From the human T2T-CHM13v2.0 reference genome, Homo sapiens: DNA of 64,000 bases. The translations under genes were made by a program, and so were the position numbers. The number at the start of each line of letters is the position of its first letter. The first letter of the stretch is position 1. This document shows positions 1-64,000 of this stretch, piece by piece. The stretch lies in assembly GCF_009914755.1 (NCBI RefSeq), contig NC_060933.1; one strand, written 5' to 3'. Under the pieces are notes generated by a model. That model was not told the DNA's origin and made no database searches. It saw only the letters and a program-made list of their open reading frames with translations.

Positions 1-271
1 ATTACAGGCGTGATCCACTGAGCATGGCCTGGAATTTCTTGGGTTGAGCATCTCCCCCAGCATAGCATAAGATACACAAGGACAGTGTCTGTCTTATGCA
101 CATCTGTGCACAGGGCCTGGTACATAGTAGGTGCTGAGTGAATACATGTTGAGTAGATCCGTAAATTCTCCACTCTTTGTTTATCGGGGGCAGGAGCTAT
201 TTGGATCAGGAAGATCTTGAGTCTTTTTAGCAAGCTGAGTGACAAGGCGCTTGCTAGCAGAAAAGTACCTT

Positions 272-616
272 CTGGCTGGGTGGTGTGGCTCACCATGTAA
301 TCCCAGCACTTTGGGAGGCTGAAGTGGGAGGGTCATTTCAGCCCGGCAGTTTGAGACCAACCTGGGCAACATGGAGAGATCTCGTCCTACAACAAAGTTT
401 AAAAATTGGCCAAGTGTAGTGGCACATACCTGTGGTCCTAGCTACTTGGGAAGCTGAGGCAGGAGGGTCTCGTGAGCACAGAAGGTCAAGGCTGCAGTAA
501 GCGCTGATCACGCCACTGCACTCCAGCCTGGGTGACAGAGCAAGACTCTGTCTCAGAAACAAAACAAAACAAAACAAAACAAAACAAAACAAAACAAAAC
601 AAAACAAAACAAAACA
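272..616 (+). mobile_element. AluJ-like with (AAAAC)n tail
   Basis: Full dimer; tail 557-616; TSD-like aaaagtaccttct / aacagtatcttct. Confidence 0.9.
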
Positions 617-707
617 GTATCTTCTTGGACATCCGTGTTTCAGGGGTCTAGTATCCCTGGAAACCCAGGCTTCCCCTCCCACTCACACCCCCTGTGGCAG
701 CTGCTAG

Positions 708-1040
<333 letters not shown>

Positions 1041-1089
1041 TGAGGCATCCTTTTGAAAATCAACTACTTTTTTTAATAATAAAAAAATT

Positions 1090-3640
<2,551 letters not shown>

Positions 3641-4141
3641 GAGGACTGGCTTTTTACCTCTGCAATGTCTCCTCCCCCCAGAACCCTGGTCCCTTAAATC
3701 ACACAAATCTCAATGCTGGGAAATCTCAGCTCTGTCTCAACAGCGATTCCTCAGCCTGAGAGCCATCAATGGAAGCCTGGGGCCGTCTGGACTTTTCAGT
3801 GTTAAATATGCATTCTCTCCATGCTTGTGAGAGCCTGTTCTAGACGCACCTGGCCGGGGGGCTGCCTGCTGACTCCAGCTCCTGCTTTGTTCCTCCCCCT
3901 GCCCCCACCACTGGGAATTCCAGAACAACAAGGCCTCTTGCTCACCTGGATAGCGAGGAGGGGCTGAGAAGACGCCTGGTTGCTGGCTCCGGTTGGCACC
4001 CAGCCTTGTTCTTCTCTCTTCTGCCAACTGCTTTTAATTTTATACTCTCTTGTCTTATTTTTATGAGCACTTGTGAGACATGCTTAATTGTTTGTCTTCT
4101 CCCAGAACAAGGAGGGTATAAATAAATAAATGAGAAATTCA

Positions 4142-4484
<343 letters not shown>

Positions 4485-4944
4485 GGTCTGTGGATATAAC
4501 TAGCAAGGTCTCTTCTACACGCTGACTTAATAAAAAATCGACTCTTCAAAGTCTCCAGGATGTAACCACCACCAGCCTTACAGGTGACTTCACATCCCCT
4601 CTTCCTCACCCACCAGCCCCGATGTGGGTGGCATTAGGACCGGCTCTTCCTCCCCAGGGCCCTGCTGCAGTACAGTGAGGTCTTACTGAGTGCTGTGATG
4701 TCAGCTTTTGCTGTCACATGGTGGCGCTGTGGAGCCCTGCGTGGCTTTCGGCTCCCCACCTCCTCGCTCCGGCTGCTGTGAATGAACTGCAGGTGCTGTG
4801 TGTTTTCTGCTTCTCCCTTCCTCCTGGAGATTCTTTCCTGGGCTTTTTTTCCTGCTCCTATGCCTCTGGCACCTTGTGGCCGCCCCCCCCCCCCACCCAA
4901 CCACCCTCACCTTGTCACAGTAATACTTGTTACTGTGTTAGTTC

Positions 4945-5185
4945 TTTGTTTGTTTTTTAGAGATGGGGTCTTCCTATATTGCCCAGGCTGGACTCGAACT
5001 CTGGGGCTCAAGTGATCCTCCTGTCTACAGGTGCATGTCACCACACCTGGCTAATTTTTGTATTTTTTGTAGAGACAAGGTTTCAGCATGTTGCCCAGGC
5101 TGGTCTCGAACTCCTGGATTCAAGCCATCCACCCGGGTTGGCCTCCCAAAGTGCTGGGATTACAGGCATGGGCCATCGCACCTGG
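4945..5185 (-). mobile_element. Rearranged AluJ/FLAM fragments
   Basis: Two left-arm-like segments. Confidence 0.75.
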
Positions 5186-5630
5186 TGCTTTTTAGTGTTT
5201 GTATTGAATAATATTGTTATCGATTTTTTTCGGTTAACAGAAAAAGTTAGAAGGAGAAAGTAAAAACCACTCCGAATCCCACAGTTCTGTGATAACCACT
5301 GTTAACATTTTGGCAGAGAGGCTTTCAGACCAGTTTCCCAGAGTACGCTCCCTGGAACACTAGCCCTGAGAAATGCTCCTTAGGGGGAAAACGTGGGGAA
5401 TCCCTTAGTCAAAAGATCCCGGGAAGAGCCGCATTCTTCTCATTGAGCATCACACATCAGCAAAGTAAAGGCACAGAGTTCAGCTTTGCCCAAATCAGTG
5501 AGCCCCTCAGAATCTTCCATGGGAACCCCTGGGATTGCAGCTTGTAAAATGCTATTTTAAGTTCTTTGCTATGAGTGGACCCCATGTATATGCACAAGGC
5601 ACATTCTTAAAAAAAAAAAAAAAAAGGTTT

Positions 5631-5933
<303 letters not shown>

Positions 5934-6059
5934 GTTTTACAAAAATTAGAATATACCAAATAACCCTCTTGTAATATTTTTTCTACTCAATATGTTGGCA
6001 TTTTTTCATATTAATAAGTATAGCTGTATATCATCAATATAGTTTTAAAATTAATTTTT

Positions 6060-6447
6060 GATAGTACATGCACATGAATAGAGAACCCAGAAAGAGAGCT
6101 CTACGAGTATGCCCAGCTAATTTGTTGACAATGATGCAAAAAGAATGCAATAAAGTGGCTCATGCATGTAATCCCAGCACTCTGGAGGCTGAGGCAGGTG
6201 GATCACTTGAGCCCAGGAGAGTTCAAGACCAGCCTGGACAACATGGTGAAATCCTGTCTCTACTAAAAAAAAAAAAAAAGAAAAGAAAAAAGAAAAGATT
6301 AGCCAGGTGTGATGGCATGCATCTGTAGTCCCAGCTCTCGGGACATTGAGGTGGGAAGATCACCTGAGCCCAGGAGGCGGAGGTTGCAGTGAGCTGAGAT
6401 CTCTCCACTGCACTTCAGCCTGGGTGACAGAGTGAGATCCTGTCTCA

Positions 6448-6478
<31 letters not shown>

Positions 6479-6900
6479 AATAAAAAGGAACGAACTATGA
6501 TCTATTGATACATGAAACAATCTGATGAATCTTCAGAGAATTATACTGAGTGAGAAGAGTCATCCTGTAAAGGTAATATATTGTATTTTTCCATTTATAT
6601 ATAATTCTTGAAATGACACAATTGTAGAAACGGGAAACAGATTAGTGGTTGCCAGCAGCTAAAGAGGGGGCAGGAGTGGGAGAGAAGTGGGGTGGCTAGA
6701 AAAGGAAACCAGGGCGGATAGTTGTGATGATCGAATGTTTTGGATCTTGACTGTATCAGTGTCAGTAGCCTGGTTGAGATAGCTTTCTATTGTCTTGCAA
6801 GCTGCTATCAATGGGTAAAGGGTACCAGAGATCTCTCTGTATTATTTCTTACAACTGCATGTGAATCTACAATTATCTCAAAGTAAAACTTATTTTAAAA
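6060..6900 (+). mobile_element. Old L1 (L1MC/MD-like) 3' end interrupted by an AluJ (6153-6480)
   Basis: cagattagtggttgcc...acaactgcatgtgaatctacaattatctcaaa. Confidence 0.75.
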
Positions 6901-7739
6901 AAATCACAAAAGTATTTAGATGATGAAAAGTACATTTCTTCCCCTCCCTGGGAGCAACCACTGTGCTCAGTCTCTCCATCCTTGCTTCTAAAAGCTGTGC
7001 TGTATTTCTCTGGGTGGCTGTGCCATATTTTATTGGATCAATGCCATATTGTTAGATGTTTAGGTTGTTCCTAATTTTCACCATTACAAACTGTATTATT
7101 ATGAGCATCCTTGTATATATCTTTGCTAGAAGTGAGATTTCTGGGTGGAGAAATATGTATGTGTGAAATGCTGAAATGTTGATACATGTGGCCATATTGT
7201 CCTCTACAAAGATTGTATCAATTTACACTTTGCCTGAGCGGTTTATCTTCTGACTCTAACAAGCTATTAATACTTTTCTTCCCCACTAATCCACACTTTA
7301 AATTAAGAAAGGGTACCACCAATAAAAATCTTGGAGAAACCTTTCTCTGTAGTATTACACACAAACCAGGGAGTCGGGATGGGAAACAAAGGCATAGCTT
7401 CCGTATTTATCGAATTTCTAAAAGGCAAATACATCACCTCATCGCATAGACTTTTTTTTTTAAACAGTGAAAGGAAAACGCCATACACTTTACAAGATCA
7501 ACCATGCCTAGTTTTGTTATAACATTTCCTTTAATCTTCACCTAAAAGAAGCCTTCTTGAAATCCTTTCTATCTTCACTTCCACTGCTCTGAAAAATAAA
7601 CTCTGTAACCTCTTATTTCCTAGAGAGGAAAAAAGTTGATTTTCACAGTCTAACATGCCCAGCTTAGAACGAAAAAAATTGAACAGTCAATGCCAGACGG
7701 AGCATGAGCTCCATGGTGGGGAGCTGTGTTCTGGACCAG

Positions 7740-8180
7740 AAAGTTCTGGTTGTAACTCACTGCACTGTCACTTATGGGTTAGGGGATTTTGGGCAAGTTA
7801 TTTAAATGCTCTTAAACCTGTGCTTTTGAGTGTAAAATGGGGATAATAATGGTGATTGACCTTGTAAGACAGGGAATATATGCTTCTACTACAGCTTCCA
7901 GGAAGGATGAGCCAGGTAGAGGTAGGGGTCTGCAGAACATCCAGGCAAGAGAAAGGTCAGGACTGGACAGTGGAGCTCCTGACGGCCACCCAGGGCCAGC
8001 CATCTAAGCCACTGTCACCAAAGCCACTATAAGCCAGACATTTACTAGCTGTGTGGCGTGCACCACGCCATGCTTCAGTTGCTTCCTCCTCTAAATGAAA
8101 TTGATAGTAGTACCTGCCTTCTAACTTGTTACAAAGCTGAGAAGGGAAAGTCTGCAAAGCACTTAGTTGAGTAAGCAATT
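7740..8180 (+). mobile_element. Two MIR fragments
   Basis: gggcaagttatttaa...tgtaaaatggggataataat; cttcagttgcttcctcctctaaatgaaa. Confidence 0.55.
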
Positions 8181-8802
8181 AAGGGAGGGTGCAATCTGAT
8201 GATTCATGGAGGCAGCTGCTCTTGCATTTGTATCAATAAAAAGGCTGCTACCTCCCAGACAGGAGAAGCAGGCAGAGGCAGTTTTGGCCAAAAGACTCCA
8301 AACCCCCAACTCTTTCCCTGACTCAAATAACCTTAATGCTCTTAGAGTCTGCCTTTCTGCAAACTCCACAAATCAGAATCTGCACACACAGCTTTTTTCC
8401 TTTAATTAAAATAGCTCTTATTGCTTTTTTTCATATCACAAAAGTTATAACACATTTATTGTAGAAAAATGCAAAAATACAGACAAGGAAAAAGAAGGGA
8501 GGAAGGGGAAGCTACAATCCTATTCTGTAGCTTCGAACTAGGAAATTAAGTGTGTTTCATAAAAGGAAGAGGTCTAGGAGGACCCTCTGGGGTTTTGAAA
8601 ACAATGAGCAGAAGCCAGTATGCCTGGGACTTCTCTGTACCTGTACTTCACCAGCATTATCTCAGTGAGACCCTACAGCAATCCTAAGTCCACCTGATCA
8701 CAGCCCTAAGTCCCCTCTGCTCAGAGCTGCTGCCAGCAATGAGCCCGGCACCCCTCCCCTTCCTTCGTTGTCTCTGGGTTTTTATTTCTAGGTTGTTCTT
8801 AA

Positions 8803-9425
<623 letters not shown>

Positions 9426-9429
9426 ATTT

Positions 9430-11020
<1,591 letters not shown>

Positions 11021-11495
11021 GTGTTTCCTTGGCTTTAAAAACTTGCAATGATGATGTTGGTAGCTGCAAAACACACACCAGGAAAGAGTCCCAACATTTC
11101 CCTAAATCCCCACTCAGTGTGGCATTGAATTTGTAGGTGACAGGGTACACAGTTTGCACTGGAATCCTGCCTTGCTGTTTTCCTTCTCACCTATTTATGC
11201 TGCCTTCACATGATCCTGACACAGGAGCACACACACGCACTCACACACACGCACACACGCTTGCACACTTGGGCCAAGGCATCTACGTGGGGATTCCACG
11301 TTGCGCCTTGACCCAGCCACTGGGAGGGCGGCACTGGTTTCGCCCTGGCCCCGGCGCCTGGCTAGGCCTGTAGGCTGCCCCGGCAGTGGCTGCCATCTGT
11401 TCCAGGCGGGGCGGGGCCATCGTGTGGACGACGTGGGGTGTCCGCAGCGCCGGGGTGAGGAGGGGCTAGGATGGAACAGTGGCGGCCAAGGGCGC

Positions 11496-11510
11496 GCGGC
11501 CCTCTGGCGG
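11496..11510 (-). promoter_or_regulatory. CTCF core motif (reverse)
   Basis: Minus strand reads CCGCCAGAGGGCCGC. Confidence 0.55.
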
Positions 11511-11541
11511 GCCTGGCTGCCGGCGGAGTTCTGCCATGCGG

Positions 11542-11557
11542 CCACCAGAGGGCGGCA
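11542..11557 (+). promoter_or_regulatory. CTCF core motif
   Basis: CCACCAGAGGGCGGCA matches CCASYAGRKGGCRS. Confidence 0.75.
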
Positions 11558-11962
11558 CAGTCCCACAGAAGACAGCCCCGCCCGGCGCCTCCCAGGAGCC
11601 ACCCGGGAGGACCTGAGAGCCAGCGGCGGACCTCGCTGCGAACTGGGTGGGTCGTGGGGAGCCCACGTTCCCCTCGCCTCACACCCTGCTGTGGTGGACT
11701 GAGCCCGGGGAAGGAAATCCAGAAACCACTTGGCTTCTGTCACTCACAAGCTCTGGGACGTTGGGAAAATGATTTGGCCTCTCTGTGCCTCAGTTTCTGC
11801 ACCTGTAAAATGGCAACACCGTAATGATAATGGCCCACCCCCCTGGGGTCCTATCCCGAGGCTCAGTACCGATAACAGTGTTAGAACTATGATGACGGCC
11901 ATTGCTGGGAACATTGCAGAGCTAAAAACTAAAATAAAAATAAAAAATAAAATAATGATGAT

Positions 11963-12290
11963 GGCCAGGCATCCTGGTCCACGTCTGTAATCCCAGAACT
12001 TTGGGAGACCGAGGTAGGAGGATCACTTGAAGCCAGGCGTTTCAGACCAGCCTGGGCAACATGACCAGACCCCATCTCCTCAAACAATACAAAAATCAGC
12101 CAGATGTGGTGGCTCGGGCCTGTAATCCCAGCTACTCAACAGGCAGAAGTTGGAGGATCCCTTGAGCCTGGGAGGTCGAGGCTGCGGTGAGCCGTGATCA
12201 CGCCACTGCACTCCAGCCTGGGCGACAGAAAAGACCCTGTCTCGAAATAATAAAATAATAATAATGATGATGATAATAATAATAATAACT
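11963..12290 (+). mobile_element. AluJ with (AAT)n tail, next to a MIR
   Basis: Full dimer. Confidence 0.85.
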
Positions 12291-12768
12291 ATGGTCTATT
12301 GAGTGCTTACTTCATGCCAGACGCGGGGCTGGTGCTTCCAAAGCCTTCACTCATTTAATTCTCACAGCCACCCTCTGAAGATGTGAAGGCAGGTGGGATG
12401 GGAGAGCTTCAGCGTCGGTGCCATCTCCACCCTGAGCATGTCCCCAGCTGTCCTGCCCTCCCTGGGTGTGTCTTTCTCTTCTGTCTTCAGATCACAGCCC
12501 ACCCCAGAGGGTACTGTGATTATCCCCACCAGACAGATGGGCAGACAGAGGGCAGAGGGGCAAGCCAGCCTGCCCCAGCTGTAGGAGCCAGGCTGGGGCT
12601 CCCCGACTCCACCCCACACCGTCTGGCCAGAGCACCTGGTCAGAGTTGCTGGACAACAGTCAGTGGGCATTGGTAAGGCCCGAGGCACCATGCAGATATG
12701 TGGCTGTCATCTCCCCGGGAGAAGTGAGCATGGAGTTGGCCGGCCTGGGGCTCCATTCCACCCCCTCA

Positions 12769-13248
<480 letters not shown>

Positions 13249-13313
13249 TGCAATTTTCTTTTGAAGAAAATAGTCCTGATGGTAACCTTTTATTTTTATT
13301 TTTAATTAATTAA

Positions 13314-13472
<159 letters not shown>

Positions 13473-13628
13473 TGATGCTAAAATTAACCAAAAATAATGT
13501 TTAACGCCACCAGACTAGATAATTCCTGAGGCCCTTCCTAGTTCTAAATATTTTATGAAAACTTTCTTGAACCTATTTGTATTTTTGGCTGGTAAGTTCA
13601 ATTTACCTTTACCCTACTGGGTCCAGAC

Positions 13629-13756
13629 TTCCTCCTCCTCCTCGTCCTCCTCCTCCTCGTCCTCCTCCTCCTTGTCCTCCTCCTCCTTTTTTCCCTCCTC
13701 TTCCTCCTTCTCCACCTACCCTTTCCTCCTCTCTCCTCCTCCTCCTTCTCTTCTTC
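13629..13756. repeat. (CCT)n-rich polypyrimidine tract
   Basis: tcctcctcctcgtcctcctcc... Confidence 0.9.
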
Positions 13757-14059
13757 TATCTGAGAGATTATCTTTCTCAAGTTTTAGGCACTCACCATTC
13801 CAATCCCAGTTTTGGCATTCCCAGGTTTTTTGTTAAGTCTCTGTCCTACCCTGCTTAGCTCTGTTTCTGTGGCCTCACTTGTGCCTGTCCTTCCCGCTCA
13901 GTTTCCTTTCTGGATCAGCATTCTAGCTTTTCCCTCTGGAGTTTTCCATGAGACTACCCTTTACCATTATCTATCTGGTCCTTCCCTAGACAAGATCTGT
14001 GGCATTTCTCAAAGAAGACGGCAACTAGGAGACCACATGGCATTCTGGGAATGGGTCAC

Positions 14060-14410
14060 CCGGGTCTGGGAGGAATGAGTTTGTTATTAACAAGTGAGAG
14101 AGAAAAGAGCTGTTCCCGTGACGAAAAGGAAAAAGAGCATCAAGTATAAATGCACGCTTTTTCATCACCATCTCCTGGTCTCTGCTTCCAGCCTTTTCTT
14201 TTGAATGTAGAGATAAATCCACTCTATTTTAATAAACTCCACATTTTATGCGGTTTTCAAGGTGTATTGGAAATAGGGTAAATTTTGATGCTAGCATATC
14301 TGAAAGCATTTTAAATAGCATCTATTCTGCTGGGGAATCAAGTAGTACGGCAAGAAACACTACTTTGCCTGTAAATAAACTACCTTCCATCCTAATCTGT
14401 AGCCCTGCTC
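14060..14410. promoter_or_regulatory. Putative conserved non-coding element
   Basis: Non-repeat AT-rich block with retained CpGs, forkhead-like TGTAAATAAAC, TTTATG and TAATCT. Confidence 0.3.
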
Positions 14411-15052
14411 TGAAGGAGCGCCTAACACTTTCTACACAACACGGGTGGAGATGTCCACATCTTCCAGAGGACTCAGTGTCCTTCAGGATGACGTATCCCC
14501 TTCTGCTGCATAAGAACAAGATGATCAGTCAGCATCAGCTAATCAATCAATCAATCAATCATCAATCCAGGAATGTTCCTTCTCTGCCTAACATGGACCT
14601 CGTAATGTTACAAACATCGGGGAGGGGCAGGGGATAAGAAAACAAAGCCTCCCCCCGTAACTCCTGCTCCCAGGGCACAGAAACACATTGTGTCTTGAGA
14701 GCAACATCAGCTTCAGCTTTGGGTGCTGCCATGAAATGCAGCACGAACAGTGATAGAAGAGAGTTTAGAATAAAATCTGTATCCTTGCCCTGGCCCCCAA
14801 GGCTGTGCCTAGCCCCCCTTCCTCCTGGGTGTCTGCACCTATGCTCCCCATGCTCTTGCCGCATAGCCCTCCTTCAGCTCCTGCTGGGCCGACCTCCTGC
14901 TCCCAGCCCTGCACACGTGGAGTCCCCACCTTTCAGCTCCTCTTCAACCCCTGTCTCTGCTTGGCGGGATCCCTCAGAGATTCCCAAAGGAAACCAGGTC
15001 CCAGCATTAATTCCCTTTTTCAGCACGCTTGATCAAAGTGGGTGATTACATC

Positions 15053-15352
15053 TTTTTTTTTTTTTTTTTTTTTTCAGTCAGAGTCTCGCTCTATCACCCA
15101 GGCTGGAGGGCAGTGGTTTGATCTCAGCTCACTGCAACCCCCACCTCTTGGGTTCAAGTGATTCTGCCTCAGCCTCCTGAGTAGCTGGGACTATAGATGC
15201 ATGCCACCATGCCCAGCTAATTTTTGTATTTTTAGTAGAGACAGGGTTCACCATGTTGGCCAGGCTGGTCTCGAACTCCTGACCTCAGGTGATCCACCCA
15301 CCTCGGCCTCCCAAAGTGCTAGGATTACAGGCGAGAGCCACCGTGACCGGCT
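15053..15352 (-). mobile_element. AluS within an L2 fragment
   Basis: TSD gtgattacatc at 15042 and 15353. Confidence 0.9.
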
Positions 15353-15940
15353 GTGATTACATCGTGTTCATTTAATTTTGGCCTCCCTGGCTGGACTGTG
15401 AGTTCTGTGTCTGTCTGTGTCATGGTATCCTCAACGTCCAGCAACGTGTCTGCACCAGTGTCTTGTGAGTGCTGAATAAATGAGAGTGTGCGCTAAGGTT
15501 TGATGAGCAGCCACAGGGGCAGAGCGTGGGTGCAGTGATCAGTTCTCCCGGGCAGGAACTGCCAGGCAATTATCCCAAGGGATAAATCCTGTGTCCAGCA
15601 CAGCAATTGGCCCTGCAGGGATGTGGGGGAGAGGGAACAATGGTGGGCAGGGGGAGAATAAGACAAACCATGGCGGGGGTGGTGAAGGCCTGAGAAGGAG
15701 ATGGAGCCATCACAGGTGTGCCAACTGCAGCTGTGTGCCAGGGAGAAAGAGATCAGTCCAGCTCCAGGCTTAGGGCAGGTCCTCTCTACAGCAGGGGCAT
15801 CAGATAATTAATCCAGTTGATGTTATTGAGTGCCTACTATGTGCCAGGCACAAGCTCCGGATGCGTGGATACAGCTGTAGGCAAAGTCCCTGCTTTCATG
15901 GAGTATTCATTCCAGGCAGGAAAGATTACATGCAAGTAAA

Positions 15941-18432
<2,492 letters not shown>

Positions 18433-19814
18433 CTGTTTCATATTTTGAATGATGAGAAGCACTTCCTAGGGAAGAGGGAGCAGCCTGAGGGCATCCTGGG
18501 CAGGGGTGGAGGTTTCCCAAAATGCCAGGGGAATTAGGTAATTCGTTCAGATACCACAAATACCTTAAGGGTTCTTACTCTTACTCCCATTTTGGCTAGA
18601 AGAACAAGAATAAGAAGAACTTTTCAAAACACCCATTTCCATAAATATATTTAAAGGCACACATAGACAAACCCAAAGAGAAGAAATATAGAGCTTATTA
18701 GAGGTGATGGTGACTTTAAAGAAAAACTCACCACTGCTTGTAGCAGGACTGGCAAAACGTTTCATCTTGCATTTGAACTCTGGCTCATTCACTTCTTCAA
18801 CAAGTGTTTACGAAACACCTACTGTGGACCCAGCCACCATTCTAGGCTATGAATGAAATGGACAAAGTCGCTGACTGTGTGAGCTTCTTGGCTAGCTGGT
18901 CTGGAAGACAGGTTGAGACTGGCTGCCAGGAGGGCCCCCTTTAGCCAGGACTATCTTTATGGCTGTCGTCACAGTGTGATCACTAACAGCACCCTTTTCC
19001 TTGTTGAGACTCTGGCTTCAAGGTTGGTGGCAAGGCAGTTTTCCCATCCCTTTTAGCCCAGAAGAATGCTATAAAATGCAGTGCCCTCTTCAGAGCCTGG
19101 AAAGTCTAAAAATCTTATTACCTTAAATCCCTGTGATCAGTCACCAGATTTAGATTGTTCTATATTTAAGTGTTAATTTTGTTGATTGTATCCTTTAGAC
19201 CCAAACTTGAAGAGGTCTGTCTCAGGGGAAAAAAATCCAATCAATTATAAATTGAAAACATTATTTTGAGGATAATGTCACGGGGAAGGAATTATGAACT
19301 GCATGTGGGAGATTGACCAAAATAGTCAGGGAGAAGATGTAAGGCATGTTTTTGATTTGTAGTATCTTTTTAAAAATTAACATTTGTTGCTTTTAAAAAA
19401 TGGATCACCTGCTCTGTGCCAGACCCTGTGCTAGGTACTGGAGCATCACATTTAATTCTCTTAAAAGTCATCTGTGTTATGTATTTTTTATCAAAGGGGA
19501 GCCCATCAGGCTTGGAGGAAGAAGTGAGTGAGTGAGAATTTGAATCTGGTTTGCCAGGCTCAAAAGCGTGATCTTTTCCATGCACAACACAACCTCTTGA
19601 GCCTCGTGGGAAAGACTATATTTCCCAGGGAATATCTCACCTGCCCCCAAAACTTCAAGCCAGCAAGTCATCAATGATCGCCCCCTCTCAGGCACCGAGG
19701 ACTTCTAGCCTCATTATTTCATCACCTACTAGCCCCTACTTGATAATAATAACCCCTAATGCCTGAGATGGAGCCTCCTTGCTCGCCAAGGTAACTCCTT
19801 TATGATGTGGAACT

Positions 19815-20526
<712 letters not shown>

Positions 20527-21913
20527 GGACTCACGGATGATGGATCAGTGGGCCCTTCCAGTGAGTCAAGTACACTCATCATCTCATTGCTTCTTCCTGT
20601 CTGCCTATGAGGGAGTACTTTTATTATCCCCACTTTAGGGATATGATAACTGAGACCATGAGGTGGAGTAGCCTGCCTGAGGATTTAACCCAGGTGCGCT
20701 TGGCTCCAGAGCTGGCAGTCTCCACTTGGCCCTGTGGCAGGCCCTGGCTTCATCCTGAGGCACTGTACAGCAGATGTGCAGCCATGAGGCCGGCATGCCC
20801 AGCCTGCAGACCCCTGGCCCATGCCTGTTCTGTTCCTCCCACTTGGCTTGTGCTGAAGCTCCTGTGGTATCCCTGAGCTCCGCCCAAGCTGCAGCTCAAC
20901 TCTGCAATGGCTTCTGGCCCTCTGTGGGGTCCAGTTCTTCTTTTCTGGACAGCAGAATCACAGCTGCACAAAGGTACTTGGAGGCCCTCTCCACCTCTGC
21001 CTGGAAGCAGGGCTGCTGCTGCACTGGAAGAATAACCCCCATCGAATGGGGTGTCCCCAGGGTCCTGCCTTTCTTCCCTGCCTTTCTCCGTGGCCAGGAG
21101 ATCCTCTGGTAGGGCCGACGGGATGTGAAGGTGACCCCAGGCTGCCTGCAAGAGGACTCTTCCAAACAAAAGCCTGACCAACAAACAGCCATGCCAGCAG
21201 GGAATACAATCAATATTCCGAAGTCACAAAAACCGGCTTCAAAGCCAGCAGTGGCTGGGAAGCCAGAGTGAGGGGTTGTGGAAGGTTCTGCTCACTCCTG
21301 CTCTGTTGCCAGGGCCCAGTGGCGCTAGGGAGGGGAGTGGCAAAGGCGGATGGTAAAATGGTTAGGCTGGTGGAGCTGACATGGGGCCCTGGAATCAGAA
21401 ACCCATTCCCTGTACACTGAGTACAAATTAACTCTGCAGCCTTGGGCACGTCTCCATCTCTCTGGGCTTCAAAAGAGGAGAAAAATGAAGAGGTTGAATA
21501 AAATGCTCTTTCTGGGGTCTGAAGAGATTACGTATTTCCCCTGAGGTCCCCCAACTGTGAAGCAGAGACTGTTCTCAAACTCAAGTCTGACTCCTGGGCC
21601 CACGCCAGCAGTCCACGGTCAGGCTAGATGGAGCCATGTCAGGAGCCGCCGCCGACATGCGGGCTGTGCTCAGAGCCCCGCCCAGCACTGGCTGGACCAG
21701 GTCTCTCTGATGAGGAAGACAAGGCATGGCTGGAGGCTCTCTGCAGGTGGAGAGTTGGAGGACAGCCTGGTCGGGGGGACAGAGTGGGTACTGGGGCTGA
21801 CTCACCGCCATGCCAGCACCCTTCCTTGGGGAACCGCCCTTCCTGAGCTGGGCAAGTGGGAGCCTCTGAGGGGTCAGTCGCTGCCCAGGAGTTTGGCCGA
21901 GACATCCACCCTC

Positions 21914-22778
<865 letters not shown>

Positions 22779-25700
22779 CCTTCATATATGAATGCCCGCG
22801 TCGGTCCCTCCTTGGATAGCCTGGGAGAAGAGCCTGCTCCTGGGGCGTTGATGTAGTGGAGGGAGCCCTGGATGAAGTCTAGGTGTCTGAGGATTTGAGT
22901 CCCACCCTTGGCTGTTTGGTGCCCCCTCGGCAGCCTCACTGTGAGGCAGGGCAGCTGGGCAGCCGGGCAGCCGGGCAGGGACTATGAGTTCCTTTGCTAT
23001 ATCAGAAACTGGAGTGACCTGTCCAAGGTGCTGAACTGGACTAGTCCACTCACCCTCTCCCACTCAGTTCTTTCTGACTCCCAGACCAGGGCTACAGGCC
23101 CTTATTGGGACACCTGTGGGAGTGACTTCCTACTCAGGACGAATGGTGTTGGGAATGCCCCTCCCCTCACTCGGAGGGTGGGGGTTCTCAGCTAAGAGTT
23201 CAGACTGTGCCCATAGCTGATTGGACGAGGTAAGCACATGACCAAGGAGGACCAATCCATTCACTCTCCCAGGTACTTGCAGGTGGGGCCAGGAAGGGTC
23301 TGTGGGTCCAGCTGGGGTTGGTGAGTGGCCCTTCTTCTCCCCTTGCTTTGGAGAATACAGGGGAATGAGTCAACGCCTCCAAGGGGGGTTCAGCAAAAGA
23401 AGAAGCCAGGAGCCTAGGGGTTTGATGTTTAGGCCTCAGATTCTGCTCTGTCCAGAGGCCTGGCTGCCTCTTGTTCCTGGGTAATGGAGGTCACTCTGGT
23501 AACTTTCAAAGTCCCCCTGCTCAAGGGCTCTGGCTCTTTGCCTGCACAGCCTCCTCTGCGGCACCCCAGGGCCCCACTCCCTCCCCTGCGGCTTCATGAA
23601 AGCCCTCATTTTACAGATGGCTTGAGACACAGACAGGTTAAGCTGCCTCCCCCAGGGTTTGGGGGCCCCAGGGCAGCTGGGGTGGCAGTTGTGGAAGGGG
23701 CACTGGAAAAGGAGTCGGGCTGTGGCTGGGAGCTGGCAGCTGCACCCTGTCCAACAGCTCAGGGCTCACCAGCCTTGCTGAGCCAGCACACCGGCGGAGA
23801 CTGAGGGAAGCTGGGGCAGTTTGTGAGGTCTCAGGAGACTCCCAGTGGCAGAGAGCTGGCTGCCCCCAAGCTCCTTGCCTGGGGCCCAGGCAGTTTGCTG
23901 TGTCACTGCAACCACCCTGGCTTCTCCTGGGGAGAGAGGACAGACAGAACGGCAGCCAGGAGAAGGCAGGTTGGCCGGCCAGACCCTGGGGTGGGCTGGG
24001 AGGTCTCAGCTCTGTTTGAATGTGGCTACCTTTTAGGAGGCAAATCCCACCTGAGGCAGGGCCAGGTCACTGGCACTGCAGACTTAGGGAGCCAGGCCTC
24101 TTGCCCATGCATGTCACATCACAGCCCGTCTGTGATTCCCCCTTCCCGGCTTCTGTTTCCTCCAACCCTCTCCTCTGTGTTGAACTAAATACTTTTCAAA
24201 GGGAATCAATGCAGAGAGAGGGTTTTTTGTTTGTTTGTTTGTTTGTTTGTTTTTCAGAAGCAACACCAGGCTCTTTAATTTAAACTCTCCATGAGCTCTT
24301 CCATCCAGCGAGCTTTCCTGGCTCATCTGAAAGTTGGGCCCTATCCCTGACCTTGAGGGAGGGATGACCTCTGACCTGGGGGGAAGAATGACCTATACTT
24401 TTGGGGCTGTGGGGGCCTCCCTGCCACTTCCTCCTTCTGTTACGGTGGCATCACCTGTCCTTGCCACCTTCCCACCTGCCCCAGATTGCACACCTGCCCC
24501 CAGTGCAGCTCTGCCCCAGTGAGGAACTCTGCCCACTTGGCTGGTCCGTTCTGACAGAGGACTTTCTGTTTGCTGGGCAACCAGAGGCAGAGTGACCCTG
24601 GCCTTCTGGAGGGCCACAGCCTAGGGCTAGAAGGAGGAGTGACAGGAGGGCAACAGCTCATGTAGGTCACAGAGTGTGAGCTTGAAAGGGACTTGAGAGA
24701 CCATTAGGTCCACTGCCCCTTCCCTGCTTCTCAGAAGGGGATTCCCCAAGACCAGCCTTGAAACCAGTAGACTAACTGATCAGTTGAATAATTTTAACAC
24801 CCACCACTTACATGTTGGATGCTTACTGCATGGTATGCACTTCACTGGGTCCTATTATCTGTTAGCACCACAATGAGCCCATGAAGTGGGTGTCCTTTGT
24901 GCGGTTGAGAAAGTGGAGGCTACAGGAGGCTATGCCACTTTCCCAAGACCTAACCTCTGGTTAGCAAGAGAGAGAGTGGAACTTGAACCCAGGGATGGTA
25001 GATTCCCAAGTGCAAGTCTGAAGGCTGCCCCACCCAGCCCACCTCCTGAGAGATGAGAACACCCAGCCGTGGGGGCCTCATAAGAATTCAGCAAAGGAGC
25101 CATTCCTGGTGTCCCAGGCCAGCCCCAGCTCCCTCCCCTCCCTGAACAAGGACAGAATGCCTGCAGTTCCCCATGGAGTGGCAGGATGGCACATCCCTGT
25201 GGGGAGCCTGCAGCCTTGGGCCTCAGCCACTGGGTCTGTGCCAGCCCTACCACGGGCATCATTTGAGAATGTCAGCGAGGCCCTCACTCCCTGCAGCAGG
25301 CTTGCTGGCTCTTTATGCCAATATTTTTGTGGGACATCCACTCTGCCCAGATCTGTACTTGGTGCTGACCCCCTGTCCTTCAAGTGTCGTCTGTCCAGTC
25401 CAGAAAAGAGCCCAAGACCCATGACAATCCTTTTGGGATATAAAGGATCTAAGAAGGCAGCCAGCAGGAGCCCTGGAGACCATCTGATCTGTCCTGCCCA
25501 TCTTTCAGACGGGGAGCCTGGGGCTCGGAAATAGGGTAGGACTTGCCCAGGGCCTCACAATCCACCATTGGGCAGGCCGGGATGTGAACCTCAGGCCTCA
25601 AGCGGTGCAGGACCCTGGACAGCTCCCAGGCTCTGAGAGACTCCAGGCCTGGGTTCATGGTGAAGCTTGGGCCTGGAGTCCCCACCCCAGAGGGGAGGGA

Positions 25701-25857
25701 CTGCACACGTTTCCCACCTGGCCTTCTGGTGACCAGTCATAGGATGTGCAGTAGCAGAACAGCAGAGGTGACACTCCGAGAGCCAAGTCCCTTCCCCCGG
25801 GAGAAGTGGTACCAATGGTCAGACTGTGAGGAAAGGGATGTGACACCAAACCAGAGA

Positions 25858-27502
<1,645 letters not shown>

Positions 27503-27704
27503 TCAGCCTGATTGGGTGTCAGTGCCTCTGCCCCAGCTTTCCCTGAGCTGCTCCTAGGGAGCGAAAGGGGGATTTGCTTCCTTCATGGGCTTCTCATGGC
27601 CTCTCAGTGAAGTCTGAGCTTTCTTATGGAACCTTCTGTCATTGGTTTTTTCCCACCCCTCTCCACTCACTGGTGACAAGTGTAGTCTTTGCAGGGAAGA
27701 CAGC

Positions 27705-29082
<1,378 letters not shown>

Positions 29083-29234
29083 CCAGGTTGATGTTCTTAT
29101 GATGCGTCCCAGATCCAAACTCCTGTTGCTTGATCTGGAAAAAGTACTAAACTGTTTAAAGCCCGCAGAGCTGGGCAGCTGATCACAGACGTCGGCAAAC
29201 TTCTCCAGGCCTCAGTTTCCTCATCAGCAAAGAT

Positions 29235-29354
29235 GAGAGGTTGCATACTGTGGTTCTCAGGTTGCAGTCAGCCTGCAGACAGGTATTGTTTGGCCTGTGC
29301 CACGGTTTTAGAAAGTAAGAATTAGTTAACAGTGTTTGAAAATTGGGAAATATC
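29235..29354 (-). mobile_element. MER102-like hAT MITE, 3' end
   Basis: gagaggttgcatactg...gcagacaggtattgtttggcc...gaattagtt...aaaattgggaaatatca resembles the recalled MER102 terminus. Confidence 0.6.
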
Positions 29355-29355
29355 A

Positions 29356-29622
29356 GCTGAGCGTGGTGGCTCATGGCTGTGACCCCAGCGCCCGGGCAGC
29401 CTGGGCAACATGGTGAAGCCCTGTCTCTATGAGAAATGCAAAAATTAGCTGAGCATGGTGGTGCGCACCTGTAGTCCCAGCTACTTGGGAGGCTGAGGTG
29501 AGAGAATCACTTGAGTGCCTGGGAGGTCAAGGCTGCAGTGAGCCGTGATAGTGCCACTCCAGCCTGGGCGACAAGAGCAAAACTCTGCCGCGCCCCCGCC
29601 CAAAAAAAAAAAAGAAAAGAAA
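29356..29622 (+). mobile_element. Chimeric Alu (AluJ-like body, AluSq/Sp-like 3' end)
   Basis: J-type ggtcaaggctgcagtgagccgtgat is followed by ccactccagcctgggcgacaagagcaaaactc. The left arm is internally deleted. Confidence 0.8.
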
Positions 29623-30007
29623 AAGAAAATATGGCACATATACACCACGGAATATGACGCAGCCATTAAAAAAGAACATGTCTTTTGCGGGAACATGGGT
29701 GGAGCTGGAGACTATTATACTTAGCAAACTAAGGGTAACCAAATACCACATGTTCTCACTTATAAGTGGGAGTTAAATGATGAGAACTCATGAACACAAA
29801 GAAGGGAAAAACAGACACTGAGGTCTACTTGAGGGTAGAGGGTGGGCGGAGGGAGAGGAGCAGAAAAGATAACTGTTGGGTGCTGGGCTTCATACCTGGT
29901 TGATTTAGTAATTTGTACAACAAACCCCTGTGACACGAGTTTACCTAAGAAAACAAACCTTCACATGTACCCCCTAACCTAAAATAAGAGTTAAAAAAAA
30001 AAAAAAG
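29623..30007 (+). mobile_element. L1PA-type 3' end with poly(A); the inverted continuation of the L1 at 30905-32938
   Basis: aagaaaatatggcacatatacacc...catgttctcacttataagtgggag...ctaaaataagagttaaaa, a typical L1PA 3'UTR. Confidence 0.9.
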
Positions 30008-30563
30008 AAGAAATGCAACTAACTGAAACACATCAGGCAAATCAATAGAAAAAAAAAACCACCAACTCTTGGAAGGAGGGCTTTCAAGGTTTCAAAACTC
30101 TTGCATGAAATTTCATGAACTTGATCCACAGGAGAGCTCCCTATGAGTCATTGAGTCTCATTTGAGACTCATTTCTAAGAAGCATGGGTTTTCTTTTTTG
30201 CTCCCCTGGAAGGCTGGAAGCAGTGAAGAGGGACTTCGTGGAGAGGAGACTTTGTAAACAGCACAACTGGACCACAGCCAGCGAGACCAGAAGCAGGATA
30301 GAGGGTGTATAAGAAGCGGCTGTGAGAACTGTAGCAGTAGAACCAGCTTGGGCCATCTAGTGTGGGGCACACACCCTCATGGGACTTGTGTTTTGACAAA
30401 GGAGTTAGACATTAAGCAAATCTAACTTGCTTAAATTTAAAGCCGTTATGAAAAGTGCTTCAGAGAAATGGCATCATTGAGAAATGAGAGACCACAGATT
30501 CATTGCTGGTTTATAGCTGATGATCACAGTGCACATAACTGAAATTTTTGAGAGCATATAACC

Positions 30564-30902
<339 letters not shown>

Positions 30903-31367
30903 AGGTACCACATTTTCTTGATCCAATTTGTCATTGATAAGCATTCGAGTTGGTTCCATGTCTTTGCTATTGTGAAGAGTGCTGAAATGAACGTTTGCAC
31001 GCACATGTCTTTATGGTAGAATGACTTATATTCCTTTGGGTATATATCCAGTAGTAGGATGGCTGGGTTGAATGGTAGTTCTGTTTTTAGCTCTTTGAGG
31101 AATTGCCACACTGTTTTCCACAAGGGTTGAACTAATTAACACCAACAGTGTATAAAGATTCCCTTTTCTCCACAACCTCACCAGCATCTGTTATTTTTTG
31201 ACTTTTTAATCACAGCCATTCTGATTGGTGTGAGATGGTATCTCACGGTGGTTTTGACTTGCATTTTTCTAATGATCAGTGATACTGAGTCTTTTTTTCA
31301 TATGCTTGTTGGCTGCATGTATGTCTTCTTTTGGAAAGTGTCTGTTCATGTCCTTTGCCTACTTTTT

Positions 31368-31734
31368 TTTCTTTTGCCTCAAAAAATGATATTTATTCAA
31401 AGAAAAAAAATGACAAGACGTCCATCCCTTGGCTCCTTTCCTTCCCCTCTCCTGCTGCTCCTCAGCCCTCCAAGATTGAACCCTGGCTGGGGCTAGGGAG
31501 CAGGACAGCCCCTCAGATGAGGTCAGGAACATTGAGGGGAATTTCCTCAATGGAAGTGTTGTAGAAGTTCTCGATGTTTTGAAAAGTCCCCTTGTCTTCT
31601 TCTGTCACCATGTTAATAGCCACACCCTTACGGCCAAACCATCCATCTCGACTGATTCTGTGGATATAGTTTTCCCTGTTGGTGGGAAGGTCATGGTTGA
31701 CTAAAGAAACCTGCTGCACATCAATGCCTCTGGC
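31368..31734 (-). pseudogene. EIF4A1: EIF4A1 retrocopy (last two exons spliced, 3'UTR, poly(A) remnant), 5'-truncated
   Basis: Minus strand translates [73 protein letters not shown]. This is a degenerate eIF4A1 C-terminus (DEAD-box motif V ARGID; motif VI HRIGRGGR decayed to HRISRDGW). Stop at 31513-31515, EIF4A1-like 3'UTR, AATAAA at 31392-31397, short A-tail. TSD ctttgccYacttttt at 31353-31367 and 31862-31876. Confidence 0.95.
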
Positions 31735-31802
31735 CTATGTCAAGAAAGACAACTCTTCAGCATGTGCGTGAGATGTATCTCAAAGGGAAGAGACGTAGGT
31801 AT
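31735..31802 (-). other. Retained EIF4A1 intron remnant with 3' splice site
   Basis: 68 nt between the snoRNA end and the exon, ending ...GCTGAAGAGTTGTCTTTCTTGACATAG|GCCAGAGGC (pyrimidine-rich, AG at 31736-31735). Confidence 0.8.
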
Positions 31803-31861
31803 CCGTGTAGGCAGACAAGGAAGGCAGAGGAAATAAGCATCCCTGTTCCCCAAAGACCTTA
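31803..31861 (-). pseudogene. SNORA67: 3' half (second hairpin region plus ACA box) of H/ACA snoRNA SNORA67/U67, carried in the retrocopy
   Basis: Minus strand reads TAAGGTCTTTGGGGAACAGGGATGCTTATTTCCTCTGCCTTCCTTGTCTGCCT-ACA-CGG. This matches my recollection of the SNORA67 3' end (…UAAGGUCUUUGAGGAACAGGGAUGCUUAUUUCCUCUGCCUUCCUUGGCUGCCUACAUAG). ACA box at 31808-31806, 3 nt from the end. SNORA67 is an EIF4A1 intronic snoRNA. Confidence 0.85.
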
Positions 31862-32944
31862 CTTTGCCCACTTTTTAATGGGGTTGCTTTTCCCTTGTAA
31901 ATTTGTTTAAGTTCCTTATAGATGTTGGATATCAGACCTTTGTCAGATACATAGTTTGCAAATAGGTTTTCCCATTCTGTGGGTTGCCTGTTTACTCTGT
32001 TGTTAGTTTGTTTTGTTGTGCAGAAGCTCTTAAGCTTAATTAGATCCTACTTGCCAATTTTTGCTTTTGTGGCGATTGCTTTTGGTGTCTTTGCCATGAA
32101 ATATTTGCCCATTCCTATGTCCAGGATGGTATTGCCTGGATTGTCTTCCAGGGTTTGTATAGTTTTGGGTTTTACATTTAAGTGGTTATTCCATCTTGAT
32201 TTGATTTTTGTGTATGGTGTGAGGAAGGGGTCCAGTTTCAATCTTCTGCATATGGCTACCCAGTTATCCAAGCACCATTTATTGAATAGGGAGTCTTTTC
32301 CCCATTGCTTGTTTTTGTCAGCTTTGTCAAAGATCAGATGGTCCTAAGTGTACAGCCTTATTTCTGGGCTCTCTATTCTGCTCCATTGGTCTATGTGCCT
32401 GATTTTGTACTGGTACCATGCTGTTTTGGTTAGTGTAGCCCTGTAGTATACTTTGAAGTTGGGTAATATGATGTCTCCAGCTTTGCTCTTTTTGCTTAGG
32501 ATTTCCTTGGCTGTTCAGGCTCTTTTTTCCTTCCATATGAATTTTAAAGTAGTTTTTTTTCTAGTTCTGTGAATACTGTCATTGGTAGTTTGATAGGAAT
32601 AGCATTGAATCTGTAAATTGCTTTGGGCAGTATGACCATTTTAATGATATTTATTTCCTATCCAGGAGCATAGGATGTTTTCCCATTTGTTTGTGTCTTC
32701 TCTGATTTCTTGGAGCAGTGTTTTGTAATTCTCATTGTAGAGATCTTTTACCTCCCAGGTTAGCTGTATTCCTAAGTATTTTATTCTTTCTGTGGCGATT
32801 GTGAATGGGATTGCCTTCCTGATTTGGCTCTTGGCTTGGCTATCGCTTGTATAGAGGAATGCTAGTGATTTTTGTACATTGACTTTGTATCCTGAAACTG
32901 TGCTGAAGTTGTGTATCAGCTGAAGGAACTTTTGGGCCGTTGGT

Positions 32945-33264
32945 TTTGTTTGTTTGTTTGTTTGTTTGTTTGTTTTTGAGACAGGATCTCACTCTGTTGC
33001 CCAGGTTGGGGTGCAGTGATGCAATCATAGCTCACTGAAGCTTTCATCTCCTGGGTTCAAATGCTCCTCCTACCTCAGTCTCCCGAGTATCTGGAAGCAC
33101 AGCTGTGTGCCACCAAGGCTGGCTAATTTTTGGATTTTTTTTGTAGAGATGGGGGGGTCTCCCTGTGTTGTCCAGGCTGGTCTTGGACTCCTGGGCTCAA
33201 GTTATGCTCCTGCCTTGGTTTCCCAAAGTGCTAGGATTACAGGCATGAGCTGCTGTGCCCAGCC
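32945..33264 (-). mobile_element. AluJ
   Basis: Dimer with (TTTG)n tail. Confidence 0.85.
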
Positions 33265-33279
33265 TCAAGGATTTTTAGA

Positions 33280-33580
33280 AAAACAGACTTTATTTTTTAG
33301 AGAAGTTTTAGGTTCACAGAAAAACTGAGTGAAAGGTACAGAGATTTCTCATATACTCTCATATACCCCTGCACCTGCACTGCCTCCCCTCTATTAACAT
33401 CCCCCATCAGAGCGGGACATCAGTTACAATGGATGAACCTCTGTTGACACATCGTTGCCACCCGGTGTCTGCAGTTTACATAGAGTTCTCTCCTGATGTT
33501 GGGCACCCTGTGCATCTGGACAAATGTCTAATGACACAGATCCACCACTGTAGCATCATACAGAGTTTCACTGGCCTAAA
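33280..33580 (-). mobile_element. L1MC-like 3' end
   Basis: gactttattttttagagaagttttaggttcacagaaaaactgag. Confidence 0.7.
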
Positions 33581-33879
33581 AACACTTCAGATGACTGAGG
33601 CAGGGGTCAGAGCTCTCTGGTTTCAGCACGACTCCTACCTTGCCCGCAAGGTTATGCCATAAAATAGCTGGCCTTGGAAAGAGCATAAAGAGGGAAACTG
33701 AGGCACATCCAAGGGAAAGCTGGTGAGGGGCACAAAATACCACCCCACTCCCCCGGCCCTGACCTCCCATTGCTGTTTCCAGGTCTCCCTCCCTGTTCTG
33801 GTTAGGACTGGGTCCCTCCAGCTACCGAAAATGACAGGGCAGGCAGAGGGCCTGCAGTTTGCAGGCGCTCCAGTGGCCC

Positions 33880-34190
33880 GGCAGCCCTGGGGAAGGGAAA
33901 TGACAGTCTATCCCTTTAAACACAGATTAGCAGCTCTCTCTCGTGCTTGTCTTCCTTAAAAAGAGAACTTGTCAAGGTTTACATCAATAATAGATAATGG
34001 TGCATCACTGTGGCAGGTTCCAGCCGGAGGCTGTTTTGATATTTTCTAGAGAATTTGTCAGCAATCCGAAGTCAAGAACAGTGGGGGATGGGGAGGCAGG
34101 GGCTGAGACAGCGCCTTCATTAATTTTCCTCATTTGCATTCTTGCTGTTAAATAATGTATTGATCGCTCTGTAAGTCTTTAGCCCTCCCT
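33880..34190. promoter_or_regulatory. Putative conserved non-coding element or enhancer
   Basis: Non-repeat AT-richer block containing TGACAG, TTGTCA x2, ATCAATAAT, octamer ATTTGCAT (34132-34139) and TAAT cores. Confidence 0.4.
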
Positions 34191-34696
34191 CCTCGCCGAG
34201 CCGCCCCTCCTGGTCCTGGAGCCCTCCCCTCCATGAGGGATTAGCTTGTCACAGGCCTTTGACAGGGGGCAGAGGGGGCAGGGCTGGGATGTCTCGTCTC
34301 CATGAGGCTCCCAGATCCCCACTGGGCCTGTCACCTGGATCCTCATGGAGAGCATCTCCCTGCTGTCTGGAGTATCATTTTCTACCATTTAAGTCTTTAT
34401 CATCAGCTTGTCCTAAACTAAGTGGTTTACAAATAAGCCCCCCTGACATTTTTGTGACATGAGGTTGGTGATTAAACCTATTTTACAGATGAGGAAACTG
34501 AGGCTCAGCGAGGTCAAGTGCCTTCCCCAGGTCGCATAGCCAGGAAATGGTGAAGCCGGACTTTGAACCTAGGAATGTCTGGCTCTAAAGCCAAAGCTCA
34601 TTCTTTCTAAATCTGCAAATCTCATACCCCGCTGTGGCCCTGGGAGGCTTGCCCGTGCCAGTGGGGAAGGCACCTCTCTCTCCAACCAAGAGATCA

Positions 34697-35026
<330 letters not shown>

Positions 35027-35424
35027 TAAGATGGGTGTGAGGTTTGGTTTTGGGGTGGAGACCAGGAGACCGAGGCTGAGGGATAGACAGTGTGTGTCAC
35101 CCTAAGTGCAGAATTGAATTGACACCAGTGTGAGGAAGGGCTTGGGAGGCAGATTCAGGCTCGACCTCAGGAAGGATTTCCTAACCCTGGAGCTGCCTGC
35201 AGTTGGAATGTGACTCTCTTGTGAATAGCAAGCCCCTGTCACCAGGGATGGTTCAGAGAAGTTGGATGTCTGCCTGTCCGGTCACTTGTTTCCAGTGAAA
35301 AAAAACACCAATCGTTAGCTCTCTACCCCAACTGGAGATTGATTGATTCTGTCAGAATCCATCCATACAATGGATTCTTACATAGCCAGTAAAAATGATG
35401 TTGGAGGTACATTTTAAAACATGT

Positions 35425-35683
35425 ATTTATTTAGAGACAAGGTCTGTCACCCAGGCTGGAGTGCAATGGCACAATCTTGGCTCACTGCAGCCTCAACCTC
35501 CTGGCCCAGGTGTTCCTCCCACCTCAGCCTCCTGAATAGCTGGGACTACAGGCACGCATCACCATGCCTAGCTAATTTTTTGTGGAGATGGGGTTTCATC
35601 ATGTTGCTCAGGCTGGTCTCAAACTCCTGGGCTCAAGTCCACCCACCTTGGCCTCCCAAAGTGCTGGGATTACAGGTGTGATC
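35425..35683 (-). mobile_element. AluJ
   Basis: Degenerate dimer. Confidence 0.85.
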
Positions 35684-37699
35684 CCACAGTTTTACCTGTG
35701 GGCAGGTAAAACTGTACCCACAAGGCCATTCATGAACAGGTGCCTGGAAGGACGGCAGGAAGGCGTGCTCTGGAATATCACCAGCAGGTGCCTTGGGATG
35801 GTGGGATTCAGGTGATTTTTCTTCTTTCTTTGTATTTTCCTACAGTTTCTCATTTCTGATGCCAGCATTTCCGGTGTCATTCTTAGGTAAGGAGATCTGC
35901 ACATATGGGGGCTTTGGAGGGTCAAAAGGGAGTGAAAACAAGGCCCCCACAGGGACCTTGCCCCAAACGTCTGGCTAAAATCTGACATTACATCTCTGTG
36001 CTCCTCTTATGACCAGTCACCCTAAGCAACTCTTCTGTGCCTCAGTTTCCCCACCCTCCTTGTCAGTGAAGAGGATGGTCTGGCTGGGACTGTCTTTCAC
36101 TCTTTACCAAGTCTGTAGCAAGCCTCCTGCTTGTGCCAGACCTTGGGGAGGGACCCGGGATCAGGCAGACACGGAGACAGCATCCTCGTGGTGTTGGGTG
36201 GGAGGGAGGCCTTGTACTTACCATTTCCTGAGGAGGAAATGAACCTCAGAGATGTTTAGTGCCTTACTCGAGGTCACACAGCCAGGAAAGGGTGGAGCCT
36301 GGGAGACAACTGTGGGTCCTGGGTTTGTGGGCTGGCGATGCCACCTCTCTGCCCCTCCTCAGTGCCAGGTGACATGATCTGTGTTCCCGAGGCCAGGCCG
36401 TGGACTGAGGGCCCTGCTAAAGTAACGGCCTTGGCGTTGTAGTCCTCGTTGGGAAAGAGAGGCGACCCTCACCACATTCAGGGTGAGTTCTCCCCCTCGG
36501 CCCAGAATGGTTTCACACTCTGCATTTGGCCATTTTCTTTTCAAAGCCCTGATTTCTGCTCTTTCCTGCTGTCGGGGGGCTTCCTTCTCTAATCTGCTTT
36601 CCGAAGCTAATGTCTGCCCCTCCCTGCAGCTCATCCCTGGTATTTGGGATCCCGCTAGGAGCCTCATTTTCAAATTAGCCTAGGGCTGTATGGTCTGAGC
36701 TGAAAATACTCTTTGCAGCTGAGAAGTACCCTGGAGGCTGCCCGGGCGCAGGGGGTGGGGTGGGGATGGATGAACTAACTCTGTGCTGGGGGACCCACTT
36801 AACTTGTGAAACCTCTGGGGCCACGCAGGGTCTGTCTGATGGGTCCATTCCTCTGAAGCACCAGGCTCAGTGCTTTACGCACAAAACCTCCCCTGGCCCC
36901 ACTGACTCCTCAACAAAGCAGGCATGAGTATGACCCATTTCACAGATAAATAAACTGAGGTCTGGAGAGGGTAAGTGACTTGCTCAAGGTCACAAAGCAG
37001 AGTCAGAAATCGAACACAACTGTCTCATTTCTGAGCCTGAACTCTACGTAACGCCTGAGTCGGAGGGGGACACACACACCTGAGTCGGAGGAGGGAGGGG
37101 AGAAGAAACATGACAAAGAGAAGGGGGCAAGCCTGGCGGGAAGCCTGGTGGAGACTGCTGACCTGTCACTTCACGGGAGCCCCGAGGACCTGTGGGCTGA
37201 CCAGTGCTTACACCTTCCATGAGCACCTCCGGGAGCTCAGCACAGCTGACAGCGAGTGACGGGCATGTTAGACATTGCGTTTATGAATCTCTGTAGATTT
37301 AATAGAGACAGGCATAAATAGGAGGTCGAAATGGAGTTTATAGATACAAACAGGTATCTGGGCTGCAGCTACAGCTGTAAATATAAAGATGTGGCAATCA
37401 TTTCCTCATTTGTCCATTCAGTAAACATCTCAGCCTCAGGAGGGAGGCTGGGCTCAGGGACATGCAGATGAAAAGGCACAGCAGCCACCTATAGCCACAA
37501 AGGGTGTCCTGCTGGGGATGCCGAGCAGCTGGACAGGTGGGTTCGAGCCAGCAGGTGCAGGAAGAGATGCTCACTGGGGGAGCGTGAAGGAGGAGCCCCC
37601 GACTCAGCTTGGGGTGGGTGTGAGAAGGACTCTCTGGAGGAGTGAGGCCAGGGTTGGGGGGGTCTTTTCATACCATACACACATGTGCATACATACAGA

Positions 37700-39245
<1,546 letters not shown>

Positions 39246-39809
39246 AATGGAGTCCTGGAGCATGAATTGGGGTTATCCACGAAACAGAGAGGGGCCAGAG
39301 AGAGGGCACTCCAGGCCTGGGGGTGAGAAAACCACAGGCAGGTGGGGGAAAAAAATAAAGAGGCTTTGGGGAAGGTGGGAGTGCTGGGCAGTCTGGAGGT
39401 GGGGTCAGTTGTGCCCAGCCAGGTCAGACACTCTGGCCTGTGGGGGTTTTCTCTGGAGCACCCCAGATGCCTTCTCTGGGTCCGGGCTCTGTGGGGGACC
39501 CCAATGTGGCCTGGGGTTTTGGCTCCTTTGGCAGTCAGTATTTCCCTTGGTTCCTACTGGGAGAGTCAGGGAGGCCCAAGACCGGTGACCGCATTTAGAC
39601 AGGAGGGACTGATGTGGAGCTCTATGGCTGAACTGTGTAAGAAACGGCCCAACAGTTTCTCTGGTGCCTCCTGCTGCATGATGCTACCTTCCTGCTCTGG
39701 GACCCCACAACACTGCACCGTCCTGGGCTCCCCAAGGAGGCAAGAGAGTTAGGATCAGCGTCAAGTCTCAGCCAGACTCAGGCTGAGACCACACTCAAGA
39801 ATACCAAAG

Positions 39810-40515
<706 letters not shown>

Positions 40516-42349
40516 AGCACCTGAATGCACGAAGCCAGGAGGGCCGCTGTGCCCTCTGCCCCATGCTTCCCTCTGGATCCATCCACTGGCATTCTTCTCT
40601 CCCTGGAGAATCACCTTCCAGCATCCTCTCCAATTTACTCCCTGACCCCTCCAAATCCCAGCCCCTGTGCCAGCTCCTTCACAGAGCTCCCCAACTGAAG
40701 TGAGACCCACGCAAGGCCTGTGTCCCCCTTGTCTGTGTGCAGAACCTGACACCCTGGGCCTCTCAACCAGCATTTGCTGGATGAATGAATGAATGAAAGA
40801 ATGAATGAATGGATACTTGCACTCTGCAGCAGTTTGCAACCCCTCATGAGGTTCTGCTGCAGAACCATGTTTCTGCAAAGCAAACCTGACCCAGAAGGCA
40901 CAAGTATGTGAGCTGGATTTGGGGCGACAGCTCTCCTCTCTACAATGGAGCACGGAGATCATTTTACTTCAGCCAACCCCGGCTGGGCTCTCCCCTGCGC
41001 AGGTGATCAGCAGGCAGCTTAATTGGCCTGGCAGAGCCGTGGGCTAAGCGGTGGGGAGGGCAAGCTTGCTCATTACTTCCCTGATCCGCTGGGACCTTCC
41101 AACCACAATGCAGGACCAGCAGCGATTTCTGCAGGGAGAGGCAGGAGCCTGCGGGGCCCCGGAGCACTCGACACCTGGAAAGGACCCAGGCCTGGGAGGT
41201 TCTGCACTGTGGCTGTAGGGCTTGCTGGCCACGGGTCTCCCATCCTGTCAGCGCACGGTCCTGGCTCTCCATGAGTGCAGGGGCTGGTCTGCTGGTTGCC
41301 GTGTCCTCAGTGCCCAGCCAGTGCGGGCCGAGGCAGGGCTGCTGCGTCACAGAGCCCCGGGGGCTCCTTCCACCTCAGCTTCTGTGTGAATGGCCCCCCT
41401 TGGACTTGTGCAGCTTGGCAGCCCTGGCTACCAGCACCCACCAGGAACTCAGTGAGCGTGCACGGCGGTGGAGGGCACAGGCCACGGTGCTCAGGTTCAT
41501 AGTGCTGACCAGCAGGTCCAGAGGCCTGGGACACAAATGCTTTTTCCTTAATGCAAGCTTCCGGGTCCTCCTGAGCCCAGTCCAAATGCCAGCTCCTTCA
41601 TGGTACTCCACTCAGGGCCAGTTTCCCCTCCTTCCTGCCCGCATACAAGCCCCTATCCCCACTTCCCACAAATGCCACTGTGATGGTAACTGTCACCAAG
41701 AGCTTGCTGCGTGCTTACTGCGTGCCGGGCACTGAGCCATGGCCCTGGGCGAGTGGCTGCATTCTATCCTCACTGCAACACGGTGGGGCGCATGCTATCA
41801 TCCCATTTTAGAAATGCCAAAACTGAGGTCCTGAGAGTGAAACAGTCTGCCCAAGGTCATGCAGCTTGTAAGCCGCAGAGGCAAGAATCTGACCCAGGCC
41901 CCTCCAACCCAGCCCCACCTTCCAGCATGCTGAGCGCCACCGTGGCAGACGCCTGGAGTCTGTGCCTGCTGTGCCACCCTCGAACCCCTTGAGGGAAAGG
42001 AGAGGGTGCCCCAGTGTTCTCCCCAGGCTCCAAGCACAGAGGCCCACTTGGTGTTTGGAGAACAGAGGCTGTCGGGCTGCAGGACTAGGCTCCGGCCCCT
42101 CCCTCCCTTGTACTGTTTACTTATGATCTCTCTCTCGACGTTTCGCCCCCAAATGCCCAGAGCCTAGCACAGGGCCTGGCACAAGGAATGCCCAGTGAAA
42201 GTTGGTTACATTCAACCCAGTTGGAGGCACGAGCCCAGAAGTGGGAGTGACAGGGAAGGCTCCCCTGAGACCAACAGCGGCCTGACACCCCCTTCAGCCT
42301 CCGGGACCCCACCTGGGTCTTGGTCTGTTTTCCCTCTCTCTCTGCATGA

Positions 42350-43129
<780 letters not shown>

Positions 43130-44617
43130 TGAGAGTGTGTGAGGTGGCCATGGATGGCTGCTGACCCCCAGAGGGAGGGCAGGGAGAGGTGGGGTGGCTG
43201 AGGGTCAGCTGGTGGCCTCTGGAGCAGGCCACACTCCAGCCACGCTCCTGTTGGGCCCAGATGACCATGGAGGCATCCCCAGGGAATGTGGGGGACGGGG
43301 GTCTGGCAGCTCCTGGCAGCGGCCCCATTGGTGGGGACACTGACATTCTTCCAGGGTCGGAGGGAAGTACCCCAGGTCCGGACTGTGGGTAGAGGCCAGG
43401 ACAGCAAAGGGGAGCAGGGTGAGGGGCCATGTGGGGGCTGCGGCTGAAACCGCTGTAGGGGCATGCATGATGCCCACTTCAGAAGCTCCTGGACACCTCT
43501 GGGCACCTGGTGTAGGTGAGGTGGGCAGGGTCCTGATGCCATGTGGGGGAGGCCGAGCCCGTGGGCATTAAGCATTCCCTAAAGGAGGAGGTTCTGGTTG
43601 AAGGTGTTCACATCCTTTGATTCTGAAACAGATGTGAGAGACGAGGAAGGGAAGGGGTAGAGCGATGGAGTGCCAGGGAGAAAGCCAGAGTGGAGGCACC
43701 TCCGGCTAATGAGTAGAGAGGCAGAGACACGGGAGAGGGCAGGGCGGGAAGAAAGGCAGAGATGAAACGTGTTGGAAGCACCGAGTTAATGCAACTACTA
43801 AGTGGTTCATATTTCCCAGCTAATAAGACCCCCTCTGCAGGGAGGAGGGGACGGGACAAGAAAGCACCGTGGTTCGAATGACTCAAGGCGCTGGAGCTAA
43901 TGAAGTCACCGGGGACTCGGAATTCCTCGGATACGGCTCTGTGGCAATGCTATTTTAATTCAGTCTGAGGATGACAAAGGGAAGGGTGACAAAGGGAAGG
44001 GAAGTCTCCTGTTAACACGACAAGCTTGGGGTACAGGAATTGGGGGTTGAGGAGACAGGTACACTGCAAGGGGTTGTCTGACATGGGACAAAGGACTCAG
44101 GATGGACGCAGAGACAGGGAGGGGTGACACACGGTCCTGGGAGGCAGTGAGCACACCACAGATACACTCAGGGTGAACTGCACTCCTCGAACACAGCACA
44201 ACGAAGCCCATCCGTCCATCAGCTAGTATTAATCCAGAGCCGCAGGCATGGGAAGGGCAGAGACCAGCCAGACTCAGGTCCCACGGGGCTGACCTCTCTG
44301 ATTCCAGGCTGGAAGCAGCATCCTATTCTTTCAGCAGAAAGTACAGACTCCTCTGGGGAAGGGGGTCTTCCTCTGCCCACCTCTCAAGAAGCATCTGGCA
44401 TTACCTCCTCCCTCCCCAATGTGCCAGTCCTCTGGGTCTTTCCTTCCTTCAGAACCTATTTCCTGCCTTGGGGCCCTTGCACCTGCTATTTCCTCAGCCT
44501 GGAATGCTCTCTGCTGCTAACTCATATACCTCCTTTAGCTTTCAGGCTTCTGATCAAATGTCGCTTCCTCTAGGGTGCTGTCCCTGATGCCTCAGACCAG
44601 GACAGGGCCTTGGACAT

Positions 44618-45001
44618 TGTGTTAGTTTCCCGTGGCTGCTGTAACAAATGACCACAAAGCGGTTGCTTAAAACAATGGAAATTTATCCTCTCACAGTTCT
44701 GGAGGCCCAGAGTTCAAAATCAAGGTGTTGGGAGGGTTGGGTCCCTCTGGAGGCTCAGAGAGAATCTATTTCGTGCCTCTCCTGGCTTCGGGCAATCCCT
44801 AGTCTTGCTTGGCTTTTGGCTGCATGGCTCCAATCTCTACCTGTCTTCACACAATTCTTTTCTCCATGCATCTGTTTTCTTTTTAGTCTCTTAAAAGGAC
44901 ACTATCGTCGGGTTTAGGGTCCACTCCAATCCAGGATGATCTCATCTTCAGAGCCTTACCTTAATGACATCTGCAAAGACCCTTATTCCAAATAAAGTCA
45001 C
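44618..45001 (-). mobile_element. MLT1 LTR, truncated by the MST insertion
   Basis: tgtgttagtttcc...cagttctggaggcccagagttcaaaatcaagg...ctgcaaagacccttattccaaataaagtcac. Confidence 0.8.
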
Positions 45002-45829
<828 letters not shown>

Positions 45830-46121
45830 GGCCTGACCCAACTGGATTGGGTCATGGCCCTGCTGCATCCATGATGTCCAGCCAGGGCAGGTGCCTTGCA
45901 ACTACTGCCGAGTGACTGATGGGACTGTTGGGCCCTTGGGAAGACTGGTGGGAGCAAGGGGGAAAGGACACACCCAGGGCCACCCCACCGAGGCTGTAGC
46001 TTTTGGTCCCACAGTGAAGAGCAGCCAGGAGGCCCCCCACCGACAGCCAGAACTGGAAGGGGCTTACAGGTCAGCCAGCTTAGTGCCTGTGTTAACAACT
46101 GGGGAGAACAAGACTCAGAGG

Positions 46122-46477
<356 letters not shown>

Positions 46478-46864
46478 TCAGCACTCTTCCTGTCCCCTTG
46501 CACTGTGTTCCCTGCCCGTAGCATGGATCTGAAACTTAGGGCCAATTCTCAGGACAGTATAGGGAAGGCATGGGTAGGAGCCCTGAGATGCCAAGGACGA
46601 GGTGCCGTCAGCTGGAGTCACTCCCACAAGCTTAGCCTTCAGAGGTTTCCTCTCAGTGTCTGCAAAGAACTCCAGTTTTCCTTAAATAGTTTCATTTTGC
46701 CTAATTATCCTCCAGCCGCAAAGCGAATAAGAGGCATGAGGGATTAAGGAGAATCAAGAGGAACAGGCATTAGGGCTGTGAGCTGGAAGTGGGGAGGATG
46801 GGGAAGCCAGGGCAATTGGAGAGTCGGGTCAAAGCATATACAAGTTGCACTCCGTTTGAGAAAC

Positions 46865-47100
46865 AGTATGTCAGAGTGGCTAAGAGAGTAGGCTCTGCAC
46901 TCAGACTGACCTGGGTTTGAGATCCATATGGCCACTGGCTAACTCAGGGACCTTGGGCAAGTTCCTTGACCTCTCTGAGCCTTATTCCACATTTGTAACT
47001 TCAGAATAATGATGTCTACTCCAAACATGGATTGTCAGGATTTACTGAGAGAATGGCACCATGCCTGGCTCTCAGTAAGGCTCAATAAACAATAATGATT
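46865..47100 (+). mobile_element. MIR
   Basis: cagactgacctgggtttgagatcc...accttgggcaagttccttgacctctctgagcc. Confidence 0.7.
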
Positions 47101-48940
47101 ATGCACAGAGGTCAGAGAGGGTAGAGGAACTTGGAAAGTTATAAAAAGGCTCAAAATCCCTGAGTTTGATTCTAAATGTCTTTGCAATCTAGTCCAGGAA
47201 GGCAGGGTCATGTCTGTCTTGTGACTACTGCACTGGTCCCAGCAACCAGCAAAGTTCCTGCCTATTGGAGGGCCTGCCTGGCTCCTGATTGAAAGGAAGA
47301 ATCAATGAGTGGGTGAGTGAATGAAGGGCAACAGCCTTCCTTCTTTGCAGCTGCAGAGGCTGGGCAGTTATTGGGCCATGCAGGACTCAATCAGTCTGCC
47401 CTTTCTTGTTTTCTGGTGCCCTCCAGCCTTGACGCCATGTTTAGACCATTGATATTCACAGAATAATTTCCAGCATTGATTACTCAGATGGAACACCCTC
47501 CCTCCCAAGCTCCGCCGCCTTCCTCAGTCTTCCCCACCACAGGCGACTCCACCGAGTTTCCTGATTAATTCCCCTCCATAAACATTCTGATGAAGCCGCC
47601 AGCTCTCGCCAGGCAGCCTCCCAGAGCAAGGATTATTTCACAAAGCTGCTTTTCTCTTTGTGACCTGTGTTCATTAGCTGCTGCAAGGGTCACAGTCTGG
47701 GCTGCTTCAGTGGGGCCACCTCTGGGCAGGCAGTTCCCCTAGAGGAGAAGCTCTTCCCAGCCTGCCCAGGGTGGAGAAGGTCACCCCTGCCCAGACCCAG
47801 TGGCCTGGAAGCCGTGGGAAGTAGCACATTCCTGGCAAGGGAAGAGATGCTCTCAGTGGAGAAAATACTAGGTGGAGGCGCATGACACTTCTGATATTCA
47901 GCCATTTGCTGACCCATGAAAATGGCAATTCAATTTAATAGGACCCTCTGTGGTTGAGCCTAGAGAGAGGGAGGGGAAAAAGGAGTGAGGGGTCTGGAGT
48001 CAGAAACACAGGCAGTCCTGCTCTGTGTCTTCTCAGCTGTGTGGCTTGAGGAATGTGGCCTCATCCCTCTGGGCTGACTTGTCAAGTGTTGATAGCCACA
48101 GCACCGCCTTGCAGGGGGGTGTGTAGTTTCAGTGCAATCATTACATCACAGCCTGCTTCCGTGGCTGCTGCAACATCCCTGTGCCCTCAACAGCAGCTAT
48201 TTTAGCAATAACGAGTGAGTTGGGGGCACTGGGATAGTGCAGCTGCCCACTGACTGGCTCCCCAGGTGCCTACCTTCACTTCTTCGGAGTCACTTCTCTG
48301 GCAAAGGCACCCAGGGGGTCCAGGAGACCTTGGACACAATGGATTTTAGTGGCAACCAGAGAGGTCCTCTATAGCCCACTTCCATGAGTGGATAAACATG
48401 GTGCCTGGCACAGACGGGATCCTCAACAAACTGAAATGAATGAGACAAGTGTATCAGCTGATGTCTTAGAACACAGAATTCAGCTTTGAGAAGTAAAAGA
48501 TACAAAAAAAGTCATAGGAGGTTGGAGAGTGGGCATGGTGGGAGAGCAGCAGCCAGCTCCTGGGGGTGGGTTAGCAGGTGCTTTTATGGGGCCCTGGAAG
48601 TCACTGGCACTTTGAGCCTAAGGGTGTGGCGAGTGTCTGGGGAGCTGTCCGTGGTGCTGAAGCACAACCACTGGTGAGGGCAGCTGTCCTTTCAGTGCCT
48701 GTGCTCAGCGGAAGCCTGTCCCACTCCTTCAGGAATTCTGAGTCCAGAAAGGAAAGAAGCAGTGGAAAGGGAGGCAGAGAGTGAGAGGTGAGGCCTGCAC
48801 AAAAGGTTATTCGTCAGACAATCACTGCCAGACTGGAGGAAGCACTTTTGTTTTCACATTATTGCAGTCACCAAACACTAATTCCCTCATGAGGGAAACA
48901 TCGGCATCTCTCCCACCAACATGCTCCGAATGCCATCCTT

Positions 48941-49296
48941 TTTTCATTGCTGTGTAGTATTCCATCACATGAACTATACATAACTACCACAATTTGTTAA
49001 CTCATTCTATTTTTTTTTTTTTTGACAGACTCTTGCTCTCACTCAGGCTGGAGTGCAGTGGCACGATCACCGCTCACTGTAGCCTCAACTTCCTAGGCTC
49101 ATGTGATCCCTCTGCCTCAGCCTCCTGTGTAGCTGGGGCACAGGCATGTACCATCATGCCCAGCTAATTTTTTTTTTGTAGAGATGGGGTCTCCTTATGT
49201 TTTCCTGGCTAGTCATGAACCCCTGGGCTCAAGCAGTCCTCCTGCCTTGGCCTCTCAAGATGCTGAGATTACAGGTATGAGCCACTGCACCTGGCC
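48941..49296 (-). mobile_element. AluJ plus a 71-bp captured L1-derived flank, all inside one TSD
   Basis: TSD cgaatgccatcctt (48927-48940) / ccaatgccatcatt (49297-49310). Confidence 0.8.
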
Positions 49297-50350
49297 CCAA
49301 TGCCATCATTATGGCAAAAGTCAAATCAATCTTGTGTCTCCAAATTTGTGATGTGCACCCACCCTCATTCCTCTTGTCTGGAACCTCTCTGCAGGTCACT
49401 GCCCACTGCTCCTTCCAGCTCCAGGCCTTTTGCCCTTCCTACTTTCCATCATCTCATCTGACCCATCCTTTAGAGCCTGTCTCCAGATTCTCCTCTTCCA
49501 GGAAGCCTCCCTTGACCACTTCAGCCCACTCTGCCTTCTTGCTCCTCTGACCACCTACTGAACTTGGAGCCAAGTTTAGCAAGCGCTGCTTTTCAAGATA
49601 TTCTCCATAAGTGCTCTCTTTCTCCCCACTCAGTTGTGAGCTCTCAGGGGACCCAGTTCTTGCTTCTTTTACCTCCTTCCAGCAGAGCCAAGCCTGAATT
49701 CTGCATGAATATCAACATCAGCAGCAGTGGCATCAGCCACTGTGAATGAGCACTAAGGCTGTGTTGGGGCTGTGCTGCACTTCCTGTGCTTTATCTCACT
49801 GAAAACCCATGGTAACTCTGTGAAAGCAGATCCTATGATTACCACCATTATAATAGGAGGCTCAGAGGGACGAGGTAACTTGCCTAAAGCCATACATGCA
49901 TGAGGGCTAGGGTTCAAGCAAAGGTCTGCCTGACCTCAGGGTCTAGTTCTTAACCAGCAGTCCATCTGATTCATAGCAGTGACCCATAATGGCAACACAC
50001 ATTCTGAAACCAGTCCCGCTCTGCTGTTTACTTATGTTGAGGCTGTACGCCTAAAGAACCAGCGCTAGAAGAATTGGGGATAGGAAGATTTTTTTTTTAA
50101 AATCAGTACAGAGCAGAGAGCACTGCATTATTTTTCTGCCTCTAAGAACATTCTCATTACTTACAAATTACATTAATTTCTACAAACACTTATTGACACC
50201 CACTGCCTGCTGTGCACCCTGCGTTATGATGAGTACTGGATTAGACAGTCATAAATAAAACACACACTGGCACAGTCAGTCTGTGATAGAAGCTTTTAGA
50301 GAGAGAATTAGAAAAGGGCTCTGTGGCTCAGCCCCATCCTGGGGGCCCAG

Positions 50351-50364
50351 CCAATAGATGGCAC
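50351..50364 (+). promoter_or_regulatory. Candidate CTCF motif
   Basis: CCAATAGATGGCAC, 13/14 match to CCASYAGRKGGCRS. Confidence 0.4.
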
Positions 50365-50575
50365 CAGCTTCTATGCTTTTAGAAAGACCCTGGAGTGTCC
50401 AGAACACCGCTCAGACTCCTGCAGAGACATGAGGAACATGTGGGGCTGGGGCTCTGGAATTTTCAGGAGACAGTGAATCTTAGACACCTCTTACCTCTTG
50501 GCTGCTTTGCTTTGTCAGGTGGTTGGATAACATCAGATTGCCCAGGAAGCCAAACTGACCCACAGGATGGGTTTC

Positions 50576-50826
50576 TGTGTATGTGTGTGTGTGTGTGTGT
50601 GTATGTGTGTACATGTGTGCGTGTGTAGGGGGGTGAGGGGTGCACATGCATGCCTATACATTTCTGCATTCCTTCTCAATTGGAAATATATCAATGCTGA
50701 CAAGGAACAAGGGTAGAAGCATGATATAATCACAAGGTTGCTGGAACATGGGTGCATGGTGGGGAAAATAAGTGAAAATCAATTTTCCCCTGGATCTGTG
50801 TGTGTGCGTGCATGTGTGTGTGTGTA
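50576..50826. repeat. Two (TG)n-like alternating purine-pyrimidine tracts
   Basis: Tracts at 50576-50627 and 50797-50826. Confidence 0.85.
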
Positions 50827-51532
50827 TAAAACTCCAGCCAGTGAGACAATGTTCACTCCTCTGAACAGCACTCAACGCTAATGCTGGGCAGAGCAGGGGC
50901 TTTCTGGGGAGCTCTTGGAATTGCAAGATTGGGATGAACAGGGATGGGAAGAAAGATTTATGAAAGGCCTGGTCAAGTTCTTTCCCCCTCCAGTCCCCAG
51001 AGAGGTCCCTCTGGGCAGCTTCTTGGTTTCAACTGGTCTCATCTTGGCCTGTACCAAGTAGCAGCCCCTCTGCTCTGAGACCCCCCCCTCCCACCCTCCT
51101 GAGCTCCACCCTGCATCCTCTTCCCTACATCTTTCCCAGAGGGGCTGTCATCGTGTCAAAAAGCCCAGTGATTTTAAAAGAAACTTTCTCTCCTTGTGCT
51201 TTGATTCTGCCGCAGTTTCCCCCGGTCTGCTAGAGAACAAAGGGCATGATTGAGTGGAAATGCGCCCCCAGCGTCTGCCTTGATTCCAGGCTCCTGTTGC
51301 TGGAGAGAATTTTGATCTCTGGTGTAGTGGCTTCCTCTTCTCCCTGCTGTGAGGGAAGAGTCAACGTCCCCATGTGCTTCCTGCGAGAAAGAAGGACCTC
51401 TCAGTCACTGCAACTCAAAAGCAAGATCCTTTCACCCACTCAACAAATATTGACACCTGCTGAATGCCAGACACCATCATAGTTGAGTGGAGTTAAGCAG
51501 TTGTCAAGTCTTTAGACAAAAACTTTGGCCCT

Positions 51533-51820
51533 TGTCTTATTCCATTTTTTGCTGATATACCAGAATACTGGAGACTGGGTAGTTCATAAAAAGCAGAGGT
51601 TTCTTTTTTACAGTCTGGAGACTGGGCAATCCAAGGTCAAGGGGCTGCATCTGGTGAAGGCCTTCTTGCTGTGTCATGTCATCCCATAGGTGGAAGGGCA
51701 GGAGGGCACATGCAAGACAAAGAGTGGAAGAGCCCCTATGACCTAATCACCTCTTAAAGGCCCCACCTCTCAACACTGTTGCATTGGGGATTAAATTTCC
51801 AACACACTAACCCAGGGGGA
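51533..51820 (-). mobile_element. MSTC/D-like LTR fragment
   Basis: gcatctggtgaaggccttcttgctgtgtc...tgacctaatcacctcttaaaggccccacctctcaacactg. Confidence 0.7.
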
Positions 51821-51984
51821 CAGCAGCCCTCATGAAACTTGTGCTCTAGTGGAGAGTACAGTGGCTAGAGAGATACAGGGGCATATCCAGGCTCTACCAT
51901 TTGCCAACTGTAAGACCTTGAGCAAATTAATTAACATCTCTCAGGCTCAGCTTTTCCATCTTCAAAAGGGAGAGAACAAGAGCA

Positions 51985-52455
51985 TATTAGTTATCTGTTG
52001 CTACAATAATGCTGCATAACAAACAACCCCAAATTCTAGTGGCCTGCAACAGTAAGCATTTGCTTCTCATGCATCTGCAGTCAGCTAGGGGAGAAGGATC
52101 ACGGGTCTTATAGCTTTGTAGGCATTGGCTCGGCTCACTCCCACGTTTGAGAGTCAGCCAGCTGTTGGCTGGGATGACTCGGGTGACTTGGTTCTGCTCC
52201 ATGTCTCTTTCATCTTCCATCAGGTTAGCCTGGGTGTATTATCCTGGCGATGACAGAGGTGCAAGAATGAGAGCCAGCCCCATTACATACATGATTTTTG
52301 AGCCTTTGCTTGTATTAGTTTCTAACATCCCATTGGACAATGGAAGCCTCTTGGAGGATTCCAGAGTGAGAGTGCAAGGAAACTACAAATTCACACGGCA
52401 AAGAAGTGAATACAAGGAGGGATGAAGCATCAGTTCCATTTTTAAAGTCTACCAT
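51985..52455 (-). mobile_element. MLT1G/H-like LTR
   Basis: tattagttatctgttgctac...taacaaacaaccccaaa. Confidence 0.65.
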
Positions 52456-52949
52456 GGACTTTCCTCCTGGGGCTGTTGGGGGATAAAGGAGAATGGCATA
52501 AAGTCCTTGGCTCAGCTCCTAGTTCATAGCAAGGGCTACATCGGGAGCTAACTTAAAAAGAACAGAGGTCTTTGGGTGAATGAGAGCAAGGTTCAGGTAG
52601 GTCTTTTTCACTGTTATATCCCCAGTATAATAACTGCTGAATGAATGAGCTGACCACACGGTGAGTTGTTCTTGAGATCAAGGTGGCTGATTCCAGCAAT
52701 TGTTCCATCCTACCTTCTGGAGGCTAATGGTTTCCCCTAGAAGGCCTTGGATGGAGCCATTCTTTGTCCACTATGGGGCTTCTTAGCCCTCCCAGAACTC
52801 GATATTTGGGTGAGAGGAATAGCTCCAGGAGCATACTGGGAGAGCATTCTCACTGTCAAAACTTCCAAAGAATGAGGGGGGAAGCTTCCTATCTGGGAGT
52901 GATTGTCGTATGGACCAGAGGTAGGAGGAGGGAGCAGGTGACCACTCAG

Positions 52950-53577
52950 ATCCTTGTGCACACAAAGAACTACATTTCCCATCTTCCTTGGCAGTGAGAT
53001 GAGGCCACATCACTGAGTTCTGGCCAGTGGGATGTGGGTGGAAGGGATCTATGCCACTTTCAGGCCTGTTCCCCCACCAAACCTCCTGCATAATCTCCCA
53101 TAGCTCTCTCTTTCCCGGTCTTCTCATCAGATGCACAGGGTCCAGAGAGGAACTCCAAGGCTCTAGGACAGGGGTCAGAAAACTGAGGCTTACAGGCCAA
53201 ATCCAACTCTCTGCCTGTATTTGTAAATAAAGCTTTATTGGAACACAGTCATGCCCATTCATTTCTAGGTTGTTTATGGCTGCTTTTGCACCACAATGGT
53301 AGAAATCATTAGTTGTCACTGAGTGGCCTGAGAAGCCTAAGATATTTCCCATCTGGTCCTTTAGGGAGAAAGCTTGTTGACTCCTGCCCTGGGGGATGGT
53401 GGAGCCACCACCCAGGATGGTAAGGAGCCTGGGGCCCTGGATGACTGTGTGGAGTACGGGCTCCTTCCCAAGAGCCTGCGCTGGACAGTGACACAGCAAG
53501 AAGGAAGCTTTTACTGTGCTGACGCACTGAGATTTGGGAGCTGATTGTTTTAGCAGTCAGTCTACCCTGGATACACA
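52950..53577 (+). mobile_element. MLT1J-like LTR interrupted by MER58A
   Basis: actacatttccc...ctgagttctggccagtggg...gatggtggagccac...gcactgagatttgggag. Confidence 0.65.
53169..53386. mobile_element. MER58A hAT MITE
   Basis: cagggg...ctcctg TIR-like ends; internal tttgtaaataaagctttattggaacacagtcatgcccattc. Confidence 0.8.
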
Positions 53578-54449
53578 CTGCCCAAGGAGCTCTGACTCTG
53601 GGATGAGCAGAAACATGGCTTCCTATTCATCTTCATCCTCTCTGTGCCCTGCACACCTAGGAAGCTGACTTGTCTCCAGGCTAGGGCTCATGCAAGAACC
53701 AGTTGGACATCCCATAGTCGCTCGGACCTGGTGGCCTATCTGCCACCAGGGTGACTGCCATCTGGGTGAGGTCACTTTGACAGAGTGGTAGGGGTCCTTC
53801 TCTCCTCATAGGAGGATAAAGCAATAAGAAGACCAGAGCCAGGAACAGGAAGCCCCTGGGAAGCCCAGGCTGGTGCCAGTCTGGTGGTTCTGGTGAGGCA
53901 GCCTTGCTCTCAGACCAACCATTTTAGGAAACTTGAGCTTGAGAGTTTGTTGATTAATGGCTGTGCAATCCTAGATAAGTTACTTAACTCTCCCTCCCCA
54001 AGCTTCAGTTTTCTTATCTGTGAAATGTGATCAAGAGTGCCTATATCCTAGAGTTGCTGGTAATAGCAAGATCTTCAGCAGCAAGGGATGCCCCCACTCT
54101 AGAGTGCCATTTACATGCACAGTGCCATTTCTCTCTTACTCTTATTCTCCATGTTCTGGGCCCTGGAGCCATGTCCCTCCCCAGGAAACCCCCCTGCCTG
54201 CAGCCCTAGCTTCCCAGGCATGGCCCTGACACCTGGCACAGCCACCTGCACCTGGTGCTCACCTGCACTGGTTTCTCTCTTGAGATTTCGACCAAGAGGA
54301 ATTGAGGGGGAGGGGGAGCTCAGAGGGTGCAAGGCAGCCCTGGAGCCAGGGGCCATGCTGGGCCACATGCCAGAGGAGCAAAGAGAAGAATCCAGCTGTT
54401 AGATGAGGGAAGTCGCCCCATGGAGAGGAACATCCTGGTCTCCAGGATA

Positions 54450-54980
<531 letters not shown>

Positions 54981-56659
54981 CAGTGAGTGCTTCCTAGTCA
55001 ACCTCTCAAGGCCCTAGATACACTTGGGGTCTTTCCTGCCCTTATGCCAGGAGCTGTTTCGCCTTTACAAGCCCACCTCCTTTGACTTGAGCCACCCTCA
55101 GTGCGGTTGCTTCTGAAACCTGGAGGTTTAGGGCTGAGGTCAGCCCCAGCCTGGGTTCCTGGGGCTTGGCAAGGCTGCAGTGTTGTGTGTGTGTGCATGC
55201 ATGCATGTGCACATGTGTGTACCTGCGGTGGGAGAGAATGGGCAGATCATGACAGAGGGAGCCAGGCAGGCACGATGGAGATGCAAGCCAGACACACGCT
55301 TTCCCCTTGGTGGGTGTGGCCTTGAACCTCAGCGTTTGCCTGCAGTTTCCGCTACACGAAGCTCTCAACAGCAGAATGTTTGAAATGAGCTGTTCTGGGA
55401 ATGTGTTTCCCAGGCCATGCATTCCCGAAGCAGCATTATTTATCCTGTTCCTTCTCAGACCCACTTTTCATTTTGCCTCCCGATCTGGCAGCTCCAGAGG
55501 TGTCAAAAAGAACAGGTGGAAGAGGAAGGGATTCTCAGATTTGCAGGACACGGCGGCACGCAGGGGCTATGCTACCACCGACTGGAGCAGAGTCACGCGA
55601 GCTCAAGCGCTCATGGTGCCACTGGTTTGCTAGGTGACCTTGGGCAGGTCAATGAACCCCTCTGGGTCTCCGTGTTCCCATCTGTTGAGAGGGTTAAGTG
55701 AGGCCTAGGACAGGCCTGTGAGGAAGCGAGGGGCTGGTGTCATGGGTGTCATGCCACACATCTCCTGCTGAGCCCAGAGACACCAGGAACTTGCTTCCAG
55801 GGAACAAACATGGACTAAGTCACAACTGCCATAAGCTGGTAGCTTCTCACTTGGAGAGCGAAGGAACTCCTCGGTTAAATAAGATCTGAAGCCAAAGCGA
55901 ATGCATGAAGGGGAAAAGGCAGTGGGGTGGTGAGGAGGGGCTGAGGAGCCAGGGCACCTCCCAGCACTGTGGGGAGACCTAGCCTCTGGCCAGGACCACT
56001 GTGGGGCTCTTGGGAAGAGGATTTGGAGGTCCAGAGTCCATGTGCCCCTGCCCCCACCCTAACTTGGCTAAACTGTTGGCATATTCTGTAACGCTGTTGG
56101 AGCCTCGGCTTTCTCATCTGCAAAATGAGGATGATGACAGCAGCTGGGTCCTGTGAGGGCAGCTGGGACAATTCAGTGTGCTATTGTATCTGAAGCCTGG
56201 CACACAGTAGGTGTGCAAAAAATAACTCCAGCTGGTGCAGAGAAGAGGGCTGTTCAGAGAGGAGACTGGGATGATGGGACCTGCCTATACCTGTTTTAAA
56301 TAAAATTTTTTGGTCTTTTTTCTTTATGCAAGCCATTCATTCCACAAGCTTATACCTTTTTAAGTGCAGCCTCTAGGCCGAGAGAGAGCAGAGTAGCCTG
56401 AGGGGGAGAGGTGCCCAGAGTAAAAGCCCCTCTCCTGGCTGTGACCTTTGGCGACCCTTCCCCTGCAGGGCCCTGGAGCTCACCTCTAAAGGGAGGGGTC
56501 GAGCCAGCACACCTGGAGGTCCCTCCAGTCTGAAGGTTTCCATAGGTCCCCTCCCCGCCTCCCCCACCTCCCTGCTCTAAGAGGGAGCCTGGAGGAGAGC
56601 GCCGGTGGGGGAGGAGGCTTCTGGCTTCCTTCCACCCAGCCTTGCCCTGGGGTTCCCGA

Positions 56660-57050
56660 GTACCTTGAATTCATTAGCGGCTGCAGCTCTGAGCGTTGAT
56701 TAAAAAGACGCTGGTTTTTTTAATTCCTTCTCTTTTCCCCTTGGTTCTTTCCCGGAGCAGTGATTTCAATTTGCAGCCGGCTCCCTCTGGGATGGAGGGG
56801 AGGGTGGGGCTGGGAGCTTGGCCGTGACTAGCTGGGGGTGGGGGCGGGGGTGGGGACCTGGGCAACCTCTCTTCCCTTTCTCTGCTCCTCTCCTCCCTTC
56901 TTCTCCTCCACGCCCCTGGCTCCCCCTATACTCCCCCTCCCTCAGTTGCAGGCCAGGATTTGACACACCTGCAGTGCACATTGATTGCCTGATTAAGGGA
57001 AGATTGATTGGTCCCTGCTGTCATTAGCATATAGTTAGCGGTGACCCCTC
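56660..57050. promoter_or_regulatory. Putative enhancer
   Basis: Non-repeat sequence with TGATTAA x2, GATTGATTG, CTGTCA, and a central G-run block. Confidence 0.35.
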
Positions 57051-57384
57051 TGCTTGGCCTCCAGCCTGCGCTGACCTGAATGGCTCCAACAGCTCAACAG
57101 GAAATGGGAACTCGGCGAGAGGAGGGGCTGGCCTGGCCTGGTCTGGCTGTCAGCCCTGGGCCAATAGGGGACCCCTAGGGCCCTGGACCTTCCAAGGGGA
57201 TCAGTGGACTATCTTCCTTTCTTCTGAATGGGGAGGTTGAATGCAACGCTTTCTAAGTGAGAAGAGAGTTGTGCAGCCTTACCTCCCCAAACCTGCACCA
57301 TCTTTTCCCAACCCTCCCAGCTCCTCCGCACACCTTGGACTTGAAGCGCCTTTAAGCCGAGCTTTCCTCTCCTTCTCGGAGACT

Positions 57385-57686
57385 TTTTTTTTTTTTTTTT
57401 TTTAAAGAGACAGGGTCTTGCTTTATTGCCCAGGCTGGAGTGAAATGGAGTGAACACGGCTCACTGCAGCCTCAATCTTCTGGGCTTAGGTGATCCTCCT
57501 GCCTCAGCCTCCTGCGTAGCTGGGACTGCAGGCGTGTGCCACCACACCATCTAATTTTTAAGTTTTTTGTAGAGACTGGCTCTTGCCAAGTTTCCCAGGC
57601 TGGTCTCAAACTCCTGGGCTCAAGTGATCCTCCCGCCTCAGCCTCCCAAACCGCTGGCATTACAGGCGTGAGCCACCGCACCCAGC
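57385..57686 (-). mobile_element. AluJ
   Basis: Full dimer. Confidence 0.9.
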
Positions 57687-60314
57687 TTCTCTGGGAGACT
57701 CTTGCTTTCAAAGCACATTCACTCTGGTTTCCCACAGGGAGAAGCAGCCAGCTGCTGGGTGTGTCAGGAGGTCCAGGTCCTCTCTTGGGCTCTCATAGCT
57801 CCTCCCTAGGCCACTCGCTGCAGGACTTGGGATTTTTTTGTTGAATGATTGTCTCCCCTTTGAGTCGCTGAGGGCGGGGAACCTGCTGTATCTGTATCTG
57901 TGGCCCAGCACAAGCACCAGGGGTTAGAGTGCATATCTCCCCCTCCCTCCCCATTTCCAGGGGAAAACTATTTTGAAACTGTCAAGAGTACGTAAAACTA
58001 GCTCTAAACACTGAAAGGGAGCCACAGTTCTATTTGCTTGGTGGCTGCAAAAGGTCTAGTTTTTTCCTAAAGCAAAACCCAGCAATGCCACTGCTCTGCG
58101 AGGGGTCGGGTGGATGACCCCAGAGCGCCGGGTCCAGCTGAATCTCCCAGCCACGCCTGCTGGGACGGTGAGGTCGCTGCAGGTGGGAGCTCCTGCGTGG
58201 GGCTCATTCATTCTCTGTCCTCAGAACCCCACCCTGTGCAGATCCTGTGGCTGGGGCCTGGAGCGGGGGCACACCTTGAACACAAGCTTTAGGGTCATGT
58301 TTGAATCTGGTTCAGTCACTTAGCAGCTTTGTCACCTTCTGCAAGCTCACCACCTCTCTGAGCCTGATTTTCCTCCTCTCTGAAATAGGATGACAATAAC
58401 TATCCTAGAAGGATTGCTAAACGCTTTGAGATAATCTATGTGCACAGCACATAGTAGGCACAAAGAAAAGGGAAAAGGAAGACTAACGTTTGATGTTTTC
58501 ATGCTGCCATATTATGGTTTGCTTATTGGCCTCCTGAAAGCATGTTATTTGAAAACAAATATAAAGGATATTATAAGCTCTATCACCACATCGGAGACGC
58601 CTCATTCATCCCAGCACCACTGCTGGTGCCTGCACAGTGTCAGGGACATGGCAGGTGTGCAAGAGATGTTGGGTGAGTTGATGGATTTTGGACTCAAGGT
58701 GCTCTGGGGCCCTGCGCAGCGCCCCTTGACAGGGTGCCTGGCTCAGCCCTGTGGGCTGAGATCCCTTGGCCAGGGCTTTTAGAGGATGACAACGATGGAT
58801 GAAGTCAAGCCTAGGCAACCCCTCCAGCAACTCTGAAGGGAGATTCTCCACCTGGCTACAGTGAGGGGAGCGATGGGCCCGTGGATGGCAGTGGGGGACC
58901 CACAAAGGGGTTGGGAAGGAGATAAGGTCTGGTGAGCATCCTTTGGTCAACAAGAGACAAACTGTACCCACTGGGCTGAGCAGATGTCCATGTCCCCAGC
59001 CACATGCTGAAATCCTGGGGAGGTGGAGCTCCATGACACCAGTAGCCTCCTGGGCAAGGTCACTTTGAGCTCAGGCCATGGGTGGCCCCGTGAGGATGGC
59101 CGTGGGACACCCTTTGATCTGGTCCAGCCTGCTGGTGGGCACACAGGAAACCTCAGGACCCAGGAAGCAGCAGTTCTCGGGTATAGGAATGGGGTTGGAG
59201 GGTACCCTGCTGCAATGCCCAGGATATAGCAGCCTCTGGCAGGGCCAGGCAGAGCCAGGCGGTGCGAGCCAGGGGGGCGAGGCAGTCCCAGCTGGCTGGG
59301 CCAGAGAAGCCTTCCTGCGAAGTCGCAGCCCTTTGAAACTGACTAATAAGGTTTTCTTCCCTTTCTAAGTTGAATGAGTCAGGAGCTTCATATAGGATCC
59401 CATCTGTCTGCTCCATCCCTGCCAGTTGGATTCTAGGCCTCTAGCCAATTAAAAAACCCAAACTAGCTTAGTGGGAATCTGCTTGACTGGTTTGGTGAGA
59501 GCTCTGTTTTCCCTCGGTGGAACAGAGGCCTCTTGGCTGCCCTTCTGGGTCGTGCCTGAGAAGGAGTCTGGAATCCTGCAGCCAAGGAGCCGGGATGGCT
59601 TGAATTAGGACCAGGAGGTGGCAAGCTGCAAGGAGATGGAGCCCAGCTACACAGAGCAAAGACGTCGTTCCCCAGGCTGTTCATCGCTGGAGCCCACCGC
59701 ACTCTGGGTCTCAGTGCTTGGCCAGGCGTCGGGGAAACTCAGCTTGACCGGGATGTCTCCCCCGCGGTGCTCCAGGCCCTCGAGGACTCAGTGCTGACCG
59801 TACCTGGAATGAATGAACATGTGCCAGGCGGGGGCAGGGGGATCTCATCACCAGAGCTGGTCACATACGGGCTTTCAATCCCTCGCTCACACCACAGCTG
59901 GCCGGTTGCATGGGACAAGGCCCCGGGATTCCCTGAGGCTGAATGAGCTGGAGCTGCCGGAGGTGTGGGCAGGACGGAGGGTGGGTGGCCTGTGTGTCAC
60001 TGGGATTAGGCTTCCTGGGCCATCACCTGCTTCTCCTAGGAGAGGGGTGACAGCGTGAGGCTCAGCAGGGCAAGTGCCACCCAGAGGCCAGATGCAGCAA
60101 AAGAGTAAGCAAAATCCCTTGGGGGTAGGGTGGGAAGAGTTGCTGTAAAACCTGTGCACTTTGCTCAGACAGGACTGTTACAGCTATGAGGAGAAACGAA
60201 GGTGTCTGCAGCCAGCCCGCAGCAGAGCAGACGAGCTCTTGAGCAGGCACCTGCTCCTGTTAGGGGTGGACCCTTGGTAGCAAAGAGACAACAGCTGTCA
60301 ACAAAATAAATGAG

Positions 60315-60865
<551 letters not shown>

Positions 60866-62741
60866 AATTGCCAATAAATTCCAATGTTTTTAGGATCAGG
60901 CCCGCCATCCTCACCACGTTCCATCATAGCCTCATCTCATGCCTCCCTGTCTGGAGCCACTCTGACCTGGTTCCCGGAGCCCTCCGTGCTCTGCCTCCAA
61001 CCCCGAGGGCCTTTGCACTCACAGTCCTTTCTGCACAGTGCTCTCTCCTCCCTTACCTCAGCTGCTGGCCTCTCTCTATGGACACCCTGGGGATCGGATG
61101 TCAACCCCAGCCCTCCCTGACCCCGGGGCCGGTCCACGCTGCTTCATCCTGGGTTGTCACCAATGCTCACCCCTTTCCCTCAGGGCGAGCTTTGAGCCTT
61201 GAATGCCACCCGGTCTCTCTAAGATTGCTTGATTCATGCCTCGTCTGCCCCACCTGACTGTAGGACCCACTGGAACAGGGATGTCGTCCCCCTTTGTCAC
61301 TGTTTTACCCTGAGCCCAGCACAAGGCTTGGCTCATAGAGGCTCCCACGAAACTGTTCTCACCTGAGAGTGACCCCGAAAAGTTCAGGACACTGGCATGG
61401 AAAAGGCGACTGCTTCTCACGAGGCCAGAGTCCCTGACTTGGAATTCAGCAGTTTAGAGAGGGTTTCCAGACCCAGCCTGAATTCACATTTTCACTCTGG
61501 CGCCATTGGCTGGCTTAGCGGGGACCTTGAGAAAGTTGAGTTAGCTCTCCGAGCAGGTGTTGTCACCTATTCCTTGGACAGGGCAGGGGGAGGAGTCGCT
61601 GAGATGACACAGCACACAGAGCCCTTGGCACAGATCCTGGCACAGGGGGTGCTTAGTGGCCGGTGGTGGGGGAGGCAGGGCAGCGGTTCTGAGGCCTGGA
61701 CACCTCTCATCTCTGGCTAGGGGTCAGGTGAGGAATTTTCCCTGGCTGCCCCAAAGCAGCAGCTGCCCGGAGCTGGCAGGGCGGGTGAGGCCCTGCAGAG
61801 ACCTGGAAGGCGTTCGGGCCACGGGCTGCAGGCACGGTTGGCAGCAGCGGCTCCGCTCCAGCCTGGTGACCTCTGCGAGGAGCTGCCTCTGCTCCCCTCT
61901 GGCCACTCTCTGTCCACAGCCAGTACAGCCTTCAGGAAGAACGAGGAGGACTGGAGTCCCCACAGGACGTCAAGCCCTCCCTGTGCCCGGGCTGCCGGCA
62001 CCTGCCCTGAGCTTCCGCAAGACTGCCCTTTTCCCCTCATCAGACCCCGATAAGATACCCAGCTGCACGTTAACCAGCCGCACTGTGTCCAGTGGCTCAC
62101 AGCACTGGAGACTCAGTTTCCCCAACCCTCATCTGTAAAGTGGAGATAAGAATTCCTGCTGGATGCAACGAGAAGATGTTTATAAAATTGCCTGGCACAA
62201 AATAAGTCCTTAATAACGCTAGTTCCCTTCTCTGTTCCCTGTACCAGCTGCTTTTCCCCTGAAGTGCTCTGTCCCCTCCATTGTAGAAGCAGAAGTCTCT
62301 CCCTAGTTTTGGGAACGGATTTCAAACTCCTTCCCACAGAAGAGTTGAGGCACACAGTGGGTTCTCCCCAGTGGGAGGCGGTATTCATTAAAGAGTAGGC
62401 TTCGGCCAAAGATATCAGGCAATGATGGTGATATTTCAGGCATTGAGATTTTGAGGCTGGGGCCGCTCTGCCCGTGAGTCACTGGCCTCTGACAAAGGAT
62501 GAGGTGGCAGGAGGAGGTAGCCAGACCATGCGATGAGGCGTTCAGTCCCAGCTTCTCCACTGCCTAGCGGTGTGACCTTGGCTGGGTCTCCTGACCTCTC
62601 TGAGCTTCCTGGTCTGTAACATGTGGGTAATAATCAGTGGTAATTCCCACCTCCCAGGGGTGTGCTGGGGATTACGTGGGCTCTTCCTGCAGCACAGGGC
62701 TGACCCATGGCAAGAGTTCAGGGCGTCACAGGTCCTGCCGT

Positions 62742-63028
62742 TGTTTGAGACGGAGTCTCACTCTGTCACCCAGGCTGGAGTGCAGTGGCAAGACCTCAGC
62801 TCACCGCAACCTCCGCCTCCCAGGTTCGAGCCATTGTCCTACCTCAGCCTCCTGAATAGTTAGGATTACAGATGTGTGCCATCATACCCAGCTAGTTTTT
62901 GTATTTTTAGTAGAGACGGGGTTTCACCATGTTAGCCAGGCTGGTCTTGAACTCCTGACCTGAGGTGATCTGCCCGCCTTGGCCTCCCAAAGTGCTGGGA
63001 TTACAGGCGTGAGACACCGCACCCAGCC
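62742..63028 (-). mobile_element. AluS
   Basis: Dimer with a very short tail. Confidence 0.9.
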
Positions 63029-63493
63029 CTGCTGTTGTTTTTCTTTTCATCACTGACAGTTGGCAGTGTGTTTGGCCAATTCATCAGCCCCAAACCCTCC
63101 TCCCCAGCAGCACAGCTGAGGGAACGCAGCTCAAGGCTTGGGGAGGTGCAGACATTTCCAGAATGCTAACAACCTGATTTCTTTGAGAGCACACCTCATG
63201 TTTGGCCTTGGACTGGCTAGCTGTGTTGGTGGCTGGGTGGGCTTCCAGCTTGGGGAGGGAGGCCCCGTGAGGCCGAGGGACCCCAGCAAGACCACTGTGT
63301 CCCAGAACCTCTGTTTGTTCATAAGTGAAGCTGCTGTCTCTCTGGGCTGCCTGGCGCTCTCGAGGGCCTGGCCAGTGAGAACAGAGAAGCCCAGGCCACA
63401 GCATCAGGGATGGGGCTGGAAGTGGAGAGGGCTGTGAGTGGGAGGCCTTTGGACATGCAGCATCTCAAGGCCATGGGAGGGTAGGGTTTCCTG

Positions 63494-63553
63494 GACCTGC
63501 CCGCAGGGGAAGTGACCCTGGCCGACCTGCCCGCAGGGGAAGTGACCCTGGCC
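63494..63553. repeat. Perfect 30-bp tandem duplication
   Basis: gacctgcccgcaggggaagtgaccctggcc x2. Confidence 0.95.
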
Positions 63554-64000
63554 ACCCTGCCGCTCAGTGTGGGCGCTCCTGGCACTTCCCCAGAGGTAGC
63601 TTCTTAGTGCTGTTAGGTGGAGGGTGCTGGGAAGCCGGTCCAGGCCCCCCAAGCACAGACTGAATGGGTTGCCTGGTTCCCCAGGTTCCTGAACTGGGGG
63701 CAGTGGGGCCACCTGGGTTGATACCTGGGAGGAGGGACCCCCCTGCTGCCAGACCCCAATAAGGGGAGCAGGGCTCCGCCAAGACAGCTGAGAGCGCCAG
63801 GCTGGAGTGGGACTCTGAGACAGAACTGGGCAAGAAAGCATCTCTGTCCCCAGCTCTCCTGCCCACAGGAAGCAGAAAGGCAAGAAAGCCCCAGTGATGT
63901 GGAAGAGGCAGGCAGGAAGGTGGGGGAGACCCCTGCCCTGGCCAAGGCATGAGTGAGGGAGGGGGGTGGCTGTGTCCCCATCACACTCCATCATAGCCAG

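What the first reader, a model, noticed from the sequence alone, without database searches (positions are those of the whole stretch)
31353..31876. Retro-fossil of a SNORA67-retaining or snoRNA-led polyadenylated EIF4A1 RNA
Seen in the sequence: one L1-type insertion with a 15-bp TSD (1 mismatch), a TTTTT/AA endonuclease site, AATAAA and an A-tail. Its minus strand reads 59 nt ending in ACAnnn, then 68 nt of intron ending TTTCTTGACATAG, then exon GCCAGAGGC...CCACAG joined to AATC..., stop and 3'UTR. Recalled knowledge: the first part is the 3' half of SNORA67, hosted in a late EIF4A1 intron, and YIHR|IG is the last exon junction. The last intron is therefore spliced out while the snoRNA intron is kept. 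Inference: the RNA captured in a primate germline was not mature mRNA. It was either a snoRNA-intron-retaining transcript, or a 5'-snoRNA-protected, 3'-polyadenylated species (SPA-like, here H/ACA-type) left after cleavage and trimming of such a transcript. The 5' end falls just inside the second snoRNA hairpin, as expected if reverse transcription stalled in a structured snoRNP. This would be a dated record of an unusual RNA class.
Basis: partly seen in the sequence, partly recalled or inferred. Interest (0 to 1): 0.85.

Follow-up and report, generated by a model that had tools for sequence, protein, structure and literature searches.

The report
Truncated SNORA67–EIF4A1 snoRNA retroposon (Type-3)
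This is an old L1-inserted DNA copy of an EIF4A1 RNA that began at the SNORA67 snoRNA and not at the gene's start, and both this kind of fossil and the RNA behind it are already described.

Summary
Window 31369-31861 (minus strand) holds the last 59 nt of SNORA67, then the 68-nt rest of its EIF4A1 intron, then the penultimate exon. That exon is spliced exactly to the last exon, and stop codon, 3'UTR and AATAAA follow. A 15-bp duplication (14/15) of an L1 target brackets the insert.

The parent locus on contig 17 confirms every boundary. Three independent sister copies (contigs 7, 8, 1) have the same architecture and start exactly at SNORA67 nt 1. A snoRNA-plus-intron copy on contig 6 starts there too. 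None of the 6 non-parent copies holds the 37 nt of intron upstream of the snoRNA. So the snoRNA-led reading is favoured (about 0.8). The window copy is a 5'-truncated version.

This is not a new class. Weber 2006 defined exactly this as "Type-3 snoRTs", truncated versions included. Luo & Li 2007 list the four sister U67 copies but no chr9 copy. Zacchini 2022 showed the living RNA: a dyskerin-bound, polyadenylated, NMD-dependent 3' EIF4A1 snoRT.

New here are only an unlisted fifth member and the fact that RefSeq EIF4A1P3 stops 127 bp short. Interest is low.

The parts
31862..31876 (-). 5' target-site duplication (15 bp). It lies in an old L1, and the plus strand reads TTTTT/AA at the nick.
   Evidence: for the sequence; 8 of 11 paralogous L1 copies carry the 15-mer once, contiguous with the downstream flank.
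31803..31861 (-). SNORA67 nt 79-137. This is most of the 3' hairpin plus the ACA box (31808-31806) and 3 nt. The 5' hairpin, the H box and the basal 5' strand of hairpin 2 are missing.
   Evidence: RF00272, 42 bits, E 2.4e-6. One search places the parent snoRNA at L019 7203-7339; the copy starts at L019 7281.
31735..31802 (-). The whole part of the EIF4A1 intron downstream of SNORA67, as far as its 3' splice site. It is 68 nt here and 73 nt in the parent.
   Evidence: It is contiguous with the snoRNA and the exon in the parent.
31658..31734 (-). Penultimate EIF4A1 exon (77 nt, with a 3-nt deletion).
   Evidence: Helicase_C tail, E 2e-4.
31513..31657 (-). Coding part of the last exon, joined exactly at the exon-exon junction (31658|31657). 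The stop TGA is at 31515-31513.
   Evidence: 73-aa open frame, NYIHR|IS...DLI*.
31369..31512 (-). 3'UTR up to the proximal poly(A) site. AATAAA is at 31397-31392.
   Evidence: Parent homology ends at GAGGCAAAAGAA.
31363..31370 (-). A-run of 8 A. Two match the parent and five are shared with the TSD, so the untemplated tail is at most about 1-3 nt today.
31353..31367 (-). 3' target-site duplication (15 bp). It carries one G>A change relative to the 5' copy and to the paralogous L1 copies.

Best explanation
The element is a 5'-truncated 'Type-3 snoRNA retroposon'.

Proposed mechanism, in order:
1. In a primate germline, EIF4A1 transcripts that kept the SNORA67 intron carried an assembled H/ACA RNP on the snoRNA.
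2. The retained intron puts a stop codon 21 nt upstream of the snoRNA, so the transcript is an NMD target.
3. The transcript was cleaved, and 5'->3' exonucleolytic trimming ran down to the snoRNP. This left an uncapped RNA that begins at SNORA67 nt 1. It continues through the rest of the intron, which can no longer be spliced because its 5' splice site is gone. It has the last intron removed and ends in a normal poly(A) tail.
4. L1 ORF2p used this RNA in trans. It nicked TTTTT/AA inside an old L1 and primed on the poly(A).
5. It copied 493 nt, stopped 78 nt short of the RNA's 5' end, and left a 15-bp TSD.

Shown here: the anatomy, the parent boundaries, the TSD and empty site, the sister copies starting at nt 1, and the premature stop codon.
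Inferred: the snoRNP cap, the NMD/exonuclease route, and the assignment of this particular truncated copy to the snoRNA-led RNA and not the full-length RNA.
For: Sister copies:
- copies on contigs 7, 8 and 1 start at L019 7203, which is SNORA67 nt 1. They keep the snoRNA and the downstream intron and lack the last intron.
- the contig-1 copy has a perfect 17-bp TSD directly abutting nt 1.
- a genome search with the whole 246-nt intron gave 6 non-parent hits. None of the 6 includes the 37 nt upstream of the snoRNA. Five begin at nt 1. One of these is a local duplicate of the contig-1 junction and one is a snoRNA-plus-intron-only copy on contig 6. The sixth hit is the window copy.
- the four exon-bearing copies share no flanks; the contig-7 copy uses the distal poly(A) site. 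They are therefore independent events.
- old spliced retrocopies share the window copy's 3'UTR states. The copies therefore derive from the parent gene at different times, not from one another.

The premature stop:
- the exon frame runs into TGA then TAG at codons 6-7 of the intron. Searches put the last exon junction 310 nt further downstream.

Literature:
- Weber 2006 (PMC1687206; passages and section 8 read) defines this architecture, notes truncated versions, and proposes cleavage plus exonucleolytic trimming to the snoRNA 5' end.
- Zacchini 2022 (PMC9394076; passages) reports that 86.3% of SNORA67-intron-bearing EIF4A1 RNA in MCF7 cells is a 5'-truncated fragment. That fragment is dyskerin-bound, oligo-dT-primed and sensitive to NMD inhibitors.
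Against: The window copy is itself 5'-truncated. On its own it cannot be told from a truncated copy of a full-length intron-retaining mRNA.

The 5'-RACE end reported for the modern RNA lies 'at the end of the exon which precedes' the intron. That is at least about 38 nt upstream of the fossils' 5' ends, so the modern RNA and the fossil RNA are not shown to be identical.

TSDs of the contig-7 and contig-8 copies are decayed. Their start at nt 1 rests on the alignment, not on a clean TSD.

The sample is small: 3 exon-bearing sister events plus one Type-2.
Confidence: 0.8

Rival explanations
1. The template was a full-length, capped EIF4A1 transcript that retained the SNORA67 intron, or a splicing intermediate in which the last intron was removed first. 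L1 reverse transcription simply broke off 493 nt from the 3' end. That point happens to lie inside the snoRNA.
For: 5' truncation is the rule for L1-mediated copies. Four other EIF4A1 copies are truncated inside the last exon. Full-length intron-retaining EIF4A1 RNA exists, at 13.7% of intron-bearing molecules in MCF7 (PMC9394076). Nothing in the window copy itself excludes this reading.
Against: None of the 6 other genomic copies of this intron includes any sequence upstream of SNORA67 nt 1. All 3 independent exon-bearing sisters end exactly at nt 1. The pool of intron-bearing RNA open to retroposition was therefore dominated by the snoRNA-led form.
Confidence: 0.17
2. The element is a chimeric retrocopy. 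L1 reverse transcriptase switched template from the 3' end of mature EIF4A1 mRNA to free SNORA67 RNA.
For: Template-switch chimeras such as U6-L1 and snoRNA-Alu are known. Luo & Li report one H/ACA-Alu chimera.
Against: The 68 nt between the snoRNA and the exon are the contiguous parental intron, up to its 3' splice site. Mature snoRNA and mature mRNA both lack this stretch.
Confidence: 0.01
3. The element is a DNA-level duplication or gene-conversion tract from the EIF4A1 locus, not a retrocopy.
For: None beyond the presence of intronic sequence.
Against: The 97-nt last intron is removed exactly at its splice sites. The copy ends at the poly(A) cleavage site downstream of AATAAA. A 15-bp TSD at a TTTTT/AA site brackets it.
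Confidence: 0.01

Closest known systems
Type-3 snoRNA retroposons (snoRTs), Weber 2006, PLoS Genet 2:e205 (PMC1687206)
   Same: They share the snoRNA, the entire downstream intron, the processed 3' exons, the poly(A) end, the TSD and the L1 endonuclease site. The paper explicitly notes 5'-truncated versions. For U70/RPL10 it counts 30 of 42 pseudogenes as Type-3, 12 of them with a partial snoRNA.
   Different: SNORA67 (U67) and EIF4A1 do not occur in the main text (0 hits). Table 3 and Figure S3 could not be seen.
H/ACA snoRNA retrogenes U67b-e, Luo & Li 2007, NAR 35:559 (PMC1802619)
   Same: Table 1 lists U67 retrogenes on chr7, chr1, chr8 and chr6. These are the chromosomes that hold the only full-length non-parent SNORA67 hits in this genome. 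Their Fig. 1D/E class is 'partially processed, exon-containing hnRNAs'.
   Different: No chr9 entry is listed. The window copy, with only 59 nt of snoRNA, is not among the four U67 rows.
3' EIF4A1 snoRT fragment, Zacchini et al. 2022, Genome Biol 23:177 (PMC9394076); 3'-snoRTs, PMC12152556 (2025)
   Same: It comes from the same gene, the same retained SNORA67 intron and the same downstream exons. It is polyadenylated, 5'-truncated, bound by dyskerin, NHP2 and GAR1, and linked to NMD.
   Different: That is a living RNA in cancer cell lines, whereas this is a germline DNA fossil. The reported RACE 5' end is at the end of the preceding exon, not at snoRNA nt 1. Neither paper mentions retroposons or pseudogenes (0 hits).
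SPA lncRNAs and the cytoplasmic cSPA (SNORD86/NOP56)
   Same: They follow the same logic: a snoRNP at the 5' end blocks a 5'->3' exonuclease, and the 3' end is a normal poly(A) tail.
   Different: Those examples are box C/D. This is known to me from review passages and from citations; the primary papers were not read. Here the cap would be a box H/ACA RNP, and it is only inferred from DNA.
Ordinary processed pseudogene (RefSeq EIF4A1P3, 31369-31734)
   Same: It shares the L1-mediated origin, the spliced exons, the poly(A) end and the TSD.
   Different: It carries 127 bp of intron plus snoRNA (31735-31861) that the RefSeq span leaves out.

Membership tests
Type-3 snoRT (Weber 2006) | [quoted passage not shown] | tested here: met
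   The window copy starts at SNORA67 nt 79, so it is the truncated version. The sister copies start at nt 1.
Type-3 snoRT (Weber 2006) | Contains the entire intronic sequence downstream of the snoRNA | tested here: met
   31802-31735 aligns to L019 7340-7412, up to the 3' splice-site AG.
Type-3 snoRT (Weber 2006) | Followed by the processed (spliced) downstream exons of the host gene | tested here: met
   The 97-nt last intron is absent exactly at CCACAG|AATC.
Type-3 snoRT (Weber 2006) | Poly(A) end at the host gene's polyadenylation site | tested here: met
   Homology ends at the same GAGGCAAAAGAA as in the other copies, 22 nt after AATAAA. The A-run is now only 8 nt.
Type-3 snoRT (Weber 2006) | TSD and L1 endonuclease target | tested here: met
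   A 15-bp TSD matching at 14 of 15 positions, a TTTTT/AA site, and the empty site seen in 8 of 11 paralogous L1 copies.
SPA / cSPA-type RNA (5' snoRNP-ended, 3' polyadenylated) | The RNA 5' end coincides with the snoRNA 5' end | tested here: inconclusive
   Met for the sister fossils. It cannot be read from the truncated window copy, and no RNA data are available here.
SPA / cSPA-type RNA (5' snoRNP-ended, 3' polyadenylated) | snoRNP proteins protect the 5' end, and formation depends on exonuclease and NMD or read-through | not testable with these tools
   Only published data on the modern RNA bear on this (PMC9394076).
Functional SNORA67 gene copy | Complete hairpin-hinge(H box)-hairpin-ACA structure | tested here: not met
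   Only nt 79-137 are present, and the Rfam score of 42 bits is under the cut-off of 45.

The most novel reading that the evidence does not exclude
The SNORA67/EIF4A1 fossils may be a germline record of the same dyskerin-capped, NMD-derived 3' EIF4A1 snoRT that was found in 2022 in cancer cells.

Three observations bear on this:
- Four independent exon-bearing copies were made over a long span (94.9%, 93.4%, 91.1% and 89.4% identity in the last exon).
- They make up 4 of the 11 independent EIF4A1 retrocopies that reach the penultimate exon.
- A stop codon lies 21 nt upstream of the snoRNA.

If the reading holds, this H/ACA-led poly(A) RNA has been made in the primate germline for tens of millions of years. 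It would also be retroposed far more often than its abundance relative to the mRNA predicts. That would suggest that uncapped, untranslated, snoRNP-headed poly(A) RNAs are preferred trans-templates of L1. Type-3 snoRTs could then serve as a genome-wide catalogue of cSPA-type RNAs. The two RNA papers I checked do not make this link. One review mentions both topics without joining them, in the passages I saw.
Probability: 0.35. Interest if true: 0.45.

Novelty: new member of a known kind. Interest (0 to 1): 0.2.

Why it matters
It matters little on its own. It corrects the extent of one annotated pseudogene: EIF4A1P3 should run to 31861, not 31734. It also adds a fifth, truncated SNORA67 retroposon to the four in print.

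Its modest wider value lies in the SNORA67 fossils taken together. They independently fix the 5' end of an EIF4A1-derived snoRNA-led poly(A) RNA at snoRNA nt 1. They also show that this RNA existed in the germline long before it was found in cell lines. The retroposon literature of 2006-2007 and the snoRT/cSPA literature of 2018-2025 describe the same molecules. In the papers I checked, the later RNA work does not cite the retroposon work.

Tried and rejected
- Template-switch chimera and DNA-level duplication were rejected on anatomy (contiguous intron; exact splice, poly(A) site and TSD).
- 'Copy of a copy' (one master retrocopy seeding the others) was rejected. The four copies share no flanks. 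One uses a different poly(A) site. The 3'UTR states shared by the three older Type-3 copies are also found in old, normally spliced retrocopies, so they are ancestral states of the parent.
- Microhomology at the 5' junction: none at the junction itself. The 4-nt similarity that lets Rfam run on into the flank is offset by one base and is taken as chance.
- Pfam on the flanks was meant to prove L1 identity and gave little. RVT_1 matched at E 0.0097, under its cut-off, for 32641-32988(-), and there was no hit for three other flank frames. L1-type high copy number was shown instead by the genome search (7661 first-look candidates; 40 scored, the 39 other than the window itself at 87-89% identity). 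The name 'L1 ORF2 3' region' is my recollection.
- Dating by orthologues was not possible because no other primate genome is held. Only a rough relative order could be given from identity to the parent.
Table 3 and Figure S3 there, and the supplements of Luo & Li, may list U67 Type-3 copies, possibly this one.
Full report
**What is in the window**

Read on the minus strand, the stretch 31876-31353 has this layout:
- 31876-31862: a 15-bp direct repeat (5' TSD).
- 31861-31803: 59 nt that Rfam assigns to the 3' part of SNORA67 (RF00272, 42 bits, E 2.4e-6). They end in ACA plus three bases.
- 31802-31735: 68 nt ending in a 3' splice-site TAG.
- 31734-31513: an open frame of 73 codons. Its start hits the tail of the Helicase_C domain (E 2e-4).
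- 31512-31369: a 3'UTR, with AATAAA at 31397-31392.
- 31370-31363: an 8-A run.
- 31367-31353: the second copy of the repeat, matching at 14 of 15 positions.

The Rfam row is printed as 31803-31901. The part beyond 31861 is a forced alignment to the flank.

**The parent gene**

A search of the window's own genome with 31369-31861 gave 18 rows. One row is the window itself. Two rows on contig 17 are the parent gene. Query 1-204 matches in one piece (88% identity, E 5.2e-68), and query 202-493 matches 94 bases further on (91%, E 5.8e-112).

I fetched contig 17:7475000-7484500 as L019. Rfam finds three snoRNAs in it at gathering level:
- SNORA48 at 3961-4095
- SNORD10 at 6059-6200
- SNORA67 at 7203-7339

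The boundaries, read, are:
- The exon before the snoRNA intron ends at 7164.
- The intron runs from 7165 (GTGAGT) to 7412 (TAG).
- The penultimate exon is 7413-7492.
- The last intron is 7493-7589 (GTAAGC...TTCCAG, 97 nt).
- The last exon starts at 7590.

The window copy starts at L019 7281, which is snoRNA nt 79. It is collinear with the parent through snoRNA, intron and exon, and it lacks the last intron exactly. The translations read NYIHR|IGRGG in the parent and [10 protein letters not shown] in the copy.

**The insertion site**

The flanks belong to a high-copy repeat. One search gave 7661 first-look candidates. Forty were scored, and the 39 other than the window itself were 87-89% identical to the 239-bp upstream flank. 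I recognise this repeat as the 3' part of L1 ORF2. The only tool support for the name is a sub-threshold RVT_1 match further upstream (E 0.0097), plus NCBI's repeat masking of 31003-31420.

In 8 of the 11 paralogous copies examined, the 15-mer occurs once and runs straight into the sequence that follows the window's 3' TSD. Two others have an Alu at the same spot, and one diverges there. This serves as an empty-site proof of both borders. It also shows that the mismatch arose in the 3' TSD copy. On the plus strand the nick site reads TTTTT/AA, which I recall as the L1 endonuclease consensus. The untemplated A-tail is nearly gone.

**Which RNA was copied**

In one search, 15 rows lie outside the window and the parent. 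They fall into three groups:
- Three cover the whole query (contigs 7, 8 and 1).
- Eight start at the penultimate exon.
- Four lie only in the last exon and are uninformative.

Aligning the parent locus to all of them gave two results. The eight have the exons joined across the SNORA67 intron, so they are normally spliced. The three have snoRNA, downstream intron and spliced last exons, and all three start at L019 7203, which is nt 1 of SNORA67. For the contig-1 copy, a perfect 17-bp TSD abuts that first base. The TSDs of the other two are decayed.

A second genome search used the complete 246-nt intron and found six non-parent places:
- None of the six contains the 37 nt between the 5' splice site and the snoRNA.
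- Five begin at snoRNA nt 1.
- The sixth is the window copy.

Of the five, one (contig 1, 5 kb upstream of the other contig-1 copy) has the same upstream flank and is cut by an Alu. It is a local duplicate, not a separate event. One (contig 6) has the snoRNA plus intron and no exons.

The Rfam family search of the genome found the same places and no others above the cut-off.

The four exon-bearing copies are independent events:
- They share no flanking sequence.
- The contig-7 copy ends at a distal poly(A) site (L019 about 8254).
- Their identities to the parent's last exon differ: 94.9%, 93.4%, 91.1% (window) and 89.4%.

The X and Y spliced copies share both flanks over 1.1 kb and count as one event. 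So of 11 independent EIF4A1 retrocopies that reach the penultimate exon, 4 derive from an RNA that began at, or was truncated within, SNORA67.

An RNA species starting at the mature snoRNA 5' end therefore existed and was retroposed repeatedly. The window copy is most simply a copy of it that stopped 78 nt short. A truncated copy of a full-length intron-retaining mRNA cannot be excluded for this one locus. With 0 of 6 other intron-bearing places extending upstream of the snoRNA, I put it at about 0.17.

**How the RNA arises (inferred)**

The exon frame reads into the retained intron and meets TGA then TAG at codons 6 and 7. The first stop is L019 7180-7182, which is 21 nt upstream of the snoRNA and 310 nt upstream of the last exon junction. 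By the usual 50-55-nt rule (recalled), the intron-retaining mRNA is an NMD substrate.

Cleavage near the stop, followed by 5'->3' trimming to the H/ACA RNP, would give exactly the fossil's template. The remaining half-intron has lost its 5' splice site and cannot be removed.

**Relative age**

Over 493 aligned bases the window copy differs from the parent at 45 (9.1%; Jukes-Cantor 0.097). The segment borders in that script are one base off, but the totals are unaffected.

At five 3'UTR and coding columns, the window copy shares states with the contig-7 and contig-8 Type-3 copies. It also shares them with old spliced retrocopies (contigs 13, 10 and 14). These states differ from the parent and from the younger copies. 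They are ancestral parent states and place the window copy in the older cohort. Luo & Li call U67c (chr1) ape-specific.

I estimate an age of tens of millions of years. A date needs orthologous loci, which I could not search.

**Comparison with what is known**

- **Weber 2006** (PMC1687206; passages, section 8 in full) defines Type-3 snoRTs. [quoted passage not shown] He also notes that such copies had been annotated as processed pseudogenes with the intronic part overlooked. That is what has happened to EIF4A1P3, whose RefSeq span ends at 31734. U67 and EIF4A do not occur in his main text. The 'ACA67' in that paper is a different snoRNA, whose parental copy lies in ODC1. His tables and supplements were not visible.
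- **Luo & Li 2007** (PMC1802619; passages) list U67b (chr7), U67c (chr1), U67d (chr8) and U67e (chr6). These chromosomes match. There is no chr9 entry among the U67 rows.
- **Zacchini et al. 2022** (PMC9394076; passages) describe the RNA itself. An EIF4A1 isoform retains the SNORA67 intron. In MCF7 cells, 86.3% of it is a 5'-truncated 3' fragment. That fragment is bound by dyskerin, NHP2 and GAR1 and is mainly cytoplasmic. It is detected with oligo-dT priming, stabilised by dyskerin and reduced by NMD inhibitors. The authors compare it with cSPA RNA. [quoted passage not shown]
- **A 2025 paper** (PMC12152556; passages) separates '3'-snoRT' from 'FL-snoRT' using nanopore data, for EIF4A1-SNORA67 among others.
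- Neither RNA paper contains the words retropos-, retrogene, pseudogene or Weber.
- Searches for cSPA plus retropos- plus snoRNA, and for SPA lncRNA plus snoRNA plus retrotranspos-, returned one relevant review (PMC11028025). In the passages shown it treats the two topics separately.

**Verdict**

It amounts to an independent rediscovery of a class described in 2006, and of an RNA shown experimentally in 2022.

What is new is minor:
- An unlisted, truncated fifth SNORA67 retroposon.
- A pseudogene annotation that is 127 bp too short.
- The note that the fossils and the modern RNA fit together, including the stop codon 21 nt upstream of the snoRNA.

Noticed in passing
L019 7180-7185 (contig 17 parent locus): If the SNORA67 intron is retained, the EIF4A1 frame hits TGA then TAG at intron codons 6-7, only 21 nt upstream of SNORA67 nt 1. 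An NMD cleavage near the stop would need almost no trimming to reach the snoRNP.
   Followed up: partly
L019 7203-7339 versus L027, L028 and L029: The human parental SNORA67 scores lower against the Rfam model (135.3 bits) than three of its retrocopies (152.2, 147.6 and 143.4). At several snoRNA positions all retrocopies agree against the parent. The parent therefore seems to have changed after the copies were made, and the fossils preserve older snoRNA states.
   Followed up: partly
L035 and L040 (paralogous L1 copies on contigs 23 and 4): In 2 of the 11 paralogous L1 copies examined, an Alu sits at the same target motif that received the EIF4A1/SNORA67 copy in the window. This L1 ORF2 site looks like a recurrent L1-endonuclease target.
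   Followed up: no
L026 (contig 1:178551512-178551618) and L004: A second, partial SNORA67 copy lies 5 kb upstream of the contig-1 Type-3 copy. It has the same upstream flank and TSD-like sequence and is interrupted by an Alu after about 70 nt. This is a local duplication of the insertion junction, not a new retroposition.
   Followed up: partly
L024 (contig 6:11578064-11578257): This SNORA67 copy has about 55 nt or more of downstream intron and no exons, followed by an A-rich stretch. It fits Weber's Type-2 class and probably Luo & Li's U67e.
   Followed up: partly
L002 (contig 7:89.70 Mb): This Type-3 copy runs to a distal poly(A) site about 375 nt beyond the one used by the other copies (L019 about 8254). 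The snoRNA-led RNA therefore existed in both 3'UTR isoforms.
   Followed up: no
L005 (contig 23) and L006 (contig 24): The spliced EIF4A1 retrocopies on X and Y share both flanks over 1.1 kb at 93-97% identity. This is one insertion that was later duplicated between the sex chromosomes.
   Followed up: partly
window 30800-30901 (-): An SRP-RNA-like match (40.8 bits, under the cut-off of 70), cut off by the edge of the stretch searched. It is most likely an Alu element next to the L1.
   Followed up: no

What the first reader, a model, noticed from the sequence alone, without database searches (positions are those of the whole stretch)
48927..49310. Alu carrying 71 bp of 3' flank from another Alu 38 kb away (3' transduction or ectopic conversion)
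Seen: 48941-49011 aligns without gaps to 10549-10619 (57/71 identical; core atgaactataYatRactaccacaatttgtt 28/30). At both sites an AluJ-type T-tail begins immediately afterwards. At 10.6 kb the segment is part of a long L1ME-like element and the Alu has its own TSD (ccaatctact/ccattctgct), so this looks like the donor. At 49 kb the segment is an isolated snippet lying with the Alu inside a different TSD (12/14 match). The shared core looks longer than the L1ME consensus I recall (tgaatataccacaa), suggesting a private shared insertion. The donor flank has no TTTT in Alu sense, so Pol III read-through is possible. Two possible mechanisms: (1) a rarely documented Alu 3' transduction that pinpoints an ancient source element; (2) break repair of an Alu tail templated on a nearby Alu, overshooting into its flank. 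Proximity favours the second, and the donor is now monomer-sized while the recipient is a dimer.
Basis: partly seen in the sequence, partly recalled or inferred. Interest (0 to 1): 0.75.

Follow-up and report, generated by a model that had tools for sequence, protein, structure and literature searches.

The report
Alu carrying a neighbouring Alu's flank
An old human Alu repeat carries, inside its own insertion scar, 71 bases copied from beside another Alu 38,000 bases away; this looks like the disputed process of Alu 'transduction' but more likely arose by DNA repair copying from the neighbour, and it likely has no function.

Summary
Window 48941-49011 matches 10549-10619 (57/71, ungapped). 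Both carry a 9-nt insertion found nowhere else in the genome: 2 hits at up to 3 mismatches, against 102 exact copies with the standard spacing. At 10.6 kb the segment is part of a longer colinear L1M-type 3' end next to a hybrid monomer Alu (donor). At 49 kb it is isolated and lies, with a full-length J-type dimer Alu, inside a 13/15 target-site duplication. Divergence (20%) dates the copy to the AluJ era. The structure meets the formal picture of an Alu 3' transduction. However, donor and recipient are only 38 kb apart and in direct orientation, no new poly(A) follows the segment (6 T against 5 in the donor), the two Alu bodies are no closer than random J copies, the donor is now a monomer, and no third copy was found. 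Best reading (0.70): DNA-level Alu/Alu templated capture with a microhomology exit, a 'pseudo-transduction'. True transduction remains at about 0.17. Primate orthologues could decide it. One ancient event with no sign of function; it matters mainly for the disputed question of whether Alus transduce.

The parts
48926..48940 (.). Left copy of the recipient's target-site duplication; its last bases overlap the T-run that starts the captured segment
   Evidence: 13/15 match to 49296-49310; junction shown
48939..48944 (+). 6-T run (A6 in Alu sense): exit junction, matching the 5-T run at donor 10548-10552; no added poly(A)
48941..49011 (-). Captured 71-bp segment, a piece of an old L1M-type 3' end with a private 9-nt insertion, including the donor Alu's 3' target-site remnant
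49010..49296 (-). Recipient: full-length dimeric J-type Alu, tail 49010-49023 (14 nt)
   Evidence: subfamily label from recalled diagnostic positions
49296..49310 (.). Right copy of the target-site duplication, abutting the Alu 5' end
10549..10619 (-). Donor segment, 3' flank of the donor Alu, inside a longer L1M-type element that continues at 10786-10880
10621..10785 (-). Donor Alu: left-arm/right-arm hybrid monomer with an 18-nt tail, same orientation as the recipient, 38.4 kb away
   Evidence: 5' part closer to the left arm in 21 of 21 J elements, 3' part closer to the right arm in 20 of 21
10231..10535 (-). Second J-type Alu in the same L1M element, just beyond the captured segment, with a perfect 12-bp TSD; not captured

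Best explanation
The 71 bases inside the recipient Alu's target-site duplication are a copy of the donor Alu's 3' flank 38 kb away, most likely made by DNA-level copying between the two same-direction Alus soon after both had inserted. Shown: the copy, its direction, its position inside the TSD, its age class. Inferred: the recipient inserted normally first; a break or stalled fork in its A-tail let the Alu-bearing end invade the nearby, then nearly identical donor Alu; synthesis ran through the donor tail and 71 bases of flank, then rejoined the recipient's remaining tail and TSD through a 5-6 base A/T microhomology. A microhomology-mediated 38-kb tandem duplication that later collapsed by Alu/Alu recombination would give the same product and is counted here. 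The result mimics a 3' transduction; no function is indicated.
For: Proximity: if 386 (the Hoyt preprint's count), 1000 or 3000 transductions landed uniformly, 0.01, 0.025 or 0.07 would fall within 38.4 kb of their source genome-wide; de novo Alu inserts are reported as apparently random across chromosomes (PMC3415434 passages). Direct orientation and distance fit Alu/Alu rearrangements, 75% of which were <57 kb in PMC6071635 (passage). The terminal run is 6 T against 5 in the donor while the internal tails are 14 and 18; in de novo inserts the terminal, primed segment is the longest. The donor is a hybrid monomer and the recipient a dimer. At two linked right-arm positions (Fisher P=0.006 among J-like copies) the donor has the S/Y-type base and the recipient the J-type base (weak). 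No third copy (about 74% sensitivity at 10% divergence). The same window holds a young Alu/Alu tandem duplication, and locus L028 holds a duplicated Alu 3' end inside an intact TSD, so post-insertion changes inside TSDs do occur.
Against: No direct trace of a conversion tract: recipient and donor share 0 non-majority bases in 79 right-arm sites and 1 in 67 left-arm sites; the donor ranks 16th-17th and 5th-8th of 25, at best 4th of 25 in 40-nt windows. Flank divergence (14/71; CI 11-31%) equals J-J pair divergence (median 20.5%) and is unlikely at S/Y level (P=0.04): this is what transduction predicts, and repair needs an early event. No Pol III terminator blocks read-through. Alu conversion is reported to act within about 10 kb (PMC8230782 passage citing Aleshin and Zhi). 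A poly(A) may shrink over tens of millions of years.
Confidence: 0.7

Rival explanations
1. True Alu 3' transduction: the donor, then a dimer, was an active AluJ-era source; Pol III read through its tail, L1 ORF2p primed internally on the 5-A run 71 nt downstream, and the copy inserted 38 kb away; the donor later lost its middle.
For: One TSD encloses Alu plus segment, the Alu starts at its natural 5' end, no TTTT for 525 nt, the segment ends at an A-run, the date equals Alu age, and a near-consensus source would leave no shared variants. Internal priming within A-tails is documented.
Against: Needs a landing within 38 kb, a later deletion in the donor, no tail expansion and two parallel changes at subtype positions; no other offspring. 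No AluY transduction was confirmed among 118,489 elements (bioRxiv 2024.04.29.591526).
Confidence: 0.17
2. Capture during insertion: reverse transcription primed on a local RNA or DNA spanning the donor, copied the 71 bases and tail, then switched to an unrelated Alu RNA.
For: Explains proximity, equal age, full-length Alu with TSD and lack of kinship between the Alu bodies together. 6 of 226 de novo Alu inserts were completed by recombination with a genomic Alu (PMC3415434 section 8).
Against: Those 6 inserts lacked direct repeats; no evidence here for a transcript over the donor; needs a rare two-template reaction.
Confidence: 0.1
3. Two independent L1M fragments that each received an Alu at the same place.
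For: Outside the insertion the recipient segment aligns about as well to one ordinary copy (L004, score 73) as to the donor overall (72).
Against: The 9-nt insertion is private to these two sites, the tail junction is at the same position, and the segment is bounded by the TSD.
Confidence: 0.02

Closest known systems
Alu 3' transduction (Hoyt et al. preprint 10.1101/2021.07.12.451456: 386 calls, AluSx-WaluSat; Kojima's monomer case as cited in 10.1101/2024.04.29.591526)
   Same: TSD encloses Alu plus downstream sequence traceable to another Alu's 3' flank, upstream of the first terminator.
   Different: Source 38 kb away, no poly(A) after the segment, source now a monomer, AluJ-era age, one copy only; Halabian et al. 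tested AluY only and confirmed none.
Alu/Alu-mediated rearrangement by template switching (PMC6071635)
   Same: Directly oriented Alu pair within the usual distance range.
   Different: No gain or loss of the 38-kb interval remains; a second, microhomology junction limits the gain to 71 bp; no chimeric junction is visible in the Alu.
Alu-Alu gene conversion (PMC8230782) and long-tract conversion beyond homology (PMC4888836 passage)
   Same: One-way copying from a neighbouring homologous repeat.
   Different: The visible tract is the non-Alu flank, not the Alu body; the distance exceeds the ~10 kb range cited.
Templated sequence insertions, TSIP class 2 (PMC5110952 abstract; Indel-Seq preprint 10.1101/2022.09.30.509517 passages)
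   Same: Short patch copied from elsewhere into a break; contact, invasion or annealing, then end joining.
   Different: Here one junction is Alu-tail homology and the patch sits inside a pre-existing TSD, so it resembles class 1 without its poly(A).

Membership tests
Alu 3' transduction | One TSD encloses Alu and extra 3' sequence | tested here: met
   13/15
Alu 3' transduction | Extra sequence maps to the immediate 3' flank of another Alu in the same orientation | tested here: met
Alu 3' transduction | Pol III terminator (4 T) lies downstream of the segment at the source | tested here: met
   first TTTT at +525, window 10094
Alu 3' transduction | Poly(A) tract between the transduced segment and the 3' TSD | tested here: not met
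   6 vs 5 in the donor; decay with age cannot be excluded
Alu 3' transduction | Source is a full-length element able to give the offspring | tested here: not met
   donor is today a hybrid monomer; earlier state unknown
Alu 3' transduction | Source and offspring of one subfamily, sharing variants | tested here: inconclusive
   both J-like; 0/79 and 1/67 shared non-majority bases; two subtype positions differ
Alu 3' transduction | Single-step gain of Alu plus segment at an orthologous empty site | not testable with these tools
   no primate relatives held
Alu/Alu-mediated rearrangement | Directly oriented Alu pair within about 250 kb | tested here: met
   both on the minus strand, 38.4 kb apart
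Alu/Alu-mediated rearrangement | Chimeric Alu at the junction | tested here: inconclusive
   not visible here; the same kind of test did detect the young chimera at 2988-3271
Alu/Alu-mediated rearrangement | Deletion or duplication of the interval between the Alus | tested here: not met
   no other donor/recipient homology in the masked self-comparison
TSIP class 1 | TSD, poly(A) after a cryptic signal, TTTT/A site | tested here: not met
   TSD present; no poly(A); no canonical signal hexamer in the printed segment; site only loosely TT/A
TSIP class 2 | Patch from a distant region inserted at a break | tested here: inconclusive
   patch and microhomology seen; the break itself is inferred

The most novel reading that the evidence does not exclude
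This is a genuine AluJ-era 3' transduction: it names an ancient Alu source element at 10.6 kb and shows that its RNA was reinserted only 38 kb away, implying that Alus can transduce flanks by internal priming and that retrotransposition can be local.
Probability: 0.17. Interest if true: 0.72.

Novelty: new variant of a known kind. Interest (0 to 1): 0.42.

Why it matters
Whether Alus transduce 3' flanks is disputed: one preprint called 386 cases, a later study confirmed none among AluY. This locus passes the usual structural filters (TSD, traceable source, no terminator) yet is better explained by local repair. If so, it shows how DNA-level copying between neighbouring Alus can fake a transduction, and it suggests a simple genome-wide test: the source-to-copy distance distribution. 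If it is a true transduction, it marks an AluJ-era source element and a local insertion. No functional effect is indicated; the nearest annotated element (silencer 48591-48781, hub annotation) does not overlap it.

Tried and rejected
Standard L1M subfamily feature: rejected; no Dfam library was available, so this rests on genome counts. The 27 comparison copies were picked by the standard motif and lack the insertion by construction, so they are not evidence of privacy; one search had 2 rows on the wrong strand and was redone; 3 paralogous loci were dropped. Old segmental duplication: no further homology between the two regions. Further offspring: none. Shared Alu variants: none beyond background; 9 near-duplicate Alus were dropped. 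Neighbour Alu at 10231-10535 as template: ranks 13th of 25 in the right arm. A family sharing the donor's odd right-arm stretch: 14 other matches at <=3 mismatches, none exact, so mostly private. The shared-variant control on the young duplication found 3 shared bases with one parent and 0 with the other after CpG masking; plain identity ranking found both parents. TSD survey of 77 Alus (20 adjacent, 10 displaced, 41 none, 6 at edges) missed this locus's own TSD, so it is insensitive; 3 of the 10 displaced were inspected and were tail repeats or an internal duplication, one is the known tandem duplication, 6 were not inspected. CTCF loop idea: an exact motif lies near the donor (11542) but only a 1-mismatch motif 1 kb from the recipient; not pursued. 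Four papers sought by id were not held.

Full report
Observation. Window 48941-49011 aligns without gaps to 10549-10619 at 57 of 71; the diagonal does not extend on either side except into the T-tails. A 15-bp direct repeat with 2 mismatches lies at 48926-48940 and 49296-49310. Its right copy abuts the 5' end of a minus-strand Alu and its left copy ends where the shared segment starts, 356 nt from the Alu start; the 14-mer has only these 2 hits at <=2 mismatches on the window's + strand. Rfam finds two 7SL-like arms at 49022-49164 and 49179-49295, below gathering score, so the recipient is a dimer.

The segment is a private copy. A DNA search of the genome with the recipient segment gave 6 of 6 scored candidates: itself, the donor (E 4e-10) and four weaker L1M-type pieces; the donor segment gave only the two sites; these searches skip common words. 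Pattern counts are whole: the 28-letter shared core has 2 matches at <=2 and <=3 mismatches, control 0. A standard-form motif has 1038 matches at <=2 mismatches. With identical anchors, spacing 2 gives 102 exact matches and spacings 8-14 give 4: the two window sites (spacing 11) and two sites with other inserts. So both carry a 9-nt insertion that is not a subfamily feature. The name L1ME is recalled; no Dfam library was at hand.

Direction. The sequence right of the donor Alu hits ordinary copies colinearly with the segment (for example L027 1499-1539 then 1545-1604), while neither flank of the recipient hits any of the 36 loci tested. The 10.6-kb site is therefore the donor. The recipient's tail starts at the same position in the segment as the donor's tail, so the copy was taken after the donor Alu had inserted.

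Age. Against 27 ordinary copies the differences are symmetric: 5 donor-only, 6 recipient-only, 3 both. 14/71 is 19.7% (CI 11-31%); J-type Alu pairs have a median non-CpG divergence of 20.5% (300 pairs) and S/Y pairs 12.0% (1653 pairs); P of 14 or more at the S/Y level is 0.04. The event belongs to the AluJ era. J and S/Y were sorted by recalled diagnostic positions.

The two Alu bodies. Recipient and donor share 0 non-majority bases in 79 right-arm sites and 1 in 67 left-arm sites; the donor ranks 16th-17th and 5th-8th of 25, and between 4th and 25th of 25 in eight 40-nt windows. This neither supports nor excludes either mechanism, since both Alus were near their family majority at the time. 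The donor is a hybrid monomer. At two linked right-arm positions it has the S/Y-type state where the recipient has the J-type; among 38 other J-like arms 20 are J/J, 6 S/S and 6 mixed, 6 unscorable. Each change also occurs singly, so I weigh this at only about 2-5 fold against a shared transcript (my estimate).

Junctions. The far junction is a run of 6 T in the recipient against 5 in the donor; internal tails are 14 and 18. In de novo Alu inserts the primed terminal A-segment is much longer than internal ones (PMC3415434, passages and section 8 read), so the lack of a new tail counts against target-primed transduction, with the caveat of long decay. No TTTT occurs for 525 nt downstream of the donor tail, so read-through was possible.

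Mechanism. Both main models end in the same structure. Transduction needs four extra things: a landing within 38 kb (expected 0.01-0.07 such cases genome-wide for 386-3000 uniformly placed events), later loss of the donor's middle, no tail growth, and parallel subtype changes. Repair needs a break in an Alu tail, invasion of a directly oriented neighbour, overshoot and a microhomology exit; each step is of a known kind (passages of PMC6071635; PMC4888836; bioRxiv 2022.09.30.509517; abstract of PMC5110952). Local Alu/Alu exchange has happened in this window: a tandem duplication at 2.9-3.3 kb with 72/74 spacer identity whose middle Alu best matches the left neighbour at its 5' end and the right neighbour at its 3' end, of 90 elements. 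I put repair at 0.70, transduction at 0.17, capture during insertion at 0.10 and independent origin at 0.02. Against my reading: there is no visible conversion tract, the age coincides with insertion, and the ~10-kb range cited for Alu conversion (PMC8230782 passages) is shorter than 38 kb.

What is in print. Halabian et al. (bioRxiv 2024.04.29.591526; parts 1-2 of 3 read) confirmed no transduction among 118,489 AluY, looked only at AluY, and cite Kojima's monomer case and AluSx-WaluSat; Kojima's paper itself was not held. Passages of PMC12350158, PMC9311842, PMC3024322, PMC4607524 and bioRxiv 2024.04.18.590093 gave nothing on Alu-flank capture or local landing; PMC12350158 notes AluJ is under-represented at present-day Alu-flanked variants. 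Nine searches (listings only, apart from the papers named) showed no description of a neighbour's flank captured inside an Alu TSD; the library lacks most subscription papers, so this is not proof of novelty.

Verdict. A real, well-bounded, ancient single event; a new variant of known Alu/Alu templated copying that imitates transduction. It is a good test case for a disputed question, but has no sign of function and its mechanism cannot be settled without orthologues. Interest 0.42.

Noticed in passing
window 2557-3654: Young Alu/Alu tandem duplication of about 400 bp: three Alus separated by two copies of a 74-bp spacer (72/74 identical); the middle Alu is a chimera of its neighbours.
   Followed up: yes
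L028 (G000:C1:121600392-121603418), Alu at 2631-2914, minus strand: S-type Alu whose last ~90 bases occur three times in tandem inside a perfect 13-bp TSD.
   Followed up: partly
window 11542-11554 and 11498-11510: Exact and 1-mismatch CTCF-like motifs (motif recalled) in a GC-rich stretch about 750 bp from the donor Alu; no annotated element there in the hub table.
   Followed up: no
window 10125-10880: One old L1M-type 3' end holds two J-type Alus 85 bp apart in the same orientation, each apparently with its own TSD.
   Followed up: partly
window 9650-10131 and 8818-9431: Adjacent or nested Alu pairs with no spacer.
   Followed up: no
window 45068-45214 vs 45534-45690: 73% inverted non-Alu match on both sides of the Alu at 45219-45495, possibly a MITE-like element split by the Alu.
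   Followed up: no
G000:C10:71323005-71323045: Another standard-spacing L1M-type site followed by a long T-run at nearly the same position as in the finding, hinting that this spot is a repeat insertion target; locus not fetched.
   Followed up: no
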